Source: Eledone cirrhosa (taxonomy: Eukaryota). Taken from it: DNA of 64,000 nucleotides. Below the pieces are notes generated by a model, which worked only from the letters and a program-made list of their open reading frames with translations, was not told the DNA's origin and did not search any database. Made by a program: the position numbers and the translations under genes. The stretch spans positions 285,386,001-285,450,000 of the forward strand of contig OZ024741.1 in NCBI GenBank assembly GCA_964016885.1, given 5' to 3'. Numbering within the stretch: the first letter of the stretch is position 1; each line of letters opens with the position of its first letter. Shown piece by piece: positions 1-64,000 of this stretch.

Positions 1-1
1 C

Positions 2-1498
2 TGCCCTAGTAGACCTATAAGAGGTAGACCCCCTACCATAACCTCAATGGCTAAAAAGACTCCCATAGGAAGGTGGATTGGGTGGACCAAAGCTATACGG
101 ACCCCCCAAAACACTGATCAGGTAAGAAAAATGGTCGCACATGCAATAGGGGCTAGTATCAAAACTACCCTAAAGGGCCACATATTTAAGTTCAATGAGA
201 AAATCTACACCCAAAATGAGGGAGCAGCCATCGGCGTCAGCATAGCTGGCGATGTTGCCAACCTTTTCATGGTATGGTGGGAAAGGAGACTTAAAGATCT
301 CCTTAATGAAAGCTCCATAGACCTCATCATGTACTCTCGTTATGTAGACGATATCAATATAGTTATAAGAACACCCCCACTAGAGAGCACTAACAAGTTT
401 GATTTAGAACGTAGCACGATGGAAAGCATCCAGCAGATAGCTAATTCCATACACCAGAGTATAACTGTAACTATAGACTTCCCTTCCAAACACCCTAACA
501 ATAGACTACCTGTATTAGACACAGAACTCTGGATTAACACTATAGACGAGAGAGCCCAAATTCTCCACTCACACTATGCTAAACCCATGGCCTCCAAATA
601 CCTGATACTCAAAAACTCAGCAATGTCCAGTAGTGCTAAGTTTAATATTCTGATCGCAGATTTGGTACGAGTGATGAAGAATGTGTCCAGCATGTGCGAC
701 CCAACAGAAATGGAAGGACACATCCAACACTTCATCAACCGCATGCAGTTCTCTGGCTACAACCAAAGAGACAGAGTCAGAGTATACGAAGGAGCCATGG
801 AAAAGTATAAGACCCTCATAGAACTGGACATGAAAGGAATTTGCCCACTATACAGGAGCAAATCATGGAATAGCTTAGATAGGGCTAGACATAAGATAGG
901 GAAGGCCACATCATGGTACGACAACCAGAGATATCAGAGTGTCATGTTTGTGGACGCCACCCCTGGAGGGAAATTAGCTAACCAGTGTAGAAAGGCCCTG
1001 AGAAAGACCCACTTAAAAATAAAGGTGGTAGAAAAGCCAGGAACCACCATAAAATCCCTGATCAGCAAAACCTACCCTTTTAAGAAAACCCACTGTACCA
1101 ATAGGAAATGTATCATATGTAAGGTGAACCCCCGGATAAACTGTAAAACTAGAAACGTAGTCTATAGCATAAGATGTACAGAGGGTACTTGCAGAAACAC
1201 GACAACAACATACATAGGTGAGACAGCTCGTAGCATAGGTGAAAGGATAGACCAACACTGGGGGGAACTAAAAGGACGAAAAAACGGGTCAGTACTATAC
1301 GAACATGCTAGACAACATCATGACGGTAACATAGACAACATAGAAATTAGAATAATATCTAAACATAGGAATGACCCAGCAGATAGGCAAATCAGAGAGG
1401 CCAGTGAAATAGAAATTAGAAGACCAAAGCTAAACAGAAAGAATGAGTGGAACAACAACAACACCCAAACAAACAACACTGACCTAAGAGAAGTATAA
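2..1498 (+). CDS. Penelope-like retroelement polyprotein (RT + C-terminal GIY-YIG endonuclease), Naiad-like; 5' truncated by window edge
   Basis: The frame is open from nt 2 (CPSRPIRGRPPTITSM...). It has RT motifs QNEGAAIG and RYVDD, thumb motifs LPVLD, HYAKPMAS and SGY, a Cys-rich linker (CTNRKCIIC), and GIY-YIG motifs VVYSIRC..YIGET..R..H..EA..LNRKNEW. No internal stops. Confidence 0.93.
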   Translation, partial: CPSRPIRGRPPTITSMAKKTPIGRWIGWTKAIRTPQNTDQVRKMVAHAIGASIKTTLKGHIFKFNEKIYTQNEGAAIGVSIAGDVANLFMVWWERRLKDLLNESSIDLIMYSRYVDDINIVIRTPPLESTNKFDLERSTMESIQQIANSIHQSITVTIDFPSKHPNNRLPVLDTELWINTIDERAQILHSHYAKPMASKYLILKNSAMSSSAKFNILIADLVRVMKNVSSMCDPTEMEGHIQHFINRMQFSGYNQRDRVRVYEGAMEKYKTLIELDMKGICPLYRSKSWNSLDRARHKIGKATSWYDNQRYQSVMFVDATPGGKLANQCRKALRKTHLKIKVVEKPGTTIKSLISKTYPFKKTHCTNRKCIICKVNPRINCKTRNVVYSIRCTEGTCRNTTTTYIGETARSIGERIDQHWGELKGRKNGSVLYEHARQHHDGNIDNIEIRIISKHRNDPADRQIREASEIEIRRPKLNRKNEWNNNNTQTNNTDLREV

Positions 1499-1769
1499 AT
1501 AAATAAGTAAATTAAATTAAATAAAATAAGATAAATAAATACATACACAAGCACATAAACACACACTAGTCACCCAGCAGACACAACACTATACACACTA
1601 GTCACACATCACACATAACACTATACACACACGCAAACGCATGCGCAAAGAAGACAAAATAAAATAAGATAAACAAACAAGCAAATAAATAAATAAATAT
1701 ATAGACAGACTGAACAAAAAAAAAAATGGCGTAGACATACAACACAACAGGAGGAACAATGAATATAAC

Positions 1770-1810
1770 ACCACTGACGATGTTGCAGATGTGCAACGAA
1801 AGATTTATGT
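1770..1810 (+). ncRNA. Candidate minimal type-I hammerhead in the 3' pLTR of the Naiad-like PLE
   Basis: CTGACGA at 1774-1780, stem II GTTGCA/TGCAAC, GAAA at 1798-1801, then GATT-TA. Stem I is only about 2 bp, so possibly decayed. Confidence 0.55.
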
Positions 1811-2370
1811 AAACTATATATATATGTGTTTGTCTATATTGTATCTGTATTATTTTTGACCGCCGGTCAGTCAATGGCAACATTGAGGACCGAGTAAGTT
1901 AGATCGCAGATATATATATATAAAAGACAGCGAGAAGCGAAAACCAACCAAACAGTGAGTGTGTTCTGTTATTAATTCTGGCAATATTACGCAAATATGA
2001 CCCTCCCCAAATATAACAATATATATATATGTATAGTAGAATAATCGAGTATCGAAAAATCGGCGCACGAGTTCACGATAAACAAAATTCGACATGAGTG
2101 GCAGAGGGCTCAATAATTCAGATAAGTCAGAGCTATAACTATCGTTAAAATACCAACACACAAAGATTATGTCTAAAATCACCCATACGACCGAAAAATT
2201 ACGATCAGGAAGATTCGGGTCACTCAGATAAAATATCAATAAATCAATATGAATGTAGATAAATCTCCCAAAATGTCCAATCCGTATGAAGAACTCAATG
2301 TAATCCAAATATGAAAAGAGAAGATGCATTCAACATTTTTCGATAAAAATCATAGGAAAACAGAGTCAAG

Positions 2371-2729
2371 ATAAATTAATAAAAACAATGAAATAAAAAC
2401 AAAGAACAAGTTCATATATTAAAAAATTCATCATTTTACGATTGTTTATAGGATGTATATGTGTGTTGGTATGTATATCATATAGATCTATGTAAATATA
2501 TTACAAATTATCAGAGGAAATATACATACCTTCACATATACAAACCATTTCTGAGGACTGCTTGTATATGTGAAGGTATGTATATTTCCTCTGATAATTT
2601 GTAATATTTTTACATAGATCTATATGATATACATACCAACACACATATACATCCTAGAAACGATCGTAAAATGATGAATTTTTTAATATAAGGAACGTGT
2701 TCTTTGTTTTTATTTCATTGTTTTTATTA

Positions 2730-2735
<6 letters not shown>
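2371..2735. repeat. Fold-back inverted repeat (arms 2371-2543 / 2562-2735), non-autonomous PLE pLTR ending in (TA)n
   Basis: Arms are near-perfect reverse complements. The 18-nt spacer contains CTGAGGA, and (AT)n follows at 2735-2803. Confidence 0.9.
2544..2675 (+). ncRNA. Type-I hammerhead with ~100-nt extended stem II
   Basis: CATTT-CTGAGGA (2551-2557), long hairpin (TGTATATGTG/CACATATACA and GGTATGTATAT/ATATACATACC), GAAA at 2657-2660, palindrome CGATCG, TA, then AAATG closing stem I. Confidence 0.7.
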
Positions 2736-2802
<67 letters not shown>

Positions 2803-2806
<4 letters not shown>

Positions 2807-3068
2807 AAAGTTTTATTTAAAATTGTTGGGTTACAACGAGTAAAAATTTTATAACTGATATAAAAGCACTCAACAGGTTTTGGAGTACCAAATCAACTTT
2901 TTAAATGGAAGTTGCACTGTTTAAGGTATGTCAAATTTATTTATAAAACGGTTTATATATTGTATTTTGTCTGAGGAAGGCATACCATATTTTTAATATG
3001 ATATCCCTGAAATATATATAATGAAATAAATATGGTTTTATAAATATAGTTTCCATTTGTTTAATATC

Positions 3069-3070
<2 letters not shown>
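2803..3070 (+). mobile_element. Non-autonomous PLE family A copy (inverted extension + hammerhead pLTR) between two (TA)n tracts
   Basis: 2920-3070 matches 7545-7691, and 2803-2887 is the reverse complement of 8012-8098. Flanked by (AT)n on both sides. Confidence 0.8.
2963..3028 (+). ncRNA. Type-I hammerhead, family A
   Basis: TATTTTGT-CTGAGGA (2971-2977), stem II AGG..CCT, GAAA (3009-3012), TATATA, TA, ATGAAATA. Stem I is 8 bp with two GU pairs. Confidence 0.8.
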
Positions 3071-3146
<76 letters not shown>

Positions 3147-3174
3147 GTATATATCTATATATGTTATATGCAGG

Positions 3175-4685
3175 TAGACGACCAGTTAGGGTATCGTAAC
3201 TGGTAAATCTCGAAGTATCCTGAGGTAAGCACTCAACATCCTGAAGTATCCCAAATTACATTTGGTGGTCCAAGTGGAGTATATGCACTGAAAAATAAAT
3301 ATGCATAATGGGTTTTTACGATTTATTCGGAAATTCTTTTTATTACACATGTTTCAACGGGTTTAACGATAATGCGGTGTGTTGGTTCTATAATATGAAT
3401 CCGACCTTTTCAGACGGTCTGGTCTTCTGAACATTGTTTTTAACGTAACAAAATATAAAACTACCAAACAAAGATACTTTGCTTTAATTTCTTATTTTCC
3501 TTTGAAACAAAAAGGGAGCAAAACTAAAAGCAAGATGGAAAAGATAATCCTTTATTAATAATCAATCATACAGACTAATAGGCAGTAACTAATAAATTGA
3601 ACGATGGTAAAGATGATGAACAAACACAATTTCAGGCGTTGTTGAAAATATAATTGACCGAGTAAAGTTTTTAAAAAATATCAGAGAGAACAAGTGAATG
3701 TAGAGGATGGAAGGATAGCGGGATGGTGAGGAGAGTAGGGGTGAGGTAAAGGAGAGAAGATTAATGAAAATAAATATTTAAATTATATAGAATACAATAT
3801 AATTGATTTAAAATATATAGAATGCAATATAATTCTTCACCGTATCACCATTATATGTTTCTGTAAGGCAAATTCTAGCCTCTATATCTCACCATACCAA
3901 ACAGTGCTCAGTGATAAAATATTGCTGATATTGCTTTAACCCTTTAACATTTTCAATATTCTATATTTACTATTTTATTTTCACTGTAAAGGCTTTATAT
4001 CATATACTTATCTCACATAATATCGAATCTATGAAATGTGGTTGTTATTTCTTTTGAGAACAATACCTTAACGCCGGTATGGGTGGCAAGTTACCGTCGG
4101 TTTGAACAGAACGAGGTGAGAGAATTTTGGCCAGATACAGCCGGTTTAAATGCTGAAGGCTTAATCTACGGACAAGAATCTAAGTCCCTCCTTCTCTGCT
4201 TACATGACCAGAAAGTATATAACTGATTTATTGTGGTGATGTTTGCCGTATTTATTTTCATTCTGACATTCATGCCTAAAATGTGTCTCTTTTCTTTCAT
4301 CTCCACACACTGTATTCTCTTCATTTAACCCCACAATGTGACTCTTTTTCCAATGTTTTTCTATACGTTTCTCGTACAAGCTCCCCCTTTTACACTAGTC
4401 GAAAACTGCAGTCAGAAAATTATAATTAACTTGAAATCAAGAAATCTATTGTTTTATGCGCATTACATATCAGTGGTTAAATCTACTATCTGGCAAAAGT
4501 TTAAATCTTTCTCGCCAATATCAATAACACAAAATGGCTTTCTCTTCACATTTACTCCACCCATTCTTCGTTCATCATACTCCTCCATTACGGAAGTGAC
4601 CTTATTCACTTTCTCCATCACTACATTTTTTTCTCTTATTACTAACACTAGCAGAAAAACCACCATTCGGGTGGTTTTCTGCTAG
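3175..4685 (-). mobile_element. Decayed PLE remnant (N-terminal ORF traces, degenerate hammerhead, extension)
   Basis: The minus strand shows frameshifted GLRFL.. and ..RG/LEFAL traces resembling PLE N-termini. It also has CTGAAAA..GAAACATGTGTA at ~3340-3415 and TGTTGAGTGC at 3229-3238 near (TA)n. Confidence 0.4.
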
Positions 4686-5244
4686 CATGTGTAGTGTGTA
4701 TATTGATATTATACACAAATATATATATGCATGTAGATATGATACGTCAAATAAAATCGTACTTGACAATATACACAGAAATTGAACAAAGCCTGTTACA
4801 CTGTCTTCTGTAATCAGTAATCCATGATATATTTTTAAAAAAGACGACATTATATATAAACTGCATTAGGAGAGAATTAGCGACGGAAATATATGCGATA
4901 TTTTTATAAGTGTTATAATATAACGGCCGCTAACCTGAAGTGTTGACATTTGATAATTTTAAAGAAATGAATTTTAAAGATTAAGCTATAAAATATATTC
5001 AATCAACAGCCACGAAATTTAGCACCAAAATTATGTAATATTCATTCATTATTTATTCAAAGTAATCCAACTTATTTTACAAACGGAGTAAAAAAATATA
5101 TTCTGGACGCAATCCCGCAGAGCTTCCTTTATTATAGTTAAGATTTTCGTCTCATTTGCTCAGAATGTGTTTGGCTGCTCCACGTTTTACTGCCCAACCT
5201 ATTCGCCAAGTTTCTAGTGCGCAGCGCTAAAATGAATATTTATA

Positions 5245-5294
<50 letters not shown>

Positions 5295-5333
5295 GATATT
5301 AATAAATGGAAACTATATTTATAAAACCATATT

Positions 5334-5398
5334 TATTTCATTATACATATTTGAGGGATACCAAATTAAATTATGGTATGCCTTCATCAGACAAAATA
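5334..5398 (-). ncRNA. Family A hammerhead, probably inactive (GAAA to CAAA)
   Basis: The minus strand has CTGATGA (5384-5390), but G12 is replaced by C (plus-strand g at 5353). Confidence 0.7.
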
Positions 5399-7586
5399 CA
5401 ATATATAACAGTTTTACAAATAAGCTTGACGTACCCTTTTAAAATGCGACCATTATTTTTGGAGGCCATCTGGATAGTGAATTGTTTATATTATTTTAAT
5501 AAGTCTTAGTGTTAAGGACAATTAGAAAAAGACGGAGAGAAAGAAAAAAGACGGAGAGAGAGAAAAAAGAAAAAGAAAAAAACGTGGAGAAATATCGGAG
5601 AGAGAGAAATGCGTGGAGAAAAAAGGAAGAGATAAATAAAGACAGGAGGAAAGAAAGAAAAAAGAAAGAAAAAAGAAAAAAGGAAGAAATAAGAAAAACA
5701 GAGGAAAGCAACAGAGAGATATCAAATCATCAGACAGATAGAAAGACTCAAGAGAGAGAAATAATATATAGAGAGAGGGGGAGATAATGAAAACTTTACG
5801 TCATATCATATTAAGTTGAGTTAACAATTTATATGAAATGAATAATAAAAATATAAATATTAATATTCATGAATGGGACATAGATATATAATATGAGAAA
5901 TTAAACATTGTTTAATAATGATTATATGTTTAGTTTAAAATTGAGATCAATATGCTAAAATTTGAATTTAAGCAGCCAAAATGTACACATTGCTAGAGAA
6001 ACCACTATCTTACGGCAAAGATACACAAATATATATATATATGTACGCACATCCTGAAAATAGAAATTATATCTACTCAAGCCTACAATATAGACATACA
6101 AAACACAAATGAATTAAAAAAAATTTTTTAAATTTTTAAATTTTTAAATTTTTTAAACTTTTAAAATTTTTAAATTATATTGATATAATATTTATTTAAC
6201 TTTTATTTTTATTTTAATTTTTATTTTAATTTTTATTTATTTTTACTAGGTTTGTTTTGATTCTGATAGCTTCTCATAATTTTCATAAGTCTACCCTTTC
6301 AATATCTTGATTGAAATATACGTAGGATAAATTTCTATACTAAATATATGAAACATATTATTTTAACTTAAGATATTCTATAGTGTTTTAACGATATTTA
6401 ATGTTTTGATATTTCTAGAATTCGTTTGTCCTTTAGACTATACTGATATAATTGTATTTACAAAATATAATCCTTTGGTATTTTAAATTTATATTGTTAT
6501 AATTATATTTCCAAAGTATAATCCTTTAGTAATATATTGATATGTATGTGTGTGTATTAACATGCATATAAAAGTGTTATATGTTTTTTTATGATTGTAT
6601 ATCTGTCTGTATGTGTACATGAGTGATGCGGGTCTAACAATTGGTGAAAACGCACGCAAATATTTATTTATACATATGTGTATGTGTATATATATATGTA
6701 TATGTATGTGTGTGGGTGAGAGTTATGTGTGTGTATGCCTACCCACGCAGTTTTGATTGCAGATATGCATAATTTTAACAGAATGTTAAATGCATGAATG
6801 GTAATCGTATATATGAAGGCATGAATGTTAATCGTATATATTTATCTATATATACTGTGAACTTTTTATAACACAAGGAATGTATAGCAGTGATTAAGAG
6901 AAATCATTTGTGTTTTGTATGTCTATATTGTAGGCTTGAGTAGATATAATTTCTATTTTCAGGATGTGCGTACATATATATATATATATATTTGTGTATC
7001 TTTGTCGTAAGATAGTGGTTTCTCTTGGATGCTTAAATTCAAATTTTAGTATATTGATCTCAATTTTAAACTAAACATATAAATTTCTCATATTATATAT
7101 TTATGTCCCATTCATGAATATTAATATTTATATTTTTATTATTCATTTCATATAAATTGTTAACTCAACTTAATATGATATGACGTAAAGTTTTCATTAT
7201 CTCCCCCTCTCTCTATATATTATTTCTCTCTCTTGAGTCTTTCTATCTGTCTGATGATTTGATATATCTCTGTTGCTTTCCTCTGTTTTTCTTATTTCCT
7301 CCTTTTTTCTTTTTTCTTTCTTTTTTCTTTCTTTCCTCCTGTCTTTATTTATCTCTTCCTTTTTTCTCCACGCATTTCTCTCTCTCCGATATTTCTCCAC
7401 GTTTTTTTCTTTTTCTTTTTTCTCTCTCTCCGTCTTTTTTCTTTCTCTCCGTCTTTTTCTAATTGTCCTTAACACTAAGACTTATTAAAATAATATAAAC
7501 AATTCACTATCCAGATGGCCTCCAAAAATAATGGTCGCATTTTAAAAGGGTACGTCAAAGCTTATTTGTAAAACTGTTATATATAG

Positions 7587-7651
7587 TATTTTGTCTGATG
7601 AAGGCATACCATAATTTAATTTGGTATCCCTGAAATATGTATAATGAAATA
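7587..7651 (+). ncRNA. Type-I hammerhead, family A, intact core
   Basis: CTGATGA at 7595-7601, stem II AGG-ATACCA/TGGTAT-CCT, GAAA at 7632-7635, TATGTA, TA, ATGAAATA. Confidence 0.82.
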
Positions 7652-7690
7652 AATATGGTTTTATAAATATAGTTTCCATTTATTAATATC

Positions 7691-7810
<120 letters not shown>

Positions 7811-7941
7811 TATAAATATTCATTTTAGCGCTGCGCACTAGAAACTTGGCGAATAGGTTGGGCAGTAAAACGTGGAGCAGCCAAACACATTCTGAGCAAA
7901 TGAGACGAAAATCTTAACTATATAATAAAGGAAGCTCTGCG

Positions 7942-8095
7942 TATCCCTGAAATATGTATAATGAAATAAATATGGTTTTATAAATATAGTTTCCATTTAT
8001 TAATATCGTGTATCTACTCCAAATACTTGTCGAGTGCTTTATATCAGTTATAAAAATATTTACTTGTTGTATCCCAACAATTTAAATAGAACTTT

Positions 8096-8098
<3 letters not shown>
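7942..8098 (+). mobile_element. Partial family A pLTR plus its 3' extension
   Basis: Repeats 7625-7692, then continues into an extension containing TGTCGAGTGC and ends in (AT)n. Confidence 0.75.
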
Positions 8099-8189
<91 letters not shown>

Positions 8190-8230
8190 GCAATAATAAT
8201 AAATTTGAAGACTATCTGTTATTTTAATAA

Positions 8231-8296
<66 letters not shown>

Positions 8297-8340
8297 GTAA
8301 TAATATTGCCAGAATTAATAACAGAACACATTCATCGCCG

Positions 8341-8398
<58 letters not shown>

Positions 8399-8420
8399 AA
8401 TATATATAATAAATATATAT

Positions 8421-8539
8421 AATTGTTTTTACTTTCGGCACAAGGCCGGCAATTAACCCGGTGCATTACTGGTACTTTATTTTATCGACCTCGTAAGGAT
8501 GAAAGGCAAAGTTAATTCGGCGGCATTTGAACTCAGACC
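8421..8539 (-). mobile_element. tRNA-derived Deu/Nin-type SINE, partial
   Basis: Reverse complement of the B-box GAGTTCAAAT and the core GCCTTTCATCCTTACG..GTCGATAAAATAAAGTACCAG seen in many copies here. Confidence 0.8.
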
Positions 8540-10786
8540 TATATAATATATAATACCTAAAATCAGTCGTAAGTAGCTATATAGTTGTAAGTCTATATGT
8601 TGGAGCACAATCGTTTCTGTAAAGGTGAGGGCATATCTGTAGTGGAGCAGGTATATATGTAGAAATATCACTGGCCGTGTGTCAGGACACGTGGTGCAAT
8701 TTAAGTAAAAGGGTGGAATGGTCATATTGGTTAATGTGGGGTCCAGAATTGACATAAAATGGATGATGAGAGACATACGAATGAAATCAACTAACTCCAA
8801 GTAAGATAGTCAATTGTAGTATATATGGAAAAGACAGAATAAGGAGACAGCCAGCGGTTGGATTATGTTGACGAAAAACGTTACATCAATCAGTTGTGGG
8901 GGCTGTCTTAGAAGATGCCGTCTTAGATAACGCAACAGTTGATGGGTAAACTGTAGCACGCAAGCCATATACGGCCCATTTAGCTTTCTGAGCATCATTT
9001 TGAATTTCAAAACTGCCTAATTTCAAAACTCCCTATTATCTACTAAAAGATGGGGTTGCCCGCCTTATGATGAGTCACATCTTATGCGGCCCAATGGTCG
9101 AAAAAGGTTAACCATGCCAGAAGTAAACTGTTCAGAAGTTTGTGAGGTTTTACATTTATCAGTTCATTAATATGAGCATCAACTTGCGTCTATTATTTTA
9201 TCTATAACCCTGTCAAGTTACACGCAACAAAGAGGACAGAGAATAACATTTTAATCTGATTATCCTCGTCTTTGAGAATTGAAGATATCTAATAAAACTA
9301 GAATTATTCTTTTATGTTGAGGTTCCATTTTGTTCCATCTTTCACATGAATCTTGCATTTAATTCTACTTGTTGAATAATAATTCACATTGACGGATTAA
9401 TGGTCGGCAGTGAATATAAGGTCACGTGCTTGGTCACATTGGCTGATCCGAAAAGAAGATTGAATATAATAATTCAATTTTCTGATGTGTGCCAAACTTT
9501 TGTATGTGCTACTGGACACTAGTAAGTTGCCCTGGCTATTCATTGTTTCTTCTCTCATCAATCACACTAACTAACCATCATTCTTTTCAGCACTTTTTAC
9601 TATCTCTTTTTAACACGACAGACAATAAGCACTATTGAAAAACTCTAAAAGCTAACGGCCTATAATTATTATCAAGAATGTTCTATTTAAACTGTCTCAC
9701 AATCGAAAGAAATTTGATGTATTTCAAATCGTCTTTGCGAAATTATGGTGTTTCTATAGCAACCTAATGGGAAAAAAGTTTGCTTCTAAGACTGTCCTAC
9801 ACGGCACATTACCATCCAGAAGATAATTAAAAAAAAATATATTTATCTTATAGATTTCTTTTTTGTCTAAATGAAAGGTATAACATTTGCGTAGCTTTGG
9901 CAATATTATTTACAGATTTTCTTTCTTACGAAAATTAATTTGTATTTTGCTACGAATTGGTACTGTGTTCATTTGTCTAGAGCGAGTAGAATAGTTTGTT
10001 ACCTAAACGACGGGAGAACAAATGTTTTTGAAATCATTTCAGGCGGTGAATTCGTAGATTCGTTGTAATGTCAGAGAGATTGATTTGCGGTATTAATTTC
10101 TACGTTGTGAAGCCAAATCACGGCGAAGTCAGCTTTTTCCTTTCGCGTTTTCGAGGTGGTCAAATATCATTCTAATCGATACTGGGATCGATTCTTACTC
10201 TATATCACTTTCAAACACCCCTCCCTCTCTCTCTTTGATTGCCTTTATCACTCTACATTTCTCTGGACGAAATTGGCTGTGTAAGAAAATATGAAGAGGC
10301 ATGGATTCCGCAAGGTTTAAATGTCCAATATGCGTCGTATATAATGTTGGCACCCCTTCAACTTCATTGGGAGTTGTGGACAAACGACGATGATGATTAT
10401 TTTTCAGCAACTCAGAATCCTCTGCTCAACATTCTAGAAATTAAAAAGAAAATACTACGGAATTTAAGAATGTCAACTTAAAGAACAAGCCTCTACGTGG
10501 TTACTGGACGTGCTAGAAATATCAGTAAAAATCTGTCAAACACACTCTAACATTTTAACAAAAAGTTTGAATGTTCACTAGTGGAACGCCTTTAATCATA
10601 TGATGGATTATAAAAATGCCTGTTTGAGACAAATGCTACATGCACAGACGTGTGGTCAGATGGACCTGACTAAAATGTGCGCCGAGTGAAGAAACCTTTC
10701 TGAACGCACGCATCCAGTGTCCGGTGTCCGTGTATTGTTGAATTATGGAGTTTTCTCGGACAGTTATTATTGCTTGTAAACAGTCC

Positions 10787-11326
10787 CTGCTATGCATCGA
10801 CTCCAACATGAAGATCACCCAGCCGCCTTCATTTTTTCCGGGAAGGGCAGACAATTTTCCTCTGCTTGGTGGCTGTGGCGAAAGAGATTACACGATGGAC
10901 GCAAGTGAAAGGATTGAAGACAGACACTTTCCTCTTCGGTCAAGTGCTCCTCAACATTTTCAAGTTCCATTTGGAAAGGAAATCGAGTGTAAATAGGGAA
11001 GTGCTGCACCCCCAGTACATTTGTTAAATGTAACGAGGGTGGCCCGAGTGGATGGGCCTACTTTGACTATGAGCTTGTAAGCTGGAGAGTTTAGAGAAGA
11101 TTGGGGTGCTCACCTATGCTGCTCTTGGAGTGTAGGGTGGTTTAGTATCGGTGGGTTTCCTAAGTCAACCCTGGGTGGTACGCTCCACTGTTGGGCAATT
11201 ATTATTGTTATGATTGTATTGTTTAGTTATCTGTTATCTTTTTCTACACGACTGTATTTAAACCCCAACTGTCCTGCATTTTGAATTGTCCTACATGTTT
11301 CGGCCCTTGTGACCAATAAGGAAAGT
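10787..11326 (+). mobile_element. Tx1/L1-type LINE 3' fragment, old
   Basis: Similar to 23410-23945 (ORF2 C-terminus and 3' UTR ending AATAAGGAAAG). Confidence 0.75.
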
Positions 11327-11328
11327 AT

Positions 11329-11740
11329 AATTGTTTCTACTTTTAGCATAAGGCCAGCAATTACCCCAGTGCATTACTGGTGTTTTGTGTTATCGACCCT
11401 GTAAGGATGAAAGGCAAAGTTAACCCCGGCGGGATTTGAAATCAGACCGTAAAAGGCCCTAACTCTATGCTGAAAAACATGGCGCCCCAACCTTTACTGC
11501 TAATAAGGAAATTACAATGATAATTATTATTATTAAGATGGCGGTGGACTGGCAGCATCCGTAGATTTTTGGAAAACTTGCTTTGTGGTATATTGTTACG
11601 TCCCTTTACGTTCTGAGTTCAAATCCCGCCAGGTTAGCTTTGCCTTTCATCCTTGCGGGGTCAATAAAATAAGTGCCATTAACTCACTGGAGTCGATTTA
11701 ATACACCCCCCAATTGATGTTCTTGTGCCTAATTAAAAAA
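11329..11740. mobile_element. Two SINE copies head-to-head (11329-11510 minus; 11540-11740 plus)
   Basis: A-box-like TGGCAGCATCCG, B-box GAGTTCAAATCC and the shared core. Confidence 0.8.
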
Positions 11741-13784
11741 ACATTATCATTGGTATCTCAAGTTGTCGTCACGTGTACCATTGCTTCGTAAGGTTTGTTG
11801 ATTTTCCCTTTAATTAAACGTCATAGTTCGTATTGGTCAATGCTGTACATAGCCTGAACATTATGTTATTCCAGAATATGTAATTAACTTTGTATTGAAT
11901 TTAAGTGACTGCGCTTGATTTCATGGTTATAGTGTTCAACTTCGATCCTCAGTGACGCATTGTCCATTATTTCATGTTATTTTTGTCTTCTCAGGTGGCA
12001 AAACAAGAGTTGCATCTGTAATTTAAAATGCCAGTCTTGTCATAAACTGTCTCACGCTGGATCTCCCTGAGTTCTACATTAAAGGTGGACGTGTCTGTGG
12101 AATGCCAAGCCATTTGCTCGTAATTTCACGAGCAGGCGGTTCTGTTCTAGGAAAAATTAGAATACTTGTCGATGGAACTTACAGACACCCTAAGCATTGA
12201 TTCAATTGTCTATGAACATAAGTATTGGGAAGTTTGGTTTTCAATACAACTCCCTGCCTTGGGTGTATGATATTAAGATGACACTCTCAATATTTTCGCG
12301 CCTAAAACCTACAATTGTACAGGATATGGAAATATGGTTTACTTGGGAGATTATTCATGTATAGGCAGCCATCCTCTCAGCAATTTTGTAAGAGCAGAAA
12401 AAAAGTTCCTGAAGTCTTTCAAAACACGAATGAAGAAATTAAGCGCAATAAGAACGTTAACGTTTTTCTTTTATATGTTATCTTATCATTTCTAACGATA
12501 GCAAATAAAAGAACAAGACCAACAACAGCAACAACAGCATCACAAACAAAAACAATAAAAAAGTATTTCTTATAAATTAGTGAAGCGCTGTCAGTAAGTG
12601 TACTTTACCCAATTTCTCAACTATTATTTATAGAAAACGACTGTTATTACAGTTATTTTCTGCTTTTGGGACTCTCACTTTCAAAAATTATTTCTGTTTA
12701 TTATTTATTATTTCTTTTAACAATGATTTCAAATGGATATAACCTCTAAATTTAAAAGCATAATAAAATATGTCCAATGTATATATCGGTTTCTTAACAA
12801 GCAGATGCTACCAAATCAATAGTGAACGTAGTAATAATCTCACTTTAGGTGCTCAAACTTTATTTCCTAGTGGCATATGTTGTACTGCTAAGAAATAAAG
12901 GATATGTAGATTACAGAGACGTTTTCTTAAAACTACACCTGGTCATTAGTAATAATGCTTTCGATGTTCTGCCTCCAGCTAACAGCTACATTTTATCTCT
13001 TATATTTAATGTAATATCAACAATCTACCATTTGAAATGCTTTGAAGTGCATTATGGATTTTTCGTTTCAGCCTTATCGAGAATAGACTTTATATTTACA
13101 TTATGTACGTAGAATCCATTCAACTTTCTGTAATACTGAACGTCGATTGAAGACCATAGCTATCTGCCCAGATGAAAACAATTTGCTATGAGAGAATGAA
13201 ATCGAACCTGACATAAGGTGAAAGATTCCACTCATTAAATTATTTTTTTTGTTAGATTAAAACATTTTGATATTATTCCTTTAAGAATGTTCTTCTAGCA
13301 AATAGCAAGCTGTCTAGAAAATACGTTTGATTTTGACACTCACTTAACTCACTAAGGTTTAGATGTATTGCACTATCCACGTTTGATAAATGATGATCGT
13401 TTGACTAAACAAAAAAAAAGCCATTATATAATGGACACGGATATAGTGGATTGTATTGATTTTATGTATCTTAGAAGGGTGGAATATATATTCGAGCAAA
13501 ACTGGTTTAGGTATCATAAACTTCCATTTTTTGTCACCTGGTTTTCAATAACATATTTACTGAAATGTCCTACTTCAAATGTTTTCGTGTGTACATCAAA
13601 GTCTTCTTATATCATGTTACATTAGAGTTTGACTTTCAAACAGAATAATAAGGCATAAACAAGTGTGTTACTGGCGTAGAAGCTTGAATGTCGTATTTAC
13701 TCGTTATAATATGGAAATATAACATACGAAAAGATACGGATATAAAAAGTAAAATGCAAACACCTAGACCAGACTCACTATAAA

Positions 13785-14350
13785 TGCTGGAAGCACCAAT
13801 ATACTAGAAAAGGTAATTCACTGGCATTTATGTAAACTAGATAATTTTACCACATTCTGAGAAGTGGGATGAGCATAAGACAGAGTCGGTGATAGAAAAC
13901 GATCAAGTGAAGGTGCTATGGGATTTCAGGATACAGACAGACAAGAAATTAGAACACAATAGGACTGACCTGGTGGTTTTTGACAAGGAAAAGAGATCGT
14001 GCCTGATTGTTGATGTAGCCTGCCCCTTTGACACAAGAGTGCAAGAAAAGGAGTGCAGGAAAATTAACCGATACCAGGATTTAAAGTGGGAATTAAAAAG
14101 GATTTGGGACTATCATAAGATCAAGGTCGTCCCAATTGTCATAGTAACACTAGGTACTATCTCGAAGAGTTTTCATGGATGGTTAAAGAACATTAGTCCA
14201 GCCCCCACCTTTGGAAATCTTCAGAAGGCATGCTTGCTGGGAACAGCAAGATCACTCCGATACGTCCTGAATATCTGAGGATGCATGTAGCGGCTTGATA
14301 TTCATTTGAACAAACTTTCCAGTTAAATAACATCAATGACAGACTCCAAG
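13785..14350 (+). mobile_element. R4/Dong-type non-LTR retrotransposon 3' fragment (restriction-like endonuclease)
   Basis: VLWDFRIQTDKKLEHNRTDLVV..IVDVACPFD..KINRYQDL..IVIVTLG is a PD-(D/E)xK RLE signature. It ends in TAA-like repeats. Confidence 0.85.
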
Positions 14351-14449
14351 AAAAATAATATTAATAATAGTAATAGTGGAGAGAGAGGGGGGAGGGAGTA
14401 TGTGGCTCACATCGTATCCGAGAGAAAACTCCTGGCCCAAACTCCTTAT

Positions 14450-15000
14450 AAAGGCATGATATTTTAGGAAAAGTGATCCACTGGCATTTGTGCAAATTGA
14501 CTGATTTAACCCACGCTGACCGGTGGTATGAATATAATAGAATCAGTGATGGAAAACGACCGGCTGAAGGTCTTATGGGATTTCAGAATACAAACTGATA
14601 AAGAATTAGAACACAATAGGCCTGGCTGGCGGTTTTCGAAAAATGCAACACCGTGCTCGATTATAGATGTAGCTTGCTCCTTCGACACAAGCATACAGGA
14701 AAACGAGAGGGAAAACATTGACCGGTACCATGACCTGAATTGGGAACTGAAAAGGATGTGGAACTGTCATGAGATCAAGGTAATCCCTATCGTTATGTGA
14801 ACATTGTGTACCATCTAAAAGAGTTTCCAAGGCTGGCTAAAGACAATCATCCCATCCCTGTTTTGGTGCTCTTCACAAGGTATTCCTACTTGGAACGGCA
14901 AAGACCCTCCGATACGTCCAGAATATTTGAGGTTGTGGTAGCAGCTTGATATTCATTAGGGCAATTATTCCAGTTGAATTATGACTGATTTATCAAGTTA
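14450..15000 (+). mobile_element. Second R4/Dong-type RLE 3' fragment, frameshifted
   Basis: ENDRLKVLWDFRIQTDKELEHNRP..IIDVACSFD, with a 3' UTR similar to 14280-14345. Confidence 0.8.
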
Positions 15001-16878
15001 AAAAAAACAAAAAACAAAAAAAAAAAAAAAACAACAATTTAATGATCTCTTCATTAGCTACACAGGGCTCACATTAAGAAAACATTAAGGATGGAATATA
15101 ACAGTACAGTTCAGCACATGACGGTACAGTATGGATTTTGGCGTGTAAAATGTTTATGTTGAAAATCTAATCAAACACCGGTTATTACTCGACAAATCTT
15201 GCAAATAAAACAAACAGAACAAATATGTTCACCAGAAGAACACATTTATTTCTTTAACAGTTACATTTTCTCCAAAATACGAAAGAACGGTAATAGTTTC
15301 GTATAAAATATGAAAATACAATAATCGTGATCTAAAAATAACTTTGGATACTAGCAGACAAATTAATTTATACCACAAATAACGAACATAAAACAAACAA
15401 GTAAAAAATACAAATAACAGCGAGAAGAAAAAAAAAACTTTTAAGATTGTAAATCACGAAGAGAGAGCTAAAATATACAAAAAATAAAGAAGTCAATAAC
15501 AAAGCAAAATCAAATCAAAACCCGGAATGCCTACAGAATACTGATCAACTACAAACTAGAACAGCGCACAAAACAAATTATGAATAAAAGTGAGTCTGAG
15601 AAAAAAAAAAAAAAGAATATTCCAGATGTGACAATAACCTAAAGGTGGAAATAGTTAAGGAATTCAAATCTATGGATATGCCTAGGAACAAATGAAAGTT
15701 CCCCCGGCGAATAGATTTGAATGATAAAATGGTAATAACTTACACCTGAATTTCAATACCACAAGGATATATTAAATAATATATACAGAATTTACAGAGA
15801 TGCTACCTCATGTCTACAAATATACGTATATCAAAAACCACGGAAATAAATGTCGAAATAAATACATAATAAATACAATAAAGAAAAGGCACAAATAAAT
15901 AGGGTGAGACAATAAAAGTGATATATGACAAAAACAATATAGCAACCGAAATCAAAGAACACCTGAAACATGGGATCTTGGCTAAATCGAAAAAAAATAA
16001 AAAACACATTGTTAATAAAAACGATGAGGATACTTTGAATAAAACGAACAATCTGATTCCTATCAAGAAAAGTAAAATATTCCTAAATAGAACAATGAAA
16101 CCATACCCACAGAGAATATTGTATAAAACAATACGAGTTATACATGAAAAGTCATGGTAAGTAATACTAACTCAAGTAAACGTCCAGATGCGACAAGAAA
16201 CAAACAAAAGGATAGATGAATTATTTAAAAAACACTTTAAGTTGTTGAAATCTTTAACAAGTACAATAAAGTATTTGTAAAAAATATTTAACCATAAAAA
16301 ATGCCATAAAAACAACTGGTGGACTCATTTTACTATACTTCCTTAATAATTAATTAATTAAAAACACAGAAAACCGTGCCTGCCTTCCTAGAGTTTATAA
16401 AGCCGTTATTGGCAGGAATAAATAAATACATGAGAAAACAACTAATTTTCAGACAAACAGAAATGTTATTTTAAAAGTTTATGAATATAAACATAAATTA
16501 CTAATTAATAAAGCCGTCACCGTAGGATCTAGAAGAATGAAGAATGGTTTATGCATGAAATATATCAACTATAAAAAAGCTTTTGAAAGTACTCTCTTCC
16601 CATGGCTTCAGTAAATATGTGGTATGAGTAAGTTAGCACCAATAATAAGTAGGTTCATCAACCCTGACGTAAAAAATAGTAAATAATTTTGCAGAAAGAA
16701 ATACATGAGTGAGTTATAAAAATAAATTTCTTCAACAGAAGAGAATATTCCATGGTAATTATTGTATTCATTGCTTTTCAGTTGAAAGTTTAAGTTACGG
16801 GACATAAACAGATACAAACATATCCCACCCGACACACACACACATAAACACAGAGAGACACCTATAGATACACATATA

Positions 16879-16977
16879 TGTGTGTCCCACAAATCTATAC
16901 ACTCTTCAACAGCATTCTAATAAATGTTGCTTGTACAGGTAATTAAATAGTGTATACATTCCTTGGGACATCCTGTA
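16879..16977. mobile_element. Tc1/mariner-type MITE (~100 bp), decayed
   Basis: Same internal sequence as 59198-59299, with TIR remnants GTGTCCC.../...GGGACATCCTGTA. Confidence 0.6.
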
Positions 16978-17720
16978 TATATAAACATGGTTGCCTTCAA
17001 TGACAGCAGCATGTAAGTCAGGTAAACAGTAGCCGATAAAGAGAAAACTAAAGTTATGAGTGGGGTGACAGTTAGATGAAACTTAGAGATGATATGATTG
17101 AGAAAGGAATGATTTGTCTGTCTGTTTGTTTCGTAACCTTAGGAACTACTCGATTTGCTTTATTTTCCAGTAGAAGGGGATGATGTCTTATAAAACTAAA
17201 ACTTCACGTAACCTTACCATAATAGTAAATACGCAAATATCTAAAAATTATGTAAGATATCAAAATGTCAAGAGCTTCAGCAACTTGAATGGGACATTTT
17301 TCATAGTGTCTTGCTGTAACGACACTTAACTTTCTTGTGAGGATAATCTGAGTAGAAATATGCATTACAAAGGCATCACAGCTTATCATTCTATGCAGTG
17401 CAACCTTCCGAAAAAAAAAAGAAAAAACTGTGCATGAATGAATTTCTAGGTTATAACCACTTAGATATTTCTAACTAAAGCAATAATAATAATTTTCTAT
17501 GAAAAGGAGTATCACATAAATGTAAATAGTAGGAGCACTGAGCATAGAAGTGACAAAGGGGAAGCAGTCCAGTATATTCTTCGGTAAAATCCTGTCTGTT
17601 AACATTACCTTGTCAAAACCATTTGTATAAAGAAATCACAAACAGGAAATATAACATTCCTTACTTGTATATACCCCCACCATCACCCCATCCCCACACT
17701 CTACCTCATATCTATCTATC

Positions 17721-17904
17721 GAGGGTTGTTCTATCTACGGGGTGCAAAACAACCACACAGTAACTTTTCCCCCTATTGGGAATTTCGATTGTTATTTTAT
17801 TTTATATATAGTTTATTCATTAATGTTATATCATTTTTACGTAAAAACCCCGCTGTCACGTCTTGTAATGTCCCATTTTTGCACACCTTTGTGGCAAATA
17901 AAGA

Positions 17905-17941
<37 letters not shown>
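17721..17941 (+). mobile_element. Tx1-type LINE 3' UTR fragment with (TATC)n tail
   Basis: Matches 63028-63218. Preceded and followed by (TATC)n. Confidence 0.8.
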
Positions 17942-18153
17942 CGCATAGTATAGACGCTTACAACATCGGCTCCTGCCTTTTTGAATTTTTACCTATTGAC
18001 AGTAAGTGTTTGTTTCTTTATTGTGTTGTCTTCGTGTCTTTTGACCACCCGGCCAGGTCTGTAGACGGGTGGACATCGTATTTTTACCCCTTTTGGGGGT
18101 AAAAACTACTCCTAAAAATTTTTTGCTGACTCACATGGTAAAAAATTGACGCC

Positions 18154-19977
18154 ATGTCTGTAGCACGTGTGAACGAAAACGCCACGCTCACTAAGGAAGA
18201 AGAGAGAAAGAAGCAAGCGGTACAAAGCGCTTTGCTTTCCCGCGTCAACGTTTTAAAAGACATTGTAAAAGGCGATATGCCTGACAAACAAGTAAATACG
18301 GGTGCAAACCCAATTAATTACAACGAAAACACTAACAATAACAAAACCAACACACCAAATGAGAAAGACAACAACAACAAAAATGAAAATAACTCAAACT
18401 ACGAGAAAGAGAACAACGAGAAACAGAACAACTCAAACACCAACAACGAAAACAAAATATCTTTTGCACAGACTGCTAAAATATCAGTCACCTATGTGCT
18501 TGAGGATATAACAAATGCTAAAGAAATGCTTGAAAAAGCAAAAAAATATGTATCTTTTGGCAAAAATGGATCTTTTTCCATCAATTCGCCCCCAGAACTA
18601 AAAAAACAGAGGGAATTACGAACTGTTGTATTCCGTACAATTGCGAACAAAACAAGAAAACCAGCACAACCATCTCAAGCTGAAATTCAGTTGGTCCTGA
18701 AAGAGGCTATGAAAGATATAATTTTCATACAAAAGGATAAACTCTATGGGAGTTTATCCATATTGATGAAAGACGAATTGGCGGCGAAAAAATACTCTGT
18801 GTCGCCAATTCGTTCCACGCATTACACCTTTTTTCCAACCTACATGGGTAAAAAAACCCAAAGAATTTGGATAACCCCCATCACCCCAAACATAAACTAC
18901 TGGTGGTTACTAACCGGTTTCCTCAACTTGGACGAGGACAACCTTATATCAATAGGGAAGGCGTCCGGCGACGCGTTCAGTGGAACGAGCATTGAAGTTC
19001 TGACCCAAATAAGGCCAGAACGTATCGCCCAAATCCTTGAACGCGTCATGCTGGATGACCGTACCCACCTCAACATTATTGTGGAGGGTAGGCGTCCCTC
19101 ATGTTACCTCTGTGGTAACATAGGTCACCTGAGGGCTGCCTGTCCCCAGATCACACCGAAAAAACCATTGCTACCAACACCCTAACAACAACATCAAAAA
19201 CAACCAACGCCACCACCACTCCAACAACAACAACAAAAACAACCACAACAACAACAACAAAAACCAACAACACCACCACCACAACAACAACAAACACGAG
19301 AAAAAAACAACACAGAACACTGTCCCACCAAACCCCTCCCCACCCAAAACAAATAAAAAAACACACACACCGCAAACACTACCAGAAAATATACCCCTCC
19401 CACCCAACAAGGAAGACGAACCCCTTTCGTCGCAAGACGAAAAAGATCCCTTCAAAATAGTAAAAAGAAAGAAGAGGAGGCGCACCACAGACACACTTAT
19501 TAACATAAACCCTCCCCAAGAGAAAACAAACTATATACAAACCACCCCTCCTCTTCGCACAACACTAACTGGTACGCGAAAAAGAGACTTTACAATGTAC
19601 ATACATGAACACAAACAACAAAGAACTAATGAACACAATTTCATCAAACACTTTGGTCCAAACTGAAGGGCCTAACTTTCTAACTGCTGTGGGACTACCT
19701 CATTTAAAAATGGTTAAAGTCCCAATGAACTTGTTCAAAACATTGAAAATAAATTTCATGGAGGACGTGCCCCCCTCCCCCCCCCTGAACCAAGCCAATC
19801 AACCGCGTCCTCCTAAAAAATTCCCTCCCCCACCCAGGCACCCACTAAACTACAAACACCCCAACCCCACAACACACTGATGCCCCTACACTTCCACAAA
19901 CCACCACCCCACCCAACAACCCATCCCCTACCCTCATGGAAATTGAGAGGCCCGCTCCCCGGGGCGCAGAGAGGTAA
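18154..19977 (+). pseudogene. Tx1 ORF1 (gag-like, zinc knuckle), interrupted
   Basis: 343-aa ORF ending in EGRRPSCYLCGNIGHLRAAC. A Thr/Pro-rich continuation after the stop at 19185 runs to a TAA just before ORF2. Confidence 0.8.
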
Positions 19978-20001
19978 TTTCCTTTTCTCCTTACCACCAA
20001 C

Positions 20002-23000
20002 ATGGCCGCGTTGAGAGTAGGGTGTCTAAATGCGCGTGGCCTGGGCTCATATTGGAAGCAAGCAATGCTTCTAAATGACCTCAGGTCACAATGTATAGAT
20101 GTGATGGTTATCTGCGAGGCGCGGATCAGCAACGTGCGACAGCTGGCCCCCACCTTTGATGACTTTGAGATGCACGCATCTCTCTGTCAGCCCGGTGCTG
20201 GGGGTGGGGTTGTCGTTCTGCTGCAAAAACATCTGGGTCTCGCCACACAGATAGTTCACTTGGACCCAGGGGGTCGACTGGTGGTTCTGGACCTTGGCAG
20301 TGGTGAAGGTGGAGCCTTTAGGCTGGTAGCCGCATATGCCTCTTTTGGGACAGAGCGACCCGACTTCTTCCAGCGTCTGCAGTCTTTTCTAGGGAGGTCC
20401 CGTTCCCTGCTTTTAGTGGGGGACTGGAATGGTATCCTGGATGCACGTTAGAACTATGCAGGGTCATGTCCCAATAGAGAGGGGTGTAACAGCCTCAAGG
20501 AGTTACTCGGCCGATTTGACCTGGCCGATAGATTTCGACTAGATTTTCCGACTGTGCCAACCTGGTCTTGGTCAAACCGCAGTGGTCAATCTAGATCGTA
20601 CCTAGATAGGTTCTTAGTTAGAAATAAGGATAGGGACATTTTAAGTTGTCCAGAAATGCTCATGGCTGGCTATTCAAACCACAAGTTAGTGACCTGCATG
20701 GTCAACATTGATAGAACGCATAGACAGGGTCCCGTTACTGGAAGCTGAACTTGTCCTTACCGGCAAGTAAAGCTTACAGGGACCGGATTAGTTAAGGAGC
20801 GGTTGACTGGAGCGATCGTCAACAGCAGTTGGTGGGTATCTCTAAAGAGTGATTAGATTAGTCTCGATAGAATTTAGTAAGGTTTTAGCTGCGGATAGGA
20901 ATAGGAAGGAAAGGGAGCTGATAGGCAGAGTAGAAGAGGCAATTAGAAGCGGCGACGTGGCCAGAGTGCTAGCGTCAAGAACGGCTTTGAGCCAGTTTTT
21001 CGACGCGAAGCACGAAGGCTGCGTTGTCCGAAGTAAAATACGTGCTCTAGGAAACGAGGGGACCAAAGCTGATAGCTGGGCCCGCGTGACAGAAGCCAAG
21101 AGTGTAATTAAATCCACCATCCGGTCTTTGCGAGACCAGGATGGACGGGCGATCCTTGAACCTAAGCAGATGTGTGAGGCCTTTCAAAGGCACTTTGCCC
21201 GATTGTTCGGAAGGGACGGGGAGCCGGTTGGAGAAGTGGACTTAGGTCCATACCTCGACGGCCTGCCGCGTCTTTCGGACGAGGAGGCGAAGTCCTGCGA
21301 GGAGCCGATTTCAGCCGCTGAGATAGAGGACGGGCTGAGCCAATGCGGCAAACGCAAATCCCAGGGTCTCGATGGTCTTCCATACGAACTATATCTAGCT
21401 ATGCCGGACTTGTTCCCCGATCTCCTCGAGGCGGTCTACTGCAAATGGCAACATAACGGGAGAATTCCCTGTTCTGTGCACAAGGGCGTAGTCACGCTAG
21501 TGAGGAAGGACGAGAACAAGGGGATGAAATAAGTAACTTCAGGCTCATAACTCTGCTAAATACAGAGTTACACATTTTGGCCAATGTGTTAGCAAAGAGG
21601 TTGGCGCTTGCCGTGGGCAACCTGGTGGGAGATGCGCAGACATATGCTATCCCGTCCAGGTCCATCCACGACAACCTCTACCTCATGGATACATCATAGA
21701 GAGGGTTGGGAACGAACCCGGCTTTGGTGGGGCCCTGATCAACTTGAATCAATCTAAGGCGTTCGATAGGGTCGACCATGGTTACCTGGATGCGGTGCTA
21801 GCGGCGGTAGGCTTAGGACCCGTTTTCAGGGGCTGGATCAATGCTATGCACAGCTGAGACAATGCGGCAAACGCAAATCTCCAGGTCTCGACGGTCTACC
21901 CTACGAATTTTACGTAGCAATGCCAGACTTATTCTCCGGTCTCCTGGAAGCGGTCTACTGCAACTGGCAGCAGAACGGGAGAATTCCCAGTTCTGTGACC
22001 GGAGGCGTAGTCACAGTAGTCAGGAAGGACGAGAATAAGGGGGATGACATAGGCAACTTCCGGTCCATAACTCTGCTAAACACAGAGTTACAGATTTTGG
22101 CTAAGGTGTTGGCAAAGAGGCTGGCGCATGTTGTCGAGGACCTGGTGGGAGAAGCGCAGACATGCGCAATCCCGACCAGGTCCATACACGACAACCTCCA
22201 CCTCATGCGATACATCATAGAGAGGGTAGGGTGTAAACCCGACTTCGGTGGGGCTCTGATCAACTTAGATCAGTCTAAGGCTTTCGATAGGGTTTACCAT
22301 CGTTACCTGGATGCGGTGCTCGAGGCGGCAGGCTTCGGACCCATGTTCAGGGGCTGGATTGCTGCAATGCACAACAGCAACATCTGCTCAAGGGTCAAGG
22401 TGAACGGCTACCTCTCGGAGCCGTTCCATATCACGCGATCCATTCGACAGGGATGCCCTCTCTCCTCCCTTCTGTACGTACTGACTCTCGAGCCACTACT
22501 GCGGAAGTTGGAGCAATTGCAGAGCATCCCTCTGGAACCGGGACTGCGGAAAGCGGCGTCGGCCTACGCCGACGACGTGACAGTGGTGGTGTCGAGCACA
22601 TCGCAAATCTAGGAAGTCGGCATCTTACGGAAGGAATACGAAAGGTTCACAAGCGCGAAGCTGAACCGGGACAAGTCCATCGGTTTGCAACTCGCAACGT
22701 GGAGAGGCAAACCGATGTCTTCCGATGGCGTCGTCGGACGCTGGACGGAAGGACCGGTAAAGCTGCTCGGGGTTTGGTGAGAAGATCCATCTGCTGCCAA
22801 CACCCTTCCAACGGAGGGCTGGGGTTGCCGTGGCTGACGATGCGCAAACAGGTGCTCAGGCTGCGGCATCTCTACGTATTCCTCACCGGACAACCGGTGT
22901 GGGCCCTGTTCGTGAGGCGAGCCTTCCCACGACTCGTCTCGTTGACCGAGCTGTAGTCCTGGGTCAAGCAAAGACGGAGGAAAATGGGCGACTGGCACAT

Positions 23001-23709
23001 CGAATGTGCTCAGGCGCTCACAGCCCTCTGGCAGACGGCCCCGGCGATCAGTGGAGATTCTACTCCGTCATTCTACAGAGGGTTGATCCGCAGCAAGTGC
23101 GACGACGCGCTAGGTGAAACTCTAGGCGTAGAGGAAGATGAACTGGCCAGTCTGTTCGGTAGGACCATCCTCCCGGGACCGATGGACAACTTCCAAAAGT
23201 CCCTGGCCTGGAAGTTCTACTGAGGAGCTCTCCCAGTTCGAGACAAGCTCTACAGACATGGGCGCCCGGGCAGGAACCCTTCGAAAAGATCTGTCCGAGG
23301 TGCGTGCGAGACGAAGAAACCGTCGCGCACGCATTCATACACTGCCTGAGCGTTACCGACCTGTGGGGCTATGTAGAACAACTATTGTCGCGGGTGGGAC
23401 CAATCCGGTTGACCACCGAGTCCATTGTCATGATCAAACCGCCACCCTTCTTCAAAAAACGAAGGAGAGGCTGTTTTCCTTTGTGTGATAGCTAATGCGA
23501 AAGAGGTTGTATTGTGGACAAGGTTGAAAGGGCTGCGGTCAGACACCTTTCTCTCCGGCCAACAACTGATTCTTTTTTAAAAATACCACTTTGGAAAAAG
23601 AATCAGGATGGAGAGAGAGGTGCTGTACCCCAGCAAGTTTTATGAAAGGTGGGTGAAAGTGGCGAGAATGGCCCGAGTGAATGGGCCTTCTCTCTATATC
23701 AGCCTGTAG
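20002..23709 (+). pseudogene. Tx1 ORF2 (APE endonuclease, reverse transcriptase, zf-RVT), multiple stops/frameshifts
   Basis: LNARGL, VGDWN, SYLDRF, GLDGLPYE, LDQSKAFDRV, RQGCPLS, AYADD and ETVAHAFIHC. Confidence 0.92.
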
Positions 23710-23965
23710 GTTGAGGTAAAAGAGGAAGAGAGGAAAGGGATACAAACTCTTCGTACTCCTGGAGATGTGGGTTGCACAATTTTTCGGGGGTATGTGTTAC
23801 CCATATAAACTGTCTCCCCCTATTGGGGAAAATCGATTAACTTTTAAATTGTATTTGTGATAATATTTTACACGTTTTTATTGTATGTAAACTTCCCCTT
23901 TTGTATTTGTACCCTTCGTTTGTGCCCCTGTGGCTAATAAAGAAACATATCTATTTATCTATCTG

Positions 23966-24021
<56 letters not shown>

Positions 24022-25073
24022 GCTATCTAGCTATCTATCTGTCTGTCTGTCTGTCTGTCTGACCATCTACTAACCTATCTGCGTGTCTGTATAATTATGT
24101 TTGCTTGCTTGTATTAATATTTCTTCTTCTTCTTCTTCAATTGTAACTTTTAGTTTACTACTTTCTTGGCATTTTCATAGTTAAGAAAACGAACAAGTAT
24201 TCCATAATTATTGATGTTAATTATCAATTAGTTGGTATAGTCTATTCAAATAAGATTCGCAGAAATGGTTTTGGAATTTACGTCTCATTTGATTTTCTGA
24301 AGAATAACATTGTTATACAGTTAATTCAAAGGGAAGTCTTTGTGATGCAACTTTGAATTGGCATAGACGCCTTTTAGCCGGCTTATCAAGCATTTTAATC
24401 ACGAACTGAATACAAAAGCGACGTCAACTCTTACAATAAAATGTGCAACGTTTTATACCAGACAAAACAGTAACAAAAAAATATATATTGACCATGATGG
24501 AAGCTAGAAATGCTTCAGAGAATAAATTGATAAATATGTAGTTAAAAAGCAAGCACGAAACAAATATAAATACACTAATATGATGGAGTTATAAATATTT
24601 AAAATATATAAAATATAAATTCAAATCTATGTTGCCGTTTGTATTCTAAATATATTTATCGTTCACCACTAAACAAACCGCAGTAAAAGATTAAAACAAT
24701 TTACAATCTCTTTGTTTTTTCCTGTTACCAGCAATTTGTTAGCAACCTTCAAAGCAGACCGATGGGTTTACAGTTGGAAGTAATCTTATTAAGGGAAATA
24801 ACTATGCGAATAGGTTTAGATTTGATTTCCGGTCGGAAATTTATTTTACTTTCTTGACCGGATCATGTTAATGCCGTCATTCTAGCAATCACAAATAACT
24901 AGATGAATGGTTATTATTGATCATCATCATCATCGTCATCATATTGATCAGCATCTACACAATGGTCACGTGTATCATCATCATTTTCAGTAGAATGATT
25001 ATGATGATGTTGATGATAATGATTATCATCCTCATCCTCGTCATCAACAGCATCATCAATATAACAAAAACAA

Positions 25074-25262
25074 GGCGGTGGATTGGCAGTATCGGTAGAG
25101 GGTCGGACGCCATGCTTTCCAGCATAGTTACGTCCCTTTACGATCTGAGTTCAAATCCCGCCGAGGTTGACTTTGCCTTTCATCCTTACGGGGTCGATAA
25201 AATAAAGTACCAGTAATGAACTGGGTAATTGCTGGCCTTGTGCCTAAAGTAGAAACAAATAT
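25074..25262 (+). mobile_element. SINE, full length
   Basis: GGCGGTG start, A-box TGGCAGTATCGG, B-box GAGTTCAAATCC, core and tail. Confidence 0.88.
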
Positions 25263-25348
25263 TAACAAAAACAATAACGGCAAATATATCAAGCCTCCGT
25301 GGAAGTATTTTCGTGCTAGTTAGTAATAGCAACAATTCCCTCAATACA

Positions 25349-25480
25349 CATACTTTGTACCGTCTTGTAAATGACATACTTTGTACCGTCTTGTAAACGA
25401 CATACTCTGTACGGTCTTGTAAACGACATACTCTGTACCATCTTGTAAACGACATACTCTGTACCGTCTTGTAAACAACA
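25349..25480. repeat. 26-bp minisatellite x5
   Basis: CATACTYTGTACCGTCTTGTAAAYGA units start at 25349, 25375, 25401, 25427 and 25453, with no spacers. Confidence 0.9.
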
Positions 25481-25742
25481 TATTAGATAATGTGGCTTTA
25501 GATAAAAATATTTGAATAAAAAAGGGGATTGGCCTTGCTGTTATCGCCGTCGATATTTATATCAATGCATCCGCACTGTATACCATCCCACTGTGAACGC
25601 TGTGGGACACATAGCTGGCACCAAAACATCTGCTTTCACCGTAGCCGCCACGGGTAATGATGTTGGTGTAAATGTTGTAGCTGGCGTTGTTTTGGTTGAT
25701 GTTGTTGCTGCGGTCGATGTAGTGGTATCAGAAATTGTTTTA

Positions 25743-26095
25743 TTCTTTTTCGGCCAATCCCTCATCAATTTCTTCAAGTTTCAGCTGGAAAGGAAGGTGG
25801 GGTGGAGAGAGAAGTGTTGCCCCCCAGTACATTTGCTAAAAGGTGGATGAATGTGGCGACCATGCGTCTATAGGCTGGCTAATTTGAGGAGATGGGTGCC
25901 CTCCCGGGTGCCCTAGAAGCGTCGGGTGGTTCAGGATTGGGGAATTTATTTTGTTATATTTTTTTAATTTTTGTTATATTTTTGTTAAATTGGTCTTGCC
26001 ATTGTGCACTTTTACTCGAGCTCATTGTAAACCCCCACTGTCCGTGTCTTTGTAATGTCCCCTACATGTCAGCCCTTGTAGCCAACAAAACTATT
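25743..26095 (+). mobile_element. Tx1-type 3' fragment
   Basis: GQSLINFFKFQLERKV plus a 3' UTR like 52225-52480. Confidence 0.75.
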
Positions 26096-26427
26096 CTAAA
26101 TTTTTTTCTATGACTGCGTTTTATTATTTTTTTCTTACTTTCCGTATTGACCTCCAGTCGCTTCTCTCTTCTGTCTTCATTTATATTAATTCATTTATTT
26201 TTTTCTATTTTCTATTCTTTCTTCTGTCCTAAAATGTAAATTTATATTTATTTATTTGCCTATCATTCTTCCTCCCCTAAACCCAATAAGAAGTGTATAT
26301 AAATGGATCTCGGGACAGCTGTCAACATATTAACTCGCATATCTTATGAGATATCGAAGAAGAATCGGCCCAGGAGATTATGATTATACCCTGAGTTGAT
26401 TGATATTGAATCGATTGTAATATACCA

Positions 26428-26616
26428 ATAATTGTTTCTACTTTTGGCACAAGGCCAGCAATTACCCAGTGCATTACTGGTACTTTATTTTATGGACCAC
26501 GTAAGGATGAAAGGCAAAGTCAACCTCGGCGGGATTTGAACTCAGAATGGCAAGGGCCGTAACTCTATGCGTCAAAGCATGGCGTCCGACCCTCTACCGA
26601 TACTGCCAATCCACTG
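26428..26616 (-). mobile_element. SINE, full length
   Basis: Reverse complement of the 25074-25262 family. Confidence 0.88.
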
Positions 26617-26655
26617 TTTGTATATATGATATAACAGTGACTTCGATCCTACTTA

Positions 26656-26720
<65 letters not shown>

Positions 26721-28519
26721 GTGTGTGTGTATGTATATATATATATACGTGTTTGTATATGTATATATATATATATTTCTTCAATGTACTGTGTCATTTG
26801 CTTTGTTATTTTTGTTTCTCTTTTACGCATACACACACTCATATTTATATATAGCGTATATATACACTGTATATATACGCTATATATTTATACACTTACA
26901 TACATGCATACATACATACTATTCCGATGATTATTTTATTTATCTCGATCTTTTTAATTTGTTTCTGACCGAATTCTGTTTTTTTTTTATTTGGAGGATG
27001 GGGGAGCTTTTAAACTTTTCTTCCTCATCTTTTTTTTTTCTTTGTTATTCTTTTTTCTTTTTTCTTATTTTATTAGTCTCGAAATCATGCATTCATGTTC
27101 ACCCCACTGCGCAATTACAATCAATAGAGTTCAGTATTTAACAGACATTATATATACATACTGTAATCTTCAAATACACTGTTAAACATTTTATTTTCAT
27201 TACAAATCTTTTTTTCATCTCATAGAAACTTTGAAATTATGAGAACTGTTTCTTTCAACTATCCTAAGAATAGAGATAATACACCGAATAATAATTCTTT
27301 CTAATACTGGCAGAAAACCAATGATTTGTGAAAAGAGAAAGTCGACACCGGAAGCATGAAAGGCAAAAGTGACTTCAGCGGAATATGAAATAAGAACGTA
27401 AAAATAACCAAACGCCGCAAAGAATATTTTCCATGGCTCTATTGATACAGCCAACTCACCTACGGCCCTAATTATCCATACATGCATAGTCCCGTAACTC
27501 TTATGGAGTTGTAGGGGCACCGTATTGACATATGGCGTTTCCTGGGTATTGTAAGCCTGGCGGAGCCATCCATCAGCAGGTCTGAATACAGAAGATTTCT
27601 TCCAGAGAAAGATAGATAGTTAGAGAAAAGATGTAAGACAGATACAGAGGAAAAGTCGACCTTGGACTTGACTTGCACTTTTTTTTTTATTAACCTCGAA
27701 GGGATGAAAGGGAAATTTGATCTCGGTGGGATTTGAACTCAAAGACCAGTTAGCCGGACCGAATCCCACAAAGAATTCTATCCGACGTTCTAATATTTTG
27801 CCCCCCCCCCCCCCCCCTATATCTTAATAAAGAAATAATAACAAAGATGATGACAATTATAATGTTCAATCATAATTATGATAATAAAAATAATTTTGTT
27901 TAATCACAGTAGTGTCAATACAGAATCATGTTAACAAACACAAAAGCATTATCGATTGAATACTGCAGAATACATTTTTCTCTTTTCCATGAAAATTCAA
28001 TTCCAGATTCCGGTTTATCCTGTATGAAGAAACATATTTTTATCTGTATAATGTTTCATTCTATATTTCTACTTTTCAGTTTTTGCTACATTTTACTAAA
28101 CAGACTGTTAGTATATCTATTTCTGTTTTTCATATATTTTTACAGCTCCTGTTTATTTTTTCCCTACCTATATGTCCTGCTTCGTAGCGAATAGAGTGAG
28201 AGTAATTCAATCTGTTCGAAGTCGAGAGTAAAGAAAAAATATATATATATATATATATGATTGATTTCTTCACTCAATTCTCACATTTATCCGATTTCCT
28301 GAATGTATTTCGATTATTTATAAGATATTTCCATTTAATAGTTTGGTTAGAAAATATAAATAAAACACATGCTGCCACTCTTCCTCTCATTCCGCGTGTA
28401 TATATCTTAGTCTGGCGTGGTGATCCTCTGGAGTGCACTGGTGAAACTCCAGAGTAACATGACTTTTAACCATAATAAAGAATATTCTACCCCCCCCCCC
28501 CCCCCCCATACGCACACAA

Positions 28520-28902
28520 CACATTTGAAAAGGAAAATCAGGGTGGAGAGAGAGAAGTGCTCCCTTCTCACCAATTTGTTGAAAGATGAGTGAGAGAGGC
28601 AAGCATGGACCGAGTGAATCGGCCTGCTCTGAGTATGCACCTAGATTGGAGGTGGAAACTGGGAGAAGGCACTTGCCCTGGTGGTCAGTGTCACCGAGGC
28701 TTTTTGTGGGCTTTCTCCAAGAATGACCCTCGGATGTTTCCTCTCCATTGGGAAATTTCATTTGTTTAATTTTTTTGTTACTTCCTTTGTTATTGTTTTT
28801 TGTCTTTACCCGCAGAAATGCCATTTGTACCGTCCCGTGCTGTCCTTAATGTGATACTTTATGTCAACCCATATGGTTAATAAAGAAAGCATTATTATTA
28901 TT
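28520..28902 (+). mobile_element. Tx1-type 3' fragment with (ATT)n tail
   Basis: Matches the minus strand of 54960-55340. Ends AATAAAGAAAGC-ATTATTATTATT. Confidence 0.8.
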
Positions 28903-30760
28903 GCAACTGGCAGCAGAACGGGAGAATTCCAAGCTCTGTGAACCGAGGAGTGGTGGGACTGCTGAGAAAGGACCCGGGATGACATAGATAATTTCAGGCC
29001 CATAAATCTGCTAAACACAGAGTTCAAGATTTTGGCCAACGTGCTAACAAAGGGGTTGGCGCTTGTCGTCGCTGGTCTGGTGGGAGAGGCGCAGACATGC
29101 GCCATTCCAGACAGATCTATCCACGACAACCTCATGCGATACATCGTGGAGAGGGTAGCTAGGGAACCTGGCACGGGTGGGTTCTTGATCAATTTAGATC
29201 GCTCGAAATTTTCGATAGGGTCAACCATTGTTATCTGGCGGCACTCCTGAGGGTGGCCAGCTTTGGGCCCGTCTTCAGAGGCTGGATCACTACCATGCAC
29301 AGCGACATCTGTTCTGTGTTGAGAGTGAACGGTCACCTTCCAGAACTGTTCAGCATCATGCGTTCGGTCCACCAAGGAAGTCGGCTCTCGTCGGTGTTGT
29401 ACGTTTTGACTCTCGAACCATTACTGCACAAACTAGAGACGTTGAGGGTGTCCTGCGCGAACTGGGATGCGGGAGAACTGTGTTAGCATATGCCGACGAC
29501 GTCACCGTTGCGGTGTCGAACGCCAAACACATCGAAGCGATCGGCACCACACTACGAGAATACGAGGTGGTGACAGGAGCAATAATCATCCAGGAAAAGT
29601 TGCGACTCGGCACCTGGAGAGACAGCTCCATGCTGTCCAACAGCATTGTTGAGCACTAGAAGGATGGATCGGTTAAATTGCTAGGGGTCTGGTTCGGTCC
29701 GGACCTCCAGACGAACAAAAACTGGGACGAGGTGACGAGCAGGGTGGGTTCTCTCACCCAGAAATGGGCCGAGAGGAAGCTATCCCTGAAAGGTCGAACA
29801 TAGGTGGGGAACCCGTACATTGCGTCCGTCATCTACTACCGCCTGACCATCGTGCCTTGTCCTAAGCCTCATCAGACAGCGCTGGAGCGTTTGGTCTTTC
29901 GCTTTTTGTGGAAGGAACGCGCTACGATAGCCAAGCGTCAACACCCGCTGTCAACACACGCTACGTGGAGTGCTGGGCATGCCGTGGAAAATGATGCCAC
30001 GGCATTTCCACCTCTTCCTCGACGGTGATCAAATGTGGTCACCGTTTGCTAGAGGCGATATTCCCCAGCTAGTCTCCATGACGGAGCTGCAGTCCTTGGT
30101 CAAGTGAAGACCAAGAGGGGGCGCTTGGAGATTGGAATGTCTTCAGGCGCTCATAGCCCTCGACCAATCGGACGATGTGATCGGTGGAAACTCCACCTTG
30201 GCGTTCTATAGAGGGTTAGTGGAGGGAAAGAGCGACGATGTCCTTAGGGAGACTGTGGGCGTCGACGAACATCAACTAGCTCATTTCTTCGGGAGAACTT
30301 TCGGGCCGGGGCCCATGGAGAACTTCCAGAAATCCTTGGCCTGGCACTGCTACCGAGGAGCTTTGCCAGTTCGGGATAAACTCTACAGACATGTAAGTGC
30401 CGTAACCGGGCCTATCGCAGATGCGCGCACGGCGACGAAACCGTCCTGCACGCACTCGTCCAGTGTCCGAGCATTGCTGACTTGTGGGTTTATGTCGAAC
30501 ACCTGTTGTCGCGTGTAGGACGGATCCAGCTATCACCCAAGTCCATTGTGAGGATTGCTCCACCGCCTTCCTTTAGCCGGGAAGAGCAGGAAGTTTTTAT
30601 CTGCCTGGTGGCCATGGCGAAAGAAGTCGTGTGGTGGATGCTTTTGAAAGGGCTGAAGACAAGCACTTACCTCTTCGATGATGCCCTGATTAATTTTTTC
30701 AAATTTCATTTGAAAAGGAAAATCAGGGTGGAGAGGGAAATGTTTTCTTCCCAGCATAAC
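28902..30760 (+). mobile_element. Tx1-type ORF2 fragment (RT to C-terminus), decayed
   Basis: GEAQTCAIPDRSIHDN, AYADD and FQKSLAWHCYRGALPVRDKL. Starts directly after the (ATT)n tail of the previous copy. Confidence 0.9.
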
Positions 30761-30799
30761 TGGGGGTGAGGGTGGTGGTTGTTTTGTTATTACAAATAA

Positions 30800-30987
30800 G
30801 TGTTTCTACTATTGGCACAAGGCCAGCAAATACCCAGTACATTACTGGTACTTTATTTTATCGATCCCGTAAGGATAAAAGGCAAAGTTAACCTCGGCGG
30901 GATTTGAACTCAGAATGGCAAGGGCCGTAACTCTATACGTCAAAGCATGGCGTTCGACCCTCTACCGATACTGCCAATTCACCGCCC
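30800..30987 (-). mobile_element. SINE, full length
   Basis: Same family; ends ...TTCACCGCC on the plus strand. Confidence 0.88.
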
Positions 30988-31342
30988 TATTTGTTATTAC
31001 AAATAATATTATTTAATCTATATCTAATGGTATTTATTAATTTATGTGAGTATTCGGTTCATCTAAATACACCATTGTCATATGAGTGTTTTAGTAGTTT
31101 AGCTCGTCAAGTACGTACAATTCATTGTCTGTAATCTAAGTTCATCCTTCCAGCAAAAGTTCTTTTGTTCATCCGTTACGTCTTTCTGAATTTTGAATAT
31201 TGACAATATTTTGAAACGATTGTACGTGTCCACATATATTAAAGTATCTCAGTTTCTTCAAAGGGAGAAACCTGAGATTATATGCTTAAACTTATATGTC
31301 CAGATAATACACACACATACACACGCATGCACACACACGCAT

Positions 31343-31425
<83 letters not shown>

Positions 31426-31493
31426 CACACATATACACATACAAACACACACATATATATATATATATATATATTGATGCTTTGGACAAACGC

Positions 31494-31535
31494 CCATTAA
31501 GCTTTTCTGCTGAGAAAGATTATCATCAGACATAT
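31494..31535 (-). ncRNA. Degenerate hammerhead in a solo pLTR between (TA)n tracts
   Basis: Minus strand: TGT-CTGATGA (31523-31529)...GAAA-AGCT-TA-ATG. Stem II is poorly paired. Confidence 0.45.
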
Positions 31536-31987
31536 ATATGTTAGGATATTTGAACTTAGCATATATATATATATATAATATATGCGTGGGTTGTGTGTAT
31601 GTATATGAGCGTATGTACGTGCATGTATACATATATATGTTTATATTAAAGATTTTATTTTATTGATGTAATCTGTTAAAGAGTTAGAACCATTTCATCT
31701 ATGTATGATGGAATTTTACATTAGTTCACAGATAAAATATGGAAAGAAAATTGATGATGGAGCTAAAATTACATCTGTGTATATATATATATGTACTATA
31801 TAATACATAAATGTATAAATATAGGAGTGTATGTGTGTCTGTATAATGTACACAGATGCAAACACACACACACACACATACACACACATACACACACACA
31901 TACCCACACATACACACACATACACACACACGCCGGCACACACACACACACACACACATACCCACACATACACCCCCCCACACACAC

Positions 31988-32044
<57 letters not shown>

Positions 32045-32991
32045 TGCATATGAGACATGTATGTAAATATACATAGATATATGTAGGAATAGTTAAATTG
32101 AAATTGAAATTGCATAAATTTACATATATATATAATAAACTCAATTTCTTTGCAAATATCTCTTTATTAATGCTAGTTACACACATGTAGACACGCAAAC
32201 ACACACACGCAAACACACACAAACACACACAAACACACACACACTCAAACACACGCACACACACATACACACACACATATATAAATATACATGAATTGGT
32301 GTGAGACGTGTGCGTATAAGAATTCCTTTTACACACGCGAACATGAGTGTTTCTTTTTCTATACGTGTTGTCTGTGTATCTTTATAAATGTGTATGCCTA
32401 CGTGAGCTCAGTATCTACATATATATGTTTCTTCCTTATGAACTAACGATTCCTAATGACTCAGATTTTGACACTTTCCGACAATTTCTCATAGCCTCCA
32501 ACCATACGTGGCAAGAATGACGCTGATTGAGAATAATCTAGATACGCCAGCATATATCGTAGCTAAATATTAATACTCTGTCTTTAAAAAAATTCTGCAG
32601 TAATATGTATAATAAAGTTTTAATAAAACAAATCTTTAAATGAAATAACAAAATAGTATTAACATCAAGAACAACAATAACTTTATATTTGACTTATAAG
32701 AGGTCTACTCCAAAAAATATATTATATTTTTTGCAGCTCTTCGCGGATTTTGTCGTTTCTGCCACCATGCCTGCTATACTACTTTATCAGATGGTGTGTA
32801 ATACTAATGTGTTACACTTAAAGCAAAGATATTCTTCGTGAAGCTATACAGGAAATTAGATTATTTTAAACATTCCTGATTCGCTCGTATACTACACATA
32901 TGTTACTTATATATATAAGCACACATACGTAGAAGATGTAGCGGTCTGTTTCTAAAGTTACATATAAAATATATTGATATATGTATATATA

Positions 32992-34060
32992 TATATCAAC
33001 TAGACATTGATTGACATATATATATATCTAAAATAAATATATGAAACAATCACAGGGAATAATTTGTAAAGTGTGTAAGCACACACAGCTAGGCAGGTAA
33101 CTAATTAAAGTTTAACTAGAACTTCAAATATAGATACCTTTTAAAATGATTAATCTTCCTTGTATATATTTCATTAAAGAAATATATTTCACCATTAATC
33201 GGTAAATCCCAGTAGTCAAATATCGGATTATCAACAAGGGAGAATATTTAACTATCTGTGTTTACACAGCAAATGCAAATCTGCAAATGACTAGTAGCAC
33301 GTGTTGCATTTTTTTTAAAATACACACATCATACCAGCGTTATCCCAGTGGCGTGAATAGGATTATCGACAGCTAGAAATAGCAGCCGAGTCCTTTGAAC
33401 TGAGTCAACTCTACAGTTAAGGGGACGTATATATATCCAAAATTAAATTAAGGGTGTCATGTCCAAGAGACATGCACCATATCCACTGTAGAATATGCTC
33501 AAATATTCCAATGAATAGATCCGAGCATTTTATATCTACTCAGCTAACTCAGTTGAAAGGACTCGTCTGCTATTTCTAGCTGTCGATAATCCTATTCACG
33601 CCACTGGTATGACGCTGGTATGATGTGTGTATTTTAAAAAAAATGCAACACGTGCTACTAGTCATTCGCAGATTTGCATTTGCTGTGTAAACACAGATAG
33701 TTAAATATTCTCCCTTGTTGAAAATCCGATATTTGACTACTGGGATTTACCGATTAATGGTAAAATATATTTCTTTAATGAAATATATACAAGGAAGATT
33801 AATCATTTTAAAAGGTATCTATATTTGAAGTTCTAGTTAAACTTTAATTAGTTACCTACCTAGCTGTGTGTGCTTACACACTTTACAAATTATCCCCTGT
33901 GATTGTTTCATATGTTTATTTAAGATATATATATGTCAATCAGTTTCTAGTTGATATAAAATGCTCGGATCTATTCATTGGAATCTTTGAGCATATTCTA
34001 CAGTGGATATGGTGCATGTCTCTCGGACATGACACCCTTAATTTAATTTTGGATATGTAT
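32992..34060. repeat. Permuted inverted duplication A-B-A(rc)-B(rc)
   Basis: A at 32992-33405 pairs with 33547-33958, and B at 33428-33536 pairs with 33953-34060. Confidence 0.88.
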
Positions 34061-34061
34061 A

Positions 34062-34110
<49 letters not shown>

Positions 34111-34219
34111 CTTCCACGGTATGTATTACTCGTAACCTTACCTTTGATAACCATATAGTTTACTCTGATATGTATATATATATATATGTTTGTGTGTGTG
34201 TGTGTGTCTGTGTGTGTAT

Positions 34220-34331
<112 letters not shown>

Positions 34332-34506
34332 CGTGTGTATAAAGGACACACAATTAAATGTATAAGTAACTTTATATACACTTACATTAAATACAAGTAA
34401 GACTTTTCAAAGATATAAATTCATACACACCCTACTCACACATACACATCTTTTCTGAAATTCACATTGACAAAGACTGAATTATTTCGTTATATGCAAC
34501 AATTGA

Positions 34507-34632
<126 letters not shown>

Positions 34633-34663
34633 CCATAAAGCTGGGATATCTAAGAACTGAGTA

Positions 34664-34719
34664 ACTGCCTGATGAGGTCATAGCCATTCAATGGCTATCA
34701 TTGAAATATATATAGCAGT
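34664..34719 (+). ncRNA. Type-I hammerhead in a ~135-bp solo pLTR (34631-34765) between (TA)n tracts
   Basis: ACTGC-CTGATGA (34669-34675), stem II ATAGCCAT/ATGGCTAT, GAAA (34703-34706), TATATA, TA, GCAGT. Confidence 0.88.
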
Positions 34720-34760
34720 AAATAAAGGATTATGAGTTCATGCAATTGACTTATGTTTCG

Positions 34761-34857
<97 letters not shown>

Positions 34858-34972
34858 CCCGGGTTCAATCGAGGGTAACCACAAGGTACTCAATACATAG
34901 CAGAGTATAAGTATTTAATATAGAAATCACTTCTACAGGACTAGATCTGTTTCATTCGAAGGAAATCATCAT
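34858..34972 (-). mobile_element. Truncated hammerhead pLTR + extension (second copy at ~49880-49940)
   Basis: Minus strand: TGATGA-TTTCCTTCGAAT-GAAA-CAGATCTAG-TC-CTGTAG, cut at core C3 by (TA)n. TATTGAGTAC lies downstream. Confidence 0.6.
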
Positions 34973-35057
34973 ATATATATAACCATACTCTACTTCCCCA
35001 AGTATCGAGTACTCTGTTGCGTAATGGTATCGCGAGTTTCTTACTGAATCCATCCCG

Positions 35058-35104
<47 letters not shown>

Positions 35105-35262
35105 TATACATATATATATGTTTGTGCGTCTGTGCGTGTGTGTGTGTGTGTATCTGTGTGTGTGTGTGTTTGTGCGCAAGCGTGGGTGTGTAAATAATAC
35201 AGTTAACCTTAAAGACATTGAGAACATTGAAATATGAAATAGTAATCAGCTATTATTATATG

Positions 35263-35470
35263 GAGCGGTGGATTTGCAATGAGTCGGACGCCATGCTTTG
35301 CAGCATAGAGTTACGGCCCTTTATGATCTGAGTTCAAATTCCGCCGAGGATAACTTTGCCTTTCATCCTAACGGGGTCGATAAAATAAAGTACCATCAAT
35401 GCACTGTGTCGATTTAATCGACTTTCCCCTCCCCCAAAATCGTTGGCCTTGTGCCTATATAAAAAACCAT
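35263..35470 (+). mobile_element. SINE
   Basis: B-box GAGTTCAAATTC and the shared core. Confidence 0.8.
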
Positions 35471-36400
<930 letters not shown>

Positions 36401-36882
36401 ATATATGCAGGAATGTATATTCCCATCTATACAATTACACATGAAAGACCACTGCAGAAGACCTACTGCAACGCAGTGCTAAGTGCCCCGGTTTTATTGT
36501 GTTAAAACGATAATAAAAACCTAGAGAGAGAGACGATGAGAAAGCAAAAAAAGAGGAAATAATAAAAAGAAGGAAGAAAATAAACGTACAATTGAACTAT
36601 TGAAGTAGTTATAATGATTGGAACATCTGAATTGGCTATTTTTCTGCACATTCTCCTCATCGCGTCACCTATGCTCTACCTTCTACTTTAGGTTGTAATT
36701 GACTCACTCTCTACGGTACCTACCTATTATCATTGAAAGCCAAGCCTTCGTCCGCCCTATCTAGACGACTGGATGTAATGGAATTAGATATTAGATAGAA
36801 TTTTACTTTAAAATGTGGTGTAAATTTATCGCATTAGATTAGCAGAACACATGTATAGCAGTGCTGTTAAACATACTCCCCT

Positions 36883-36963
<81 letters not shown>

Positions 36964-37073
36964 CCCCCTCCCCCACCTCTCTCTTTCGTGCACTTAAATA
37001 CTCGTATACATGTATACATACTTGCCAACACAATCACACACAAACACCTCACGCATACACACAAACCACCGAC

Positions 37074-37145
<72 letters not shown>

Positions 37146-37191
37146 TTTTCTTAGTTAGTGTCATTGAATTGATGTCAAACACGCACATAGA

Positions 37192-37227
<36 letters not shown>

Positions 37228-37399
37228 GGCTGCCCCCTCGTTATCGAGTATGGCCATTGCACGAGAAAAAAAATATATATATACATATACACACACACAT
37301 ACATACATATATATACATACATACATGCATACATACACATATATATATATACACACATGCACACACATAAACATATCTACACACACACACACACACACA

Positions 37400-40300
37400 C
37401 GATACCAACTAACAGCACTGCGATCAAATGTGGCTTTTTAGCCCAGCCAATGATCTAAAATGTCTTGCACAGAGTCGGCAACCAAAACATTCACTGGGAA
37501 TAGTCGGCTGTGGTTGGAGTTCATGTACTTTTGTATGTCGCTTGAGCCCTCCTGCTGATTTACATTCTCTACCACATGCTTGGCAAGCACGATGAGTAGC
37601 ATCTCTAACAGCAGCCTGGTAGTCAACCACTGGTCTTACTTTATGACTGCGAAGATGACTTTCGAGTCCAGCCTTGCTTAGGCAGAGTCTCGCACAGACG
37701 CTGCATGTCACCACCATAGGAGGACCCTCGCCGTCTGGAAGTGAAACAGCAATGCCCTTCCTCACATCCCGCTTTACTTTCTCGTATGCGATTCGAGATG
37801 CCTCAAACAACTTTTCCCTCATATACAGTCTTTCTCCATTTATTACGATCAGCAGTAATATTTTCCCATTTATGGGCAGAGATGTTAGCGTCTTTCAAAG
37901 AGGCTTTCAAGGAATCCTTATACCTCTTTTTTGTTTTATGTGGCGGTCGTTTTCCTTTAATTAACTTTCCATAAAAGAGTTGTTTTGGTATTATAGAATC
38001 CTTCATCCTGGCAAGGTGACCACTCCGACGGATTCGTTGCTTAAGCACAAGAGCTTCTATACTGCCACACATAGAGCTTTCCAAAATCTCGACATCACTG
38101 ATGTGGTCCCTCCAGTGAACGCCATGTATCCGTCTGAGACACATCTGATGGAAACGCTCCAATTGTTTAAGGTGGTGTCGATATGTGACCCAGGTCTCGC
38201 AAGCATAAAGAAGACAAGAGAGCACACATGCCCTGTACACCTTTACCTTTGTCCTCCTGCATATGTCTCGCCGACCCCAGAGTCGCCTTTCTAGATTTCT
38301 GAAAGCATCACTTGCTTTCCTAATCCTAAGTGAGATTTCACTATCAAGGTTGCTGTATCGATTGGCAGTGCTTCCCAGGTAGACAAACTGATCAACCACT
38401 CCAAGTCGTTTACCATACACAGAGATATTTGGTTCAGTGTACTGCTTACCAGGGGCAGGTTGGTACATGACGACGGTTTTCTTGAGACTGACAGTCAATC
38501 CTAGGGCAGTGCAAGCGTCAGAAAATGCATTCAAAATGTGCTGCATATCACTCTCTGTATGCGCTACAAGATCGCAATCATCTGCATACAAGAAGTCTCT
38601 TATGATTGATGTAAATACTTTTGTCTTTGCAGCAAAGCACCTGATGTTAAATATGCTGCCTGAGGTTCGATATCGGATGTAAACACCTTGCTCGCAATTC
38701 CTGAATACAATACAGAAAACCATTGCAAAGTATATGACAAACAGGGTCGGTGCTGGAATATCCCCTTGTTTCACTCCATTTTTTACTAAGATAGGCTCCG
38801 ACATGTTACCTCCGACATTAACCCAAGCCTTCATGTCGTCATGGAAAGATCTAACTAAAGCAAGGAACTTATCAGGGCAACCAAGTTTCTGGAGAACCTT
38901 CCATAATGCATCTCTGTTAACAGTATCGAAAGCTTTTGATCGACAAAAACCTGATACTGATCCAAACCTTGTTCCATGCATTTCTCCTGGAGCTGTCTAG
39001 CGGAGAAGATCATATCAGTAGTGCCGCGTCCAGCACAAAAACCAGATTGACTTTCAGGAAGAACACAATCTACAATGTGTGTCAGCAGACAGTACAGAAG
39101 CACCCTACATAAAACTTTCCCTACGACAGAAAGCAATGATATACCTCTGTAGTTCCCACAATCATTCCTGTTACGCTTTCCCTTGTACAAGACAACTATT
39201 ACTGCATCTCTCCAGTCCTCAGGTACGGATTCATTAGCCCATATCCTGCCAAACAAAGAGTGAAGATGTTGCAGGAGTCTCTCACCACCATATTGTAGGA
39301 GCTCAGCATGTATGCCATCCATACCTGGAGACTTTCCACTGTTCAGCTTCAAGATAGCCACTGCAACCTCCACAAGCGTCGGAGGTTCTGCGAGAGCTAC
39401 TTTCACAGGACTTTCTGGAATGAGATTGAGGAAATCTTCACTGACGACAGACGGCTGATTCAAAAGATCATCAAAGTGCTCTCGCCACCTTCGTAGAATT
39501 CCTTGTGAGTCACGAAGAAGTTCTTTGCCATCCTTGCTGCGAAGCGGTGTCGCCAGAGAAGAAGACGGTCCATAAACCTCACGCAAGAGACTGTACAACA
39601 GCTTTGTGTTATTGGAATCTGACGCTGTTTGTATCTCACCAGCCTTCTCAATCCACCACTGATCCTTCATCTGAGAAAGACTCCGCCTAACACGTGATTT
39701 TACATCCTTGAGTTCCTCATGCAACGTATTCCTCTCCTGTGGTTTTGCCGTCAAGTAGCGTGACAGAGCACGCCTCTTATCAGCCAACAAGTCTTCTATA
39801 TGTACATCATTCTCATTAAACCAGTCCTGATGTTTTCTCTGCACTAATCCTAGAACACGCCTGCCTACATCATAAACCGACTTTTTAAGGGTCGGCCAAT
39901 CCTCACCAAGATCTGCAGCCTTCATCTCTTCTTCCAATGTCCTCTTCACATTTTTATCCTTAAGACGAGCAGCATTCAATCTTTTGGGCAGGGCAATACC
40001 AGGAGCCCGGATTTTACGTTTAGTGATTAGTTTCACTTTTGCGCGTACCAGGCGGTGGTCCGTCCAGCACTCAGCTCCACGAAGAGCACGAACACACTGC
40101 ACATCCTGTCTGTCACCACTCCTGACTAGGACGTAGTCCAAAAGATGCCATTCCTTAGATGCAGGATACATCCATGTGGTCTTGAATTTGTTCTTTTGTT
40201 GGAACATGGTGTTGGTAACACACAGATCCAGCTCCTCACACATCTGCAGCAGGAGCATACCATTGTTGTTACACTTTCACACCCCATGCATTCCGATTAC

Positions 40301-40880
40301 ATTCCATGTGTTAAAATCCCTACCCACTCTAGCATTAAAGTCACCAAGCACGATGACTTTGTCTGCCTGAGGGATATTTCTTAAAACAACTTTCAAAGCA
40401 TGGTAAAAGGACACTTTTTCTTCATCGACAGAATTCATAGTTGGAGCATACACACTCACCAGGGTCGTATATCTTCCTTTGTTCAGCTGAATTCTCATGG
40501 ACATAAGACGCTCACTAATCCCTACTGGGAATTCTTCTAATTTATTCACAAGAACAGTCTTAACAGCAAATCCTACCCCAGCCTCTCTTCTGGTTCCTTC
40601 ATCTCTTCCTTTCCAGAAGAATGTATACTCTCCACAAAATTCTGTAAGATGAACATCTCCAGCTAACCTCGTCTCAGATAAATCCACGATGTCAAGATCG
40701 TAACGTCGAAGCTTCTTTGCAACAAGAGCGGTCCTTCGTTCAGGACGCTCCAAGGAATCCCTGTCAAGCAGCGTCCATACGTTCTAGCAGCCAAGACTAA
40801 ATGCCTTGTTTGGCTCTATTACAATGGCACGATGACGAGCGGGCACAGGCTGTGATAACCTGGGGCCCCTGCCCTTATTG
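37400..40880 (-). mobile_element. RTE-clade (BovB-like) LINE, near full length, frameshifted
   Basis: APE motifs LGC*NVWTLLD, RPERRTALVA, LSETRL and LGDFNARVG. RT motifs KSPGMDGI, NYRGISLLS, KAFDTV, GVKQG and FLYADD. C-terminal C2H2 fingers; the 3' end abuts (GT)n. Confidence 0.93.
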
Positions 40881-41069
40881 CCAATTATCTTTTTTGTTCC
40901 AGAACCTAAATTGCCAATTATCTCTTTTATATTGTCTGGAGCATCATTGAATTGGGAAAAAAAAAAAAAAAGTAATAATAATAGTAACAATAATAATAAT
41001 AATAATAATAATAATACACTATTAATAATTATTAATGCAATCCTCCAATGTCTGTGCGTGACGAATATT

Positions 41070-41330
41070 TTTAAAGTGAGGAAAGACTGTGCACTGAGCC
41101 AATCCCACTCTCTGAGCGACAGTAGCTATAACCCGAAAAGAAGAAAAGATCAACATCATCGGTAACTACTGAGCCGCAGGTTTTATGTCGGAGTTAACCC
41201 AGTTTCCTGAGATGCCTTCTCCTAGAAGAATGCCCTGACAAGGGCTAGGGGTTCTTCACTCCCACTGGTTTAACTGCGCGATCGAGCATCCAGCCCGATC
41301 ATTTCTATGTCCCCGCGCGCGCAAAATAAA
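41070..41330 (-). other. Possible RTE-type 5' UTR structured motif
   Basis: Minus strand ..CTAGCCCTTGTCAGGGCATTCTTCTAGGAGAAGG..AAACC resembles, from memory, a motif in RTE leaders. It lies upstream of the RTE in the same orientation. Confidence 0.35.
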
Positions 41331-41939
41331 AAGTCACTTATTGACACTTATCCGTACGACATACACACACACGCACACACACGCATACATACGCGCGCAC
41401 ACCGCAACATCCATACATACAAACAAACACACACACGCTACTCACTTACACACACACATATATAAATATATATATATATTACCGTCATTACAAGATTATG
41501 TCAACTGTTGACTTTCAAGAGTCCGTATAGTTGAAGCCATTCGTATTACAGTTCAGTATTATTATAATTGCTTTACAGCATAGAGCTATGGCTCTCTACG
41601 CGCTGGGCCAGTCGCTGGATCCGTGCCAAAAGCAAAAACATTATTATTATTAAAGTTGTTTTCTTAAGGCCCAGTCGCTGGTGATGGCGGCGGTGGTGGT
41701 GGTGTTGGCAGTTGATGTTGTTGTTGTGTAGTGTGCGTGTGTGTGTGTTTTGTTATTTTGAGTTTTTTTGATTGTTTGTTGTTGTTTTTTTATCGTTTTT
41801 TATCGTTTGATGTTGTTGTAAATGTTCATTTCAATTCATTCTGAAGCTGTTGTTGCTGTAAACATTAGTGCCGGTGTTGTTGTTGTAGATGTTGTAGATG
41901 AAATCTGGTCGTTTGACTGAGTGATGTGTATACACACAT

Positions 41940-42010
<71 letters not shown>

Positions 42011-42187
42011 TTCAACACAGGTCGGTGACTTTAGTCTAGATAGGGTAATGACATGTGTAAATGTAAATGTGATGGGGAGAGAGTGTAGACGATATTGTGG
42101 TGGTGGAGCAGAGTGAGATGTATCTGTGTGCGTGTGTATGTGTGTTTATGTATGTATATATATACATACATACATAAACACACATAC

Positions 42188-42281
<94 letters not shown>

Positions 42282-42537
42282 GTATATATATATATTCGTG
42301 TGCGGATGTTAGTGTGTGTGTGTTCGTACGTATATCCAGTATGTAATTTCAACTGTAGGTACGTTATACTTACTTTAAGACATGCAGTGTTACCTTCACA
42401 ATGGAAATAAACAAAGTAGTTACGACACAGTTTGCTTTTATGCCATATCTGCTAGAGCAAAATATCTGAGATCAATCTTCCCTATTTCTAATATTGTTGA
42501 TCTATTATTATAGATAACAAACGAATCGAATGTTATT

Positions 42538-42612
42538 AGGGTCGATAAAATAAAGCACCAGTAATACACTGGGTAATTGCTGGCCTTGTGCCAAAAGTAG
42601 AAACAATTATTA
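42538..42612 (+). mobile_element. SINE 3' part
   Basis: GGGTCGATAAAATAAAG..GGCCTTGTGCCAAAAGTAGAAAC. Confidence 0.75.
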
Positions 42613-42976
42613 ATATTCGAAAAACTCAGATTACATTTGTTATCCTAGAGATATCCCAAAACAACTAAGGATGCTTAGGATGGAGCCGCAAGAGAGAGAG
42701 AGAGGGAGGGGGTAAATGAAGATGAGGAGAAGAGTAAGATGGGAAAATGTTATGGTTATTGTTTGGGTATGTGTGTGTGTGTGGGAGGGGGGTAATGGTG
42801 GTGGTGGCGGTAGTTATGGAGCAGAAAACTGACAGAGGCTAAACTTGTAACATTGGCTTAAAAGCTTAAAAGATGTTCACGTAAGAAACAGGTTCATTAG
42901 ATGGTTACCCATTCCATAGTTCTTTTTGTGCTAACATCACATAAGGTTAGTAGATAGTTATTATGAACCGTCCTTT

Positions 42977-43170
42977 AGGTGGTTGATTGGCAGAATTGGT
43001 CGAGCGTCGGACGCCATGCTTTGCGGCATAGTTACGCACCTTTGCGCACTGATTTCAAATTCTGCCGAGGTTTGCTTTGCCTTTCATCCTTACAGTGTTG
43101 ATAAAATAAAGTACGAGTCAGGCACTGGGATCGATTTAATCGACTTTTCCCTCTCAAAAAATGGCTTGCC
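42977..43170 (+). mobile_element. SINE
   Basis: TGGCAGAATTGG A-box, degenerate B-box and the shared core. Confidence 0.75.
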
Positions 43171-43916
43171 AGAAAGTATTATTAACTGCCCTTCTCTCTC
43201 CGTCAGAAGCTTATTAATAATTATAATGGGGTTAGCAGCTAAGGTATACTAACAGAATGGGGATGTACCTTTCATCAGTTTCAAGGAAAGTCATTCAGTG
43301 GTACAATCATCTGAACGCTGGAATTCTTGTGAAATAATATGTAAGTGGTTGAGTATTCCACATACACGTGTTCCCTGAATGAAATTCTCAGGCAGAATCA
43401 TTATGTCACAATAGTGGGTCATTTGAATTACAGCTACAATTACATATATGCTGATGACCTAGTTCTCCCTTAGTTCTACAATACTAAGTTAAGTTTACAG
43501 TACAAGAAACAGCTTTTAGACTCATTCTCTCTTATATACAAAACAACCAAACCCCCACTGTCACTGTTTCCCTCTCTACCGCTCTTCCCATCTAATCCGT
43601 ATATCCAATTTCACTCACAATGCTGGCTTGATTGACTCGAGGCAATAGTAAGACAATTGTTCCAAATGTCACGCAGTAGGACCGTACTACGGATCTCAAG
43701 CTTGTGAAGCATATTTCTTAACTCAAGAAGAGTGTAGAAGAGTGTAGTAGTATGTAGAAACATCATAAATTTCATCGATCAAGACACAGTAACGATCAGG
43801 TAGAGGGTAGATATTTGTTCAGATTTGCAAGGCCTCAATCAGATATTGATGCAAAAACTTGCGAAAAGAGAAAATACTATGGAGAAGCATTAAAATAAGT
43901 AGTGTAGAGAGGCTCA

Positions 43917-44037
43917 AATAGCGGGAAATAAACATACGTGCATATATATAAGCACATTCATATATAGACATACACAATCACTTGAAAATGCATTCATATA
44001 TAGATATATAATATAACAATATAATATTATATATATA

Positions 44038-44132
<95 letters not shown>

Positions 44133-44335
44133 GTGCGTGTGTGCGTGTGTGTGGACATGAGTGCTTGTGCGTATCTTTATATCCATCTATCTATTTATGT
44201 ACATATATATGTGTGTATATAACTGTGTGAGTTTATATATGCATGTTTATGTATGAATGCATTTTCAAGTGATTGTGTATGTGTATGTATGAATGTGCTT
44301 ATATGTATGCACTTATGTTTATTTTCCGCCGTATT
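43917..44335. repeat. Diverged inverted repeat (~85-bp arms) around (GT)n
   Basis: 43917-44000 is the approximate reverse complement of 44250-44335. Confidence 0.75.
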
Positions 44336-45987
44336 ATGTATGCCTCAGTATTATGTATGCCTCAGTGTCAATACTAAACGCTATTTAATAAACATCTACC
44401 TTTACACTTCCTGTCTACTTACATTTTACATACACATTTGGTTTTTATAAACTTAGAAACCCAGTTAACAAAAAAATTCGAAGTCATAGTTGCAATGTAA
44501 ATGTAGTTCATCCATTACTGGGAAGAATTGAAGTAATAGTTGTGTGGTTGGGACTATAGATTGTAAAAATGTACCGATAGGTAGGAACGAAAAATAAACA
44601 GGAAACACCAAATGCACTCGCAAGTACTTAAATTCGAACTGATTTCAAACTTACTTTATCGATGCATAAAATGTATTCACACAAAATGTATGAACCAACG
44701 GGATATGGGGTTCATTACAACTATGTTCTCTTTTTCCTTTTATATTCTTTCAAATAAATTAGATTTGTATCTCTACTAAAATCGCCGCACATTTTGACTA
44801 TTTAGACTTAGTTTAGACATTACTAAAAGCAACAGCAAACCCCACCCCCAAATAAAAAAAATCACTATGATTTTTTTTTTATGATTTCTTATAAGTGAAT
44901 GTTAAAAACAAGCGCGATAGCTAAGGAACCCTACATGGAAGAGATTTTAGTTCTCTTATATATGTAAAAAGTTGGATTAGCACTTAGGCAATGCTGTTCC
45001 ACTGAAACCACTTCAATTGCATATTATTGCATACATTCATGTATATATATTATGTATGTATATGTATAACACGCAGATATAAAATATCTATGTTGGTTGA
45101 AATTTGAAACCTTAGGTAGCATGCATTTGTGTTGCGATCTTATTCATATATCGTCCATACAGGAATGAAAGACGCCCATGTGAACGATGTTTGGCGAAGG
45201 TAGTTGAAATAGTGACCGGAAAGGACCTTCTATATTCCCGGTACGATAGGATATTTAATTGCAAACACAGGTTCTAAAAACCTTCGCTAACTACAAACTG
45301 TAATAAAACAAGATTCGATCCCTAATACCTAGGTTTTACTATATCCTATTTCATACATTTCCTGTGGCATTTGAACTTTTCACACCCAATGGATTCAGTA
45401 ATATTCAAAACAATGCCATTAAATTTATTCTTTTCCTCCTTACCCCCTCTAGCCTACTCTTAAACTCTACCTTATCTTTCTCTGTCCCTCTGCTTATACC
45501 TTCTCTACCTTATCTTTCTCTGTCCCTCTGCTTATACTTTCTCTACCTCCATATATGGTAAACATCAAAACCTTTACCTATAAAAATGGTCCAAGAATAA
45601 TTGTTCCACATCACAGCACATCGACTGATAGTGTGAACTCTTTAGCCCCACTCACACGCCTCTCCTTTCTTCTATCACACTAACTGAATGTATCTCATGC
45701 TATTTTTAACTTATTTACATTTTCTTAAACGAAAATCTCATTATTGAATTCTACTTCATGGTGAAGAGTTGAATTCCACTACTATAGGCTTTCTGATAAA
45801 GTGTAATAAATAATTATGTATTGCATATGATTGAACAATATATATTGTAGTCAACATATGTAAACAATTTATAATAGACACGGAAACATATGTCAAACAA
45901 AATAAATTCATAATCTCTTTACGCCGACGTTTTATTTTTCTTGGTTCAATACTTGCTTATATATATATATATATTTTCGTGTTCCAT

Positions 45988-46019
<32 letters not shown>

Positions 46020-46162
46020 GTAAGGTGTATTGGTTGTGTCATACGGTCCAATAAACTTTTGTTCTCCAATTCTATTTATGGGAACAGCTAGATGATGTAA
46101 AACGGAATATTTGTATCAAAATAAAGATCAGAAGGCATGGTATAAATTTCCAATCATTTTAA

Positions 46163-46236
46163 TCACGACACATGTTTCAATAAGAGATAGGTCGATCGTG
46201 CGGCCATGATCGATTATCACTTATCTCCTCAGGTGA
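46163..46236 (-). ncRNA. Type-I hammerhead in an element (~46020-46459) flanked by (TA)n
   Basis: Minus strand: TCAC-CTGAGGA (46226-46232), long stem II GATAAG..TCGATC..GATCGA..CTTATT, GAAA, CATGTG, TC, GTGA. Confidence 0.85.
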
Positions 46237-46456
46237 AAATGAATTGTCTTCAAATCCTTGATATGAGGGAGAAAATTTAACGATGTTCACTCACTTTTTT
46301 CCCCCATATGAAGATTAAGTAGCCAAAACACGCCGACTGCTATCGTCCTCAGTTAGGGTCATAAAACTATCAAGTCTCCATCTCTCAATAACTGTAAAAG
46401 ACGCTGGACGGGTCTAATCTCAACATCAAATCTTTAGAATTACAGTCGGTCGGTCA

Positions 46457-46502
<46 letters not shown>

Positions 46503-46647
46503 AACGGAAAAAATTACTTCATTTGTAGTTATAAACAATTTAATTTAATTTTATAATATTATAATTTTAATTTGATTATGTAGATCTAGTAAGTTCTTTG
46601 TTAACTTCGGTGGGAGATTTTGAAAGATTCCTGGTTAACTTTCCTGG

Positions 46648-46778
<131 letters not shown>

Positions 46779-46783
46779 ATATA

Positions 46784-46814
<31 letters not shown>

Positions 46815-46874
46815 CGGGTCTTCGATTTTCAGCCCCATGGATTTTATCTATTACATTCACTTATTATATTTCGA

Positions 46875-46932
46875 ATACCTGATGATATCACCGGATTCAT
46901 ACAGAACCCGGTCATTGAAATGATCATAGTAT
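46875..46932 (+). ncRNA. Type-I hammerhead, 5' pLTR
   Basis: ATAC-CTGATGA (46879-46885), stem II ACCGG/CCGGT, GAAA (46917-46920), TGATCA, TA, GTAT. Confidence 0.85.
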
Positions 46933-49557
46933 AATAAACCTTTCAAGGATTTACACAAGTCCAGCCTGCTGTCATTTCATTATAATATTTAACTCCGTAC
47001 TAGCACCACCAACTACAAAAACAAAGACGGTTGAACTGCTTTACGTTGAGTACTCTCCATATTATTACATTAAGATTGACCATACGGAATTGACCAGCTC
47101 TATCCAGTGGTGAACCTCAAACCTGAATAAATAATGCTCCTGTAATGTTGAGCACTTACAAATGTAATAATGAACAGCGGCATGGGACTGAATATATCTA
47201 ACCACCATTCGTATTTTGGCTACTCAATGTTTTTGCCTACCGCCCACCTGGCCCATTGCTACCTCCCTCTCAGAATATTCAGACTTCGACGAAATTCTAC
47301 GGACTATACCATAACATGTATTGTATTGTACTGTATTGACTAAATTCGCTACCCTATACTTCAGGGCCTGTGTAACTCACACTAAATCTCAGACTCGAAC
47401 ACACACTGATTCCATTTCCACATCTATATGCATTATCTGACTGCAACTTGAACTATATTGTATTTCTCCTGTGTTTTGATCTCTCCATTTACTCCACCAC
47501 CACTCTTGTTTGTTTATTTATATCTTTATATCTTTCTACCTTTGCTGTATTAATGTTTTTTCCACGTATTCTACTTCTATACATCCATGTACTTTTTACT
47601 CCTCTTATTCAGACTTTTACTCGCGTGTACCCATTAGCACACGACACTGGAATGTCTCCCACTGGGAACATAAATACTGCAACCTGAACTATATTGTACT
47701 TCTCCTATGTCTTGATTTCTCCATCTTACTCCAACACCACTCTTGTTGGTTTATTTATATATTTATACCTTTGCTTTATTAATGTGCTTTTCCACGTATT
47801 CTACTTCTATGTGTTCATGTATTTCTACTCCTCTTATTGGGACTTTTACTCACTTGCACACGACACTAGAATGTCTCACCCTGAGAACAAAAATAAATAT
47901 TACCCGATTATATCCCTTACTCTACATCCCACTAGGATAACTTATAGAGGATCTATATAATACAATTAACGTTTCTTCATAAAAGACTCTCTTTAACTAA
48001 ACCTCGCAACTCAAAACCTTAAAAAAGTTTTTTTAATTTTTTAAATGTTTAATTTTCAATGTTCTATTTGTTCAATTCTCAATCTTCTTACTCTTTAATT
48101 TTATAATGTTATTCTGAATTCTTTCAACTTCATCCTATATATCTAAACTATATTTTAACGTTCCAACTTTCTGTCGGACTGTTGGGTTGGTTTTCCTGGC
48201 GGCGGGACCGGCCCCCTGGCGCATAGGCCTACCTTGAGTGCTTGGAAAAATAAATTTCCCCTTCTTTCGGTAAATGAAACTACTCGGAGTGGATTGATTC
48301 GCCCCGGGGGCCCGACGCGCAGCGGTTTTTTGACCGCCATATAGTACCTTTAAATTACAGATCAAATCAGAACTATTAGATGTATCACGCCTCCCTCTAC
48401 TTAAGCAAATCCCCCTCCTGGGTAAAGGAATAGTACTGGTTTTGTACAAGGATGGCCTAACGATGCGGGCTGACTTCCTGCTGGCGCACCTGAAGCCTGT
48501 TATACATTCCTAGAGTGCTCGGAAAAATCGATTTCCATATCTTTCGCTAGGCGATATCACTCGGAGTGATGGGCTGCGCAAGCTTGTGGTCGCCGCATGC
48601 TGTTTGACGGCTAAACAAAGACATAATCTTTACTCTATAATAAAATTTAAGTTTCTTCATAAAAGACTCTTTCTTTGCTTAAACCTCGCAACCTTAAACA
48701 TGTTAAACTGTTTAACTTTCAATTTTCTAATTTCTTTAATATTATAATGTTAATATTAAATATTAATCTTTAACTTCATCCTATAAATCTAAACAAAAAT
48801 GTAACGTCCCAATCTTCTGCTCACACATTATAACATACAGACCCACACTATATTTACCTCTGCTAAGATACGGGTCCCTTTAAAAATATTTTTTCGCGCC
48901 ATTCCTGGCCTGACTGTAGTCTGACATTAATATCGATCTTTCTTCCTCTTTCTTTCTATCTTTCTTCTTGTAGCCATCAAACCTGACTTTTCTTCTTCTT
49001 CCTTTTCTTCTTCTCTTCCCCCTTCTTTCTGTCTTTCTCCTTGTGGCATGATATTAACGCTGACTTTCCTCCCCCTATTTGTTTGCCTATATTTGACCGG
49101 TAGTAGTTGTTAAGATACGGGTCCTTTAGAATAAATTTTTTTCGCGACTTTCCTGGCCTGACTGTAATACCGACCTTTCCTCCTCTTTTTTTCTGTCTTT
49201 CTTCTTATAGCTGACATTAACCCTGATTTCTCTTCTTCTTCCTTTTCTTCCTTCCCTCTTCTTCTCTCTTCTTTCTTTCTTTCTTTCTTTCTTTCTTTTT
49301 CCTTCCCCCTTCTTCTTCTCTCTTCTTTCTTTCTTTCTTTATTTTTTCTTGTGGCACGATATTAACGCTGACTTCTGTTCATGTTCCTATCCCTTTCTGT
49401 TTTCCTTTATTTGACCGGTAGTAGCAAACTGTAAGCTTTAGCCACGTCACTTGAGGGCGACCGGCAAAGGTGGAAGATGCTGGATGGCGGTCGTCCTCGG
49501 GTCTTCGATTTTTAGCCCCATGGATTATATCTATTACATTCACTTATTATATTTCGA

Positions 49558-49615
49558 ATACCTGATGATATCACCGGATTCATAAGGAACCCGGTCATTG
49601 AAATGACCATAGTAT
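49558..49615 (+). ncRNA. Type-I hammerhead, 3' pLTR
   Basis: CTGATGA at 49562-49568, GAAA at 49600-49603, TGACCA, TA, GTAT. Confidence 0.82.
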
Positions 49616-49813
49616 AATAAACCTTTCAAGGATTTACACAAGTCCAGCTTGCTGTCATTTCATTATAATATTTAACTCCGTACTAGCACCACCAACTACA
49701 AAAACAAAGACAGTTGAACTGCTTTACGTTGAGTACTCTCCATATTATTACATTAACATTGACCATACGGAATTGACCAGCTCTATCCAGTGGTGAACCT
49801 CAAACCTGAATAA

Positions 49814-49876
<63 letters not shown>

Positions 49877-50613
49877 TTTATATTTAATATAGAAATGACT
49901 TCTACAGGAATAGAATTGTTTCATTCGGGAGAAATCATTATATATATATATAAACTGTATATATATATATATATATATGTGTGTGTGGGTGCGTGTGTCT
50001 GTATTTACATATAAATATATTGACAACCACGATAAATGAAGTTCTCAATACACGTATTGGAGGGTTGATTCATTTATTCGTTGTGAATTATTAGAATGGC
50101 TGCGAAAATCTCATGGTGGTTCTTCGGCATGAAATAATGGATTAAACACACATATCTGTCTACGTGTGTGTATGTGTGTATTCATATGCCTATTTGTGTA
50201 CTTTAGTATGTATGTTTTTGAAGTATGTTAAATAAAGGATTTGTCCGTTGTTAAATTGAAGATTAGAAAGAATATTAAGACCAAATACTTGTAAGTACTC
50301 AGTGTTTTGTAATCTGATTGAATGGCGGACATGCATGCTTCTTCAAACGAACATCGATATACTTGGAATAGAAACTAAAATTAAGATATGTTATATGTGA
50401 AGTTCTCCATGGACACATCTACAATGACAGATTATATGTCTGTTTTTAAATGATCGTATCAACTAATGCCTGCATTTCAACATTTATTATCTTTTCATTG
50501 TGTATCCAGCTGATCTTTCGAATTTACTTGCAATGAATAAGTTAAAGTATATTCACATATACAGACAGATACAACCAATTATCAGCCATACGCTAGTGCC
50601 ATGTTGTGTGTGT

Positions 50614-50728
<115 letters not shown>

Positions 50729-51014
50729 CTGTGTCATTCTGAAACATTACCTCGTTTATACTTTCATAGAAATTAATTTAGAGCTCTTAATGATTTGGAT
50801 TATGTCAGAGCGTTAGATAAATTGCTTTACATTATTTACTTGCGGTTTTTATGTTCTAGATTAAAATTTCCTTGAATTCGCCTTTGCGTCTTAGTTTTAC
50901 TGGTAAATTAAATTACTGAGTTGAGGTAGTAGGACTGATTCAAGCGACAGTTGACTCTCCAGCGTATTACTGGTATCTAGTTCATAATGAATATTATTAT
51001 TTAATATTGAAAAG

Positions 51015-51202
51015 GGCGGTGAATTGGCAGTATCGGTAGAAGGTCGGACGCCATGCTTTTCAGCATAGTTACGTCCCTTTACGGTCTGAGTTCAAATCCC
51101 GTCGAGGTTAACTTTGCCTTTCATCCTTACGGGTCGATAAGATAAAGTACCAGTAATGCACTGGGCAATTGCTGGCCTTGTGCCAAAAGTAGAAACAATT
51201 AT
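51015..51202 (+). mobile_element. SINE, full length
   Basis: GGCGGTGAATTGGCAGTATCGG.., B-box and the shared core. Confidence 0.88.
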
Positions 51203-52172
51203 TTAATATTGAATGAAACGTAGTCGAAGACAAAAGTGTGAAAATTAAGGACCAAGCGTATTTTATCAGCAGGTTTTGTTATTGTTGTTGCAGCAAACAT
51301 CCGTCTAATCTTAGCTAGTCTTTAATGAGGTTATATCTCATAGGTCTATTGGGTGATTTAAGAATAACAATCTTAGTTCTGCCATATTAGCATTGTCAGC
51401 AGAAGCAAGCTGAAATTTGAACTCAAAACACACAAAAAAAAAAAAAAAATAGATGGGGCTCTAACAATTTGACCAATCCACTGTTCTAGACCAGTAATTT
51501 ATTTATCGACACTGAAAGGATAGCATTTTAAATTGACCGCTGTGGGATTAGAATTGTGTGGTGGAACAAATACCGCAAGGCATTTAGTCGGATACCCTAC
51601 GACTCTGCTTGTCTTAATCTACACATTCCGCAGCGTAAATCCGCTGTTATGAATTTACACCCTACGTAAAGAACGTTGATAAAAAACCTGTAAAATCTTG
51701 TGATACTGGCCATTTCGCCGGGTTAAATCTTGAAAAGAGAGAAAAAATATAACAAAAACAAAGAAAAAAGAACATCTTAATTGATTATAAAGATACAACT
51801 ATATGAAGTACTAAAAATTAGCTCGTGACAAGTAGGATATTTCTAGTAATGTCGCTCAGTTTGCAAGAAATAGCATCCGAGTCTCCCTAAAATCAAACTG
51901 CATTGTTTGATAATTGGAAATTGCACATTACATAGTACAGTCATAGACATACACACACACACATATATATATATGACAGGACGATCATAGCTGGATATCG
52001 TTCATTACAAGGTTGTTCGATCGGAGCTATCCTGGAGCTACACAATAACAGCGTAAATTACTATTAATTATCAAAATCTATCGGAGAAGTTTTTGAACTC
52101 CGTACAAACAGCCGATAGGACATAGACACTCAACAAAATTCATTCCTTATGTTTAACATACTGCTGCTGCTG

Positions 52173-52214
<42 letters not shown>

Positions 52215-52219
52215 AAAAT

Positions 52220-54056
52220 AATAATGACTTCATTTATTGGCCATAAGGGCCCACATATAGGAGACAATACAATATACGGGGACAGTGGGGGTTTTACATA
52301 AAAATCGAGTGAAAAATAAGAAAACAATAACAATAAACAAGAAAAATACAACAATGAAAATTCCACAATGGGGGGAATAACCACCCTGGGTCGGTTTAGG
52401 TGCCCCACCAATCCTGAACCACCCGACGCATCGAGGGCACCCATGGGAGACACCCCTCTCCTCCTCAAATTTACCAGCCTACAGGCGCATGATCAGAGAA
52501 GGCCCACTCACACGAGCCATTCTCGCCACATTCACCCACCTTTTAGCAAATGTACTGGGGCACAGTACTTTTCTCTACACCGTCACCTTCCTTTCCAGGT
52601 GAAACTTGAAAATGTTGATGAGAGATTGGTCGAAGAGAAAAGTGTCTCTCTTCAGTCATTTCAACCTGGTCCAAGTCACAACCTCTTTCGCTACCGCGAC
52701 TAGACAGAGGAAAGATGTCTGTCCTACCCAACCAAAAGAAGGCGGATGGGCGATCTTCACTATGGATTCGGCCAATAGCCGGATCCGTCTCCCTAATTTT
52801 GTTGGCATCCAGACCATCAGCAGTATTCGGGGGCGCACAAAAGTTGCTGGTGCCAAAAATCTCTCCTCTTTCGCAATCTCTTGACTTTGTCTTACGAGGG
52901 CCGAAAGTATTTTGTTGGCCCTTATTTCTTACACGAATTTGGGTATTTCTGTTGTTGCTGGTGGCGGCGTGTGTTTTCTTTTATTGGGCATAAGTTGTGG
53001 TTGTGTTGTTGGTGGTTGTGTTTTTGTTGATGGTTCTGATGTTTTTGTTTGTTGTAGGTGTATCTGTGTTTGCTGTGTTTCGTATGCCTGTTGGTGTGTG
53101 TAAAAATGTAATTTTATTTCTTTGTCTCTTCTTTCGTTTTTTTTTTTAATTTTGGAGGATCCTCCATATCTTCACTTGGAGATGAGGAGGAATCAGTGTC
53201 TGGGGACTCTGTGTCAGAGGGGAGTAGGAGTGTGTTTGCATGTGTGCGAATGTTGGTCTCTATCTGTGTGTTTGAAAGAGAGGGAGATCGAGAGCTTGTT
53301 TTTGGCGACTTCCTGGGTCGTCTTAATTATCCTTGTTGTTGTCTTTGTTGTTGCTGGCACTGGTGTTGTCGTTTGTACCTGCACCGGTCTTGGCAGCAAC
53401 GGGGGTTTGTGACCCCTGCAGTTTTCAGCTGTGGACAAAAGGTTTGCAGATGTGTGGCTTAACCACAAACGAAACAGTTCGGCCGTTTGCCTTCATTGAT
53501 CACTTGTATCTCGAACCCGTCCGGCAGTTTGATATGGTCAGGGATAATTTTGATGTTTTCGTGTCTGATTTGGAGGAGAATCTCCAAACCATTCTTGGAC
53601 CACCTCTCCCTATTTGTAAATTTGACGTCGATGCGGGTATCAGGACCTTTTGCCGCCACGCATACCAGGAACCACTATAGGTCTAGTCTAGGTGGAATAC
53701 TGGGAACACGGGCCCTTACTGTCTTCATCCCCATGTGGGACGGGTACAAAATGATTTGGTCCGTTTTGCAGAGGACCATAGAATGCTTCCTAGCAAGGGC
53801 CTCAGTTATGAAGAGCACCAAGATGCTCCAAAATTGTTTGGACTTTGCTATCTGATCTATGTTATTATTGATGCACTTCAGTGCACCCACCAATTGTCCT
53901 TCAGAGGCTGTCTCGGCTTTTCAAGATTTCACTGAAATGCATCCTCCTTTCAGCATTCTCCTCTCCTTTGCTGCCACCACCTCTGTCGGAATGTTTAAGT
54001 TGACCCAGGCTGTTTATAATCTGTTCCGCCCGGGCCAAAGGTTCACTCTTCTCAGT
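52220..54056 (-). mobile_element. Internally deleted Tx1-type LINE (ORF1 remnant fused to ORF2 C-terminus/3' UTR)
   Basis: EGKRPNCFVCG knuckle and LYPSHMGMKT resemble the 18154 ORF1. 52220-52795 has RIRLLAESIVKIAHPPSF..VTWTRLK. Confidence 0.8.
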
Positions 54057-54147
54057 TAAATCAAAATTATAATAGGTTTGAGATTTTGCAGCTGTGACTG
54101 CAAAGGTATTCTTATTATTTATGTTGTTGTATACTAGAAATCATTAT

Positions 54148-54335
54148 TGGTGGATTGGCAGTATCGGTAGAGAGTCGGACACCATGATTTGAAGCATAGA
54201 GTTACGTCCCTTTATGATCTGAGTTCAAATCCCGCCGAGGTTAACTTTGCTTTCATCCTTACGGGGTCGGTAAAATAAAGTACCAGTAATGTACTGGGTA
54301 ATTGCTGGCCTTGTGCCTAAAATATAAACAATTAT
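54148..54335 (+). mobile_element. SINE, full length
   Basis: A-box, B-box and the shared core. Confidence 0.85.
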
Positions 54336-54922
54336 TTACATTGTTGTTGCTATTTGTAGTCTTGTCCTTGTTCACGTTGCTTTTATTGGTGTTGTTGTTT
54401 TTGTTGTCGTTGGTGGTGGTGTTGGCATTGTTATTGCTGTTGTTACTGTCGTTGTTACTTCTTGTTGCTTCCACTGTTCTTCTTATCGTCGCCGCTGCTG
54501 CTGTCGTCGCTGCCACCGTTACCGCTGCTGCTACGTTTGCTGGTGATTGTGGCGTTGTTAGTGATGTCTGTAGTAGTGGTGGTGGTGGTGGCGGTGACAT
54601 TGTTGTTGTATCTCTTTAGAGCTCCATCTGACTTACTTTTTCCAGAATTTTCCCAGAATTTTCCCGCCTTGGCAGGAGTTGGAGAAGAGTGTAACCTCCA
54701 TTTCTTTACAAAAAAATAAAAGAAATTATGGCACAATTTTAAATTTAAAGTTCATATAATTGGGCCCAAGGCCCAAATATTCTAGGGAGTCGCTTCTTCA
54801 GGGCAAGGACTGGAGCCTTATGCTACCCTTTTAACAACATCCTTAAACAAAACCCAATATAAATAGATGTACACAAACAAAACTTGTGGAGCGTAAACAG
54901 CAGTGGCATATCGTTCAGAGAC

Positions 54923-54923
54923 A

Positions 54924-54961
<38 letters not shown>

Positions 54962-56868
54962 TTTCTTTATTAACCACAAGGGTTTACATAAAGTAGACAT
55001 TAAGGACAGTGCAGGACAATGCAGGACGGTACAAATGGGCATTTCTGCGTGTAAAAAACAAAAACAGAGAATGTAACAAAAAATAACAATGAAAAATTCC
55101 CCAATAGGGGGGAGACTTCGGAGGGACATTTGTGGAGAAAGCCCAGTAAAAAGCCACAATGACCCTGACCACCAAGGCAAGTGCCCTCTCCCAGTTTTCC
55201 ACCTTTACTTTACAGATATATGCTCAGAGTAGGCCCATTCACTCGGGCCATTCTTGCTTCTCTCACCCATCTTTCAACAAAATGCTGGGAAGAGAGCACT
55301 TCCCTCTCTACTCTGATTTTCCTTTTCAAATGAAATTTGAAAAAGTCAATCAGAGCATCACCGAAGAGGTAAGTGCTCGTCTTCAGCCCTTTCAAACGTG
55401 TCCACCATACTATCTCTTTCGCCATGGCCACCAGGCAGATAAAAACTGCCTGCCCTTCCCGGCTAAAGGAGGAGGGCGGGGCAATCCTCACGATGGACCC
55501 AGATGATAGCCGGATCCGTCCTAAACGCGACAGCAGGTGTTCGACATAAACCCACAAGTCAGCAATTTTCGGACACTGGACGAGTGCGTGCAGGACGGTT
55601 TCGTCGCCCTGCGCGCATCTCGGACATGCCCGGCTGACGGCACCTCCATGCCTGTAGAGTTTATCCCGAACTGGCAAGGCTCCTCGGTAGCACTGCCAGG
55701 CCAGAGATTTCTGGAAGTTGTCCATAGGCCCTGGCCCGAAAGTTCTTCCGAAGAGATTGGCTAGTTGATTTTCGTCGACGCCTAGAGTTTCCCCAAGTAC
55801 GTCGTCGCTCTTCCCCTCCACTAATCCTCTATAGAACGCCGAGGTGGAGTTTCCACCGATCACATTGCCCGATTGGTCGAGGGCTGTGAGCGCCTGAAGA
55901 CATTCCAGTCTCCAGGCGCTCCCTCTCGGTCTTCGCTTGACCCAGGACTGCAGCTCCGTCAAGGAAACGAGCTGGGGAAACACGCGTCTAGCAAACGGCG
56001 ACCACACCTGATCACCGTCGAGGAAGAGGTGGAGATGTCGTAGCCTGAGCGCGTGCCTGCGCATCATCAGCCACGGCATGCCTAGCCCTCCACGTAGCGG
56101 GTGTTGACAACAGATGGACCGCCTGACCATCGGAGCGCGTCCCTTCCACAAAAAGCGAAAGAGCAAACGCTCCAGCACAGTCAGGCGAGGCTTAGGACAA
56201 GGTACGACGGTCAGGCGGTAGCAGATGACGGACGCGATGTACGCGTTAGCCACCTCCGCTCGACCTTTCAGGGATAGCTTCCTCTCGGCCCATTTCTGGG
56301 TGAGAGAAGCCACCCTGCTCGTCACCTCGTCCCAGTTTTTGTCCGTCTGGAGGTCCGGACCGAACCAGACCCCTAGCAATTTAACCGGTGTGTCCGTCCA
56401 GCGTCCGACGACGCTGTTGGACGGCATGGACCTGCCTCTCCAGGTGCCGAGCTGCAGGCCCACTGACTTTTCCTGGTTGACCATTGCTCCTGTCACCGCT
56501 TCGTATTCTCTTAGTGTAGTGCCGAGCGCTTCGATGTGTTTGGCGTTCGACACCACTACGGTGACATCGTCCGCATATGCTGATACGGATCTTCCGCATC
56601 CTAGTTCGCGCGGGACCCCCCTCAACGTCTCCAGTTTGTGCAGTAATGGCTCGAGAGTCAATACGTACAAGAGGGACGAGAGGGGACATCCTTGGCGGAC
56701 CGAGCGCATGATGTTGAACGGTTCCGACAGGTGACCGTTCACTCTCACCACAGAGCAGATGTCGCTGTGCATGGCAGCGATCCAGCCTCTGAAGACGGGC
56801 CCAAAGCCAGCCGCCCTCAGGACTGCCGCTAGGTAACGATGGTCGACCCTATCGAAAGCTTTCGACTG
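54923..56868 (-). mobile_element. Young 5'-truncated Tx1-type LINE, open ORF2 from QSKAFD to stop, (ATT)n tail
   Basis: Uninterrupted frame 55210-56868 with RQGCPLS, AYADD and CPRC..ETVLHALVQC. Plus-strand (AAT)n at 54923-54959 and TAATAAT at 56869-56875. Confidence 0.93.
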
Positions 56869-56875
56869 TAATAAT

Positions 56876-57310
56876 AGAACACAATAGACCTGACCTGGTG
56901 GTTGTGGACAAAGAAAAAAGATCGTGCCTGATTGTGGATGTGGCCTGCCCATTCGACACGAGAGTGCAAGAGAAGGAGAGGGAGAACATTAACCGATACC
57001 AGGACTTAAAGTGGGAGGTAAAAAGGATTTGGAACTGCCATGAAGTCAACGTGATCCCGATTGTCATAGGCGCACTAGGGACTATCTCAAAAAGTTTCCA
57101 GGGATGGTTAAAGAAAATTGGCCCCTTCACGCTTTTTGGAACGCTTCAAAAGGATGCTTGCTAGGAACAGCAAGAACCCTCCGATGCGTCCTGAATATCT
57201 GAGGCTGCAGGTAGTGGCTTGATATTCATTTCAACAAACTTTCCAGTTAACTAACATCAATGACTGAGACTCAAAGAGTAATAACAACAGTAATACTAAT
57301 AATAATAATG
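56876..57310 (+). mobile_element. R4/Dong-type RLE 3' fragment in (TAA)n
   Basis: EHNRPDLVVVDKEKRSCLIVDVACPFD..IVIGALG. Same 3' UTR as 14280-14345, with TAA repeats on both sides. Confidence 0.87.
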
Positions 57311-57314
57311 ATTC

Positions 57315-57418
57315 CTGATTTAGGCACAAGGCCAGCAATTTTGGGGGATTGGAAAGTCGATCTAAATCGTGACTGGTACTTTTATTTTAACGAACCCGTA
57401 AGGATGAAAGGCAAAGCT
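57315..57418 (-). mobile_element. SINE 3' part
   Basis: GGCACAAGGCCAGCAA..GTAAGGATGAAAGGCAAAG. Confidence 0.7.
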
Positions 57419-57573
57419 ATACAACAATAACAATTCAGAAAACAATCACTTACGATATTCAGCCATAAATTTGATGCGAGATTCTGATTTTTCTCATCCT
57501 GCAAAACAAAGATAAAAGTAAGCCAAAATAAATACATGTGGAAAATATTACGTCAGTGATAGCTCCTGATCCA

Positions 57574-57799
57574 TACATAAGGGTTTGTGATGAAAAGTTC
57601 CAGGCTTGCGTTAAAGGAATATACCGGAGGTCAATTAATTCTGATTTTATTCAATATATTCCCCTCCCAGATTCACACACGTATTGCTAGGGTCCTTGAG
57701 CTTTTCTAAGCCCTGTAAAAAGAACTCGGAAAGTCTGGATTCCAACCAGGTTTCAGAAATACCATTAAAACCAGGAACTTTTCAGCAACCCCTCGTGTA
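57574..57799. mobile_element. Mariner-derived MITE
   Basis: Imperfect TIRs ..TGAAAAGTTCCAGG / CCAGGAACTTTTTCAGCAACCCCTCG. The minus strand retains a mariner-like C-terminus CVNLGGEYIE*. Confidence 0.7.
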
Positions 57800-58636
57800 T
57801 ATAAATCTAATAATAACACATCAAATCACACACAACTACACCGACATTTCTCTCACTCTCATTAACAGTGTCACTCTCATATATTTATGTATGTTACTTT
57901 TGCTGTTATCATGTTCAATCTTATTTCTATTTATACTACGAATATGTATACCATTTCCTCCCTTAAGGGATGCACCGTCACGCGATGCTGATTTCGGCCA
58001 AGGACCTGTGTGACTATTACAAACAAAACAGCACTTTATGACCTTGGTTGAAGACATTAAACTAAAGGTTTAGGGCGGGTGGGTGGTATCCTGTAATTAA
58101 TATCTTCACATATCAACACTTGGCAAGAATGTGTCACTGTCAAACTTGCAAACCGGCTTGGCCTCACCTACTAAATTCATTGTCTGCTGTCTTGAGCATA
58201 CAGAGGCTGTTTGGCGAAGTGATAGAATCAGGAGCCGGGCCACCTCCTTATCAATAATTTGTTTATATTTTGCTTTCACTATTTAACTAAAGATTTTATA
58301 TTCATAACATCTGATAACGTCACTGATTGTCTTGCGTCATGACCTGATGACGCAAGCCGGCCACAGACATATATATTATGCAAATAATCAACAATAAAGG
58401 AGGGTATTGGAATTCGACCATCTCATATTTTCACTGAAGCATATATGGATGTATATATATATATATACGGGATAACAGGTTATCATTATGGCAGTCCACT
58501 TAGATGTATTCCAGTTGGAGTAGTTCTTGTAGTGGATAGAATTAACGTGTGGCTTAGTTTGACTCAACAAACGTTTCCATATTAATACTGCGAGTTCGCG
58601 GTGATTTTTATGTAGTTTATTTTTATGGAGTAATAA

Positions 58637-58861
58637 TAATTCAAGAAAGAAGATTAGCATGGTTCGCTATACAATAAGGGCTTTATTCACATTGCTGACA
58701 ATTGTTTCTTTGAACTGGCAGGTCTAGAATTCACTATACGCCTGATTTTAAGCCACTCGAGTGGCGCAAAATCAGGCGTATAGCGAACTCTAGACCTGCC
58801 AGTTCAAAGAAACAATTGTCAGCAATGTGAATAAACCCCTTGTCAATCTTCTTTCTTGAAT

Positions 58862-58863
<2 letters not shown>
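58637..58863. repeat. Spacer-less fold-back palindrome of a pLTR, with hammerhead 3' half
   Basis: Centre GCCACTCGAGTGGC at 58752-58765. GAAA-CAATTG-TC lies at 58809-58820, and the right arm ends in (TA)n. Confidence 0.8.
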
Positions 58864-58942
<79 letters not shown>

Positions 58943-58966
58943 ATATATATATATATATCTATCTAT

Positions 58967-59175
58967 CTAAGGCGGGTAAAATTCCCGAGATCCATGGACG
59001 AGTTCTCTCCAGCGGTCTCTGTCCCTCATTATCGCTGCCATATCCTGCATCTCCAACAGACCAGTGTCTGTCCTTAGGGCATCAACATATGTTAACCTTG
59101 GTCTTCCTCTTCTAGTGTGTCCATGTAGGGGCTCCCAAAGGAGCACTGAGTGCAATGTCACCGACATCCAGAGTT
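58967..59175 (-). mobile_element. RTE/RTE-X LINE 3' fragment
   Basis: VLLWEPLHGHTRRGRPRLTYVDALRTDTG..MRDRDRWRELV, with a short (TAGA)n tail. Confidence 0.8.
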
Positions 59176-59197
59176 GACATATATATATATATATATA

Positions 59198-59587
<390 letters not shown>

Positions 59588-59670
59588 TATATATATATAT
59601 ATAAATATACGTGGGAAAGTAAAAAAGTAAAAAATCAGAGAATAGACCGTTAAAACATGTTTATTTAAAA

Positions 59671-59715
59671 TATCACCTACGTACGTTTCGCCCAGTTGGG
59701 CTTCTCAAGGGCATA
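59671..59715 (-). ncRNA. Hammerhead variant (U3-A8 core), sense to the GIY-YIG ORF
   Basis: Reverse complement of 61152-61196. Confidence 0.78.
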
Positions 59716-60010
59716 AATAATCACAAGTGTTCCTTATATAGTTCGGAAAGAGTTTTGGGGGTTAAATCTACATCAAGATTCATTGCTCGCAAAAATATCT
59801 TGTTTTGATTTTGCAGCAGGTCAAGGGAGGTAACTCTGGCCGGTGTTAGGGCAGTCTTTCCCGGATAATTTTTTTTTTTTTTTTTTTTTTTGCCGCATCC
59901 GTTTGTCTGAGGCTGGGTCTGGTATGCAAGGATTGTTTTCTGGGTGTTATTTTGCTGCGCCCGCCCGCCGGGGTGTTAAGATTTGTTGCAGGGAGATCCA
60001 GTGTACTATT

Positions 60011-60712
60011 TCACTCTTCATTCTTAACCCATCTAAAGAAGGATATTTTTAAGCGATGTGTACAACTTATCGCTGTTTTAGCTCTGCTGTTGATGAGCTC
60101 GTGGGGTGCAGTTATGATGTGGTAGAGCTCCATGAGGCAAAGATCGCATTTCCTCTTGAAGTTGTACGGTGCAGCCCTGCCGACAATCTCCCAGTGCGTG
60201 GAGAAGCTGATGTTTAAGTCCTTTAGTGATGTGATGTAGTCCGCGAGCGAAGTGGAGTGCCTTAGTTTTCTATTTGTGAAAGAGTGGAGATGTGTTCGAA
60301 ACCTAATTTTGAACGGGCCGGAGGTGGCCCCTATATAATGTTTAACGCTATTGTGGCTAGTAATAGTGCATCTATATATAACCCTATCAGTCAAGCAGTA
60401 TCCTCTAAGGAGGCAGCGTCCTCTGTCGCGGTTCCGTCTATTTCCCACGGTAAGGCTATCATTGTTGCTGCCTACGTTGTTACCTACGCTACCGCAGCTG
60501 TCGTTAGCACAATTACAACCCACAGCACGCGGGATGGTGCGATTGTTATTCCGCACGTCATGTTCTGCATGTTCCCCAGTCACTTCGCGGTCATTCTGGT
60601 TGCGTCTGCGGATGCCGTTGCCAACACTATTGGATGCTGTCAGGGAGTTGTTAAGTCCGATATAGTTATTGTCAGGTGTAGGTGCGTCTGTGTCGAGGTG
60701 CTGTGTCTTGGT
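60011..60712 (-). CDS. PLE GIY-YIG endonuclease C-terminal fragment (Hydra-clade-like)
   Basis: CNC..CLLRGYCL..VIY..HYIGATS.PFKIRF.TH..SF..TSLADYI..LK..WEIV..CDLCLME..LINSR..CTHR. Confidence 0.85.
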   Translation of the reverse strand, partial: TKTQHLDTDAPTPDNNYIGLNNSLTASNSVGNGIRRRNQNDREVTGEHAEHDVRNNNRTIPRAVGCNCANDSCGSVGNNVGSNNDSLTVGNRRNRDRGRCLLRGYCLTDRVIYRCTITSHNSVKHYIGATSGPFKIRFRTHLHSFTNRKLRHSTSLADYITSLKDLNISFSTHWEIVGRAAPYNFKRKCDLCLMELYHIITAPHELINSRAKTAISCTHRLKISFFRWVKNEE

Positions 60713-61151
60713 GATCTTACTGTGGTTCGTAACTGATCTTACTGTGGTTCATAACTGCACCCCACGAGCTCATCAACAGCATAGCTGAAACAGCGATAAG
60801 TTGTACACATCGCTTAAAAATATCCTTCTTTAGATGGGTTAAGAATGAAGAGTGAAATAGTACACTGGATCTCCCTGCAACAAGTCTTAACACCCCGGCG
60901 GGCAGGCGCAGCAAAATAACACCCAGAAAACAATCCTTGCATACCAGACCCAGCCTCAGACAAACGGATGCGGCAAAAAAAAAAAAAAAAAAAAAAAATT
61001 ATCCGGGAAAGACTGCCCTAACACCGGCCAGAGTTACCTCCCTTGACCTGCTGCAAAATCAAAACAAGATATTTTTGCGAGCAATGAATCTTGATGTAGA
61101 TTTAACCCCCAAAACTCTTTCCGAACTATATAAGGAACACTTGTGATTATT

Positions 61152-61196
61152 TATGCCCTTGAGAAGCCCAACTGGGCGAAACGTACGTAGGTGATA
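61152..61196 (+). ncRNA. Hammerhead variant (U3-A8 core) in the inverted pLTR
   Basis: CC-TTGAGAA (61159-61165), GCCC-AACT-GGGC, GAAA (61178-61181), CGTACG, TA, GG. Confidence 0.78.
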
Positions 61197-61404
61197 TTTT
61201 AAATAAACATGTTTTAACGGTCTATTCTCCGATTTTTTACTTTCCCACGTGCTTACGCTCTGCTAACTCTCTAGCCCACTAAATATTAACACTTCGAATA
61301 TTTAATACTGCCGGCACTAGTATCGAGCACCTTTGGCATATGCTACTTGGCATATAACTATATGTATCACCTATCCCTCCTTTTTCTCTTTCTCGATACG
61401 TAAA

Positions 61405-61461
<57 letters not shown>

Positions 61462-61501
61462 TAGAAATTTATATATATATATATATATATATATACATGT
61501 G

Positions 61502-61553
<52 letters not shown>

Positions 61554-61576
61554 TACATGTGTATATATATATATAC

Positions 61577-61746
<170 letters not shown>

Positions 61747-62619
61747 CCAGGAATACTCGTTGAAATTGTAATATGTTTGAAGGTTATAGTTTCAAAAGTA
61801 TTAATGGGATTGTTTATTGGTATTTGACTCAATTATCATATTATGTTTTAGCTCTGATATCTTTATATATATATATAAATTATATAAATCAGAATTATTA
61901 GATGATATATATTCTACAGAATTTAACATCACCTTGAGAATCTGATTGCGTCACCATAAAATATATACGTCCAGGCCACAAAATCGTTAGTGTCTTTGAG
62001 ACAGATATGATAGAGACACTATAATTATTTGTGGTTGACTTTTTAAGTATAGGTTTAGAATTAATATCCTTCAAATTATTATGGTTGTCTGTCTAGGTTA
62101 ATAAAATTATTATAGGGGTGTCGAACAAAATATCTAGTGATACGGAGTTACGTCCTTTTAGCTTCATCGATCAAATCCTGAAATGGTCAAGATTGCTTAT
62201 CATAATTTATGGGTGTATAAATTAGGCATTCGTTAAATTATTGAGTAGATTTAATTGTATGCGCTCCCGCTTATAAAGTGTATGTTTATGAGCCTAGGAT
62301 AGAAAATATTTTTGCTATCATCAAAGTATGCAAATGTTTATTGAAATGGGCGCTATACATAAAGCACACAGAATAAGTTTCTATTCACATATATTTTCTT
62401 ATGAAAAAAAGAAAGGAAAAAAATGCAGATATCCTGAAAGTAATTATATTTTATTTAAAAGGTATTACAGTAAGTAGTTAAATGAAAATTAGTCGACGTT
62501 AAAATATTCATTTCTAGCAATTTTCGATTGTGCTAATATGATTTCGATTAATGTACAAATTTGTTTGCCTTTTTCAACGTCTAACGTTATAACTATGTCT
62601 CTCCCTCGCTTGACATGGA

Positions 62620-62661
62620 TATCTATCTATCTATCTATTTATCAGTCTATCTCTCTGTCTG

Positions 62662-62721
<60 letters not shown>

Positions 62722-63224
62722 AGGAGAGGCGGATTTCCTCTGCCTGGTGGCTATGGCGAAAGAGGTAATATGGTGGACGAGGTTAAAAGGACTGAGGGCA
62801 AACACCTTTCTCTCCAGACAACAACTTATCCCCTTCTTTAAGTATCACTTCAGAAGGAAGGTGAGAGTAGAGAGAGAGGTGCTACACCCCAGTAAATTCG
62901 CTGAAAGGTGGGTGAATGTTGCAAAAATGGCCCGAGTGAATGGGCCTTCTCTGTTTATAAACCTGTAGGTTGAGGAAGATAAACAGAGGGAAGACAGGAA
63001 CACCTACGAAACGTGTTCCTGGTGTTGAGGGTTGTTCTATCCACGGGGTGTAAAACAACCCTGCAGTAACGTTCCCCCCTATTGGGGATTTCAATTGTTA
63101 TTTTATTATATATAGTTTATTATTATTTAATAATGTTAAAGTTATTTTTATGTAAAACCCCGCCGTCACGTCTTGTAATGTCCCATTTTTGTACGCCTCT
63201 GCAGCAAATAAAGAAAGATATCTT

Positions 63225-63268
<44 letters not shown>

Positions 63269-64000
63269 AAGGACTGAGGGCAAACACCAGGGTTGTTCTA
63301 TCCACATGGTGTAAAACAACCCCGCAGTAACGTTCCCCCTATTGGGGATTTCGATTGTTTTATTTTGTATATATTTTATTGTTATCCATTATTATTGTTA
63401 AATTTTTATGTAAAACCTCCGCCGTGATGTCTTGTAATGTCCCATTTTTGTACGCCCTTGTGGCAAATAAAGAAATCTGTCTATCTATTTATCTATCAGT
63501 TTGTCTTTCCCGCAGCTCGTCTGGCTGACGGAGCTGCGAAAACGATGGGCGCCTGGCACATTGAATGCGCTCAGGCGCTCACAGTCCTCTGGCAAGCGGG
63601 CACAGCAATCAGTGGAAACTCCACTTCGACATTCTATAGAGGGATTTACGTTACAAGGGCGACGACGTGCTCGGAGAGACTCTGGGCGTCGAAGACGATG
63701 AGCTCACCAGTCTGTATGGTAGGACTTTCCACCCGTGACCTATGGACGACATCCAGAGGTCCCTGGCCTGGCAGTGCTACCGAGGCGCTCTACCAGTTCG
63801 AGACAAGATCTACAGGCACGGACGCCCCGGCAGGGATCCTTCCAAGAGGACGTGTCCAAGATGCGCGCAGGACATTGAAACCGTCCTGCACGCAATTGTA
63901 CACTGCCCGGGCGTAAGCGACCTGTGGAACTATGCAGAACAACTGCTGTTGCGTATGGGACAAATCCAGTTGACTGCCGAGTACATAGTAAGGATCAAAC
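62620..64000 (+). mobile_element. Stack of three Tx1-type fragments separated by (TATC)n (62721-63218, 63268-63475, 63498-end)
   Basis: MAKEVIWWTRLKGL..., a repeated 3' UTR and WHIECAQAL.... Each piece starts right after a TATC tract. Confidence 0.88.

What the first reader, a model, noticed from the sequence alone, without database searches (positions are those of the whole stretch)
46814..49817. Complete ~3 kb retrozyme-like element predicting a 2683-nt (possibly circular) RNA
Seen: two near-identical direct ~320-bp repeats, each with a hammerhead (predicted cuts after 46928 and 49611, 2683 nt apart). The core is non-coding and built of internal duplications (47441/47677, 47970/48652, 48862/49110), with (TA)n on both sides. 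Known: retrozymes are cut by tandem hammerheads into monomers that circularise, and described animal ones are usually a few hundred nt. Inference: an unusually large retrozyme or non-autonomous PLE mobilised by a PLE RT. The 3' copy has lost loop palindromy (TGACCA vs TGATCA).
Basis: partly seen in the sequence, partly recalled or inferred. Interest (0 to 1): 0.8.

Follow-up and report, generated by a model that had tools for sequence, protein, structure and literature searches.

The report
Large hammerhead-bearing Penelope parasite family
This 3-kb stretch is one copy of an abundant, non-coding jumping element that likely borrows the enzyme of Penelope-like retrotransposons; its copies end at two fixed sites, one per end, each beside a small predicted RNA stem shared with protein-coding Penelope elements, while the proposed circular RNA remains untested.

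Summary
The repeats, hammerheads, duplications and (TA)n flanks are real. The 320-bp repeats are not fixed LTRs. They are the variable overlap of a 5'-truncated, longer-than-unit copy of a family with 6,480 exact hammerhead matches in this genome.

Units are non-coding and 1.9-3.1 kb long. Copies end in (TA)n at one of two fixed sites about 145 nt apart. In 53 of 54 classifiable inverted insertions, one end uses each site.

Each site lies about 7-15 nt before a predicted stem, RCTC...GAGYRC. Five protein-coding Penelope-like families here have the same pair of stems. This makes it a non-autonomous, Neptune-type Penelope-like element (about 0.9); the exact partner was not found.

Both repeats of a copy derive from one template. 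Only 1 of 141 5' ends lies near the hammerhead cut, so reverse transcription reads through that site. An uncut transcript with a strand jump (0.5) fits slightly better than a 2683-nt circle (0.3). No RNA run was listed.

It is a new variant of a known kind. The scan noted smaller Penelope-type hammerhead elements in other genomes.

The parts
46778..46814 (.). (TA)n target microsatellite, 5' side
   Evidence: 87 of 98 LONG or SHORT ends in the first locus set abut (TA)n
46815..47134 (+). Upstream pseudo-LTR (terminal overlap), 5'-truncated at the 3' foot of the GC hairpin; lacks the hairpin and the TCACT site
46875..46932 (+). Type I hammerhead, 5' copy; palindromic stem III ATGATCAT; U.U at 10.1-11.1; predicted cut after 46928
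46979..46986 (+). SHORT end site, about 51-58 nt after the cut (read through in this copy)
46992..47053 (+). Stem module 1 (ACTCC...GTTGAGTAC, 62 nt), just 3' of the SHORT site
47128..47130 (+). LONG end site in the upstream repeat (read through here); several copies have their 5' end just after it
47136..47155 (+). Stem module 2 (GCTCC...GTTGAGCAC, 20 nt), shared with five coding PLE families
47135..49497 (+). Non-coding core, about 90-96% identical in the closest other copies
47440..47895 (+). Tandem duplication (about 236 + 220 nt, 81%), not found in the older 1.9-2.1 kb units
47953..48173 (+). Duplicated segment, partner at 48633-48819 (66%)
48185..48563 (+). GC-rich block kept in older subfamilies (66-69%), with a 60-nt repeat at 48232/48509; promoter role is only a guess
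48861..49424 (+). Pyrimidine-rich duplications (48861-49038 / 49108-49284, and a partial third copy to 49424)
49447..49451 (+). TCACT, initiator-like; hot spot of 5' ends in the family (possible RNA start)
   Evidence: Inr-like TCACT in a rotifer pLTR, PMC3846280
49453..49499 (+). GC hairpin with compensatory changes between subfamilies
   Evidence: z -5.18; 6 of 14 pairs change on both sides
49498..49817 (+). Downstream pseudo-LTR
49558..49615 (+). Type I hammerhead, 3' copy; palindrome broken (TGACCA); predicted cut after 49611
49675..49736 (+). Stem module 1, 3' copy (inside the tail of about 145 nt)
   Evidence: by the 2683-nt offset
49811..49817 (+). LONG end used by this insertion; AT microhomology into (AT)n
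49810..49874 (.). (AT)n target microsatellite, 3' side

Best explanation
This is one dispersed copy of a high-copy, non-coding family whose members end in (TA)n at two fixed sites, and it is likely a non-autonomous Penelope-like element copied in trans by a Neptune-type RT-endonuclease that would prime from both nicked target strands, one strand at each site. Shown: copy number, the two ends, one end of each kind per inverted insertion, the two stem modules shared with coding PLEs, a common source for both arms, and read-through of the hammerhead cut site. Inferred: a dimeric enzyme docks one subunit on each RNA stem and starts cDNA about 7-15 nt upstream of it. Inferred with less support: the template is a transcript starting near TCACT (49447) with an uncut 5' hammerhead. 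RT started in the first pseudo-LTR either stops at the RNA 5' end, giving the many 220/365-nt arms, or jumps to the same sequence in the second pseudo-LTR and goes round again, giving longer-than-unit copies with matching repeats. The hammerhead is under constraint, but its role (RNA dimerisation, or cutting the 3' end) is not shown.
For: 6,480 exact 16-mer matches, control 0. Inverted pairs: 31 of 31 classifiable are LONG+SHORT, with 6 more having odd ends. In the first 60 loci of contig C1, 22 of 23 are LONG+SHORT, with 3 more having odd ends (p 3e-6). The coding PLE in the same window shows the same pattern: 9 LONG+SHORT pairs, a 157-nt tail, (TA)n targets. Modules lie at +64/+208 after the cut in the element, +53/+143, +56/+149, +58/+154 and +61/+144 in four coding families, and +68/+232 in a fifth; ends cluster just before them, though only 3 ends were held for one family. 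Two modules arose in 0 of 20,000 shuffles. The motif pattern gave 291 hits, control 0. Arms of one locus disagree at family-polymorphic sites in 12 of 130 (tandem) and 26 of 229 (inverted) cases against 35% between loci. Both window repeats carry a G found in 1 of 74 other arms. 1 of 141 5' ends lies in the 10-nt bin of the cut. About 30 of 184 arms stop 1-9 nt before the hairpin. In vitro, a PLE protein nicks and extends both strands, starts internally at two sites, is predicted dimeric, and does not need hammerhead cleavage (PMC11167929).
Against: No coding family sharing the whole pseudo-LTR was found: 0 of 60 unbiased loci had an ORF directly upstream, and two pattern hunts returned only family members (48 and 79 hits). 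One SHORT+SHORT pair exists (L153). Many inverted insertions have two arms that overlap by more than 1 kb of sequence (L048, L049, L054, L068), which needs strand displacement or a second RNA. The stop at TCACT could reflect hairpin protection of a cDNA end and not an RNA start; its enrichment over neighbouring bins is only about threefold and several anchors are doubtful. Hammerhead conservation (3 of 62 columns differ between subfamilies against 33 of 229 elsewhere) is only p 0.05 and partly built into the search pattern. If one subfamily is active at a time, arm concordance would follow without a single template molecule.
Confidence: 0.55

Rival explanations
1. Giant retrozyme: both hammerheads cut, the 1.9-3.1 kb monomer is ligated into a circle, and the PLE RT copies the circle from the two internal sites, going round one or more times.
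For: Repeats within a copy share alleles and rare variants. Head-to-tail junctions are exact. L050 holds about 2.7 units. Four LONG-ended arms stop at p305-315 and one SHORT-ended arm near p165, which is one full turn; six genuine 5' ends lie at p305-315 against about 0.6 expected. The hammerhead is conserved without an ORF. Circles were proposed for PLEs in PMC4209133 and shown for small animal retrozymes in PMC7229834.
Against: A circle has no 5' end, yet 5' ends cluster at TCACT. PLE-type hammerheads cleave poorly (PMC4209133), and this one has U.U at 10.1-11.1. Uncut RNA was the main substrate of a PLE in vitro (PMC11167929). The strand-jump model also predicts the full-turn stops and the matching repeats.
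Confidence: 0.3
2. Two linear transcripts of one master locus are held together through the palindromic stem III; each is primed once, one at the LONG and one at the SHORT site; tandems arise by jumping between the two RNAs.
For: It explains arms that overlap by more than 1 kb without displacement. The palindrome duplex is -7.2 kcal/mol and nearly invariant. Palindromic stem III loops recur in the other hammerhead families of this genome.
Against: Abutting arms point to one molecule: a LONG arm stops at the SHORT site in L030, L045, L064, L065 and L226, and a SHORT arm stops at the LONG site in L034 and L051.
Confidence: 0.12
3. It is a coding PLE whose ORF has decayed or been deleted, or a local duplication with no mobility of its own.
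For: It shares cis-motifs with coding PLEs at the position where their ORFs begin, so descent from one is likely.
Against: No protein similarity remains. The non-coding core is itself multiplied, at 91-100% identity in the top 40 matches on many contigs, and has evolved as non-coding subfamilies 65-85% alike.
Confidence: 0.03

Closest known systems
EN+ Penelope-like elements, Neptune type (PMC8557442, PMC3846280, PMC11167929, PMC2377424)
   Same: 5' truncation, partial tandems forming pseudo-LTRs, inverted 5' arm, tail at one end, hammerhead in the pseudo-LTR, AT-rich or microsatellite targets.
   Different: No ORF. The tail is about 145 nt, not the 30-40 bp described. The one-end rule is near-strict here, where the papers say 'optional' or 'often'. 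The paired stem modules were not found in the passages read.
Animal non-LTR retrozymes (PMC7229834; bioRxiv 10.64898/2026.07.22.740005)
   Same: Non-coding unit with a type I hammerhead, low GC (38%), head-to-tail repeats, proposed PLE dependence.
   Different: Unit 1.9-3.1 kb against about 300 bp, or 51-972 bp in a survey whose repeat finder was capped at period 1000. Mostly dispersed truncated copies and partial tandems, not arrays. PLE-type and not canonical hammerhead. No circle shown.
Non-autonomous Chlamys PLEs such as MRC1; pLTR-flanked non-coding captures in Adineta (PMC8557442, PMC3846280)
   Same: Protein-free PLE derivatives moved in trans, with pseudo-LTRs and head-to-tail copies.
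   Different: Chlamys lack canonical hammerheads and generally resemble their partner at the 3' end. Here only short motifs are shared with coding families, and the lineage has its own old subfamilies.
Plant LTR retrozymes (PMC4918200, search listing; as summarised in the preprint)
   Same: A non-coding core between two hammerhead-bearing direct repeats.
   Different: Those have type III hammerheads, fixed LTRs, PBS/PPT and 4-bp TSDs. Here the hammerhead is type I, the overlap is variable and inverted arms are common.

Membership tests
Non-autonomous PLE | Dispersed multicopy family without coding capacity | tested here: met
Non-autonomous PLE | Fixed 3' ends, variable 5' truncation, partial tandems forming pseudo-LTRs | tested here: met
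Non-autonomous PLE | Inverted 5' arm with a tail at one end only | tested here: met
   53 of 54 classifiable pairs
Non-autonomous PLE | Type I hammerhead in the pseudo-LTR | tested here: met
   motif present and helices 94-99% paired in 41 rows; activity untested
Non-autonomous PLE | AT-rich or microsatellite target | tested here: met
   87 of 98 and 74 of 81 LONG or SHORT ends abut (TA)n
Non-autonomous PLE | Autonomous partner sharing the terminal sequence | tested here: inconclusive
   only the two stem modules and the geometry are shared with five coding families; the best match is 85% over 34 nt; no whole-pLTR partner
Non-autonomous PLE | Target-site duplication | not testable with these tools
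   insertion into (TA)n hides it
Animal non-LTR retrozyme | Short (about 50-1000 bp) unit | tested here: not met
   hammerhead spacings 1979-3102 bp in 18 loci; 1904 and 2056 bp in an older subfamily
Animal non-LTR retrozyme | Tandem units each with a hammerhead | tested here: inconclusive
   partial tandems are common among full-length copies and L050 has three repeats; most copies are short truncated arms
Animal non-LTR retrozyme | Self-cleavage and accumulation of monomeric circular RNA | not testable with these tools
   no RNA holder listed
Plant-type LTR retrozyme | Type III hammerhead in fixed-length LTRs | tested here: not met
   type I; overlap length varies between copies
Neptune clade (for the candidate partners) | C-terminal GIY-YIG preceded by a Cys-rich motif | tested here: inconclusive
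   the motif CNC..CPL precedes a GIY-YIG-like stretch (Pfam GIY-YIG only E 0.09); no tree was built

The most novel reading that the evidence does not exclude
The family replicates through a 2-3 kb hammerhead-ligated circular RNA, several times larger than any animal retrozyme in the papers read. A dimeric Penelope RT docks on its two homologous stems and copies it from both target strands at once, so that tail, inversion and pseudo-LTR all come from twin priming on one circle.
Probability: 0.28. Interest if true: 0.82.

Novelty: new variant of a known kind. Interest (0 to 1): 0.56.

Why it matters
How Penelope-like elements make their tail, inverted arm and pseudo-LTR, and what their hammerhead does, is stated as open in PMC8557442, PMC2377424 and PMC11167929. 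This family gives countable rules: one long and one short end per insertion, a conserved stem behind each start site in six families, arms that stop at each other's start, and almost no ends at the ribozyme cut. These are direct targets for the existing in vitro system. It also shows a long-lived, kilobase-size, protein-free PLE parasite of a size that a tandem-repeat screen capped at 1 kb would miss.

Tried and rejected
Rfam at gathering score gave 0 hits; at E<10, 7 weak chance hits. ARAGORN found no tRNA in 9 of 9 loci, so this is not one of the tRNA-bearing PLE parasites noted elsewhere in the scan.

RNA evidence: no RNA holder listed; this is no evidence on expression. Two of the three runs were laid. 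They are contigs of unknown kind from one sample and cannot show RNA ends.

Partner hunts: the coding PLE in the window has a different hammerhead and no DNA similarity beyond the modules. The 3' regions of other PLE fragments near family copies did not match. Patterns keeping stems I and III but changing stem II returned only family members. L166 and L132 looked like ORF-linked copies but are separate neighbours.

BLAST starts at unit position 2314 first looked like 5' ends. Part of that was an artefact of a roughly 40-nt deletion in the window's subfamily, so the 22-count bin is not used. One search's census double-counts the hairpin and is not used either. In one search, L045 and L050 were dropped from the p297-317 group because an insertion sits at that junction. 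The single LONG+LONG pair for the coding PLE is a read-through arm, not an end.

Free-energy folding does not give the active hammerhead as the minimum (-4 against -16 to -18 kcal/mol); this is usual for such motifs and was not used. A fixed-LTR reading was rejected. No earlier scan note matched by sequence or in this genome.

Full report
Observation. All listed features are present at the given coordinates: repeats of 321 nt at 97.5% identity 2683 nt apart, two type I hammerheads cutting after 46928 and 49611 by prediction, three internal duplications, (TA)n flanks and a non-coding core. The host is an unnamed 3.0-Gb genome. That it is an octopod is my recollection from its repeat content and was not tested. 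Below, p1-p320 means window 49498-49817.

Family. The terminal 320 nt gave 2,332 first-look candidates, of which 40 were scored, at 97-100% identity. The 5' core gave 560 candidates, of which 40 were scored, at 91-100%. A 16-nt hammerhead pattern has 6,480 exact matches with a control of 0. I fetched 38 of the 40 core hits and the first 60 unfetched loci listed on contig C1. Hammerhead spacings in 18 tandem loci are 1979-3102 bp. An older subfamily has units of 1904 and 2056 bp that are non-coding and lack the large duplications, so the window's unit likely grew by internal duplication. The upstream repeat is of any length, from a few nt to about 1960 nt. It is a pseudo-LTR, as defined for PLEs in PMC8557442 and PMC2377424 (passages read).

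Two ends. Copies end in (TA)n either about 55 nt (SHORT) or about 200 nt (LONG) after the cut. In inverted insertions, 31 of 31 classifiable pairs are LONG+SHORT, with 6 more unclassifiable; part of that set was selected for a LONG end. In the unselected C1 set, 22 of 23 are LONG+SHORT, 1 is SHORT+SHORT, none is LONG+LONG, and 3 are unclassifiable. The coding PLE in the window (about 59600-61407; 927-928-aa ORFs in L129-L131) behaves alike, with a 157-nt tail. A 30-40 bp tail often at one end is known (PMC8557442, PMC3846280, passages). Two internal RT start sites defining the tail were shown in vitro (PMC11167929, main text read).

Paired stems. Each end site lies about 7-15 nt before a stem RCTC(C)...GAGYRC: 46992-47053 and 47136-47155. 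A pattern for the second stem gave 291 hits with a control of 0; 50 of the first 100 listed are this family by their loop sequence, and most of the rest are coding PLEs. Five coding families carry both stems at the matching places. The closing pair changes from A-U to G-C between the modules. These ORFs have a Cys-rich motif before a GIY-YIG-like end, which suggests Neptune type (no tree was built). This is the firmest link to a partner class, but no family shares the rest of the pseudo-LTR. I did not find the paired stems in the texts read or in searches; supplements were not read, and subscription papers and Repbase are outside the library.

Template. Arms of one locus disagree at 11 polymorphic sites far less than arms of different loci: 12 of 130 and 26 of 229 against 35%. 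Across 269 arms, 22 rare variants are shared by both arms of a locus and 285 lie on one arm. The window's repeats share a G seen in 1 of 74 other arms, and their 8 differences fall outside the polymorphic sites. So they were likely identical at insertion, and TGACCA is later decay. Of 141 5' ends, 1 lies in the bin of the cut, 6 genuine ones lie at p305-315 and 5 at p158-172. Arms thus tend to stop at the other primer's site or after one full turn. About 30 of 184 arms stop 1-9 nt before a covarying GC hairpin, at an initiator-like TCACT.

Hammerhead. Helices are 94-99% paired in 41 rows, with A-U/G-U exchanges but almost no two-sided change; the hairpin, not the ribozyme, carries the covariation. 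3 of 62 columns differ between old and young subfamilies against 33 of 229 elsewhere (p 0.05, partly ascertained). The family has U.U at 10.1-11.1; one subfamily has A-U. It resembles the palindromic-helix-III PLE variants, which cleave poorly in vitro (PMC4209133, results and discussion read).

Mechanism. Shown: a mobile non-coding family with PLE insertion marks. Inferred: trans-mobilisation by a Neptune-type dimer docking on the two stems (about 0.9 for the class of element, less for the docking). Open: an uncut linear RNA with a jump from its 5' end (about 0.5), a covalent circle (0.3), or two paired RNAs (0.12). DNA alone cannot separate the first two. For this locus a 2683-nt monomer is less likely than for the family: the 5' repeat lacks the hairpin and TCACT, and the two palindromes mismatch.

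Comparison. It works like a PLE and meets the structural tests for a non-autonomous PLE, with the partner unidentified. It fails the size test for animal retrozymes: about 300 bp in PMC7229834 (passages), and 51-972 bp in bioRxiv 10.64898/2026.07.22.740005 (abstract to discussion read; its repeat finder was capped at period 1000; supplements not seen). That preprint already argues that animal retrozymes derive from PLEs, and PMC4209133 already proposed circles for PLEs. An Octopus vulgaris repeat paper has no mention of 'ribozyme' or 'non-autonomous' in its main text; the search for octopus with hammerhead ribozyme listed nothing on this.

Verdict. Real; a new variant of a known kind; interest 0.56, mainly for the one-end rule and the paired stems.

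Noticed in passing
window about 59600-61407: Inverted insertion of a very abundant coding Penelope-like element (55,687 first-look candidates for its endonuclease region), with a variant hammerhead core (CUUGAGA) and SHORT/LONG ends 157 nt apart; open 927-928-aa frames in L129-L131.
   Followed up: yes
window 46021-46456 (-): Another hammerhead-bearing fragment between two (TA)n runs, just upstream of the element; unrelated in sequence.
   Followed up: no
window 2967(+), 7591(+), 34665(+) and many fetched loci: At least ten further type I hammerhead families with palindromic stem III; several share a C.C or C.U mismatch at the fourth position of stem II (read by eye).
   Followed up: partly
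L147:362-1472: Three hammerheads spaced exactly 555 bp apart: a candidate ordinary short tandem retrozyme.
   Followed up: no
L262:1389-5327: Tandem coding PLE with a 3938-bp unit and a long AT-rich 3' region; its second stem is the closest match to the element's (85% over 34 nt).
   Followed up: partly
L045, L050, L183, L251: A similar insertion of about 130-210 bp of a common repeat sits at the pseudo-LTR/body junction in three family copies and in one coding PLE; the site may be a preferred target.
   Followed up: no
L208, L209: The older units each contain about 100 nt that match a repeat found elsewhere, so their basic length may be a little shorter.
   Followed up: no
window 18142-23495, 28800-30770, 37800-40783, 55210-56988: Several broken LINE-type ORFs (endonuclease and RT motifs recognised by eye).
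   Followed up: no
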